A stretch of 64,000 nucleotides of DNA from Octopus sinensis (lineage: Eukaryota). The notes beneath the pieces are model-generated. The model did no database searches and was not told the origin of the DNA. It saw nothing but the letters and a program-made list of their open reading frames with translations. Shown one piece after another: positions 1 to 64,000 of this stretch. The stretch's first letter is position 1. Every line of letters begins with the position of its first letter. The position numbers and the translations under genes were made by a program. The DNA is taken from NCBI RefSeq assembly GCF_006345805.1, contig NC_042997.1, forward strand, positions 124,372,001-124,436,000, read 5' to 3'.

Positions 1-563
1 GAAGAAGAGAAAAAGAAGAAGAAGAAAAGAAGAAGAAGGAGAGAAGAAGAAGAAGAGAAGAAGAAGAATAGAAGGAGAGGTAGAAGAAGAAAAGAAGAAG
101 AAGACGAAAAAGAAGAAAAAAGAAGAAAGAAGAAGAAAAAGAAGAAGAAAGAAGTAAAGAAGAAGAAGAAGAAGAAAGAAGAAGAAGAAGAAGAAGAAGA
201 AGAAAAAAGAAAAGAAGAGAGAGTAGAAGAAGAAGAAGAAGAAAAAGAAGAAAAGAGAAGAAGAAAGAAGAAGAGAAGAAGAAGAGGAGAGGTAGAAGAA
301 GGAGAAGAAGAAGACGAAGAAGAAAAAAAAAGAAGAAGAAGAAAGAAAAGAAGAAGAAGAAGAAGAAGAAGAGAAAACAGAAAAGAAAAAAGAAGAAGAA
401 GAGGGAAGAAGAAGAAGAAGAAGAAGAAGAAGAAGAAGAAGAAGAAAAAAAGAAGAAAAAAGAAGAAGAAGAAGAAGAAGAAGAAGAAGAAAGAAGAAGA
501 AGAAGAAAAGAAGAAGAAGAAGAAGAAGAAGAAGAAGAAGAAGAAGAAGAAGAAGAAGAAGAA
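1..563 (+). repeat. Degenerate (GAA)n polypurine microsatellite, running off the window start
   Basis: Almost pure A/G with GAA periodicity. Confidence 0.97.
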
Positions 564-1179
564 GGGGGCAACAAGAACAACAGCAAAGACAAAAACAAGC
601 AGCAACAAAAACAAACAAGAAATTGAGCGGTGGAGAGATGCAGGATGTTACTGGGTAGCTGGACCAACCAAGAACAAGATTCCTATGTATTGTTTTTAAA
701 AGGATAAATTCAGTGACAACAGATTTTGTATGAGTTTGTTTTGACCAAAGTCAGTCATGCATGAAGTTAAACAAAGCCGACGGTCACGGTTAAAGAATAT
801 CTACCCAATTCGGGAGCAAATATTTTTCAGTTTCGGTTTAGGTTTTTTATACACGTTAAAAACTGAAACGGGCCACATACATTTTACATCAATCTATCCA
901 CGAAAACAGATGTGTGTGTGTATGAATATGTGTGTGTGTGAGAGAGAGTGTGTGTATGTATGAGTGTGTGTGTAGGAAAAATATATGTTAAAAAACATAC
1001 TGTAAATAGTTAAAATATTGTTTTTACTATTCTCAGTGCATTTTCAACTTATATTTTTCCTGTGTCTCTAGCCGGCTGGAATGAAATAACTTTATTTTCG
1101 CACGCATGCACACACAGACACACACATACACACACATACACAAACACATATACATACATAAACACATATATATACATAT

Positions 1180-1360
1180 GGTTGAAATTTACAGAAAAAA
1201 AAAGACGAAGACAGGTGTATAAACAAGGAGATGTGATAGTTTGACACTCTGGAAGGTGAGAAAGTCTTTTACGTTTCGAGCGTACACTCTTCAGCAGAAA
1301 AGAACTCGATGAAATAAACAGAGAAAGAATTTAAAAGACTTGCAGATTTAGCGGTCAGTC
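1180..1360 (-). mobile_element. Short (TA)n-associated repeat with hammerhead-like motif (Penelope-like/retrozyme-like family A)
   Basis: Shares aaagacgaagacaggtg...acgtttcgagc.tac.ctcttc..cagaaa with copies at 15412, 29260, 29466, 31727 and 57820. Minus strand reads CTGCTGA-A-GAGT GTAC GCTC-GAAA-CG-TA. Confidence 0.7.
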
Positions 1361-1370
1361 ATATATATAA

Positions 1371-1427
<57 letters not shown>

Positions 1428-2429
1428 CAGTCTTTTTCTCTTTCAGTTATTTTATCCCACTTATGCCGAGACATAGGTTATTTTATCTCACACATGCAGA
1501 GTCATGGGTGAGAGAATCAGAAGTCTCTCTCTCCCCTTCCCATTTCTTACTCTTTGTGTCTGTCTATCTATTTACCTGTATGTTTATCTATTTATCTATT
1601 TATCTACTCATGAATACATAAACATCTAAACCATTAACGAAAACATGGAATTTGCTGATACAGGCTCTACCCCGTTCAACAGTAAGGCCGTAGTTAAGAA
1701 ATACATATATACATTGTACCGATGTGTACCGAGTTTAATGAAGAATGACTACAAACCACCGACATCCTTAATTTTAAACGAAGAACCAGGTCTAATGACA
1801 AGACTGATTGAGCTAGTTGAACAACTTCATTCCAGATGCACATGGCATGGGTTACAAACCTTCAACTTATCGATCGATATCAAATATCTTACATAACTTA
1901 ACCAATTGCGATTCTTTAAATATTAAATAAAGTCTGAGACAGATGCATAAAAATAATTGGCATGTTCTCACCAATTGTTCCTTTCCCATACTCCGTGAAT
2001 ATATAATGATTTATTTGCCGCAGTTTAAGACCTCTGAATTGACATGCTGCACATCAGCTAGCATATACCTGTTATTTAAAAGGAAGCCTAAACTTAATCT
2101 TATCAGAAGCTGCGAAGTTTCGTTGTTAACATGAACGCACTAATTATATTGACGATTGATTTATAACAACACAGACACGATCAGAGTTATGTAATATTCA
2201 TATAAATGAGCAACAACAATGTTATTTATCACCTGATTATGGCATAGAATAATCCACGGAAGGATCTAATCTAAATGGAATACTTATACAATAGGTAATA
2301 TACAATGACAATTCATTCTTGGCAATTATATTCCAACGTTTCTTGTAGATATATGAATGCACAGAATTTAAATACTGAACTATAATGTTCTACCACAAAG
2401 TATTCTTTAATAAAATGTTTTATTCTTAG

Positions 2430-2602
2430 TCGTTGTTTTAATCATTAGACTGCGAGCATGCTGCATGCTAGGGCACCGCCTTCAAAATTATCTTAGTTGA
2501 ATAAACTGAAACCAGTACATTTATTTTTATAGCCTGGTACTTATTCTATCGCCTTTTCCGTCGAACCTCTAAGTTATAGGGCCGTAGACATATCAACACT
2601 GG
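2430..2602 (-). mobile_element. Degenerate 3' part of tRNA/CORE-like SINE
   Basis: Reverse-complement similarity to the SINE tail at 36170-36300 (gcaccgcctt, gtacttattctatcg). Confidence 0.6.
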
Positions 2603-2892
2603 TCTTTTATTGCCTAATTGTGACTACAGAACTAAAACACTGTTAAATATATCAACAAATTAGAAAGCTATTATTCTGTGACAGAAGTGACTAGATATAA
2701 ACCATATCCCACTAACTTGTCTTAGAAATATAAGGTCATACTGAATAACTGAATAATGTAATCACACGCGCGTGCGCACACACATACACGCTCACATGTA
2801 TATATGTATATATGAAATACATATGCATGTGAGTGAGCGTATTTAACTTAACACTTCCGCATGCCAGCTCAAACCATGCACATACATATGTT

Positions 2893-2990
2893 TATGTATG
2901 TATGTATGTATGTATGTATGTATGTATGTATGTATGTATGTATGTATGTATGTATGTATGTATGTATGTATGTATTTATGTATGTATGTA
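2893..2990 (+). repeat. (TATG)n microsatellite
   Basis: Read directly from the sequence. Confidence 0.95.
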
Positions 2991-4014
2991 TATGCTTCCA
3001 CCTTGTCATTTCAATGGTGATTTCAGGAAAACCTGAAGCTTCTTTTCAGGAGGTTCAATGAAAGAGACATCTGAACATAAAGTGCCGGAACAAATGCCGC
3101 CAGTATTTGTCTGATGCTCTTACAAATTTCGCCCAATCGATTCGCCGTATTTTTAAACATTCACGCATATACATATTAATAGATACAAACGTATGTGTAT
3201 GCTACTTCAAACAAATACCCGGATTTCCTATTCACCAATAATGCAGATCTATTCAACATATTTTGTTCTTGCTTACAGGTTTCAAATTTACATCTCTTTA
3301 CCTACATTTTTACCAGGTCTGCTTCCCCATATTTGACCCGGAGGTGAAAAATAAAAAATTCAATGCCTGGCATATTCTTATACGTTTGTTTGTATTGATC
3401 GTCCTATTAGTATCACTTAAGGGTATGATTTGTTTTTTAAAAAATGGGGGATTTTATTGAATGTAAATAGTCTTCAAAACCTTTTATCCTGGAAAGCATT
3501 CGTGTTTTTAAATCGTTTTCTTTGACGATAAAACCAGTTTTCGTTCTACTGTTAGCTACAGCACAGAGAAAGTAAATATTACTCTCTGCTGTTTTTTAAT
3601 ACCGTATCGATCACTAAATTAGCCTTTTTTGTTTTGTTTTGTTTTTTGCCTGGGCTATTTCAATTAATCTGTCAAATATATTGCTGTCATCTTTAATTTC
3701 TACAAAACATATGAATGACATTTATTGTCAATAATTCTCCAGTTTTGAAATAGAAAATGGAATCTATAGAAAACCTTTTTTTGTGATGTCTACTTGAAAA
3801 GAATCAAAATATAGTTAAGCAAAGTATATTCTTATCATAATCTCTTTTCTTCACCTTATTATTATTTTGATTTATGTATTAATAAGACAATAATTAAAAC
3901 ACTAAAATCAAAGGAAAATTAGCTGCACATAAAATGCATTTCAAATGTGCACTGATAGACAATAGAAACTCCACGTACATTCATTTACAAAAACGCACAT
4001 ACACACACACACAC

Positions 4015-4081
<67 letters not shown>

Positions 4082-4235
4082 TGATGCATACAAACACGTA
4101 TACATGCATATGTGTATGTATAAATAAATGAATATATACCTATATAAGGAGGTCACAGGATGTGTGACAAAGTAAGTTTTGCGTGTGTGCATATATATGT
4201 ATATTTATATATATATATAGATATATATATTATAT

Positions 4236-4277
<42 letters not shown>

Positions 4278-4315
4278 AATATATGTATATATATATGTAT
4301 GTATGTATGTATATA

Positions 4316-5246
4316 TACCGGGCTTTTTCCGAAAATTCGCCCATCCATTAGATCGCCCATGGCTGTTCATTTGGATGGGCGGTTATTTGAGGTGAAAAGT
4401 TGAAACAGAGTTAGTGTTCTTGTTTGCATTCTGTTTAGACGTTCATTTGCTCTACGTGTGTAGATAAATTCAAAGGATTTTAATTCCCGATAATAGAGTG
4501 GAGAGAATATATATCAAAACGTTTTCAACGATCATACACCATTAGTGAAAAAATTCAGTGCTATCATACCAGTGAAAGAACAATCTGGCAATTTATCTGC
4601 TGCGTCACGAGACAGGAATTGATAGAAAACGATTAAGAGAATGGTGCATAAAAGAAACTGAATTAATCCATATGTCAGACAAGAGGAGGCTCAGATCAAG
4701 GGATCAAGAGATTGAACTCTTCAGCGTGCAAACAATATAATTGTAAATTATCGCCGTTTACGGGAATATACTTTTGAATTGGCAAAAAGGTTTGGAATTA
4801 AAATGAACAGCTTTAGATGTTCTCATAAATGGATTTTCAATTTCATGAAACAGAATAAATTGAATGTGAGAAAGATTACACATGTTGGTCAAGCAAACAA
4901 TAAAACACTTGGAGAAAAGGCACAAATCGGCAGTGACTCTCCAGATAGCATTCCAGTGTTAACAGCAGATAAGGATACTGACCAGATGTATAATATGGAT
5001 GATACGCTGTATACGTTGACATTTTGAGTTCAACAACCATACACTTTGTTGGCAATAAAAATGTAGATGTTAGCCACTGTCGTGCTACCAAAGCTCGTTT
5101 TACCGCTGTGTTGTGTGTTAATGACGCAGGAAATGTGTTGAAAACAATGATCATCCTCAAAGGATTGAAAGACCTGCCTAAAATCAAGGTCCCAAAGAAG
5201 ATTTACTTAACAGTCTCCAACGAGGGATCAATCACATATGAACTTA
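4316..5246 (+). pseudogene. Degraded pogo/Tigger-like (CENP-B HTH + DDE_1) DNA transposon
   Basis: Frameshifted fragments FRCSHKWIFNFMKQNKLNVRKITHVGQ (CENP-B-type HTH), YNMDDT (NxDET) and KARFTAVLCVNDAGNVLKTMIILKG. Begins TA-CCG after a TA repeat. Confidence 0.8.
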
Positions 5247-5380
5247 TGTGTGTGTATGTGTGTATGTATATATATCTATATATATATAATAACAAAGGGC
5301 AAAATTAATTAAGAAGTAATCAGTAATTTCACCAAGTAGAATTCGGCATGAAAAAGACCATTTCATGGTAAGCTTAAGTA

Positions 5381-5691
5381 ATACTTTATAATTAGGGTTT
5401 AGCAAAGATTTGCTTCACCACATACCGAAGTTTAGAAATAGCAGTCAAAAAATCTTAGCTATTCCTTCTACTTTAAAAGGGACTCCCAGAAAAACCAAAG
5501 TACTTGAAAACAATCTACACAGACAAAGAGGAAAAATAACGAAACTCAATCCATATTTGGATTGTTTTCAAGTACTTTGGTTTCTCTAGGAGTCCCTTTT
5601 AAAGTAGAAGGAATAGCTAAGATTTTTTGACTGCTATTTCTAAACTTTGGTATGTGGTGAAGCAAATCTTTGCTGAAACCTAATTATAAAG

Positions 5692-5694
<3 letters not shown>
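5381..5694. repeat. Long near-perfect inverted repeat (135-bp arms, 44-nt spacer)
   Basis: 5381-5515 is the reverse complement of 5560-5694 with only a few mismatches. Flanked by TA repeats. Confidence 0.95.
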
Positions 5695-5723
<29 letters not shown>

Positions 5724-6313
5724 GATGGGTAGATACATACATGCATGTGTGTGTGCACGTGTGCGCACGTGCGTGTGTGCATATGTGCGAATGCTCGTCT
5801 CTCTATAAACAAATGAGTACGCGTGTTCGTATGAATTTGTGTCTTTGAGCACGTCGGCATATCAGAGCAGAAAATATGCTATACAATTCAATTCATTCAC
5901 TTATGGACATTAAGACATGAATGCATGAACGATACACAAGTAACATTGAACATGTTCATGCTGGAAACATTATAGATGCAATAATGGAAACGATGACATA
6001 CACAGTATGTGTCAGCATTAATATATATTAGATAGAAGCGTCACGTAAAACATAGATAGAAACAATGGTCTGCTCACAAAGTATCTTATATACATTCGAA
6101 CTTATAAAGAAACTATTAAGCGAAGTTTGAGACAGTATCTCTACGAAGTCTATCGAAATAAAGGATTTTTAGATTCTTTCTATGAAGCATTTATCAAAAT
6201 ATATCTTCAAGATCAAAAATGTTAATAGATTTCTCATAATGTATTATGCTCCGAAATTAAATCCGAGACTTCCATACATATTCATGCACACGTACATATA
6301 TGCATATACATAG

Positions 6314-6341
6314 GTGTGTGTATTTGTGTGTGTGTGTGTGT

Positions 6342-6429
<88 letters not shown>
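6314..6429 (+). repeat. (TG)n microsatellite
   Basis: Read directly from the sequence. Confidence 0.95.
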
Positions 6430-6433
<4 letters not shown>

Positions 6434-6583
6434 GTAATCCTTATCTCCAACTCAACTTGGACATTGTCTTGTAACACAGAATACTGCGTTATTTGCTTTG
6501 AGAGGATTTCTCATATGGACCCGTGGTGCATAAAAACACTCACATTAATAGAAGAGAACCGTCTGCTACAGCCACCGGAACTA

Positions 6584-6624
6584 CCAGATCACCTGATTTC
6601 GTCTTCTTTTGGCTTCCTCAGTGA
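6584..6624 (-). ncRNA. Putative type I hammerhead ribozyme
   Basis: Minus strand: TCA-CTGAGGA-A-GCC AAAAGAA GAC-GAAA-TCA GG TGA-TC-TGG. The core is canonical, stem III is paired and the cleavage triplet is AUC; stems I and II are weak. Confidence 0.5.
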
Positions 6625-6771
6625 AAAACATCCAGTAGCGGTGAATCTTCCTTCAACGATATATAGAATATCAGTGACTATTCCAGCATTACAACTAGAT
6701 GTATGACTGCTACTGGTGAGTTTAGTGCTCCACAGAATATAGTTATCTAGTCTACTACTAAGGATGTACTA

Positions 6772-6820
<49 letters not shown>

Positions 6821-6960
6821 AAACATTTAGCTTTATTAGAAGCGTCGAAATGTGTATTGTACGATATATACAAGAAGATATAATTTTGAACGCAGAATTG
6901 CTCTTAGAACAGCAAAAATGCTGGGTAAATTGCCCTTACAAGGCGGAAAAATCTGCCTGT

Positions 6961-7033
6961 AAACAGCCATGGAAATTGAACCCACAGTCATCAAGATTCC
7001 CGTTGAGTGCTTCACCATTAAACTAAACTGCCC
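6961..7033 (-). pseudogene. tRNA-like sequence (pseudo-tRNA / SINE head) within a repeat
   Basis: GGGCAGTT TAGTTTAATGG (A box) ... GTGGG TTCAATT TCCAT (T arm/B box) GGCTGTTT. Cloverleaf-like but with many G-U pairs and mismatches. Confidence 0.55.
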
Positions 7034-7647
7034 GGTGACAAATTCACCCGCCGATATAGACGCTAAATAGTTTATTGTAAGAGTAACTTACACAGTATTT
7101 CTGCTGCGTTCGAAAAAATGTTTTCTTGCTTGTATATATGTCTGTGCATGTGGTTGTGTGTTTGTGTGTATGGATGGTTTTGTGTGTATGATTAAAAACT
7201 ATTTCGTCTATTTTGTAGAGTATAAACTGTTTAAGCTGTTTTCATATTATTTATTTCTGAGGGTGTTGCAGTTGTGTCAAATCGGAGTAGGGAAATTTGT
7301 TAGCGTTACACTAATGGATGTCGATTATGCAATAATAATGGCCTATTTCACCGCATTTTGATGGTGCAAAATAATGTGACCTGTGGGTTGTTTATAATGT
7401 TTCGTTGTCATTCCATATAGTATGGAGTGTCTTGTTTGAATTGCCACATATTATATGGACGGTGATTACACAGAGCATATGTCGCTCTGCTTTAGTTAAA
7501 GGAGGTGGTAAAGCTCTTGTTCTGTGTCCCGAGAGTGTGCTCCTTGGATTATGCTATTGAACTGAATCTATGTTGGAATATGGGTTCTATCTTGAGAGAC
7601 TAGATTTGCGGCTGTTTAAATTTGTGGACCTTGGGAATCCTTTTTCT

Positions 7648-7681
<34 letters not shown>

Positions 7682-9111
7682 TGCTGTTGTTGTTGTTACT
7701 GTTTGACAGGAAACTATTTTTTTTAATATATTGTAAAAATATTTTGCTTATGTGAAATATATTTCGCAAAACAAGATTACATAAATAATCCTTGAATTTA
7801 TCTAGATATTCCTGACAGAAATGATTTTACATAACAATATATATATATATATATAAAAATTGTCTTTATTTTATATTTTTATTAACATTTAGTAAATATT
7901 AAGAATTGCGTTTTTCATGGCGACCATTGCTGAAGCCAAACCGGAAAAACGAAATTACAACTGTAAAAGAAAAGTTGATTGCAATAATAATAAATTGCTT
8001 TCCTTAACATCGTCAAATCAACTTGAAGTTGGCATAAAAAAAACACTAATTTTCAATAGAAATTAATCTGAAATTTTATGATTGTTGCTTTTTTTCTTTA
8101 TATATTTTCTTTTGAATATTGACGAAGCTGGCTTACAATCACTCAAGACAAAATTCAATGAGGCACATAGTATAGTCGTTCTAATTTTTAAACAGAAATC
8201 AATTTAAATGAATATGGATATTAATAGAAGAAATATTTTATTCATTTGTTTGTAATATATTCATTGATATTTTTGTTTTCTTTTAATCCGGACTTTGCAA
8301 CATTTTACAAAATTATGAATTTGGAAATAGAAAAAAAAGATTGCAAATATTTTGACTTTATAACTCTTTAGGTAAAATTCTTTTGTCTAAACGGCAATAG
8401 TTATAAATACGTACATACATATATAAATACACGCACGCACACGTAAACTCACACCACACTCACATACGCATGCATACATACACACACACCACACTCACGC
8501 ACATTTTTATATGTATGTATATATGTATATATAAAATGTATATTTGTATCTTGCGTATAAATATGTGTGTGTTTGGGCGTATGCTTGTTGTTAATATATT
8601 TGTTAAGCATCTACATGTATGCACATATGTATGTGTGTATTCCTATGAATATGTTCGTAAAATACTTATACTTCTTTCCCTATTCTATAATATATTCATT
8701 AATAAACAATGGAAATTTTAAAAGAATGTAGAAATTTATAGAAAGATATTTTATTATTAAACAACACCGCTCAACACAAAACCCCTTTTCATATTTGTTC
8801 GTAAATTCCCAGATTAACAAATTTAATTGAATTATATTTTATAGTCTACATACTAATTTAAAGATTAATCATATAAGTCTACAATAGATACTTTAATATT
8901 TATGCACTATTTAACTCGCATGAAAACTTACTAACACTGAAATTCTTCGCAATATTTCCAACCAAATACACGATACTCTAAATGCAATTTTGTCAATGAG
9001 TAATTTCATCAACGAATGTTAGTATGCTTTCACTGTTAAATATGTTTCAATAACTTTCGCATTTATATATTGCTTAGGTATATATATATATAATGTATAT
9101 ATATATATATA

Positions 9112-9153
<42 letters not shown>

Positions 9154-9223
9154 AACATATATATATATATGTATGTATATATGTGTGTGTGAATGTATGT
9201 ATTTATGTATATAATATATAATA

Positions 9224-9267
<44 letters not shown>

Positions 9268-9506
9268 GTATATATGGTTAAGTAAATATTCAATAAGAAA
9301 TATTAGTGTATAATAAAAGTAATGATTTTGATAACCTTTATAAATTCTCCCCTTTCTTCATAACAACAGAAGATAAGTCTATAACGAAACTAATGCAACA
9401 TTTCACTTCTGAACTAAAATTAATACCGTAATATGTACGTGCGTATTTGAATGTGTAATAAACAATTGTAGACATATATAATATATATATATATATATAT
9501 ATCTAT

Positions 9507-9549
<43 letters not shown>

Positions 9550-9921
9550 GGTGTATGCATAAATGTATATGTATATATGCATATGAGTGCGTTTCTGTGT
9601 ATGTGTGTATGCATATACGCATATATATATGAATGAATAAATGACTCAATCTATGTCTGTGAAACACAGTGCGTACTTTCTGTGTATGATTGCGCCAGCA
9701 TGCAATTATATTTGTTAAAATATATAAAGGCTACACGATAGTTTAGAAAAGTTGGTTTATGGAATTACTGTTCAGTAAAAGGTGTCGTGTTTCTCGTTAA
9801 ACAATATTTCAAAATATATTTGTATATATTTGATTCTTAAAACACAATGTATTCTTAATTCTAAAAAAATATGTAATAAAGTATGTGTGTGCAAGTGTGT
9901 GTGTTTGTGAGTATGCCTACA

Positions 9922-9957
<36 letters not shown>

Positions 9958-9959
9958 AT

Positions 9960-10330
9960 CCATAATCTCATCTTCCTAGCGTTCATAATAATTTTTCTAT
10001 CGTCTTTGCTTAACAGCCCTCAATGTTTGTTTTTACTGTTTTGTTCTCACTGTCCTGTTCTTTTTACCACTTTGACCCTCCGCAACAAATCCCAAATTTT
10101 ATTTTATTTGCTTTGCGGGAAGGACTGTTTCAACGAAGTCGCGTATTGTCCTTGCCTTCGGATGCGGAGTAGATGAAACAGGGACAACTGATGAAGGGGA
10201 ATATTCTTTATTCTGCATGTCTCTTTTCTCTATTTGTTTTCGTTGTTCGAAAATAAGTTCGTTTCTATGTTTTTTGGTTTTTATGTTTTCGTTTCTCATT
10301 GTGTTCGATGGTTTTTTGATGTCCTGAACC
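9960..10330 (+). mobile_element. Unclassified short repeat between (TA)n tracts
   Basis: GC-richer core with CTGATGA between pyrimidine-rich flanks, bounded by TA microsatellites like the family A elements. Confidence 0.4.
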
Positions 10331-10989
10331 CATATATACATGTATATATACATATATATGTAGGTATGTACCTTTATGTATGTATATATGCATATATTTA
10401 TATATTATTCATATTATTATATGTATATATATTCCAGATGACTATGAATATGCGATAAAGGGGCCTCTATATAGACGCCGGCATGCAACAGACCACATTC
10501 ACCAGCCTGAAGAGAAACTGTTGATTATATAATTCATGTTATGCTCGCTTTGTACAATTATCCTTGAAGCTACGACTTGAAAATTGAGGAACAAAATTGT
10601 AATTGTGTTTCTAGATATGCAAATCACGGTTAACGAATGGAATATTCACCGAGGAAACATTTTGTTAGTTTTATTTATTCTCATCGCTTCGAATATTCTA
10701 CGTCAAATTTTATACTTTAGGCTGCTAGGAAACAAAATATAACAATATTGAATATAAAACTTTTCGTGACGTAACAGATGCTGGGCTTGGATACCGTTTT
10801 TCTCGTTTTAACCCTAATATACACAGACAAGAAAGAATTAAATAGACACCCCATAATTTTTTTTAATTTTAACTTGAAAAGATTTATGTTTTTATTAATT
10901 GACATTTTTATGTTTCATTTCTATATGTGACTGTTTAACCATGATGTTTAATGCACGTACAAATTAACCCTTGGAACTGTTCGAATTTC

Positions 10990-11940
10990 AAAGAGTCCAT
11001 ATTGTGGAGCAATCTAAAGGTAGACATAGTCGCAGAAAACATTGAGATCCCACTTTCTACAGTTAATAGAGTGATTGTGCAATTCACCAGAGAGAGAGAG
11101 AGAAAGAGAGGAAACCCCAGGTCGACCAGGGCCTCTAACAGGAACTTTCACATTAAGAGAAGTGTGGAGGCTAATCTACGTTGCAAGGTCTCTGACATAG
11201 CAGAATAAGGTGATGTCAGTCCCAGAACAGCTGTCAGGTATTTTCACAAACTTGGCTTCTATGGTAGAACAGCAAGAATAAAGTCACTTCTTCGACCACC
11301 TAATATCAAGCGGGGAAAAGATTGTGCCAGCGTGATGGTGAAGAGGCCACTAGCATTTTGGGGCACTGTTATATTTTCTGATGAGTTCAGATTTACTGTA
11401 TTTTCTGACAGTGGTCGAGTGTGGGTCTGGAGACTTTGTGATCAAGAATTTGACATGAAAAGATTGCAGCCAACAATGAAACATGGCAATTACTCTGTGG
11501 AGCAACTGAGAGCATTGGTCGATCAGAGTTGGCGAAGTGTGAGGGAAACAGAAACTCAGATAAATATGTGTCCATAATGCGGAAAAGACTCCAGCCAATC
11601 TTCTCCAGTGGTGAAATTATTAAAGACGACTCTTTATTTATGGAAGCCTTGTCACACAGCTAAAAAGGCCCAAGATTGGTTGGAAGAGAATGGCATTATA
11701 GCGTTTCCATGGCCAAGCCAGTCACTAGGTATAAACCCTATGAAACACTTCTGGGGCACAAGGGACATGACATTTCGTAAAAAGAACAATTAACACATCC
11801 TCAAAGCCAGGTCTTTTGAGATTATTGCATGAAACCTGGAAAGAAATTCCTCTAGAGAATATTAGTCATTCGAACGGTAGCATGTCTAATAGGGTCCTTG
11901 CATTGAAAAATGCAAAGGACATGACTACTAAATATTAGAT
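10990..11940 (+). pseudogene. Degraded Tc1-like transposase
   Basis: HTH-like AENIEIPLSTVNRVI; FWGTVIFSDEFRF (W..V.FSDESRF); RVWVWR; PTMKHG; PCHTAKKAQDWL; WPSQSLGINPMKHFW (WPSQSPDLNPIEHLW). Multiple stops and frameshifts. Confidence 0.9.
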
Positions 11941-11999
11941 ATTCACATTATAGTAACTAATAAATAATCTGTACGTATAGCTTCAGATTTAAATAGATT

Positions 12000-12349
12000 T
12001 CAACGATTATTGCTAGTTGAACCTTCACGTCAGCGGGGTGAAGACTGGTGGATTTTCTGCTCTGTCTTCGTGCTTCACGCATGTTTGGTCATATTTGAAC
12101 TTTTCGATTCACTCATTCACGTTTCTACACGGTAAAACGTTGTCTGAAATCCTGTGATGAAGTTAGGCTCCTGATATCTTAAGACCAGACTGATCTCTAT
12201 TCTTCCTTCGTACACAATGCCAGTGAAGTGGCCATGTTGACTCAGCAACACAAGAAAGAAAACCGGAGCGATAAAGGTCCAGCTACGGCTACGTAACTGC
12301 CAACGTACCGCCTGCAAGCACGCCAATAATTTTTTTACTTCACCTTGTA
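12000..12349 (-). mobile_element. 5' fragment of a Tc1/mariner-superfamily element
   Basis: Minus strand starts TA-CAAGGTG (a Tc1/mariner-like terminus), followed by HTH-like remnants (EGRIEI; IEKFKY...). Confidence 0.4.
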
Positions 12350-12437
12350 TACACACACAAACGAACAAACGCACACGTACACATACACACCACAGCACAC
12401 ACAAATACACACACAAACACACACACACAAACACATG

Positions 12438-12478
<41 letters not shown>

Positions 12479-12514
12479 TCAATATGTCTTATGTTTTATG
12501 AGATAAAAACTTAC

Positions 12515-12759
12515 CGAAGAGGTGAATTCATCGGTGTTGCCACGCCGTAACCTTTTGAGTCAAGATTCTCACCAACTTTCATAGTATTGCATGGTTTTCT
12601 CTGGTTAAAGTAATCGTTCATAACAGATTCCAGGAAAAATGCATACGTTCCTTTCGAATTTCGAACTCGTTCAACGGCTTTGCTAGTATTGGAGACAAAT
12701 ACGCTCGTGTCCTGTGACATCACATCCCAAATTCTTCGATAGATAGACACTTGTGATCT
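12515..12759 (-). CDS. Ionotropic glutamate receptor (AMPA-like), next exon encoding the S2 ligand-binding segment
   Basis: Translates [81 protein letters not shown](R), matching AMPA-type LES...[18 protein letters not shown]. Acceptor ttttacAG at 12761-12760 (phase 0, compatible with the upstream exon); donor CG|GTAAGT at 12514; 245 nt. Confidence 0.97.
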
Positions 12760-14003
12760 CTGTAAAATATTACAAAATAAAATTATCAGTTACCATAAAA
12801 TCCGGACAATATTGTTACAGACAGAAAATGAAAATATTTATTGATAAGTCCATGAACATTAAAATACATCTACCATCTTTTTAAAACTGTTATTAACTTG
12901 TAGACCTTTTACAAGTAACGGCTAATTGAACGTCTTCTGTTAAATGCATTTTTCCACACATAAACACGCGCACATTTATGCAAATACATTCACGTATGTG
13001 TGTATATTTACATTTATATGTATCTGTCTATCTATGTATGCATGTATGTATGTGTGTGCATAAGTGTGGTAGGAAGTGTGTAGAACAAAACTGTTGCTTC
13101 TAAGAGCGTAAATATCTAAGACACACTTTCATATTGTATAAATACTCATTTCCCTTAAACTATGTTCACATATAATAATTTCGTTACTTTCGTAGCTAGA
13201 AGGGATTTATCACTGATAAAACACATATTTCGACAAAATTTCTATAAATACAATCTACAGCAAGAAGGTTACATGTTTGCCAGAGAAGTGAATGCAGAGG
13301 AATTTATTGTCGATAAGTAAAATTAGGCATGTTGATGCTGCGTTCATATTTACACAAGATGTATATATAGTAGCATTTTATGTAACATCTATTTCCAGGG
13401 GAAAATATTCATGCAAAAGATGTTTACTCTCAATAATTTCAAGCTATAATGAAATCATGAAACTTGGAAACGAGGTTTCTCAATTGGGATGTAACTAAAT
13501 ATAGTTTTTCGGATAATGTCAACTCCAATTATTCGAACTGACAAAATTGAATATATTTATGTATTCGAAAATATCTTTTTCTGCTTCTTGTTGCTATTCT
13601 GTCACCTCAGAACCAAAATATGTATCACAATTGGACATAAACTTCTAAAACTTTGAGACTGCATTTCTAAAGAGAAGGATAATTGCAGCAGATATCACGC
13701 ACCCAGAAAATACATCTTTCAATATCTTGTTTTTATACATCAGAACTTCGTTATTAAAATGTCACCAGTATATTCTTTATTTATTTATTATTTTGTTTTT
13801 GTCTTTTCATTTCTACATTCACCAGATCTCAGGTATTGGAGGGCTTAGTTGATGAAATCCAGCTCTGATATTATTCTGTCTTCTTTTTTTTTTCAAAAGT
13901 TCTATGTTGAAGAGACGTAAAGAAAACAATATTGGGCGTGAAGAGATGAGAGCTGAAAACAAAGCATAGTGCCCTCACGCTGGCACACACAAGCATACAC
14001 AAA

Positions 14004-14052
<49 letters not shown>

Positions 14053-14749
14053 ACACGCACACAAGACTACATATATAAATATGAAAATATACTTATACGT
14101 ATGCATGTCTGTACGCATGAATAATTTCTATCAATCAAACTTACTCACAAGTGAGTAGTCGATCTGTGTTCACATAAAAGCCACTTGCCATTGATGTCAT
14201 TCCGTGTGACTCAAGACGAAGCCCCCTACGTGCGATGTGAACTTCTTCCCTACAGAGCACTGACTACGCTGTATGCTCACGTCATAGTAAACAACAGAAC
14301 ATTTCTGATTTCAGTATTTCTTATTATTTAAAGAGCTGATCTGCACATACTTGTGGTCCGTTCTAACCCAGAACAGCAATACCTGCCAGGGTCTCATCGC
14401 TGGTTTAAATAGATTTCCCACGGGTAGAGAATGTTTCTGTTATTTTTATCAAAGCCGTAGCGAAGGTAGCTATTTTTGTAGAAAGATACCCTTGACATCA
14501 AACACGCAACCAAAGTAGTGCAAGTCAAATTGCAGTGTATGTCACTGGAACCAATTATGGCGACCGAGAGAGTGGCAAAGTACAAACTTTTGTCACATAA
14601 ATGGAATGTCGTAGAATCATTTCTGAATGTTACACTGCTATCATCTGACAAGATGAAGCGATCTTCATATATGTATGCATATATATGCATGTTTGTATTT
14701 GTTTTTGTGTGTGTGTGTGTGTATGAATATTTATCTTTAAAAAGATCCC

Positions 14750-15071
14750 CTTCGGTCATGAATGGCCATAAGATTGTACATAGAAAGTTATCCACCTAAA
14801 CATGAGCCCAGGCAAGGTTGTTTATGGAAGACTAGCAGGTGTCTATGCATACCAGCGTCCCCCGCCACGCCACCGAAGTTATCAAAGGAAAAGCCTAAGG
14901 CCGATCTAGCTTGGCACCCCTGACACCACAACTCATTTCTACAGCTTGAGCAGAGTGAAATAAGGAATCTTGCTCAAGAACAAGAGCATAACACATAGCC
15001 CGGCCCGTGAATCGAACTCTCTAAGAACACATTGTGAGCGGGATCCTCTAACCACTGAACCATGCGCCTTC
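14750..15071 (-). mobile_element. tRNA-derived SINE (type C)
   Basis: Minus strand: GAAGGCGCATGGTTCAGTGG (A box), GAGTTCGATTC (B box), then cttgagcaaga. Related to 18826-19140. Confidence 0.75.
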
Positions 15072-15085
15072 ACTATATATTTGTA

Positions 15086-15411
<326 letters not shown>

Positions 15412-15562
15412 AAACGAAAGTCGAAGACAGGTATATAAATAACAGCAGGTGTGTCATTTTGACGCTCGGGGGTGAGAAACTCTTTTACGTTTCGAGCCTA
15501 CGCTCTTCAACAGAAAGGAACACGAGGAAATAAACAGAGAGAGAATAAACAGAGAGATAATG
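15412..15562 (-). mobile_element. Family A repeat with hammerhead-like motif (core 15486-15513)
   Basis: Minus strand: CTTT-CTGTTGA-A-GAGC GTAG GCTC-GAAA-CG-TA-AAAG. Confidence 0.75.
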
Positions 15563-15655
<93 letters not shown>

Positions 15656-16799
15656 TGATAGAGGGGAAAATATATTAAAGCTATTTTTTCATTATATAAA
15701 TTATAACTGTTAAATGTAATATGTAACAGATAATAGATTATTGTCTAAAGAATCATCATATATTAACATTACCTAATTAATGATGTAGAGTTTCAAATAT
15801 ACTTTCAGGTATGATATTTAACAATATTTTGGTACAAAAGAATATATATTTAGTTTAAGAACAAATAAATACAGTATTTTATATTATATATTCAGTTTTC
15901 AAGCATTGTGCGAAAGAGTGAAATGTATGTATTAAAGGGGAAATGCATTGTATGAATACAATGTTAGAAATGTAGAGTTGAATTGAATAGAATATGAATA
16001 TAATTCTCTCTGGAAACTTCAGATAATACAATTCAAGATGATAGTTCTGAGCTTGCATGGTGTAGCTGCAGCCAAACAACAGACATATGCACATGAATAT
16101 CAGAACGTTGAAACAATTATACATTCATGACATTTTTGCCTTTGTTTGCTATGCCTGTTTTCGTTTGTTTTACTATGCTTGTTTTTGTTTGTTTGTTTGC
16201 TTGTTTGGTTAGGGTCTTTTTATTTTTTCATCTGCAAGTAATTTCTATTAGAACTCTAAGACATCAGCTCATTACAATTTTGATACGACGAAGATGCACA
16301 CAGGCAACAAATATTTCATTAGAAACCCGCTATCCACTCACATGCTATTAATCACGACTAACTAAATTCTCATTTATTATAAATCTTACAACTAGCCGTT
16401 GTCATTATATCATCATCGTTCTTCTCACTTGTCAACACTAAGCGAACAAATGCAAAGAAATATCCTGAAACTTCATTAACATAACTCAATGCTCTATGTT
16501 TGATGTTTTCCCAGAAAAATCTATTTATACTAAATTTTTGTTTTCTGAAGATTATAAATGATGCACTTGTTTTGAAAATTAATCAATTTTTCTCTTTTGG
16601 CTTTTTTATCCTTTTGTCTTGTTATATTCACAATGAAAAGCACTACATAAGGACAGCAATGTTTCCTGCGTTGTGCTTAGAATGAGAAGGAATTGAAGCT
16701 AAGTGAAGGATGATATAGACATGTATATATATATATATAGAAAGTGAAAATCATGTTTCGAATTTCTTTGAGAAATATATATATATGCATATATTATAT

Positions 16800-16859
<60 letters not shown>

Positions 16860-16894
16860 CATACATACATACATATATAATTATATATATATGC

Positions 16895-16927
<33 letters not shown>

Positions 16928-17699
16928 TATATATTTATATGTATATATATATATGTATGTATATATGTATGTATAAATTTACCTTGCAGTTGCTTATAGG
17001 CAGATGAATCTGATGTAATTTAAGTAATAGAGGGCTATATGTGAAATAATTATGAAATGGTTGCATTTAAACTAATCTTAAAGTGAAGGTGATATATGCG
17101 AAGTGATAGTTATGCGTATAATATTTGCTTGTGAAGAAAGGCTCAAATATCTGTGTGCGTGTATGTGTGTGTGTAACGTTTAATCTGCACAGTATAAATC
17201 CATTAATTTTTAAAGATGAAGCTGAACATGATAATTAGATCACACTCCCAACGAAGATATGAAATATGTGATAAGCAGCTGTACAATATCATAAAAGTCT
17301 AATTTCTAATGTTGTACTACTTTCTTAATAAAACAATGTCATTCGTCAGAAAGACAGACCTGGCAAAACAGTTTAATTGTTGAGTACATATATATGTCTG
17401 TCATTCACAAAGAATATTGGCGTAACGAAGTACCGAATCTTTTGTCAACCGCAAACCTAACGTGCTGTTAGTTGATGCTAGTAACAGCTTTAAACGTCAG
17501 CTACAAGGTATGGACAACACTTTCAACATAAGTGCCAAAGGAAATATTTCCAAACAACTATTCTGAAAGCAAAATTATTTATGTTGCTAAATTACTAAGC
17601 AACTAACTGGAAAAGTTGAGATTTTCATCCAAATAGGTGGTGTCCCATCGCGTAGCTTGTAAGCACAATATTTCAGCGGAAGAGGAACATATGCAGAAT

Positions 17700-18232
17700 A
17701 AGGCGAGCCTGCCGTTACATTCTGAGTTCAAATTCTACCGAGGTCGACTTTGCCTTTCATCCTTTCGGGGTCGATTAAATAAGTACCAGTTACGCGTTGG
17801 GGTCGATATAATCGACTTAATCCGTTTTTCTGTCCTTGTTTGTCCCCTCTGTGTTTAGCCCCTTGTGAGTAATAAGGAAATAGGTATTTCTTCTACCGCT
17901 ACGTTCTGAGTTTAAATTCCGCCGAGGTCGACTAGGCCTTTCATCCTTTCGGGGTCGATTAAATAAGTACCAGTTACGCACTGGGGTCGATGTAATCGAA
18001 TTAATCCGTTCGTCTGTCCTTGTTTGTCCTCTCTGTGTTTAGCCCTTTGTGGGTAGTAAAGAAATGGGTATTTCGTCTGGCTTTACGTTCTGAGTTCAAA
18101 TTCCGCCGAGGTCGACTTTGCCTTTCAACCTTTCGGGGTTGATAAATTAAGTACCAGTTGCGTACTGGCGTCGCTCTAATCGACTGGCCCCTCCCCAAAT
18201 ATTTTGGGCATTGTACCTACAGTAGAAAAGAA
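17700..18232 (+). mobile_element. Trimeric tandem SINE (type B, ~186-bp units; Meta/Sauria-like central domain)
   Basis: Three units of acgttctgagttcaaattccgccgaggtcgactttgcctttcatcctttcggggtcgataaattaagtaccag. B box GAGTTCAAATT. Confidence 0.88.
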
Positions 18233-18569
18233 TAAGTCAAATGTTTAAAAAAACAGCTTATGTACGCGTAATTTTATACTGAACTATATAAAATTATGAG
18301 TATGGTAAAGATTACCCCTCCCCACCTTTATGCTTACTCATGTATTTCCTCTTGTTTCACAAAAAACAATGAATTATTAGAAACTCTAGCGGGGTCAATT
18401 AAATGTCGTATGATATTTAATTTCCAACCTAATCTGACCTGTGTTCACCTTCACCAGAATCAGTTTTGCTTTTTTATCTTTTGATGTCAAATTGGAAAAC
18501 GAAAAACGAAACCGGTGGAAAGGATTATAGCAACTCCTTGTTTAATCATCAAAATGTTTCTCCTTGACT

Positions 18570-18720
18570 GTGCAGTTAAGAACCCTATTTTACAACCACG
18601 TGATTTCGGGTTCATTCCCATTCCCACTGATGGCATCTTGGGCAAGTGCCTACAAATATAGTTCCAGGTCGGACAATGGTTTGTGAGTGTACATGGTTTA
18701 CAGAAACTGTGAAAGCCTGT
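18570..18720 (+). mobile_element. Degenerate tRNA/CORE-like SINE head
   Basis: caaccacgtgatttcgggttcattccca...cttgggcaagtg...ttgtgagtg matches the 35901 SINE. Confidence 0.65.
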
Positions 18721-18751
<31 letters not shown>

Positions 18752-18825
18752 GTGTGTGCGTATGTGTGTGTGTGTGTATGTGTATGTATCTGTGTGTGTG
18801 TTTGTATGTGTGTGTGTATGTGTGT

Positions 18826-19140
18826 GAAGGTGCGTGGCTTAGTGGTTAAGGCATTCGACTCATGATTGGAAGATCGTGAGTTCAATTCCCAGCGAAAAGT
18901 TATGTCCTTGAGCAAGACACGTTATTTCACGTTGCTCCGGCCCACTCAGTTGGCAAAATGAATACTACCTATATTTCAAATGGCCGGCCTTGTCACACTG
19001 TGTCACGCTGAATCTCCCTAAGAACTACGTTAAAGGTATACATGTCTGTTGTGTGCTCAGTCACTTGCACGTTAATTTCACGAGCAAGCTGTTCTGTTGA
19101 TCATATCAGCTGGGACCCTCGTCATCGTAACCGACGGAGC
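18826..19140 (+). mobile_element. tRNA-derived SINE (type C)
   Basis: TGGCTTAGTGG A box, GAGTTCAATTCC B box, gtccttgagcaagacac central motif. Confidence 0.8.
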
Positions 19141-19182
<42 letters not shown>

Positions 19183-20276
19183 CGATAGGCTTAAAAATTA
19201 AGTACCGGGTCAATTTGTTCAACTAAAATCTCTTCCAAACATTTCCCCACAATGGCTGCAGTCCAAGGAGTGAAACAATTAAAAAATAAAGGTGATTCTG
19301 TTGCAATAATTGCTTCCACTCAAAAAAATACCAAGATTTTCAAGAAAAAGAACAGTTTCTATAAAATTAACTTCATTAAAATTGTAGGGGTTACTAAAGA
19401 AGGAACTCACACAAAATAAAGAGACAAAGAAATAAGGAGAGAGATTAAACATCGATCCTATTAAGATTATTATTTGTAAAGCCATCTATACGAGGGAATT
19501 TCTATTCATTTTTTATGATCAAAGATGCTAAAGTGTACAATCGATGGCTTTATGATGGTTCTGTCAATATTTTGGTCTAGATTTAAGTACACAATATACA
19601 TTTTTAAAATACCATAAAAGGCCGGTATATCTTTATAACCAGATATTATTAGTGGTAAGCACAAATTTCTTTGTTTATATAATATAACAAGAAATGAGTT
19701 CAATATTCTCCTACTAAAAGGCTGCTTCTTCCGATCTCGGTGAATCCCCATAATCAAATAAATATATACATTGAAGACAAGAGACATAAAAAAATCGACC
19801 AAGTTTACATAGCCTTATTACATAGGCTTATAGAAAAAAATATTAACCTCGTCAGTAGACTCCTCTAAATAGTTATACAGGCATAAAAATTATATTATAC
19901 TCTACAAATATACAACGACATTTCTCGATTCTACCTTCTATATACATAATATTTACTAACAACTCTAACCCGTTCCCCCAACAGATCGATGCAAACTCAA
20001 ATTTTCTATTAAAAACGAAAAGGTTCCAAATAGGAAATCAATCATTATTCACTGTTCATTTTTTTCTAATAATTTCTCACGTCGTATCGATTTAACTCGA
20101 CCGCCTTCATCTTCCCTGTAATTATGCTTCACTTGTTCTATGATTATTCATGCACGAGAACACATATATATGCGTTCATATATCTGTGTGTGTGTGCATG
20201 TGTTACTATTGATGAGTATGTGTATACACATATATGAATGTGCTACCGTGTCTATCTCACCGTTTTTATACATACG

Positions 20277-20336
<60 letters not shown>

Positions 20337-20750
20337 TGTGTGTATGATACAAACATACAAACATACATCCATATATATATATAAACACATTTATATGAAT
20401 ATATATGGCATATATATTTACATTTTTCCACACGTACCAACATAAAAATATATGTACAGACGTATGGGTCTATGAGAGAATGCGTGTGCATGTGAGAATA
20501 AATAAACTTCAGGAATATGTACTATTTGTAGTATAGGCAGATAAAAACTAATTCAAAACAGTATGCACATCATGGCACTCATATTAGAAAGATGCAACGA
20601 TCATAAAAATAAATACACACCTCTTGAATATACACTCACGCAGGCTCATTGACTTGCAGTCACATATCTATATTCATTACAAGCATTTGTGTGTATATAT
20701 ATGCATATATGTGTATGTGTATATATGTGTATATTATATATATATATGTC

Positions 20751-20795
<45 letters not shown>

Positions 20796-20797
20796 AG

Positions 20798-20847
<50 letters not shown>

Positions 20848-21200
20848 TATATATATATAATATATACACATATATACACATACATATATATATATGCATA
20901 TACTTATACAGATATACATATATATATATACATATATATGTATGCACACACACACACACAAACACAGACACACATATACATATATACATCCATACATATA
21001 TTCACATGTGTGTGTTGTGCATGAGTATGTATGTGTAGACATACGTATAAGTATGTGTTTCTGAGTCACTGTTTGCAAGCACAGTCACTTTAAATGAAAT
21101 TTTATACTTCATCTCACACTATCTTTGAATAGATAAGCCGCATATATATATTTACATGCAGTCATTGGAACAAAAAGACAAACACATACGTACACACACA

Positions 21201-21231
<31 letters not shown>

Positions 21232-21547
21232 TCACACAAACGCACATACTTACAAAGGTTTGTTGAAGCAAATAAGAGCAATAGAACTCAAGACAATTTT
21301 TTTTTCGGCTTTAAAGTGACATGAGTCACTCAAGCGCCGAGAGTTTCGTGCACTTATTGAAATTTTGGGGGAAATATTTATTAAATTCAAATTGCATTGA
21401 ATATTTTGTTTTTGTTAATATAGCTGGAATATCTTAGAGGAAACGACGGTGAACTTTAACTATATATTAAGATATTTCTGAGTGTTACTAATTTATCTAT
21501 CTCTACATGTGTAGAGGCATGCGTGAGTAGGTGTGAATATCTGTTGT

Positions 21548-21587
<40 letters not shown>

Positions 21588-21883
21588 ATGGCATGTGTGC
21601 CTTTGTATCTTTGTGATTGTGCGTGTGCATATATGCGTTTTTTCAACATGAATGTTTCCGATTTTATAAGCATTAAACACCTGTTCTTTACCACACCTGC
21701 ACGCTTTCTTCTTCAGGAGGCATAACTTTTACTTTTTACAGTGTAATCTGCTAGAAACATCCTAGCCTTGACAACGATAACAACTATAACATGGTCCTTG
21801 TGTACCTATGACTGTTTTGAATGTTTGTATGTATAACCATCTATGCATGTATGTATATATGTATATACATGCATATATGTATG

Positions 21884-21915
<32 letters not shown>

Positions 21916-22689
21916 ATATATACTTTATGGCTGTGCGTATACGTGCATACTACACACGCATACTAGGGCATTTTTCGATATACATATATGCTTTTATGTA
22001 TGTAGAACGTTAAATCGTATATATTTTGTTATAACTATTGTATTTTGTGATGCAACATGTTTAGACTGATTCAACAAACATTTTGCCCGATTTCTGTATA
22101 TTTCGTCTTTCCTCTTCTTTTGATTTAGTTCTTTTTTTATATCTCTGAAATTCAAATTCACATCATGTAGAATGCTACAGTTTGTGAAATCACTTTTTCT
22201 ACTAAATAATAATTTTAAAATCGTCGAAAATTGAAAGAAATTTCAAACTAGTTAAAAAGTGCATTTTTCTAAAGTTCAACATGAGAAATGATGGAAATTT
22301 TAACCTGAAAGTGTTCATCACATTTTTTGGACGAATGTTTCTTGTAGACTACTAACGACGTAGATTTAAATAGTAATTATTGATTAATTGCAAATTATTC
22401 AATAATTATTATTTCCATTCAAAATATCAGATGAAGTTTTTAATAATCGAATTGTTAATTGCTGGAGACAACTACAACTTTCGAATTCCCTATAAACTTC
22501 ACTCTCCTTAAGAATTTCACATATAAATTATAGGAAGGTCACTTCCCCTTTAGAACTTAGATATATTTATACTTGATATATTTTAGCTTTGTATACAAAG
22601 TTCATTTAAGACACACGCCATTGAACGACACTTAATCTACTCGATGGTGCTGCTAACGCACACGCTCACATCCTGATTCTAATAAAACA

Positions 22690-23310
22690 AAAGCTACTCT
22701 ATTCATTATTGTGATTCGATCTCCTATAGTTTTCTTCAATTACAGCAAAGACATCTTCCCGTCAGGAAACTGCAAGTCATAAAACTGGTACATCTTTTGT
22801 GGTCTACTGCTAATGAGACAGGGAAATATAAAGAGTTTGAAAACAAGGCATGTGGGGCTCTTTATAAAATGACAGGCTCTACAGTGGAGAAACTTGGAAA
22901 ATTATCAAGCTCAATTTACGATACAGAAAAGGATTTATTTGGAGTGTAACAGAATGTTGGATGCAGAGGGTTTGTTGGAAACGGTGTGAGACGGCTGTTA
23001 TCGTTAGGCCTAACTCATCGTAAAGTCAATACCATCATGACCGATATCCAAACTACAGTGGAGAAGGCTAGCCACTGGATTTGGTTAAAAAGAGACGATG
23101 AGCAATGGCTAGAAGAATATTGCGCTTTATTTGATAACCAGCTGATCTAGCAAGCGGGGCCGGTGCGCATTAATGCCGTCGGGAGGTAGGCCCCGAAACG
23201 GCGCGCATTCTCTCCTGATGACCCCATACACTTGCTGGCTTCCGGTATGCGGAGTTTTTGACTGGTAGCACTTGCATGTGCAAGTTGTTTGCAAGACACC
23301 AGTCGCACTA
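22690..23310 (+). mobile_element. Internally deleted HERO-like (RLE-type non-LTR) retrotransposon
   Basis: One frame reads LWSTANETGKYKEFENK...GSTVEKLGKLSSSIYDTEKDLFGV* then VGCRGFVGNGVRRLL...VEKASHWIWLKRDDEQW. These resemble HERO N-terminal and extreme C-terminal motifs (EVGCRGF; AS.WLWLKR). No RT domain; GC-rich structured 3' UTR. Confidence 0.7.
23147..23238 (+). ncRNA. Permuted hammerhead-like structured RNA in the HERO 3' UTR
   Basis: GCCG-TC (23175-80), GAAA-CGGC (23195-202), GGGAG/CTCTC pairing abutting CTGATGA (23215-21), outer helix CTAGCAAG/CTTGCTGG. Confidence 0.5.
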
Positions 23311-23644
23311 TTGTTTCCCACTCTTCTTTAGTCACAAATGTTTCTGCTTTTTTGTCGTGTCTTCCTATATTCTTTCTTCATTGTGTCTTGCTTATCCAAC
23401 CAATGTTTCCTCATTCCGTCACCCTTGCTGCGTGTAACCTCCTAGATCCTGCACTAACTCTTTACATAATTATGAGAGAAGTATCGCTCTCTGGAATTCT
23501 CCCACCATTTTTTTCCTTTTTTCTTTTTTTTTTTGCTCCAGACACCATTCAAAATTATCAATCCGCATATTGATAGCGTCGATGTGAAAGGAGCTGAAAT
23601 TGTCATGTACATTACGCCTTCATCTCGAGGGTAAGTAATCAAAC

Positions 23645-24038
23645 GGAAGGCGGTGAGCTGGCAGAATCTTTGCAAGCCGAGCGATATGCTTAGCGGTATT
23701 TCGTCTGCCGTTACGTTCTGAGTTCAAATTCCGCCGAGGCCGACTTTGCTTTTCATCCTTTCGGGGTCGATAAATTAAGTACCAGTTACACACTGGGGTC
23801 GATGTAATCGACTTAATCAGTTTGTCCTCTCTATGTTTAGCCACTTGTGAGTAGTAAAGAAATAGGTATTTGGTCTGCCGCTACGTTCTGAGTTCAAATT
23901 CTGCCGAGGTCGACTTTGCCTTTCATCCTTTCGGGGTCGATAAATTAAGTACCAGTCACGCACTGGGGTCGATGTAATCTACTTAATCCGTTTGTCTGTC
24001 CCCTCTGTGTTTAGCTCCCTGTGGGTAGTAAAGAAATA
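23645..24038 (+). mobile_element. Dimeric type B SINE with 15-bp TSD
   Basis: tRNA head GGCGGTGAGCTGGCAGAATC plus two tandem bodies. TSD GGTAAGTAATCAAAC at 23630-23644 and 24039-24053. Confidence 0.92.
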
Positions 24039-26730
24039 GGTAAGTAATCAAACTACTTAGTAGGACGTTTGAGAGTTAGACGCATGTGGCTAATGTGGTA
24101 TGTTGATTAAGGTGCGTCTATTGTAGATTTTGTGAAAAGCCCGCTTAAGTAGTGATGGTCACTGCTCTTTCATTTCAAACACTTTTGTAGTAGTGATACA
24201 AGAGACGATGTCGTTAATACTACGATACCATTAATACTATTAGGGTAAACACGTGTGTGGTGAGAGTTTTGCTGTACTCCATTTTTGAATGCAAATCTCG
24301 ATGTTTCATCCGCTAGTGAAGAAACTCTGCAGGTCTTTCAACCGTTTCCCCTACGACAAAAGAGATTCCCGGCGCGGTTTGTCAGTAGTTAACTATGTTT
24401 AAAATACGACAGAATTATTAACTTCGTATCTACTTCCTCTGAGATTATATTTAATTGGACGAAAACTTTAATCTAAACTATGTATAAACAAAGGATAATT
24501 AAAGCAGAGAATGATGTACTGAGTGATACATACTATTTGGCTTGTGGGAAGATCTGGTGGCAGTTATCGCTCTCAAAGAAAGAATTAATCACACAAAATC
24601 TTTAATTGCTATGTTTAAAGAAACCATTTAAATTGTGTAAGCTAACAAGATGACAGCTACTGATCAGTTTTCGGGCTGTAACATCTCATCATTAAGCATT
24701 ATCATCTCAAGCCAGCTCACTCAGTAGAAAGGCGTTTTCATTTTTTACAACTAGAAAACATGATATGGACACTCTTAGTAGCCGACATATGTTTACATAA
24801 GAGTAAATATTTCAAGAAATTCAGAAATAATTTCACGATAATTAAATTTTGAAGCTTAGAGGGAAAATCTTATATTTCTTAGTAAGGAAAAAGACAGGCA
24901 CGGTCATGCCTTAATATTGTTAGGCTTCCTCAGCGAAGACCTGTTTTTAGACCTCATGAACGAAGTGTACACTTGCGAAGACTACTTGATTATTGAGCAT
25001 TTCTTTTTTTTTTTTTTTTGGAAATATAGAACGAGTTACGAAGTTTTGTTCAGTGGTAAATCATACTGAAGGTATATCATTCATCGCATACATTATCACC
25101 AAAAAATCGAAATATTCCGGATTTAATGATGTGAGAAGACATAAGATTGCGAAGTTAGATAAGTCTATCTATATTTATCTAAACTTCTAAAACAAATAAT
25201 GAAGCGTAATATCACAAATCATTATTTTAAATTTTCGTGAGACACTGCGACGATTGAAAATTGAAGATTAATTTAAGAAAATATATATCTACCTATTCAA
25301 AATTATGATATTCTTGCAACCCTGTGAGAGAAATTTTAAATACACACTTCCCTGCTAATAGTATGCAATATCGAATGTAAATACAACCCTTTTAAAATCT
25401 GTACACTTATTCATAGTTACTGAAAGTCAAACTGACCCTCTTGAGACCATTTATGTTAAACATTTAGTAATTGTTAAATCTATGATTACATCCGTTTATC
25501 TGGGTATGTTCACGTTCTTTACGTTCATTTTCTGAATTTATATATAAGATGTGGATTCTCTGTAAATGATTAACTATAAGTGCGCCTCAGTTCGTGTGTA
25601 TTCGCTACGTTGTGTTAATTTCCGTGTTCATGTATTCAAAAGTTTAGGTAACAGCTTTGAAAACATTAAAAACTTTTTTTCCCAAAGCAGTACTTATGAA
25701 CTTCTACTAGAGATTTTCTCCAACCTAAAAAGAAATTCGTATCAATTTCCTCTGGTTATACCTCCTTCTCTTTTTAAAATGCAAGAAGCACATTATTCTA
25801 ATCAATTTGAAAATAAAGAATTGTCTTCGTTTTTTTTTTTTTTTTTTAGTATTTACTTCGTAAATCTTTTACTGAGCGATAAAGAAACATCATGTCTGCA
25901 AATGATTTTTTATTAATTTGAAATGTAAGGCTGCTACACATGCTTCGTGGCAGACTTGTGTATGAGAAACCAGTCAGAAATCAAAGTAATTAAAGGAAGT
26001 GGAATTGAAGAGGAAATGCTGTTTAGATGCGATGACAAATAATTGAACTGAAGTTAAGTTCAAGTGAAACAAGTATCATGATGTCTGACAGATCCTTTGT
26101 TATTTCCAGTTGTTATTGTTTTTCCATTGTATAGTTGCCATTAAATATAGCACAGAACTAAACTAAAATTACAACCAATCGTTTATATTTTTTTTATATC
26201 TGTAAAACAAAATGTATAAACATTAACTTTGCGACTGTCTTTTCTTCATTTATAACAGTCTGCGCAACATGGGTTCCACAATTCCGCCTCCAGACCAAAG
26301 TTCGAAGCCACATGAAAGAGGAAACAAGAATCTTTATTTATTGCCGCGGAGTAAATCTATTTTAAACAACTGTGTTGGAAAGGAAATACAGCAAAAGGGC
26401 CAGTAATTAACTTCTATTTCTCGTTGCTACTGTCCATTCCAATGTCTTTAATTTCCCTTTCTTTTCGCCAGAGTTGGTTTCAGTTTGATTTAATTAGTCT
26501 TTAATCAGTAGAGAGTTTATTTCAGTATAGAAATGAAGGGATTAAAGTATTGAATAGAGAATGAAATGAAAAACAAAAACTTATTTTACGCCTTTGGTTA
26601 TGAAGGATACGCTAAAATGTGGCAAACTACAACTAAATTTTAACATAAACAATATCCACACGCACAAACACACATACACACATACACACATATACACACA
26701 CACATATGTATATATATATACATATATATA

Positions 26731-26772
<42 letters not shown>

Positions 26773-26962
26773 GCACGAATAAATACAGACATGTATACCA
26801 GTTCATATATACAATCTTATAACATACACACACACACACATACATGTGTAAATATAAACAATTTCCTCTAAGTTTAAAAAACAGTGTTTTTGCTTGTTTG
26901 TTTATTGGTCTGTTTGTTTGTTTGTTTGTTTGTGCGTGTGTATGTGTGTGTGTATGTATGTG

Positions 26963-26994
<32 letters not shown>

Positions 26995-28247
26995 CTTGTG
27001 TGTGTGTGTGTGCGTGTGTGTGTTTCAAATGTGGAGGAAATTGTTTGCGCTAGAGTGTAAACGAAGTACAAGTTAAAATCAAAATAAATTTTAAATGAAA
27101 TATACAGATATAATCAAAGGTAGGCTAAAAATAAACTGTACATATGATTTAGGTTTCTCACTTTGAAATGCGAGTGTTATCTAAAGATAGATGGACTCAG
27201 AATAGAAAAAAAGAAAACAAAAAGAAAATCTTTAAACTATTTGTGTCTAGCTCAGGGAAAAGAAAATAAAATTTCATTCGATGTATCAATCAGAACTAAA
27301 TTCCGAAATACTGCAATATTTTGAAACTAACTTGGATTGTTTTATTTTGCTTTATTTGGTATAATTTTCAATGGTTATAATTATATTTTATTTTATTTCT
27401 ATTATATTTATATTTTATCTTTATATTATTTTATTATTATACTCCTCATTGCTAATAACAATTTGATTTGTTTTCCCAATTTTAGTTTCTGCTGGTCAGC
27501 TAATTCAATTTCATAAGGTTTATTTAACAGTGATTCACTCATGCATGAAATAACACTGGAAAAGTTTTCAGAATATTTTATTTCATTTTGTTGTTGGTTT
27601 ACAAAGAAACGTCAGCTGCACCTTTTGTAGTTTTCGACTACGAATTGGTCATAACGAATGGATGCTATATTCGAAACACCTACCATGCTGACATCCCCCT
27701 TACTAAACTAACTACCTCTCACATTCTATCATAAGCATCACACGCTCTTGCTTGTCTTCACTCTAATCTCATTCATCTACTTCAATTTCTCCCTATTTTT
27801 TCTCTTTTCTTCCCCCACTCCCGCTTTCTATCTTTCTCCTCATCTCTACTTTATCTTTTAGTAGTTTATGGATATTTTCTATCCTTTTCTTCGTGATACT
27901 CAGATTTAGTTATTCCGGCATTGAATAAGGACAACAACAGTGAATCAGTCTAATGATTCAGATAAAAAATAACAATAATATGGAGGATAGGGATGAGAAG
28001 GAGAAAATGAAAGAGACGGAGAGTGAAAAGAGGATGATACTGACTTCCAGCGTTAAAGACAGATAAAAAAAATGTGTAAGGAAGAATAGATTCAACTGAC
28101 TCCATTACATGCCTGGTATTCATTTTATCGACGTTAGAATGATGAAAGCCTTTGAACTCGGAGAGGAGAGGGAAACCGCTAAATAGTTGATTGAATTTAG
28201 TACGATGTTCTATCATTTGTGCAATTCAATTTGCATTTAATCATCGT

Positions 28248-28290
<43 letters not shown>

Positions 28291-28969
28291 TTCGTGATCA
28301 TATTCATCATTATTTACTAAAGTGTGTACAAGGCCACACACATTTTGAGGGAGTTAAAGAGCAGGTTAAATCAACTCCTGTATTTGACTGGTTCTCGTTT
28401 GATATTGCGACAGATCGCATATTTGATCAACTTTGATTTTAGGGGTGGAAAGTCTGGTCTAGTGCCGCTTAAGCCTAAAGGCTTCATAATACAAAACAGC
28501 AATTATAGCTCGAGAAAAGCTATATAAGCATGTTGTTTAATCTTTGTAGTATTGCAGTGTAATTCACATTGAATTGCACAGTTGACTCTCTTAGTCAATA
28601 GTGCAACTATTGACTCTCTTCGAGCTTAAACATAGAGTGTAAAGTGATATATTTAATTTTACAAAGCATTTACTTCGCTCACTTTTTACTTCTGTCACAT
28701 TATCTTCATTACTATCACTACTAACAAACAGGAGTGGCTGTGTGCTAAATAGCTTCCTTATAATAGGCAGCCACTCCTACCAAAATTCTTACAATAAATT
28801 ATTCCAATGACCTTAAACGATACTAAGCCCAACCACACACATAGATAAACAGCCACAACCACACACACACACATGTGCTATTATTACACAAACACACACA
28901 CACACGCTTTCATCACACACACACAGACCTGCGGCAAGCACATACCCACACATACACACACATAACTCC

Positions 28970-29240
28970 TTCTCTTGCACCCTCCTGTCTTTGAAAGAAC
29001 TTTTTCTTCACCCATTCCCTTCCGGTCATTTCAATATGTGACCGCGTGTGTATCGTTGGCGACTTTCTTTCTCCGTCTTCCCTTCCTTGGACCTTTCCTT
29101 TACTTGTGTTTCTGACGAAGAGCTACGCTCGAAACGTTATATCCTCCATCTTTCTTTCTTTCCTGGGCGTCCAATAACACTATACTTGTTCCACGTCCTC
29201 GCGTTGTTTTGTTTTCTCCTTGTTCATGTTTGGATCAACT
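28970..29240 (+). mobile_element. Family A-related repeat with canonical-core hammerhead motif (29112-29138)
   Basis: CTGACGA-A-GAGC TAC GCTC-GAAA-CG-TT. The downstream sequence (cctgggcgtccaataa...ttccac...ttgttt) parallels 29570-29667. Confidence 0.72.
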
Positions 29241-29259
29241 ATATATGTATATATATATA

Positions 29260-29424
29260 GGGAGAGTTTACGAAAAAAAAACAAAAGACGAAGACAGGTG
29301 GTGTACAAAAAAACAAACAGATGTATTAGTATAACCAGGAACAGAAAAAGCATTTTACGTTTCGAGCCTACGCTCTTCTACAGAAAGGGACACAGAAAAA
29401 AAAACAAGGAGAGAAACAAGGAGA

Positions 29425-29427
<3 letters not shown>
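29260..29427 (-). mobile_element. Family A repeat with hammerhead-like motif (core 29356-29383)
   Basis: Minus strand: CTGTAGA-A-GAGC GTAG GCTC-GAAA-CG-TA. Confidence 0.75.
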
Positions 29428-29460
<33 letters not shown>

Positions 29461-29465
29461 ATGTT

Positions 29466-29665
29466 GATTCGTTAGCTACTGCACGCATTTTTTTTCTCTC
29501 CTTCTTTCTGTGTTTTTCTCTCTCTGTGTATCTTTCTGTTGAAGAGCGTAGGCTCGAAACGTTAAAGACTTGTTTTATTTATATTTCCTGAGCGCCATAC
29601 TAATACAATTGTTCGTTTGTTTTCCACCTGCCTTCGTCTTTTGTTTATTTTCATAAAGCTTCCCG

Positions 29666-29667
<2 letters not shown>
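29466..29667 (+). mobile_element. Family A repeat with hammerhead-like motif (core 29536-29563)
   Basis: TCTTT-CTGTTGA-A-GAGC GTAG GCTC-GAAA-CG-TT-AAAGA, with a perfect 5-bp stem I. Inverted relative to the 29260 copy. Confidence 0.78.
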
Positions 29668-29734
<67 letters not shown>

Positions 29735-31526
29735 GGTATCGACATAAACTGACCTTAGTAATTTATGTTTTACCAATAAATGCACTAAAAGATATATCGA
29801 GTGTGTACATGCTACTAAAATGATTTTATTACATGCTGAACCAATAATATCAACAAGATAACTATATTACAGGAGCGACTTGAGTTTATAAATCCGAAAA
29901 TCAAAGGAAATTGGAAGGGTATAATTAAAAGGATATAGCATAAACATAAGGATTGTTTAGCAATACGACTGGCCATAATATAACCCTACCATGAAGTTTT
30001 GTATATCAATCTTATATAACGATTAAGAATCGAACATACTGAATCTATTTTAGATGAAAGCACCAAGAATCCACGCATAAATTTGTTCAATTTTTCTACA
30101 GTTTATACCAAATCAGATATATATTGAACGGTGAGATGAAACTCTATAGTGTCATCAGAAGGACAGTTTCTAATCTATGCAAGAAATGGTTATTTATGAA
30201 ACTATGATGTAATTAAGAATGCCACTGAGATTGTCTGATGGGGCACAATGAAAAGAAACGATCTCAAACGAGCTCTTGGAAAAGTTTTCTAAGTATATAA
30301 GTACGATGTAAACTAAAATAAAATTGAAAATGATATGCGAAGTGGCGTGTTGTCTAGATAAGATGTACCAGCGACTATAACTTTAGGATTTACGGCAGAA
30401 ATAGAAATAATAAAATCTCTCTTCGGACTAATGTTTCCAAGCAAGAAAACTATAGAAATGTAAATATAATGCTCTCGGAGGTCATATCGGAAATTGCAAT
30501 ACGCTTGCACTTACCAAATTCAGAATGCTGTCATACTGTTTCCCATATATCTACATATATTGAACTGAGAATAAGTATATCAGTGCAGCAGTCATATACG
30601 AAAACTAAGATCAGGATCCAACAGCTTCTTAAAATATCGATATTGCATAGGCTGTTGACCGGATGACCGGATGATATATAAATCGAAGCATCTTATTATA
30701 AACAAGTTAGTAACACGACATATGGCGTTACTTGTGTGGGCATTGCATAATACAAGCAAAATTTTCAATCGAAACGAATTACAAGATAACTTCATCAGAT
30801 ATAATTTCTATAACAGCACAATTTTCCATGAAAATTTTTGAAATATATATAACAACCAGCACATTAAAATAATTTGCCGCATTTCAGTAAGCACGTGATG
30901 AGAATATAGTTTGCATATAAGTAAATGGAGAGTAGTTTTTCTTTCTATTTATGAGAAAATAAATTTGTTTTAATGTCGTTCAGTTCACATCAGATTGATG
31001 TGGATGGGAAAATAGTGATCTTCAATTTGGCTTAGGTAAAATCTCAAAAGATAATTATAAATAATATTATGTGGAGAATATGGACAACGGAGTAGAAATA
31101 GATGTTTAAATTGTCGGAGTTTATGATAATCCTGTATATATACGCTAAATAAATTACTCGTTTCAATGAATACATCAATTTGATAGTAAATAATGATACA
31201 TAAATGTATCAAACATTGAATATATTGAAAATTATATAGTATATATTGTTGTCCATATTTATATCTTTTATATTTGTTTATTACTTGATTCGGTCACTGA
31301 ACTGCGGGTACGCGGGTTGACCGCCTTGAAGGACTGGTGGATCGACCCCAGTACTAGTATTTATTACAAGGACAGAAACAAACTAGCCCCGTTTATGAAA
31401 TGGTAGCTGGTACAAACACAAAAATATACAGATACACTTATATGTGGGTTCATATGAATGTGCGCGTATATACTCACAAACAAATAAATACATTTATATT
31501 CACATCTACTCGCTTATATATATATA

Positions 31527-31602
<76 letters not shown>

Positions 31603-31726
31603 GTCAACCAGACTGAAGCAAGTAAAAAAAAAAAGAAAAGATATAAATGTGGACGACAATGTATAGTATATAATTTTCAATATATTCAATGTTTGATGCA
31701 CGCATGTGTGTGTATATATGTATATA

Positions 31727-31880
31727 AAGAGAAAGTTTACGAAAATAAACAAAAGACGCAGGCTGGTGGTGTACAAACAAACAGATGTATTAATATAGCG
31801 CTCAGGAATAGAAAATGTATTTTACGTTTCGAGCCTATGCTCTTCTACAGAAGGATACACAAAAAAACAAAGAGAGAAAA
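31727..31880 (-). mobile_element. Family A repeat with hammerhead-like motif (core 31823-31850)
   Basis: Minus strand: GTGTATCCTT-CTGTAGA-A-GAGC ATAG GCTC-GAAA-CG-TA-AAATACAT. Confidence 0.75.
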
Positions 31881-31908
31881 TATATGTATATTTGTATATA
31901 TGTATCTA

Positions 31909-31968
<60 letters not shown>

Positions 31969-32440
31969 TATATATATATATATGTTTATATATGTATGTA
32001 TATATATGTTTATATATGTATATATATATATATATTATATATATACATGCGTGCAAATTTAAAACGTGAAATCAAACAGCGGAGTGATGTTCGGTTATAC
32101 ATATATATATATTCAAATACATTTCCATATTTATATACTTGTATGCATGTATATTTTAACCGTTAGTAAGTTTTATTTCATTTTACATCTCTAAAATTAT
32201 TATAATTATTTTTTAACAAAGCTTGCTTATGTCGAGTGACATTTCCTAAATTTCTCGATATATTTTTAATGCTAAAGAATTTGGTTAAGTCATTATTTTT
32301 TTACACGTTAACTAAATCCTGATTTTGGTTGCTTTTAATACGTAGCTTCAGTTCTTATTGAAATATAAGCATCAGCTTTGTTTTTTTAATATGTGAAAGC
32401 ATTTCTATATTTCTGTGTTTATACATTTGCTTTTACATAT

Positions 32441-32515
<75 letters not shown>

Positions 32516-32650
32516 TATGTATAAGTGTGTGTGTGCGCAAGTGAGTGTGTGTTTGTACGTATGTGTATGTATGTACATATATATATATATATATTACATA
32601 TATGCATGTCATGTATATACACACAACTTATGTGCGTAATGAAAATATAC

Positions 32651-32691
<41 letters not shown>

Positions 32692-34326
32692 CATATTCAC
32701 ATATATATATTACATATTTGCAAATATAAATATGTGTGGGGTAGTGTACATGTGTGAGCGCCTGTGTGCATGTGTGTATATGCATGCGTATGTAGGTACC
32801 TAGTTCCACATGAATATGCATATTTTCTTTTTACTTCTAATTACTATTTCTACATTATCGTACTTTTTACCTTCTCTTGTCACAGGTATATCTCCAGTAC
32901 CAACTAATATTTATATCTTAAATTTTAAATTTATACAACACCAGGTTGAATTTTTTCAAATAATCGCCTACTTACAACGACTTTATTGATTTCTTACATT
33001 TTTTTTTTATTTTTGCTGTAATTTTATTTGTTCGATTAAATTGTGAGGTTAATAACTTGTGTGATTGTCCTGAAATTATTCCCTTGCATGATTCGGTCCT
33101 CAGTGTCCACTTCTTTATAAATATACGATTCTACTCGGACGTACATTTTCTTCTAATACAGTAAAACAGTTTCGCATTTCTCCACACTCCTCTCTCTCTC
33201 TCTCTGTATATATATATATATATGCCCACACCTGACGCAGATACAAGATAATCATGTAGGGGTAACACAACATGTCAACTGAACGGACACTGTACTACTG
33301 GGACCATCGTATAAGTGACAGAGGTAACAGCCGCAGGAGCAATGTGGCAACTGAACGTACGAAAGTATGTGGGAGCAACTGAAGGCCTTTTGCTATAACA
33401 AACTCAAATTTCCCTTCAAAATACCGGGGAGACCTAGCACCACATTCCTTGGCAAGCACTACGTTTCGTCTTTGAAAGAAAAAAAAAACACCGAGCACAG
33501 TTGAAAGAGAAAGATTCCAGAGAAATGTAAACCGAACTTCAATAGCAGCAGTAATTGCAGGCTGTGCCTGGCTGAGAAAAGAGCGATTTCAAAGAACAAC
33601 CAGTTACCAGGCATTTACCTGATTGGTAGAAGTGAAATGTTTAATCCCTGCCCACATGAAAGGTAGTACATCCTATCATACCTGCGTGTCCCATCACGAG
33701 TACAATCAGCAGTCCCCCAGTTTCAATCCGCCACCATTACCCTGGAGTCCGACAAAGAGTTTGACCAGAGCTTACACTAACGCACCCACATACAAACATA
33801 CACGCCCCAACACAACCGACGCCAACCAAATAGCACCACAAAATAAAGTCACACACACACATATTGTACTTTTACACACACCACATGCACACATAAAGTC
33901 CTCACGAACTTAACCAGTCCAAGAATAAAAGAAAACACACTAACACAAATGTGTATGACCTCACCCCCTTGCAAAGGTTATATAGCTATTATCAGTACAC
34001 ATATTCTATTTCGACACGAACACAAAGCTTAAAGACGCACACATTTCCCCTCAAACAGTTCAAGGTAGCTCATACCGACTTTCAAAATAATCATCCCAGA
34101 TGCGATATTTCGGTACCAAGGGGCATAACTCTTAAATTAATTCACTGCTTGTTTCCTTTCATCAACAACCGCAAACCGGATATGTCTATTCACCTCCAAC
34201 AATAGAGAGCGGTCGCCATATTTCATTCCACGTCGGCTATCTCTCAGTGTAGACTTACATAATCTGATTGTTACCAAACACTCCGTTGAAACCCGATGGC
34301 TGTAATGGATATGTGATACTGTACAC

Positions 34327-34520
<194 letters not shown>

Positions 34521-34959
34521 TGATCGATTGATTATTTGATTCGTGAGTACACAGAGAGACGGCTATACATTTTGTGTGGCAATTACAGAGAAAGAGAGAG
34601 AGGAGAGAGAGAGAGAGAGAAAGAAAGAGAGCGAGGTAGGGACTGACAGGAACATTAGATTCCAATAAAAATGTCACAACGTAAACTGCTATCTCCTGGA
34701 AATAATTTTTGAATTAATACATATACGGTCTGGTGCCATTGTTTGGGCCCATGTTGGCTTCGATTAACAAAGCTTTGATCAAAAGCGTTCATGACATTAC
34801 TATTTTAGTTGGTCTTCATTTTTTCTTTTTTTGGCTTTTCTTTCTGCGTCCACTACACCTAGACCCACATAATCTAAATGTTTTGTTTTGCAAGATGGAG
34901 AGAGATATAGGTGTTATTTCAATCGTGTGCAATGTAAAATCACAAGATAAACGAAATGG

Positions 34960-36303
34960 CGGAAAGAAAGCCTTGTGTGTCGATTTTGTAGACGAAAACT
35001 GAAAGAAGCCCGTCGTATATATGTATATATATATGCGTATGTGTGTTTGTGTGTGTGTGCTTGTCCCCCCAACATCGCTTGACAACCGATACTCGTGTAT
35101 TTACGTCCCCGTAACTTAGCGATTCAGCAAAGAAGACCGATAGAATAAGTACTAGGCTTACAAAAAGAGTAAATCCTAGGGCCGATTTGTTCGACTAAAG
35201 GCGGTGCTCCAGCATAGCCGCAGTCAAATGATTGAAACAAGTAAAAGAGTAAAGAGTAATATGAGTCCAGCCTTTGCTGCAAAAAATGTATGCTATTTAG
35301 TTTGTAATATAAAACTAAACAAAATCATTTCTATTTCGTAATATAGCAGTGGCTGTGTGGTAAGTAGCTTTCTTACCAACCACATAGTTCCGGGTTCAGT
35401 TTGTTACACTAAAAATCCCTGTAGAAGAGTTACATTGCAGCAATTAACAGTTTATTTCAGCTTTACCGCGTGCTGGGCTCTACTGTAATGAGATCTCGTT
35501 GCACCTCGTCATTTCTGAACATGTAAATCTTCGTATTTTACTCGAAAACACTAGGAAGAAAAAAGCAGAAGCAACTAGACTTTTGCTGTTCATTGACATT
35601 AATTAAATTGCCAGCAACCATTCAGTGACACGTACTCTGTAAAACTGTACAGTTACCTACGTAACATTCTTAACAGTTCCTTATCAATAGTTTTCAACAA
35701 GGCTTCAAAAATGCAACATAGCAAGCAATGGCTGTGTGGTAAGTAGCTTGCTTACCAACCACATGGTTCCGGGTTCAGTCCCACTGCGTGGCACCTTGGG
35801 CAAGTGTCTTCTACTATAGTCTCGGGCCGACAAAAGCCTTGTGAGTGGATTTCGTAGAAGGAAACTGAAAGACGCCCGTCGTATATATGTATATATATAT
35901 AGGCGCAGGAGTGGCTGTGTGGTAAGTAGCTTGTTTACCAACCACATGGTACCAGGTTAGTCCCACTGCGTGGCACCTTGGGCAAGTGTCTTCTACTATA
36001 GCCTCGGGCCGACCAAAGCCTTGTGAGTGGATTTGGTAGACAGAAACTGAAAGAAGCCCGTCGTATATATGTATATATATATGCGTATGTGGGTTTGTGT
36101 GTCTGTGTTTGTCCCCTTAGCATTGCTTGACAACCGATGCTGGTGTGTTTATGTCCCCGTTACTTAGCGGTTCGGCAAAAGAGACCGATAGAATAAGTAC
36201 TGGGCTTACAAAAGAATAAGTCCCGGGGTCGAGTTGCTCGATTAAAAGTGGTGCTCCAGCATGGCCACAGTCAAATGACTGAAACAAGTAAAAGAGTAAA
36301 AGA

Positions 36304-36361
<58 letters not shown>

Positions 36362-36550
36362 ATATATTTGTGTGTCTGTGTTTGTCCCCCCAACATCGCT
36401 TGACAACCGATGGTGGTGTGTTTACGCCCCTGTAACTTAGCGGTTTGGCAAAAAGATACCGATAGAATGAGTCCTAGGGTCGATTTACTCAACTAAAAGC
36501 GGTGGTCCTGCATTGCAGCAGTCAAATGACTGAAACAAGTAAAGAGTAGA
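34960..36550 (+). mobile_element. Cluster of tRNA/CORE-like SINEs (type A): full copy 35901-36304, partial copies at 34960-35260, 35347-35400, 35728-35895 and 36370-36550
   Basis: A box TGGCTGTGTGG, B box GGTTCAGTCCC, CORE-like caccttgggcaagt, internal (TA)/(TG) tract and (AAAGAGTA)n tail. Confidence 0.92.
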
Positions 36551-37113
36551 TTATAGAACTGTCAGTGTTACTTTGCAGAATAATTAAATACGCGAAGTTG
36601 ACAACTATTCTGTATGTATGTATATATGTGAGAGTGTAAGGTTGTATTTGTGCTTTTATGCATATATGTAAGAGAATTAGCAAAAGAAAACAAAGTATTT
36701 CACGAGAATCTGTTAGAAAAACACAATCTCACTGTATCAAGATCATGTGATTTCTATAAGTTATAGGCAATAGTAATCCAACGTCTTTCATGTTTAAAGT
36801 ACTGTTGCTGGTAGCGTTTAAAAGGCATCAAGTAGGATTCATGGTAGATTAACTGGAAGAATACTTCAAAGAGTAGAATATCTCGCTGAAATCTAGCATG
36901 TTGAGTTTTGTTTAGGAAGGTTAATCATCGCAAAACCTTCAATTGACATTGACGTTGACATTATTCTCGATTATTCATAAATGGGGAATTAACAACATAA
37001 CATTACCATTTTTTATATTGAATCATATATATATATATATTGCGGGGAAATGATATATTAACTATGCGTACATGAAAATATATATACATACAGACTGATA
37101 GATAAATAGTAAT

Positions 37114-37146
37114 GAACATGTTTCGATCCTTACTGGAAATCGTCAG
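37114..37146 (-). ncRNA. Degenerate hammerhead-like motif
   Basis: Minus strand: CTGACGA-TTTCC AGTAA GGATC-GAAA-CATG-TT with palindromic AACATGTT; stem I is poor. Confidence 0.4.
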
Positions 37147-37451
37147 CAAATAGATCTTCACATGGCAAGACATAAATGTGATCAGTACATATAATCAGAA
37201 TATTCCCAATATTTTTTGCTTACAAAAACTAGGAACAATCATTAGCACACCAAACGAAATGTCTAAAAGCGTTTCTTTCTCCAGGGTAAGCTTTACCTTT
37301 CATCTTAGCGGGATTGATAAAATAATTACCTATTGAGCACTAGGATCGATGAAATCAAGTACTCACTGTCCCTATAATATCAGGTCTTGTACCTAGAGCA
37401 GAAAGAATTTTTTTTTTTTCTCCTTCTTTCTTCAAATTTTCTTCCGTTTCT

Positions 37452-38700
<1,249 letters not shown>

Positions 38701-39812
38701 CACATATATGGCCGCTTGTGCTTCCATTTGTGTTGAATATATTTGGTGTGTCGATCTGTAAGTTTATATTTATTGGTGCCGTGGATATGTAGGACTACAT
38801 TATCTAACGCTTAAGCGTCCCTTTTTTTTTTTCAAGCTAATAACGTTGTGATTTGCGCAAGATATGGCTGTTATTTCTAAAGCTCACACTATTACATACA
38901 TCTCAAGTTACTCTGCCAGTCACATCAGTCAGGATCTTTATTTGTGTCGTGCATATATAGTTGATACTGACACCAACTATTTGTCATCACTAAGACTCGA
39001 TGTTTCAAACCAACCTTCTTCAAAGCAATTCCTTGGCATGATTTTATCACATTTGTAGATTTTTAAAGAGTTTATGTCTCTTTTCAAAATTTACTTCGAA
39101 ACATAAAATATGAAATCTAAAATAGTCTTAAAATTTCAGTATAGGTTTAAATAAATTTCCTATGATACGGATTATGATATCTCTTAAAAGCGCCACTCAA
39201 TTGATTTGACTTAACTTAGAGATGCTTACAAATCGATGAACACTCCTAATGAAGCCAGAGTAATCGTGTTTTCTATACATTTCTGTAGAGAACGAAAAAC
39301 GTTTTAAAAAGTATCAAAGTGTGTATGATTATAAAAAGTATCATCCGCATATTCGAAATAAAAATTTAAAGAAGTGTGAGAGATATTAATCTCTGATTTC
39401 ATATATTTAAATATTTGATCTCACGAATCACGAAAGTGGTTATTATGCTTTTCTCAATGACGTTCGTTACACATTCTAGAAGCTGTAGAGTAATGTATGG
39501 AGCGATCTATGTATATAGCTACCTCTCATCATGTTTCCATATCCCTATTACGTTATGATCATCTTTGAGTATTATCTTCCCATTAAGATTAACTCAGTTT
39601 CATTAAAGTACTGAGCATGTTTAAATCAAGGTTATATTACGAACCCACCGAATCACTTTGTGAAATGAAATGGTTTCGACTGATGGTTGAAGCTATCGTT
39701 TTAGCTATGCTGATATATACAAAATTATTGCTGTATTATACACAATACTCCAAAGCTGAGTATACCTACGCCCATTTACTTCCGTCGGAAAATGATATTA
39801 CATATATAATAA

Positions 39813-40147
39813 TACTCTTTTACTCTCTCTTTTACTCTTTTACTTGTTTCAGTCATTTGACTGCGGCCATGCTGGAGCACCGCCTTTAGTCGAGCAAATC
39901 GACCCCAGGACTTATTCTTTGTAAGCCTAGTTGACGAACTGCGAAATTACGAGGATGTAAACACACCAGCATCGGTTGTCAAGCGATGTTTGGAGGACAA
40001 ACACAGACATGCAAACACACACACACACATATATATATATACATATGTACAACAGACTTCTTTCAGTTTCCGTCTACCAAATCTACACACAAGGCTTTCG
40101 TCGCCCCGAGGCTAAAGTCAAAGAGACTTGCTCAAGGTGCCATGCAA
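39813..40147 (-). mobile_element. Type A SINE, 5'-truncated
   Basis: Reverse complement of the body and tail of the 35901 copy. Confidence 0.88.
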
Positions 40148-40164
40148 CGTTATTGATATTTTAG

Positions 40165-41410
40165 GGCAGTGAATTTTCAAAATCGATAGAGTGGCGAATA
40201 GAAGACTTAATATTTCCTTATTTCGCTTCACATTCTGAATTTAAATTCCACTCAGATTAGTATTCACGTTCATTCTTCCGAAGTCGAAAAAGTAAAATAC
40301 CAACCAAGAGCTGGTGGCGATTTAACAGATTCATGTATTCTTTTAAATTTGCGGCTCTGTATTTATATTAGAAAGTACAGTCGTAGTGGAATAGCAGAAT
40401 TGCCTAAACATCGGTATTGTATTTCTTCCACTTATTCAGATTCTAAGCTCAAAAACCCACCCAGGTCAATTTTTGCCTTTCATTCTTTCAGAACAATAAA
40501 ATAAATTACCAACCAAGTAAAAGGGTACTGTTGGCAAAACACTCCTTAAAATTCAAATCTTCTATCTATTTTAAAAACAACTATGTGATAAAACGTTTTG
40601 AAATCAGTAGAGTAACGAACGACTTGGCTCTTTATGTACAGAGTTGAAATTGTGTTGGGGTAGGTTCTTCTTTTCGTCTTTCTGAAGTTGATAACATAGA
40701 ATACCACTATGTTACATAGAATACCACTAAGGTCAATTTAAGAAACTAAAATCCTTCTCCCAAATTTTAGAAATTGCGTTTATGTTAGAGAGATATACGC
40801 GTGCTGGATTGATAGAATCGTTAAAGTCGGAGAAAATTCTTTACTGCATTTTACCCGACACTTTATGATCTAAGTTCAAATAATTCTTTCTACTATAAGC
40901 ACAAGGTCTGAAATTTGGGGAGAGGACTAGTCGATTAAATTGACCCCAGGGTTTCACTGGTACTTAATTTATCGACCCCGAAAAGATAACAGGTAATGTC
41001 GACCTCGGAGGATTTTGAACTTAGAACGAAGCCGCAGACGAAATATATCTAAGTTCAAATAATACCAAGATCAATATTAACTTCCATTCATTCCTGGGTT
41101 GATAAAATAAAGTACACGCCATCTAATGGTGTCGTTTATTCTATTAACCCCTCACACCAATCCTTTAGGTCAGTTAACTATTTTAGAAACTATTATGAAA
41201 GGCGGCATATACCGGCCGAATCACCAAAGCATCGGAGATATATATTCCCACTCTTTACGTTCTCTCTTCAAATCGCACCGATATTAACTTTGAAATTCGT
41301 CTCCTCGAAGTCGATCAAATATTGTTCTATTGAAGTAATGGTATCGATATGATTGACTAATCTGCCTTCCCCTCAAAATTGCTGATCTCGTGCCTAAATC
41401 AAAATGTTGT
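40165..41410. mobile_element. Cluster of ~6 old type B SINE copies (mostly +; 40885-41045 on -)
   Basis: Recurrent degenerate gagttcaaat...gcctttcatcc...gataaaataagtacc blocks at ~200-bp spacing. Confidence 0.65.
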
Positions 41411-41427
41411 AGCAACAATAGTGGTGT

Positions 41428-41471
<44 letters not shown>

Positions 41472-44400
41472 ATAGAAGCAGCAGCAGCAGCTGCACCGTT
41501 GCCGATTTATATAGCATTATTAATGTTAAGGTACAGCTGGAAGAGTCCTCCCATTGAAAATCAGAAAGAAAATATTTATTTTAAGCTGTTTGCTTCCTGT
41601 CTCTTCTAAACTATTTTCTTCCATTTGTTCTTTCAAATAATTCACTTGTAGGATAATTACTTCCTCCTTCTGATATATAATTTGAATATTTTCTTCTCCA
41701 CGACGAATATATTTCCAGCATTTGTCAATGTTCGTAGCAAATAACTGGCTTGCTTCGGGTATCTTATTTAGGATATTCCGTGGAGAATTGAAACTGTCAA
41801 TGTAGCAAAGCCAATCTAATTCCTTATATGAATAATTAATCAGTTTATACGGTGTATAAGATAAGGAAATGTATTCTTGTCTGCTTTGCGAGACTGCTAA
41901 AATTGTTAGAGAAACGGACTGTTCTTCAGCGGTTGGAAGAAAAATCGATCTTGCCAGAATTTCTGGTGCCTAATGCAATGATATTTTTAAAGATGACTCA
42001 TAAATATAGTATATAAAAACAAGTTCTGTTGTAGCTAGGGTACTTTGTTGCAATACTTTTTATAAGACATATATGTCCTAATTACAGATATTTGACATTT
42101 GGGCATAGATGTAAAATTGTAAATAACACATGCAATTTAGAAGGGGAAATTCAGTGGGGAAATGATATAAAATCGAGTTTGAGGAAGGCAAGATTCATGT
42201 GAAATTACTCTTTCAATGACAATTAAGAAAAAATTTTATGAAATTATTGCATTCATTTTGGAGATATTTAAAGCCAAGTTCACTGTTAGAGGTCAATATG
42301 TTGATATGAAGATTGACTATTCCTGTAGGAATCTAAGGAATAATATAAAAATTTAAATGCATCTTACTTCCATAATGCGGGGCATTGAATGTACAATATT
42401 GATCTCTAACGTAGGCACAAGACCACATCTATTAAGGTAAAGTATTGTTGATGGAAACATCTCCAGTATTTAATTGCTTCTTATTTTATCAGTCACGCGG
42501 AAGAATGAAAAGCAATGTCAGCTTCTGTTGCCTTTGAATTCACAATATAAAGAGAATTCATTTTACCCGAATTTCTGCTGATCATGTCATACACTGCACT
42601 TGAATGTAAAATATCGGTTTGACTTTTGCCACAAATGGAGAAATAATAACGTTATTATTCTATCTTCCTCCCACTGGAATTTGTACAATCGCAAAATTCG
42701 TTTCATTCTGAATTAACTGTGTCAAGGTAAATATTTCAGCGAAGCTACCATTCTTCATTACGGTACAGTAATTCATGGAAAATATTTTGAAAAGTATTAG
42801 GCCATATATTGTTACTGGCATTGTTTCTATTTAAGCCCTGATCAGGGACGTGAATTGGCAGAAAGTTTAGTTATTTCTTAGATATTTTTCCGCCTCTTTA
42901 CGAGTTGAGTTCAAATCCCATCCCGGTTAACTCTGTCCTTCACTCTTCCGATTACAATACAATAAAGCACTAGCTGTGCGTGGGGTAAGTATCTTAAAAT
43001 TCCCTGCCTTTGTCTAAATTAGGAATAATTATTTAACCCCATATCAGCCCCATTTAAACAGAACTGTGCTTGGACGTATTTTTAACGTGAACATCTTTTG
43101 CCTTTTTTTTTTTTGTATTTCTAAAATCTTGTATTTCTATAATTTCATTATTTGATACGACCGTACCTTTTGTGTGTTATTTTGAAGAAATTTGATTCTT
43201 AATTCTATCATGACAAAGAACCACATACTGGTTCCATCGTTGGAATTCACAAAAGCGAATTATCAGCGGGAACGTTGTGTAGAATCGACTGAAGCGATCG
43301 TACTACAATATCTGATGCCTACCTATCTTAAACTCGAGTGAAAAGTGAAAGTTTGTCCTACTAGAATTCCTACTGAGAAATTTATGTGAGCAAAACTACG
43401 CATGTGATGCAGGCTCACCGTTAAAATTCTTCTTTTCCGGTATCAACTATTACCGCATATCTCTTTATAAAACGTACCACATTCGTAAGAGATAGAATTT
43501 AACTGATTAAAGCGTTTCCTGAGTCTAACTCAGTGAAAAATGTCTACCTTGAGAGGAGGAATGGCGGAGTCATCTTCAGTGTGTTGAGATATCATAAATT
43601 AGACACCTAACATAAACAGTTTGTTTGCTGAATAACGTTTTCACATTTCTGTTTTGCTTGTGTAGCTGTAACCGCAAAAGTTATGTGTAACTTAATAATA
43701 TTGAAGATTACATAATGTACGTCAGTTTTTAATTCATATCTAATTACCTTTAATTTGGATTTATATTTAAAGATGTCACGTAAAAAGTATAAATTATTCA
43801 CTACGAAGCATTACTCTGTTAAAAAGAAAATATATTCCATTTTTACAAGGATTAAAATATTCGAAAGTAATTTTAAATAAGTGACTTGCTGTCTATTTAA
43901 TCCGAAGAGTTTATGTTAATTTAACTATAACGAAGTTCATTATACAACACATAATGATTCTTTATTTCCATTTAGAAACGTCACTTTGGTTAGGGCTGAT
44001 TTGATATTCAAACGAGCATCTAGGACTTCAGGACTGAAGTAGCCGTTACATTTAGATACCAATTTATTTCTTTTTTATAATTTAAGCTTCAATTTTATGG
44101 TAATTACAGTATCGTATTTGTATGAAAATTTAATCACAGATATATTTTTGATCGACGCTTGCATTATTTTACTGTAGACGGTATTTTTGCTGAATCATAT
44201 CTCTTTGCACTGAATACGTGTCTATATATAAATTAGTACATTCTCTTTTCGCAGATGCCCAGCGTACATTAAATTTTTCTTTCACTGTTATATATGCTCT
44301 GAACTTCATCGAGCAACGGTAAAGTATTTGCAACCCAAAATTTACCCCTCCCTTGACGAAAGAAAACATTGTTTTCAGCGATATGGGAAACTGTCATATA

Positions 44401-44524
44401 GTACTGCTATGGGAAATGTTGTGTTAATATCCTAGATTTAAGATCACACAGCTTATTAATGGGAACAGCAGTTTTTAATCGGCTTAATCCTAACAAACAG
44501 CTCCCGTTTTCCTTCCATGGTTGG

Positions 44525-44670
44525 GAGGGTTGACTTGAGAAAGGAGGACGCCCAAAACCGGGCAAGATGACGAGATGGTGTGAGGGCGGTTGCTACGGCA
44601 TTGAGGTAGATAAGCCACCATCATTAACGGGAAGAAAACCCGAATTCAAAATGATGGATGATGATGATGA
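44525..44670 (+). mobile_element. 3' end fragment of an RTE-like LINE
   Basis: LRKEDAQNRAR*RDGVRAVA (A.DR..WR motif), short 3' UTR and (TGA)n tail. Confidence 0.6.
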
Positions 44671-44967
44671 ATATTGACTGATCGTCACGGATCAGGATAA
44701 TGCTAATTTTCTCAGTTACTTTGCTTTCAGAACTAATTTTTTTCTAATTAGGACTAACTGAACGTTACTATCATGTAGGTTACGGAGCCAATTTAACGAG
44801 CATTTTTTACCATCTCAAATTAGTCCTTTCTCCAAAGCTTATGCTTTGGCAGGTTGATAGATTTCTGCATATATTAATCGATCATTATGTTACTAGTTCA
44901 AAATCGAAATGCATAAATAAGGAAAGTATATAATTTACACTAGGAATTCGAAACTCACTGTGCTGAG

Positions 44968-45107
44968 CACAGGCGTAGCTAGTGGGGCCGGTAGGGGCGG
45001 TACCTTTGGCGATACTTTTGGGTTTGCTGTTGACAATATGTGTTTTTTATGGGTCCTAGGAAATGGAAGGGCCGCCCAGGGCGGCACACACTCTTACTAC
45101 GCGAGTG
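44968..45107. mobile_element. Putative hAT-like MITE
   Basis: Imperfect TIRs CACAGGCGTAG / CTACGCGAGTG; GC-rich; ctgtgct recurs on both flanks. Confidence 0.45.
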
Positions 45108-45349
45108 CTGTGCTCCATCGTATTCGATCTCGTCCCTGTAAATTACTGGACTCATTATCGATATCATTTTTGTTTCAATGACTACCTCTCTCTGTCTCCC
45201 CCCTCTCTCTCTCTCTCTCCCTCTCAATCACACTTTCACTGTCCTCACTCTCCCCTTTATCTTATTTTTCCTTCTCTTGTTCCTTTATTCGCTTGTTCCA
45301 TCTTTACAAAACTAGCTTTTACTTAATGCAAGTGAAATTATACGGGTAC

Positions 45350-45386
<37 letters not shown>

Positions 45387-45865
45387 TAGATAGATACTAC
45401 CTGTTTACCAGTGATATTTATATGATATATATTTATATATGTATGTATATATGTATGTATCCTTGTTTTCCAAAAATTTCCTATTTTACTCACGTAAGAA
45501 GCTATTGTTTCGAATATTCTAATATATTTCCCCTAATTTGCCGGAAAACAAGGAGGAAATTGATAGACCGCAATTTCAGCACTCCCTCACATTCCTCCGC
45601 ATACGCCACGTCCTAACCTAAACCTGTCGAATTTCGATCTGCTTGTTAAGAAAGTAATCAGTTGAGTGAAAGCTATCAAGCGGAGATTGGAAATTTTACG
45701 ATGCGGATGAAGAATTAGAAAATAAATTGTCAAACATGAGAAAAAAAAAAATTAAATATTCGAAGAATAAAAGGAAGGAAAATAAAATGGAGAATTGAGC
45801 AAGAAAGTAGAAATTTAGTTCAGACATTTTTTTTTTTTTTAATGTGAGAGCGAAATGGAGATGTA

Positions 45866-46180
45866 GTGAAGATGATGATGATGATGATCATGATCATGAT
45901 GATGATCATGATCATGATCATGATCATGACGGCGACGATGGTAACAATGATGATTGTTAAAGATGATGGTGATGATGATGATGGTGGTGTCGATGGTGGT
46001 TTCGATGGTGGTGGTGACGACGGTGACGACGAGGACAATGATATTACAGGTAAAAGAATAAAAATAGTGATTACAACTCAACCACCACCACCGACAACAA
46101 CAGCAACAACAACACCAACACTGGCAACAATAACAACAACAACAACAACGATATCAATAATAACAACGATAACAAGGACG
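45866..46180 (+). repeat. Compound trinucleotide/hexanucleotide microsatellite (GAT, GATCAT, GGT, CAA)
   Basis: Read directly from the sequence. Confidence 0.9.
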
Positions 46181-46429
46181 TAATGAATGAAAATAACAAC
46201 AAGCAAGATTAAAACGAAATAGAAAATGTAAGACGAGGGGGAAAATAAAAAAAGGGGGGCAAATGGAAGAATCTAAAAGTAAAAACAAAAAGCACAATAA
46301 ACAGGTAGAATAATAAAATGAATGACAACCACCTACAAGAGCAATAGATAATCGTTGAAACTCAACGAAAATTGAGATTTTCATACTAGAATTGGTAATT
46401 TTTGATATGATCCATCAAAAGTCATTGGC

Positions 46430-46933
46430 TCTACCATAAAACTGAAATCCTTCTAATGCTGCAGCTACTACTACTACTAATAATACTACTACTACTACTG
46501 CTGCTGCTGCTGTTCCTACTACTACTACTGCTGCTGCTGCTGTTCCTACTACTACTAGTACTACTACCATCACTGCTGCCCCTCCTCCTACTACTACTAC
46601 TACTTGCACTACTACTAATACCGCTGCTACTACTAGTAGTAGTAGTAATGGTGGTGATGGTGGTGGTACAATAAAACTGAAATCCTTCAACTGCTGCAGC
46701 TACAACTACTACTACCACTACTGCTGCTGTTCCGACTACTAGTACTACTACCACTACTACTGCTGCTCCTCTTCCTACTACTACTAACTACTACTACTAC
46801 TAGTAGTAGTAGTGGTGATGGTGGTGGTACAGTAAAACTGAAATCCTTCTACTGCTGCAGCTACTACTACTACTACCACTACTGCTGCTGTTCCGACTAC
46901 TACTAGTACTACTACCACTACTGCTGCTGCTTC

Positions 46934-46965
<32 letters not shown>

Positions 46966-47016
46966 TGGTTCTGACTACTAGTACTACTATCACTACTACT
47001 GCTGCTCCTCTTCCTA

Positions 47017-47052
<36 letters not shown>

Positions 47053-47375
47053 TTCCGACTACTAGTACTACTATCACTACTACTGCTGCTCCTCTTCCTA
47101 CTACTGCTACTACTGCTGCTGCTGCTGCTACTACTACTACTACTAGTATTAGTAGTAGTAGTAGTGGTGATGGTGGTGGTGGTACAGTAAAACTGAAATC
47201 CTTCTACTGCTGCAGCTACTACTACTACCACTACCTATACTGCTGCTGTTCCGACTACTACTAGTACTACTACCACTACTGCTGCTGCTTTTCCTACTAC
47301 TACTACTTGTACTACAGCTACTGCTGCTGCTGCTACTAGTAGTAGTAGTGGTGGTGGTGCTGGTGGTGATGGCGT
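46430..47375 (+). repeat. Higher-order minisatellite built from CTA/CTG/GTA/GTG triplets
   Basis: Anchor taaaactgaaatccttc recurs at ~46437, 46672, 46833 and 47188, separated by variable triplet runs. Confidence 0.9.
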
Positions 47376-48853
47376 TTGATAGAAATGACATTCGCTTAAC
47401 TCCTCAAGGAATTCAGCTTTCCGGAATAAATGTGGACGAGAGAGTCTTCTTTTAAATGTTACAAGAATTAAATGTTCTTCACAGAATAATTTAAGTTTCA
47501 TACTAAACAGGCAGTCAGAGAGATAAGCAGTCAAAGAGACAAACAGACTGACAAACAGGTTGGCAGACAGGCTGACAGCCAGACAAACAGGACAAAGAGA
47601 CAGAGAGATAAGCAGTCAAAGAGAAGAAATTGGTTATTCCAACACATCCTCTAACTCCGACGCCACCACCATCACCACCACCACCTCCACTTTCTCCTCC
47701 TCATCATTCATATTCGTCTTTATTCTTATTCTCAGTCTCACTCTCTCTCTCCCCTTCTCTCCCTTTCTCTCTTACTTCTCTCTCCCTATTCCTCCACTTC
47801 GAACATTGCCAACTCCACACCCAATATTGTAATCCTCGCCGCCGCCATCAACGCCAACAACTCTACTTACACACAGCACCTTTTACACCTTAAAGACTGA
47901 CAGACAGACAGACAAACAGGTAGGCAGACAGACAGAAAGACAGATAGATAGATAAATAAGTGAGAGACCGACGCTCAAACAGACTGATAGATTTGAATAT
48001 ATTGTCAAGATTAATTAAATGTATTTCAGTATTTTCTTCCTATTGTTAATTAATTAACCATTGAAAGATGGCGAAGTACCCATGAACTTTGTACGTCTTC
48101 CTGAATCAGGGTGATTAATGCCGTTGCTAATCAGTTTGGTTATATACATGTTGGAGATTTGCTTATAAAACGTGGGCACTAAGTAACACTGGAACGTTGC
48201 AGTGTTAGGAAGTAGACGATCTATTATGTGAACAATAAGACAGTTGTACTGAATCGGCTTTGATGTAGCGTGATGTTCTCTATTGCAGAAATGATGATGA
48301 CTTTGCGGCAATGATAGAAGAAACGGAGAGAAAAGTTACCCCATATCTGTAAGCCAGTTACTGGGTGTAATGTTAAGTGAATCTTTGCCAATAAACTTAG
48401 ATAAGCTTAGATATGTTTTGGCCAAAATTGGCCAAGGCTATATCGAACTTTAGAGTTGTATATGATAGAATTTGTTAAGTCATATTTAAGTGGAGTTTTG
48501 TGAAACTTCTAAAGGAGGAAACTGTTCGATAACGTGCTTTCGTAGAAAATTAGGAGCTGATAAGTGTTGAAATATTTACTGATTCATAATGAAGAATCTA
48601 GCCTTTGAGCTCTAGTTGCGTATTTGATGCTGGTATACAATATACATAAAGTCTTGCATGTGTTAAATGTTCCTGTGCCAACATGTGAATTTATCAGATT
48701 TGTTTTAAGGTCTAGAAATTCTTGCGATATTTATCTTTTCTTTACTTCACTCTCTCTCCTCGTACACACACGCACACACACACTCACACATATACATATG
48801 TATTTACATTATGTATGTGTGTATGTCTGTATACATGTATATATATTTATATA

Positions 48854-48931
<78 letters not shown>

Positions 48932-49571
48932 ATATATATCTGTGATGTATGTATACATATATAGATCTGTGAGTGTATGTATGTATGAGTATATGTGTGT
49001 ATATATGTATTATGTATTATGTATCTAGTTATGTATCTATGTATGCATGTATGTGCGTTTATGTATATGTACGCCGCAAATAGATTATATGTATGTTATG
49101 ATTAATTACAATCTAATATGTTAACTATAATAATTCCTATTACTAATTCTTAACAAAACAAGAACTATCCATACAGTCATAAGCAATCCGTAGATGTTAT
49201 ACTCATTCGTTGTTATAGTTGCTATTGATCCCTTTGCCAGCCCCATTTACGTAAGTCTCTGATCAATACCCTCTCTTTGTTTGCTAGATAGAGCACAGTA
49301 AGTTATATCCTAATGTTTTGCTGTTGCTTTTTAAGACAAAATGAGGTGATTTAGAATTTAAAGTCATACCCTGGTCACTGTCCTTTCATCATATTTCCGG
49401 ACACAATTTTATTTACTTCAAATTCTCTTCCACTTCTGGAAAAGCTAAGCTCTTCTTTACTACGACCGTGAACGTAAAATCGTTGTTCGCACTTATCTCT
49501 AATGAAAACTACCTCTTACACAAAAGATTTTATTCATGATCATATCACGCGTGAACCAAATCACACTACAC

Positions 49572-50874
49572 GGATCTTTTCTATTCTGAAGCCAGGACCA
49601 CAGATCTTTCTACTTAACTAAATAATCTGAAACTTCGTATGCTGATAGAGTCTAGCAAAACAAGACACAGGTTGGAACTAGTTTATTTGAGAAAAATCTA
49701 TTTTATGACTTTAATCGTAGATTAAAACTGCGAATTTTAACCAATCAGATTGTTTATTTTCATGTGTAAAACTTGACTGCATTCTATTAGTGTGACGTAG
49801 AAAGCGCTTTTGTGACGTACTAACGTTCGGAAAACTGTAAACAAACACGGCAGACGAAATACGGCTACGCATTTCGCCCGGCGTGCTAACGTTTCTGCCA
49901 GCTCTTTGCTTTTTTAATATTAAATTTCGGCGAAGTTTCGCTTGTCGTAGCACAAGTTTTCCGTCGATTTCCGTAAAAAACTTTTATTTTTTTACATAAG
50001 TAATGAGAGCGAAAGAGACTAAGAGGAAGAGATTTTATGACGAGGGAAGTTTGTCTTTGAAGTTACCGTCTAGGGGAAGCATTGATGTACATGTGTGTGT
50101 GTGTGTGTGTTTGATGGGGTGTGGGAGACAGTATGTTGTGTAAGTGAAGTGCTTCTGTTAGTGTGTGTGAAGAGACAGAGAGAGTAATGTGTGAAAGAGA
50201 GAGATAACTGAAATTGTTTACTCGGTGTATGTGTATATGTATGTCTGCATGTATGTGTGTGTGTGTATGTATCTATGTATGTATGGCCGATTCATCGTAA
50301 TTACGATGAATCGGCCATACATACATACACACACACACATACATACACACACATACTTACACATACATACACACACACATACATGCAGACATACATATAC
50401 ACATACACCGAGTAAAAAATTTCAGTTATCTCTCTCTTTCACACATTACTCTCTCTGTCTCTTCACACACACTAACAGAAGCACTTCACTTACACAACAT
50501 ACTGTCTCCCACACCCCATCAAACACACACACACACACACACATGTACATCAATGCTTCCCCTAGACGGTAACTTCAAAGACAAACTTTTGTTATTAGAA
50601 GGTGGCTGACTATAGCTTGTTTACATTTAAGATGTCTAATACGTCACGAAATTGGTGGTCGAGACGGAGTAAATAAAATAAAGCCGAATGACGGAATATC
50701 ATTGGTTAAAATTCTAATTATTAAACAACGTTAAACTTAGAAGTTACAATTCCGTTTTCATTCTGGTTTACAATTAAGTTTACTTTTGACACATTCTACC
50801 AGTATACGAAGTTTCAAATTGTTTGGTTCAGTAGGAAAAATTTGAAAAAACTGGCTTCAGAATAGAAAAGATCC
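49572..50874. mobile_element. Palindromic non-autonomous DNA transposon (Merlin-like MITE)
   Basis: TIR GGATCTTTTCTATTCTGAAGCCAG is perfect for 24 bp and extends imperfectly beyond 100 bp. 8-bp TSD CACTACAC at 49564-49571 and 50875-50882. GG termini plus an 8-bp TSD fit Merlin/IS1016. Confidence 0.85.
49830..49905 (-). mobile_element. Type B SINE head nested in the MITE
   Basis: Minus strand: gagctggcagaaacgttagcacgccgggcgaaatgcgtagccgtatttcgtctgccg. Confidence 0.8.
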
Positions 50875-51384
50875 CACTACACTTGTCCGACTCCCTGAAT
50901 TCGACTTAAACTGTTTCTCCTTTCCAAGAGATGTTTACTTAGAATTTCGTGGACTAGCTATGAACACTAAGAAAGTTTCCAGTTATACCAACTTGTTAGT
51001 GGCCCACATTGTTGCGTGGGCTTTATGGCCTGTACATTGATGGCTACGTGGGACCACTACATTCAACAAAAATCAACTCTCTTTTCATATCCTTTATGAA
51101 CAATGTCCATCCGATATTTTAATTCATCTTCACTATATCTGATATTGCCATTACGTACCCGGACATTTCTCTCGCTGTAAACAATATCCACCTCTCCGTA
51201 TTAGTTTCCTACAAATCTACTTCGATTTCCCCTCATCTTATCGCATTCACACTAAATTTGCACACACACCTCATAATTATTTCTTCTTTACCGTCACTGT
51301 TGTAAACGTCCCCTATCCCTTTCATCACCCCACGTCCAATTACATTCACTGTCCTCTCCCTTTCTTCTAGTTTTCACTCTTCTT

Positions 51385-51740
51385 TCTTTCTTTTACTTGT
51401 TTCAGTCATTTGACCGCCTTTAGTCGAGCAAAGCGACACCAGGACTTACACTTTGTAAGCCTAGTACTTATTCTATCGGTCTCTTTTGCCGAACCGCTAA
51501 GTTACGGGGACGTAAACAAACCAGCATCGGTTGTCAAGCGATGTTGGGGGGACAAACACAGAAACACAAACACACACACATATATATATACATATACCTT
51601 TATACGACGGGCTTCTTTCAGTTTCCATCAACCAAATCCACTCACAAGTCTTTGGTCGGCTCGATACTATAGTAGAAGATACTTTCCCAAAGTGCCACGC
51701 AGTGGGACTGAACCCGGAACCATGTGGTTCGTAAGCAAGC
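51385..51740 (-). mobile_element. Type A SINE, near full length
   Basis: Reverse complement of 35901-36304; lies ~210 nt into the intron from the exon donor. Confidence 0.9.
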
Positions 51741-51950
51741 TCCCCAATATCAGCTTCAATTATTTTCTTTCTTAATGTGTAGCATTTAATGAAACGCTGG
51801 ACTTTCACTCCTCGCTACAAGCTAACTCATTTTAGTTATTTTATCTTAGAACTTGTAATCATTATTTCACCTTATCAAAACTCACAGGAACTGGTGAATA
51901 AATAAATATTTCTTGCGAGCTTTATAAAAAAAAGTAAGAAAGAAACTTAC

Positions 51951-52149
51951 CTGGAAAAATTCTTCTGTTGAGCCAGATTTGATTGTCCCATACTGAATTT
52001 TTTTCTGTTCGACCAAATCTTTGGCAGAATTAATTGGAGGAAGAAGTCGCTCAATGGTGAGGAAAGCCGCTAAATTAGCGGTGTAAGATGAAATAATGAT
52101 CAATGTAAAAAACCACCATCCAGTACCGACTATCCGCCCGGATATGGAC
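51951..52149 (-). CDS. Ionotropic glutamate receptor (AMPA-like), internal exon encoding M3 and the start of S2
   Basis: Translates (R)[66 protein letters not shown], containing the iGluR gate motif SYTANLAAF and GST. Acceptor ctttcAG at 52151-52150 (phase 2); donor CAG|GTAAGT at 51950 (phase 0); 199 nt. Confidence 0.97.
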
Positions 52150-52471
52150 CTGAAAGTATAATAAATAGAAAACAAAATATTAAAACCTAGTTAGCTGAAT
52201 ATCAGCTATCAGTAATTTTCTTTTTACCTGATAGTAAAGTTCATACTTGTCAAGTTAACTTCAGTATGATGATCAAAGAATTGGTTGAAGCAAATTATAT
52301 CGTGACTAGTTTCCGAATATATTACAAAATACCTTGAGGTAACAATACCTTACTTGTAGACTTACAGTTCTTTGTATACTGCTTACACTATATACGTTTG
52401 CATAGACACACACAGACAGACACACTCATGCATGCACGCACATACAGGTATACATACACACAGAAGGAAAC

Positions 52472-52558
<87 letters not shown>

Positions 52559-52564
<6 letters not shown>

Positions 52565-53600
52565 GTTAAAAAAACACAAACTGGGACAAGAACGTGAAAC
52601 ATTTTGAAGACGACAAAAGAACACACAGACGGGACTTTCGAAGCTCTCAGTCATCAGTCAAGAACCAGATCATCTTCGCAATTTCGGCTGATTAATCTTG
52701 AGATTGCTCCAATCTGGGCAGCCCGCCAAGGGAAATCTAAGCGAATCGCATTAGATTCCTTGGAAGAAAACCTCGAAAGTATACAACACGGTGACGGAAA
52801 AACGGACGATGTTACTCGAAAAAAATTCAAAAATACGTAAAAACAATAACGATAGCACGGATAAGAATACAAAATAACGTAAAAACAATAATGACAAAAC
52901 CAGGACGTCAGGACAAGCGTCTTTCGACAGGACGAGTTGAGTATAGGCTGGCTGTGGAACAAGTGCCTGAAGGCAAACGGAGCACAAACAAATATGTGTT
53001 GTCACCCTGACTACTTGATGCGAAAAGGCAGTAGTAGCTAGCTGGTCACGTGAGCACAAAAAGGAGAAAGGGACAGATGAAGAGAGAAGAGAGAAGCAAG
53101 AGAGGGAAAGGGACAGGTCAAGTGGGGTGTAAGGTCTGAGAGGCAGAGAAATGTGGGAGAGGAGGGACGGAGGAAGAGAGAAAGAAAGAAGGGGAACAAG
53201 GGAGGAGAAGAAAAAGAGGGAAAGAGACAGAACAAGGGGAGTGCAAAGGGTGAAGGCAGAGAAAAGTAGGAGAGGGGGGGAAAAAGAGACAGTGTAGTCG
53301 AGTCGTACCAATGTTAGAGAGTAATATACTTACAGTATAGGGTCAAAAGGTAGGATACGTAGCCGCCGTGTATATATGTAAACGTTAAAAAAACACAAAC
53401 GGGGACAAGAACGTGAAACATTTTGAAGACGACAAAATATATATATATCTGTGACTTCTTCAGTGACACTTTTCGTTTTCGTGTGTGTTCTTGCTCCACG
53501 TACTCGATTCTCTGAGAATGGAGTAAGCGAAGCAAAAATACACACGAAAACAGAAAGTTGCTGAAGAAGTCACAGATGTGTGACGACAGATTACCGGACA
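52559..53600. mobile_element. (TA)n-flanked composite element with a 60-bp direct repeat and terminal palindrome (Penelope pLTR-like)
   Basis: Direct repeat 52559-52618 / 53378-53437; imperfect palindrome 53447-53577; hammerhead-like CTGAAGA-A-GTCACA GATG TGTGAC-GACA at 53561-53588. An inverted homolog of its left end lies at 55562-55705. Confidence 0.6.
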
Positions 53601-54551
53601 ATATATATATATATATATATAACATATATATATGTGAGTGCGCGCTCCTGTGTGCGAGTGTGTGTGAGTATGTGCGTGTCTTTGTCCCTGTCTCCCACCG
53701 CTGTTTCATAACCGGTGCTGATGTGATTATGCCCCCGTAACATAGCGGTTCGAAAAAAGGAATCGAAATAATAAGTACTTAAAAAATATAGGTAACGGGT
53801 CGATTCATTCGACTAAAAATTCTTCAAAGCGTTGCTCCTACATGGCCGCAGTCGCATGACTGAAACTAGGATCAGTTAAAAGAAAAACATGACACTATAT
53901 ATCAGAAGCACTTATGTAGTTAACTAACCCCTATTTAGAACAGAGCAATGATATAAGAAAACCCTACCTTCAAAATCTTGAGCTTTACAATAACTGCATC
54001 ATTTATTACAAATTTTAGTTGACTATCATTTTAGAGAGATTTAGCTGTTAATTCTTGCAAGTAAACCAACCAAACTAGGCACGAAGTAGTTTGTGGTGTT
54101 ACCATGTGAAACAAAATATGGTACAGAATACGTGCAACAGTACATTCTTTTTTAATATAACATTATCTAATATCTAAGAGTAATGACTCATTCCAAATCA
54201 TAGGAATTCACCTGTTCTTATATATAAATTAATCGTGTTTTAGACTTGTTCATAAATGTGAATTATGAGACACAACGACTAGATTTCATTTAATATCAAC
54301 GCAGAAATAAATATATTACAGAAAATATATAAATATGCTATAGAAAAAAAAGCATATTCAAGTAACACACAAACTCACGCCCACGTACCTTTCTCATTAA
54401 TAGAAATAGAAAATATGGAATCAGACATTTTAGGAAGGAGCTTACTAGCTAGTATGAAAACACACAATTGCTATAATAATATTCTGTGAATAGGGGAAAC
54501 GAAGCCTATAGGTATGCATGGGTGTTAATACATATTTACGTATACATGTAT

Positions 54552-54582
<31 letters not shown>

Positions 54583-54596
54583 CCATATATATATAG

Positions 54597-54675
<79 letters not shown>

Positions 54676-55019
54676 TACATAGATAAAACTTACTTGGAAA
54701 AGGATGCGTGGCGGTCGATCATATGATAATATAAATAATATATAAATATTATTTATATTATTATATATACACATACATACACACATACATACATACATAC
54801 ATACATACATACAGATTCATAAGCACACATACATATTTATGCATGTAGTGAGAGAGAGGAGGAAAGACGAGAATGATCCTATTTAGAGGCATAAAAAGAG
54901 CGAAGAAACTGTATAAAACAGTAGTTTAGTTGTATCTTTAATAAATCAAGACAGACAATAACTTATTGCTTTTGGCGGGAGAAATAGAGTAAGAAAGATC
55001 GTAAATAATATAATCATAT

Positions 55020-55235
55020 TGGTTTCAAAATTAGGCACAAGGCCAGCCATTTTGATGGAGAGTGCAAATCGATTTCATTGACCGTAGCACTCAGTTGGTA
55101 CATATTTAAACGACTCCGAAAGAATGAAAGGCAAAATCGATCTCAACGGAATTTGAACTCAGAATGTGCAGACGGATGAGACGTCGCTAAGCATTTTTGC
55201 TGCAGTGTTAACGATTCGACCAGCTCGCTGCCTTA
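55020..55235 (-). mobile_element. Type B SINE monomer
   Basis: Minus strand: ggcagcgagctggtcgaatcgttaacac...ttctgagttcaaattccgttgagatcgattttgcctttcattc. Confidence 0.85.
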
Positions 55236-55561
55236 GATATTATTATAATATCAATACTAATATAAAGGCAGAAAAGTGGCAGAAATTTTTAGTATACTGA
55301 GCAAAATGATTAACAACATTTCGTCCGTATTCACGACTGGAGTTGAAATTCCCCCGAGGTCGACTCTGCCGTTCATCTCTTCGAGATCGATAAAATAATT
55401 GTCTGCTTGTAACCATATATATATGCTGTTGGGTTTTTAGGGGGTTTCTGTGTGTGTGTATGTGTGTGTGTGTGTGTGTGTGTGGTACAGTCATATATGA
55501 GTATAAATATATGTGCATATACACACACACACACACACATACACACACACTCATATATATA

Positions 55562-55705
55562 TATAAGATTAATCAGCCGAAATTACTACGATGATCCGGT
55601 TCTTGACGGAAGACTGAGGGCTTCGAATGTCCTGTCTGTGTTTGTTGTATCGTCTTCTAAGTTTTTATGCGTTCTTGTCTCAGTTTGTATTTTTCTACAT
55701 ATCAT
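55562..55705. mobile_element. Inverted homolog of 52570-52700
   Basis: agattaatcagccgaaatt...ttcttgac...gactgag.gcttcgaa.gtcc.gtctgtgt is the reverse complement of 52620-52700. Confidence 0.75.
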
Positions 55706-55761
55706 AATATATATATATATATATGCATATAGATAGATAGATAGATAGACAGATAGACAGA

Positions 55762-55794
<33 letters not shown>

Positions 55795-56355
55795 TGTGTT
55801 AGCATGTGTGTAACCATGTAGTCCTTTACAACTTTTTGAATGGTTGGATCATTGTTAACTAAATCGGTTCCTCCACCATAGGTGCCTAGTGAGGAGAAAT
55901 GCTAGAAACCCTGCGGAACAACATATAATGCCCTTCAAAAGGACAGATGAAATCAAAAGTAGGCTCAACGACTATGTAGTAATTAAATAAAAACATACAA
56001 TTACATGTCCTGGAGAACGGTCGCACTACACAACCCACCTCGGAATACTCATGGAACCCCTAATTCTTGTTATAAAATTTGTCTGGGAGAAGAATAATTT
56101 TATGCAAAACCCGACTCTCTGCTCGTCGGAGTCAATGTTGGGCCAATATGAGGGAAGATCTATCTGGAAATTGGCTGTATTTCTATGCACGCTTTGCTCA
56201 ATACAATCAGTTTCACAAGTTGTAACTTCTTCGAAAAGAGACTGGATTTCTAACAGATCATCGGTACGTTCATCATACCATGCACGTATGTACGCATTTT
56301 TAAACACACATATATACACGCATATTATGCATGAGTATCTGTTATTCTGTAACAT

Positions 56356-56523
56356 AGGCGTAGGAGTGGCTGTGTGGTAAGTAGCTTGCTTACGAACCAC
56401 ATGGTTCCGGGTACAGTCCCACTGCGTAGCACCTTGGAAAAGTGTCTTCTACTATAGCCTCGGGCCGACCAAAGCCTTGTGAGTGGATTTGGTAGACGGA
56501 AACTGAAAGAAGTCCGTCGTATA

Positions 56524-56556
<33 letters not shown>

Positions 56557-56770
56557 GTATGTGTGTCTGTGTTTGTCCCCCACAACATCGCTTGACAACC
56601 GATGCTGTTGTGTTTATGTCCCCGTAACTTAGCGGTTCGGCAAAAGTACCGATAGAACAAGTACTAGGCTTACAAAGAATAAGTCCTGGGGTCGATTTGC
56701 TCGACTAAAGGCTTTGCTCCAGCATGACCACAGTCAAATGACTGAAACAAGTAAAAGAGTAAAAGAGTAA
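56356..56770 (+). mobile_element. Full-length type A SINE
   Basis: A and B boxes, CORE-like motif and (AAAAGAGT)n tail; near-identical to the 35901 copy. Confidence 0.93.
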
Positions 56771-56959
56771 GCATTTTCAACATTGAATTCTATTAAACAT
56801 TTAAAGTCAAAAGCAGCTTTAGACTTTACTTGTATTATAATTTGTTTTCATTGGCAACGTCTAAAGGTTACAAATGTAAACTCTTAACATTCATTGTGTT
56901 GTTAGACATCATTTATCTTTTTGTATTATATCCACAATATTGTCTTTAGACGTTATCTC

Positions 56960-57290
56960 ATTTATCATGACAAACTGTATCGAGAGGCAAATATTAGCTC
57001 TCCGTAACTGTAGGCTACAATCTCAGTTGGCTGGTCATGTTTGTTCATTTGAATAACACACAGCTTAGTAATGGAACTATACGGGGAATGCCAGTGGTGG
57101 GTACTACCGGAAATGTTGAGCTTTAGATAAATATTATGATTCTGTTTGGTGCTGCTTCTCTGTTGAGAAAGAATTGTCGAACGGATATACCAGTTGTCTA
57201 AGCTTGTAGAGGTCATGATCTTCAATATATTTTCAAGCATTTCGTTATATAAAATTAATAATGCTTCGCTCTGCAGACGCAGTTCCATAC
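56960..57290 (-). pseudogene. Possible highly degraded Tc1/mariner DDD/E transposase fragment
   Basis: LYNEMLENIL followed by a QQ..S motif resembling Y..ML...L / FQQDGA. Weak. Confidence 0.3.
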
Positions 57291-57727
57291 AAGAATTTGT
57301 AGCATGCTATACGTAGTCGGGAAATTAGTAGGACTAAAATTTTATCGAACTAGTTATCTTTTATGTATTGCTGTCGTTTTTACAAGACGTATATACATTG
57401 CTACACATGCCATTTAAACTTTTACATTCTCCTATATAAATTACCATGGTACACAAGCAACAGTGTTATTGATTACGAATATTTGCCGCGATACACAAGT
57501 AACAATGTTACGAACTACGCCTATTTGCTCTTAACTCAGTAATTATAGATACATAGAATCGAATATGTTGCAGTGGGGCATTAGTAGAAATATTTTGAAT
57601 ATGCAATTATAGATTAAAGTTTAGAAGTTTATGCTAATATACTAATAACGAGAACGAATTGAATGACAAACTGTGTGTGATGTTTTTTTTTATGAGCTCT
57701 TCATGCAAACACACACACACACACACA

Positions 57728-57769
<42 letters not shown>

Positions 57770-57819
57770 GCACGCACATACACAAACATATACATATACA
57801 CATCTATATATATATATAT

Positions 57820-57967
57820 AGGGAGAATTCACAAAAAAACAAAAGATGAAGACAAGTGGTATCGACATCAAACAGATAGATGTGTTAGTATAACGCTCGG
57901 GAATTGCAAAAGTCTTTAACGTTTCGAGCCGTACGCTCTTCCAAGGAGAGAAAATATAGAATATGTA
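57820..57967 (-). mobile_element. Family A repeat interrupted by the RTE insertion (remainder at 59179-59265)
   Basis: gggagaattcacaaaaaaacaaaagatgaagacaagtgg...aacgtttcgagccgtacgctcttcc; the family tail (gtggctagcgatctatcat) resumes after the LINE. Confidence 0.72.
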
Positions 57968-59178
57968 ATGTTCGTCCTTCGGGTTCGAAGATGACCATTG
58001 ACATCATTTGGTGGAATTGCTGCTATGAGACCGGAGGTGGCTGGTGAGGCCAATCCGGGCAAGGAAGCCCCTCCCACAGGTGGGGCAGAAGTGGGTAGGG
58101 GCTGTGCTATTGGTGCAGGTGGCTCTGGCTCTGGCTTTCCGCATCTGGCATTTCTGTTCGGCTGACTGAATCCGTCTCTCCTAGGCTGTCTTTGCTCCTG
58201 TGGTGATTGCGCTGCGCCAGGATGAGCGGTCGGCAGCAAGTGTCTCCCAAGTCTCTGTGCCGATGGAGAAGTCTTTGAGAGAGACTTTGAGACTGTCCTT
58301 GAAGCGCTTCTTCTGCCCTCCGACTTTGCGTTTGCCCTGGCTGAGTTCACCGTAGAAGAGCTGTTTTGGGATGCGAGTGTCGGACATGCGGGAGACGTGG
58401 CCCGCCCATCTCAGCTGGGCCTTGCGCATGATCGTGATGGTGCTAGGGAGATCTGCCTGCTTCAGAACTTCCGTGTCTGGGACTTTGTCCTGCCAGCGGA
58501 TGTGAAGGAGGTTCCGAAGACACCTGAGTGGAAGTGGTTTATCTGGCGCTCGTGCCTTCGGTAAGCAGTCCACGTCTCGCAGCCGTATAGTAGGGTGGTA
58601 AGCACGACTGCCCGGTAGACTTTCAGCTTGGTGTTGAGGCTGATTCCTCTCCGCTCCCAGACTTTCTTTCGCAGTCTCCCAAACGCGCTGCTTGCCTTGG
58701 AGATTCTGTTGATGATTTCAGCATCTATGTTGGCATTGCAGGAAAGAGTGCTGCCCAGGTAGGTGAAGTTTTCCACCGCTCGTAGGATCCGTCCGTTCAC
58801 CTTTATCTGAGGCTCATGGTATTGTTTGCCGGGGGCTGGCTGAAACATCACTTCGGTTTTCTTGGCACTGATGGTGAGACCGAAGTTGTCACAGGCTGAT
58901 GAGAACCTGTCCATCCCGAGCTGCATCTCCTGCTCAACGATTGTATTAAGGGCGCAGTCGTCAGCAAAGAGAAAGTCTCTGACGACTGTCTCCCTTACCT
59001 TTGTGACGGCCTGCAATCTTCTGGAGTTGAAAAGTTTCCCGTCCGTCCTGTACTTGATGTCGATACCGGACTTGCAGTCCCTGAAGGCGTCGGACAGCAT
59101 TGCCGAGAACATGATGCTGAACAGTGTTGGGGCCAGGACACAGCCCTGCCTGACTCCGTTGGTCACCTGGAAGGCTTC
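57968..59178 (-). mobile_element. 5'-truncated RTE-clade LINE (RT C-terminal half + C2H2 finger) with TSD
   Basis: GVRQGCVLAPTLF, FLFADDCAL, FTYLGS, LLYGCETW, QLRWAGHVSRM, CPTC...LTSHLRSH; frameshift near 58530; 3' UTR gtcatcttcgaacccgaaggacgaac; TSD AGAATATGTA at 57958-57967 and 59179-59188. Confidence 0.96.
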
Positions 59179-59349
59179 AGAATATGTAGTGGCTAGCGAT
59201 CTATCATGGCGAAGGCCGGACAGAAGGTTCATACAGGAGATCTGGGGAGAAGGGGAGATAACAAAGTATAAACATATATATATGCTTTCGGTGCGAATGG
59301 TTTTGTTATACGGTGCTGTATTTTACAATCCTGTAAATAATAATAATAA

Positions 59350-59712
59350 TGATATTTTTATATAAGCTAAAAGCGATCACCGTGCAATGATTAAGGAAAC
59401 TAGTCTAATACAGGAATTTAAAATACCGAAATGTATAAGAAAAAATATTCGTACCGAAAGCATATAGAAAGAATGTTTACATAAAAACAAATACGAACTA
59501 ATATAGTACTTAAATCTAACAGAAACAGGGCGGCTAATTCGCTGGTGTTAAGGTAACACACTTAGTCGCGTTAACAGAGAGATGTGGGTTAGAGTTCTAC
59601 ACGGATAGGAAAGCCTTTTTTCTGTCGAAGGCTTAAATGCCCCCTTATTAGACCATTTTCCTTATTCATTGCACGGTGATCGCCATAAACTTTAAGCTTG
59701 CATAAAAATACC

Positions 59713-59713
<1 letters not shown>
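59350..59713. mobile_element. Inverted-repeat-bounded element carrying an internal tRNA-like sequence
   Basis: ~60-bp IRs (59350-59410 / 59646-59713; core GCGATCACCGTGCAATGA). Internal D-arm GTGTT AAGGT AACAC and T-arm GTGGG TTAGAGT TCTAC at ~59545-59600. Confidence 0.7.
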
Positions 59714-59755
<42 letters not shown>

Positions 59756-59814
59756 TCCCTTATGTATATATACTTTATGTATGTATATGAATATATCAAT
59801 TACGTTTTAATTCA

Positions 59815-60163
59815 ATCAGTAATTAGTCTGCGGCCATGCTGGGGCACCACGTTCAAAAATTTTACTTGAATAAATCCATACTAGTATCTATTTTTTTAAA
59901 GCCTACTTTTCATTCCATTGGTCTCTTTTGGAGAACTCCAAGATTACAGAAACATAAGCACACAAGGATCGGTTCTCAAGCGGTGGCGGGTACAGACACA
60001 CAAATATTTACAACGAGCTTTTTTAATTTCTACCTACCAAGTATTTACGCAAAGCTTATGTCGGCCCGAAGCTGTAGTAGAAATGACTTGCCCAAGATGC
60101 CACACAGTGGGACTGAATCCGGAAACATGTGGTTGGGAAGCAAACTCCTTACCACACAGCCAC
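59815..60163 (-). mobile_element. Older type A SINE
   Basis: Minus strand: gtggctgtgtggtaagg...ggattcagtcccactgtgtggcatcttgggcaagt. Confidence 0.85.
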
Positions 60164-60164
60164 G

Positions 60165-60276
<112 letters not shown>

Positions 60277-60961
60277 ATATCAGTACGATAAAAACGATAT
60301 AAGCATAGCAGTTTATGAAAATTATTTCCAGCTTACGATGACATTTTGAAATGAATCTGCCATTCTTTTAACAGAAAACAAAACAAAAAGTAATAGTCAA
60401 AGCAATAAATGATTAAAGAACCGGTGTTAAATATTATAAATTTATTCAACTATGGAGTCTATCTTAAGCTACTACTGAGGTGTAATATTTGCTAAATCAA
60501 CCATAATTACTTTCAAATAATTTTTTCTTTGATCGTGTGTCACTGAAGGCTTCATATATGTACATAATTTCATCTCCATGTAAATACGAGAAAGAAATAT
60601 ATGTCCAGGATTTAAAAAACAGGCACATCTATTTCAATTAATATGTGCACTTGAACGAGATTCAGTCATCTTTTCCGCAACATTATTAAATTATATTTCC
60701 TTGTATCTCTGAACTCAGTAATTTGATATCATATTAATTTTATCGAGACTACCCTTGAAATTCTTCATATAAATATTATTATTTAAATAAAACTTATTTG
60801 CCATTTGATCTCTTAGCTAAATTCAGATACTCATGTTTCCTCAAATGTTAAGTTTTACAATAAAAGCCGCAAGTTTGAAAATTATGATCTGCCTATATAT
60901 ATATATATATTATTTATTTATTTATTTACTTATATATACATATATAACTTACTATTTACCA

Positions 60962-60998
<37 letters not shown>

Positions 60999-61182
60999 TT
61001 TGAAAATAAGTTTCTGGTTTGGATGCCACCCAGTACGAAAAGTACATGGGTATGGAATCTTATAATTATGAAGTGGTTTGAAATATATTTCCGTGTCCAG
61101 GCTTAAGTGCTAAAATATATTTTTCACATACACCAAATCTGTATTCAGTACTTATTATTTATATATAAATTAACGTACGTAC

Positions 61183-61184
<2 letters not shown>

Positions 61185-61213
<29 letters not shown>

Positions 61214-61280
61214 TGTATGTATGTATGTATGTATGTATGTATGCATGTATGTATGTATGTATGTATGTATGTATGTATGT
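61185..61280 (+). repeat. (TATG)n microsatellite
   Basis: Read directly from the sequence. Confidence 0.95.
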
Positions 61281-63805
61281 ATTAATGTATGTGCCCATGT
61301 ATGTATACCTTTGACTAAGTTAATATGAAGAAAATGATTGTCTCATCTAATTTATTTAATGTTTATGTAACGGTATTGATTGAACTTGCATGCATCTTTA
61401 CCAATCAGATTTGAAATCTGCATCTAACCGTTTCAATTAACATACACTGTTAATAACGGATCAAAACAGATACCAGTAAGGTACTCTCGTATATTCTCCC
61501 CGATAAAATTTCAATCTTTTGATTATATAAGAAATTAATATATGATAAAACTGATAAAAAGTGTATAATGAAATTGCCGAGAGTAGAGGGATATGGAACT
61601 TTTCGGAAAATGTTTCTTCTGCAGGTAAAATTTGAGAGAATAGAACATCACCAGCCTCTTTAAAAACATATTATAGCCTGATATAATACTTATACTGTTT
61701 ATCTAAATCAACGATCATTTACTCATTACTATTGTCTTTATTCTGTTATTAAATTTTCTCTGTAGTCATTCGGTCATCAGTATTCGACTGAACTTTGATC
61801 CAGTACAGTATAGCAACGCCTTTACATATTTATCGTTTATATACTGCCTATTTCTGTAGCTTTATTCCTACGTGAATAATACTGATAGTTACAACACATC
61901 TATAGTTGCAGGAAAGAAACTTCGACACTTTGGTTAGTAGTTTAAAATACTTTAAACTCCGAATGATATGATTCAACGATTTGGGATATATGAAATAACA
62001 ATTATGATGGAAAACTTAAACATATTTAACTATAGCATTCTGAAATCTTGAAATGAAGACACCTCAGAGAAAAGACATTTCTAAAGAATGCCAATACAAA
62101 CTGCTTCCTTTTCACAAACGGGGATGAGTTACAATTTGAATGGCAGTCTCATTTCTCATACTTTGCACATGATGGGCAATGAGATGTTACAAATAACAAT
62201 TGTAGGAATGAATTGATTTTCTTCAATATAATTAATATATTGTGAAGAAATCTCACCTCTGCCGTCACTAAAGGCAAATGTACATTGATTTAAACGTGTC
62301 GACGTTATTTCGTGTTGCGTATATGTTATAAGCATTCAAACATGGGGATATGTTTTCAATGTAGAAAGTGTAAACAGAATGAGCCTCTTGATGGTGATAA
62401 ATAACAATATCATAATTCCACGTAAGTAAATTCTGATTCTGGAATATGAAAAATACACTGAGTTGAATAGCAAAATTTCTTAAATGATCGGTCTTTTAAT
62501 GCGAAGATCATGTAATTTCCCAAAAGGTGTATGAAGAAATATATAACGATGTTATATTGTATATAATGTAACATATTGCATACATCGCTAAATAGTTTAC
62601 GATCTGCTGAGTATTCTATGAACTACCGAACGGTGCATATAATTTGGAAACAATCTGCATTTCATATTATATGTACTAGTAGCTAGTTATCAAATATAGC
62701 GTTTTGGGTTTTCTTTAGTTATTCCTTGCTGTAGTACACATCAATCTGTTCACACCCGTCATGTTCTTGTTCTTTAACTTTTATGAGGTATATTTTTTTC
62801 TGTCAGATTTTGCAATATGCTGAACCGTCTATCTGTACTTGAAAGAAAGAGGAACTGGACGGAAACGCTCCCGGAAACTTAAATTTTGATATCTTACATC
62901 AGTAATTCCCTTTCTAAAATGAATGCAGGCCGCTGGATTACACCGATTATCTATTAAGCATTCAATGATTTATGGATTATTTAAGTCATATGTATTTTCT
63001 AATATATCGAACGATTTGTTTGATTTAGCTCTTTCAAAATGCCCATGCTTTTAAAACAAAACTTTACCCTCAGGCTCATAAATATAGTCCCAGATACAGT
63101 GTATGAACAGCTACATTCATATCTGGTACATATCATATCTGACTTTGCTGTCAGAAATCAAAATTATTTCCCCTGCCACACTGAATCTAGTATTTTATTC
63201 ACGTTTTAGAAAACATAGGTAATTAATCATATTAAGAAAGACTCTTCTCATCATTTCTAACATATAAGCATTCAAGAATTTGAATATTTTCTTCTAATAT
63301 TTTAAACAAAAGCAGATAAGAAGCCATTTATTTAACGAAATTATTTATAAAATAAGGCGCGAGATCTGTTTTCAGTGATAAACGATGTTTAAATTTGCAA
63401 ATCTGTCAGCTTCAGTAAAAGTGTTATTCGTAAAATTTTCTATTTGCAAAATTACTTTTTAATTGACATCCAACGACGAATACAGCTATAGCATAACACT
63501 TCCAACAGATTGTATCATAGGAATTGAAATTGCAATTTGATTTTCTAAACGCCGATAAAACTTAATTGCAGTGCACTTTTAATTGACTACACATGCAGAT
63601 TGAGAGCCATTACGTATTGGCATGTAATCTTTCAAGCTTGCCTTTTACCGCCACATTCGATACACTTGTACATTCATCAAACTGTATAATTCCATGCATT
63701 GAAACGATTTATAAGAAGCAAATAGGAAAACCATCTAAATGTTTCAAATGATATTTTGGGGTAAGTGTGCAAGCCTATCTATCAATATTTATGTACACGT
63801 AATAT

Positions 63806-63849
<44 letters not shown>

Positions 63850-64000
63850 AATTAATTGTTATATATGCATATATTTGTGTATATAATATATTTATAGTTA
63901 TATTAATAATCCATGAATGAAATTTATAAATATTTTAATGTATCGCTACACGTATTTCAACAAATCCCATGATGGTTGCGATCATAATCCGTATTTCTTA

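Follow-up and report, generated by a model that had tools for sequence, protein, structure and literature searches.

A core-split hammerhead-like fold, predicted to self-cleave, in the 3′ UTR of HERO-type retrotransposons

A locus in the Octopus sinensis genome raises the question of whether DNA that holds every core base of a hammerhead ribozyme, in an order foreign to types I, II and III, encodes a working ribozyme, and of what such a ribozyme would do for the retrotransposon that carries it. A first-pass annotation of the window (the whole 64,000-nucleotide stretch analysed) had described a permuted, possibly pseudoknotted hammerhead-like RNA in the 3′ UTR of a HERO-like element.

The motif and its host element in the window

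All the segments that the annotation had named are present at the positions it gave, and the CUGANGA, GAAA and NUH core bases are complete in the window copy. The carrier is a 5′-shortened, internally deleted copy (22741-23298), in which an N-terminal remnant is fused to the 3′ part of the element through an internal deletion of about 2.7 kb; that 3′ part has 86% DNA identity to positions 3379-3740 of the longer copy L091. The features are as follows.

22741-22955, plus strand: remnant of the N-terminal ORF region, 76% identical to 476-716 of the 3.75-kb copy L091
22956-23123, plus strand: C-terminus of the HERO-type ORF, closing the restriction-like endonuclease region, about 90% amino acid identity to RT-carrying long copies
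23147-23154, plus strand: 5′ strand of the outer helix, the distal part of helix IIa (CTAGCAAG), pairing by sequence with 23231-23238 and kept in family copies
23156-23161, plus strand: GGGGCC, two G-runs fused by a deletion; intact copies have 20 extra nt (IIa strand, hairpin, IIb strand)
23164-23168, plus strand: 5′ strand of the interaction helix, assigned by sequence, with its partner at 23203-23207
23169-23174, plus strand: 6-nt bulge between interaction helix and stem III, the place of a k-turn-like motif in many relatives
23175-23185, plus strand: block S, stem III strand GCCGTC (23175-23180, with the GUC triplet) and stem I strand GGGAG (23181-23185)
After C23180, plus strand: predicted cut
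23189-23202, plus strand: block G, helix IIb 3′ strand GGCCCC (23189-23194), then GAAA and the stem III strand, GAAACGGC (23195-23202)
23203-23207, plus strand: 3′ strand of the interaction helix
23210-23221, plus strand: block C, stem I strand CTCTC and CTGATGA (CUGAUGA)
23222-23238, plus strand: helix IIa 3′ strand CCCC (23222-23225), a linker and the outer helix 3′ strand, CTTGCTGG (23231-23238)
23239-23298, plus strand: 3′ tail, in which two small hairpins are predicted and poly(A) is absent, its integrated end lying 118 nt past the predicted cut

Stems I and III pair in register with the core over 5 bp each (one G-U in stem I), the outer helix closes the domain, and a conventional stem II, which would set C against C, is absent from the window copy, all as first described. 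The blocks in this order, with at least 5 bp in both stems, occur at two sites in the window (23180 on the plus strand and 52702 on the minus strand), compared with 4 sites in 100 shuffled windows, and a chance match was rejected by the shuffle, cross-pairing and window-scan controls. The overall folding energy is ordinary (z 0.01), as computed by a program unable to draw crossing helices, and minimum-energy folds pair some of the same strands differently. A minus-strand ribozyme or a plain long hairpin was also rejected, as the pairs that covary are those of the junction model described below and minimum-energy folds cannot show crossing helices.

The GGGGCC strand had been read as having a choice between two partners. 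The strand and both candidate partners are there, but the either/or choice is the product of a 20-nt deletion, spanning between two GGGGCC repeats, and is gone in intact copies: exact-pattern counts give 869 intact starts against 9 copies with the deletion, and it is absent from all of 30 successive copies on contig C1. We therefore rejected the alternative pairing as a switch. If helix IIb forms in the window copy, CCCC at 23222-23225 is left without a partner, and having lost the hairpin and one strand, this copy is predicted from its sequence to be probably slow or dead; that it cleaves well is doubtful.

The repeat gives 2096-2798 search candidates in genome G000, and long copies of about 3.7 kb have a single ORF with a zinc finger, an RT domain (Pfam RVT_1, E 7e-19) and a C-terminal restriction-like nuclease region. 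This ORF contains CCHC and PD...ELTVP motifs, which we take to be a zinc knuckle and a PD-(D/E)XK-type nuclease, giving an arrangement of RT, C-terminal zinc knuckle and nuclease. A query with the C-terminal 344 residues returned 172 relatives, including fish, lancelet and bivalve proteins; no relative was found in viral contigs. Compared by eye, two of the 172, P0054 and P0059, nearly equal the printed HERO-1_BF (PMC7650587 supplement), and P0001 aligns to P0054 at 38-44%. On this pairwise likeness, judged by eye, we term the element HERO-type; the motif follows the end of its ORF, consistent with the placement first proposed, in the 3′ UTR of a HERO-like element. It shares with the HERO clade (HERO-1_BF, HEROTn) an RT and a restriction-like endonuclease in one ORF, and fish and lancelet relatives (PMC7650587, PMC9004415).

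Several features of this repeat landscape deserve a separate mention. Internally deleted units of 0.6-1.5 kb that keep both element ends were seen at L185, L186, L193, L194, L280 and L002 as well as in the window copy, and the two units of the L194 tandem carry different deletions. Loci L196-L204, L206 and L208-L211 (G000 C18 3.7-5.2 Mb and unplaced contigs) represent one tandem insertion amplified at least 14 times, copied with its flank inside a duplicated region. Elsewhere in the window, 23640-24000 contains two or more adjacent copies of a SINE-like repeat, which we take to resemble Nin-domain SINEs, 57916-59322 on the minus strand is the broken RT ORF of another retroelement (Pfam RVT_1, E 4.6e-11), and a weak tRNA match (30.1 bits) at 18833-18894 is possibly a SINE head.

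The intact fold and its place among hammerheads

At the site matching 23156-23161, intact copies have two G-runs with a 5-bp hairpin between them. The first G-run pairs with the CCCC after CUGAUGA to form helix IIa, and the second pairs with the GGCCCC before GAAA to form helix IIb, so that the core contains a perfect four-way junction formed by IIa, hairpin and IIb. The leading G of the IIb strand occupies the place of G10.1, which means that at the position beside GAAA where G10.1-C11.1 closes stem II the G comes from an upstream strand.

The annotation had pinned its reading on covariation and a conserved core order among relatives, and both are found. We scanned metagenome contigs and took the best 80 of 309 relatives (30-54% protein identity), of which 11 ended too soon, leaving 69 assessable; the counts on relatives that follow all belong to these best 80. 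The core with both stems in register is present in 50 of the 69, and 46 of these 50 have at least 4 bp in both stems, compared with 30 of 5000 shuffles. When the triplet was left unconstrained and the best site taken in 47 distinct sequences, U16.1 was found in all 47 and G at 16.2 in 44, position 17 was C, U or A and never G, and position 7 was any base; these preferences are the established hammerhead rules. A perfect junction, defined as IIa, hairpin and IIb of at least 4 bp each with zero unpaired bases between them, is present in 35 of the 50 relatives, against 13 of 1000 shuffles (1.3%) and 94 of 2444 cross-pairings.

Among the 34 distinct relatives with the junction, the base opposite the last base before GAAA is G without exception (29 G-C, 5 G-U), and between three and six kinds of base pair occur at most helix positions. 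A MAFFT alignment of 32 of the 34, which is biased towards the junction because its members were picked for it and cut at their ends, has 88.5% of cells paired, against 62.3% when shuffled and 32-48% when slid; 20 of its 22 pairs vary on both sides, and every helix has compensatory changes. An ordinary stem II, with or without one extra base, was rejected, as its first pair is canonical in only 4 of the 34, while later positions are canonical in 17-21 of the 34 and patternless. Two further counts stand without a null: an interaction helix of at least 4 bp, formed by the segment that follows IIb and the one that precedes stem I, in 34 of 34, and a k-turn-like pattern between this helix and stem III in 31 of the 47 distinct sequences. 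The kink-turn consensus is a 3-nt bulge followed by tandem G-A pairs adjoining a canonical helix; the G000 family has its 6-nt bulge at this place, without a k-turn-like pattern.

A pseudoknot, a four-way junction and a dimer had been offered together as possible architectures. The first two are upheld by the core, stems and crossing helices of the relatives, but a dimer has no support in the G000 family. A self-complementary hexamer does lie in the junction hairpin loop of 22 of the 34 junction relatives (15.5% in loop shuffles), of four different kinds, all in long hairpins; it is found in none of 8 short hairpins and nowhere in the G000 family. Such loops might let two ribozymes of one tandem transcript kiss.

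The strict junction test failed in 15 of the 50 relatives, some of them cut short or decayed; three related loci, L159, L166 and L170, have the core and stems, but what separates their IIa strand from the IIb strand seems to be an insert of greater length or of another kind. The 19 relatives without a scored core comprise 7 that are decayed by eye, 1 cut short, 4 traceless and 7 that form one group (support 84 in a quick protein tree). This group (L103, L104, L120, L122, L132, L155 and L177) lacks the motif and has no Rfam match, and three of its members have GGATTA-rich repeats downstream of the ORF. The motif itself lies on both deep sides of the same quick tree. Taken together, these comparisons describe a strongly covarying hammerhead variant that appears clade-wide in HERO-type elements. 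We are highly confident that the conserved fold is real, and we consider it very likely, judging from sequence, that the intact form cleaves.

Regarding its class, the order S-G-C matches none of types I-III, whose circular block order is C-G-S, as had been claimed, but that order has itself been published as type SGC (HRIMA-1 and variants; Eckert et al. 2023, PMC10085705). As described there, SGC ribozymes have a non-circular block order, cleave at 0.007-0.19 per minute and come from metatranscriptomes only, with none from the genomes of known organisms. The HERO-type fold resembles them in its S-G-C order, complete core bases, three crossing core helices, short linker between stems I and II, and an extra helix tying these stems together. 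In SGC ribozymes, however, the stem II strand directly follows CUGANGA, whereas the HERO-type strand lies upstream of the cut site; in addition, the HERO-type fold has a four-way junction inserted after A9, its extra helix is continuous with stem III across the bulge or k-turn, and it resides in an autonomous retrotransposon. Eckert et al. assume that CUGANGA and its stem II strand are inseparable, and their search patterns require it (PMC10085705). No Rfam match was found at the motif or in sets of 8 and 14 loci.

In the fold that we propose, helix IIb would stack under the core as stem II with its first base as G10.1, helix IIa and the hairpin would bridge the break after A9, and the bulge or k-turn would bend stem III back so that the interaction helix could then tie stems I and II. 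It could be pictured as an SGC ribozyme whose ends were joined to make a ring that was then cut open between A9 and G10.1, IIa and the hairpin sealing the new ends. So modelled, the HERO-type fold is outside the six published hammerhead permutations. We would liken it to an SGC hammerhead in its working, yet do not file it as a member because stem II formation, one defining feature, fails. We know of no precedent for a hammerhead core with a strand break after A9, and therefore activity cannot be inferred from the SGC ribozymes.

The second S-G-C site in the window belongs to an unrelated repeat, represented by two features.

52635-52723, minus strand: second motif, S-G-C order with an upstream stem II strand, predicted cut after 52702, within a non-coding repeat unrelated to the HERO-type element
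55565-55690, plus strand: diverged copy (81%) of the second repeat, 5′-truncated within 2 nt of the predicted cut

This repeat (52552-53437, minus strand) is young, non-coding, about 810 nt long and Penelope- or retrozyme-like, with 3508 candidates, partial tandems and (TA)n flanks. Its upstream strand pairs before GAAA, the interaction helix is present, and between its subfamilies stem III has changed in a compensatory way and position 7 differs; both have a TTCGAA palindrome after CUGANGA. A test for copies starting at the predicted cut gave 248 matches beside 3624 ordinary ones; 24 of 30 inspected matches are 5′ truncations at that point, and about 200 copies start there. The control four bases upstream of the cut gave 26 matches. 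The control at −3 gave 719, of which 91 begin with G and 3 with T among the first 100 listed, the G starts being probably a subfamily variant, and the control at +4 gave 274, mostly G and confounded by probable variants. Because these last two are confounded, the peak at the cut is better shown against upstream than downstream positions, and the T at the cut may belong to the (TA)n flank. The pile-up of 5′ ends is indirect evidence that such a core would cut in cells. Naiad elements have GAAA 35-50 nt from CUGANGA on either side (PMC8557442), and these half-core motifs may be of the core-split kind.

Copy ends, tandem insertions and the RNA template

Cleavage had been suggested to define the 3′ end of the element RNA. 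We collected 85 distinct copy ends, chosen by tail, and they lie about 118 nt past the site, at that point or within a few bases of it; they are ragged, without poly(A), 38 share the most frequent end point, and 34 extend by 1-5 bases into what comes next in tandems. The 3′ UTRs of 30 loci selected by ORF end likewise gave no sign of an end at the triplet.

Head-to-tail insertions of more than unit length, with the ribozyme motif in each unit, are present. The exact 3′-to-5′ junction occurs at 27 places, representing 13 independent events, with upstream pieces of 28-983 nt. Fifteen independent copies extend into the 5′ UTR; in 11 of them a partial copy precedes the junction, another 2 begin 6-7 nt ahead of it, the last 2 break off within the UTR, and not one has its start exactly at the junction. 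Among 25 metagenome loci with at least 600 nt downstream, 8 enter the ORF of a next copy, in short-read assemblies of repeats. A pattern for copies that begin at the cut, preceded by a flanking A or G, returned 6 informative matches alongside 503 ordinary ones, and since all 6 continue upstream, no copies stopping at the cut were found by this test. The lack of starts at either the junction or the cut site indicates a template continuous across both. At L194, positions 616-703 precede the junction, an arrangement that requires either a second pass or an almost complete dimer; no full dimer was found among the loci examined. When 12 tandems were compared, the two units were mutual closest relatives in 4, which share 2-4 rare variants, closer than the panel median in 4, and not closer in the remaining 4; the units of L091 are 0.3% apart, compared with 2.5% or more to others. 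Contigs of 4 presumed-RNA runs span the stretch and are uninformative on ends and strand.

We lean slightly towards the view that the ribozyme cuts head-to-tail read-through RNA to unit lengths, whose ends are rejoined or held as a circle for reverse transcription; the circle itself we regard as evenly balanced. Two cuts would free a 3.7-kb monomer from the read-through RNA, its 5′ end carrying GAAA and CUGANGA and its 3′ end the cut site, and these ends would rebuild the ribozyme to give a nicked or sealed circle. The element protein would prime within that circle, sometimes copying more than one turn. In this account the cut would keep a 3′-end role only as the end of the monomer. A unit-length circle copied for more than one turn has already been proposed for retrozymes (PMC7761336), in which circles have been demonstrated (PMC7761336, PMC11167929, PMC8557442, bioRxiv 10.64898/2026.07.22.740005). 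According to these sources, the hammerheads of Penelope-like elements and retrozymes are of type I or III, often minimal and dimeric; they are like the HERO-type motif in standing in the repeated end of a partial tandem, with internal priming, but their carriers have a GIY-YIG nuclease or no ORF, whereas the HERO-type element encodes a nuclease of restriction-like type and its ribozyme is large and permuted.

Partial tandems that cross both the junction and the cut site fit a circular RNA template. An uncut template would be just as compatible with the lack of stops at the cut site, and 4 of 12 tandems are no closer within their locus than to other copies; both points count against the circle. 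Genome data fit a sealed circle and an uncut multimer alike. Our model of the fold has each half stay on its own partner through four or five helices after cutting, so that a circle would require strand exchange. A Penelope-like element inserted in vitro without needing hammerhead cleavage, and none of the RNA reads stopped at the site (PMC11167929).

The main rival reading, which we consider rather unlikely, is that the ribozyme is active, but insertion proceeds by internal priming from uncut or once-cut linear read-through RNA, and the cut frees the RNA from host transcripts, aids translation or limits expression. The structural evidence applies to it equally, it accounts for the missing stop, uncut RNA was the main substrate for the Penelope-like element in vitro (PMC11167929), and 5′-end processing is the stated role of the ribozymes of R2 and other LINEs (PMC7761336). 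In R2, RTE and other LINEs, HDV-like and twister ribozymes mark the 5′ end of the element (PMC7761336); the HERO-type motif is similar in being a self-cleaving RNA motif, here by prediction, upstream of the next ORF in a read-through transcript, but its site lies 118 nt short of the 3′ end, and insertions cross it. An upstream cut serving as the 5′ end would cap the upstream pieces at 118 nt, a length that 11 of the 13 independent ones exceed and none has. A linear template of one partial and one full unit would also shrink in each round, full dimers were absent from the loci examined, and the upstream piece at L194 is hard to obtain from it.

Two other readings are improbable. RT-binding structures of RLE elements sit in the 3′ UTR, as established for R2, and the placement of the fold would suit a binding or packaging signal for the element protein that has lost cutting. 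Such a signal would not be expected to keep the exact hammerhead rules at 30-54% protein identity, with no G at 17 and a free position 7, or to have a counterpart in a second repeat whose 5′ ends pile up at the predicted cut. Alternatively, the tandems might arise from new copies landing at the 5′ ends of those already present, or from template jumping from one linear RNA to another, with the ribozyme unrelated, an idea to which we give similarly little credence. The 3′ flanks that resemble the junction sequence over 1-5 nt in 34 of 85 copies could reflect a target preference, one metagenome contig has two distinct HERO-type families lying head to tail (L130 and L117, a real arrangement or an assembly join), and 4 of the 12 tandems are not close within their locus. 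However, the flank match spans a few bases only, the absence of copies beginning at the junction gives no sign of a defined RNA 5′ end there, and four tandems are mutual closest relatives with shared rare variants. The reading first proposed, in which the cut defines the RNA 3′ end, is very improbable: the 3′ UTR position and the lack of poly(A) would suit it, but copies end downstream with the whole ribozyme included, which contradicts the cut as a priming end.

Meaning for the HERO clade

Returning to the reading that we prefer, its full form joins a core-split, junction-bridged seventh hammerhead running through most of the HERO clade, rolling-circle reverse transcription of self-cleaved circular RNA, the same order in an unrelated repeat and a possible explanation of the Naiad half-cores; we hold this whole tentatively, at somewhat less than even. 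We found no account of HERO elements carrying a hammerhead, or of a four-way junction so placed, in the open-licence literature of PMC and bioRxiv, which included PMC3088659, PMC9004415, PMC7650587 and bioRxiv 10.64898/2026.07.22.740005. The supplement of PMC4640811 gave no match, and the terms 'Hero' and 'four-way' occur 0 times in that of PMC10085705. Neither a ribozyme nor a tandem structure is reported for HERO in the same open-licence literature, including PMC7650587 and PMC9004415.

In conclusion, the published scheme of six permutations presumes that CUGANGA and the stem II strand cannot be separated, and the HERO-type family, which separates them, is for that reason missed by standard searches. 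With it, a non-circular permutation would be known from animal genomes, in dozens of natural variants open to testing, and an RLE retrotransposon clade would gain a ribozyme inside its 3′ end. As the element encodes its own RT, it would also make circular templates and partial tandems testable in one and the same system.
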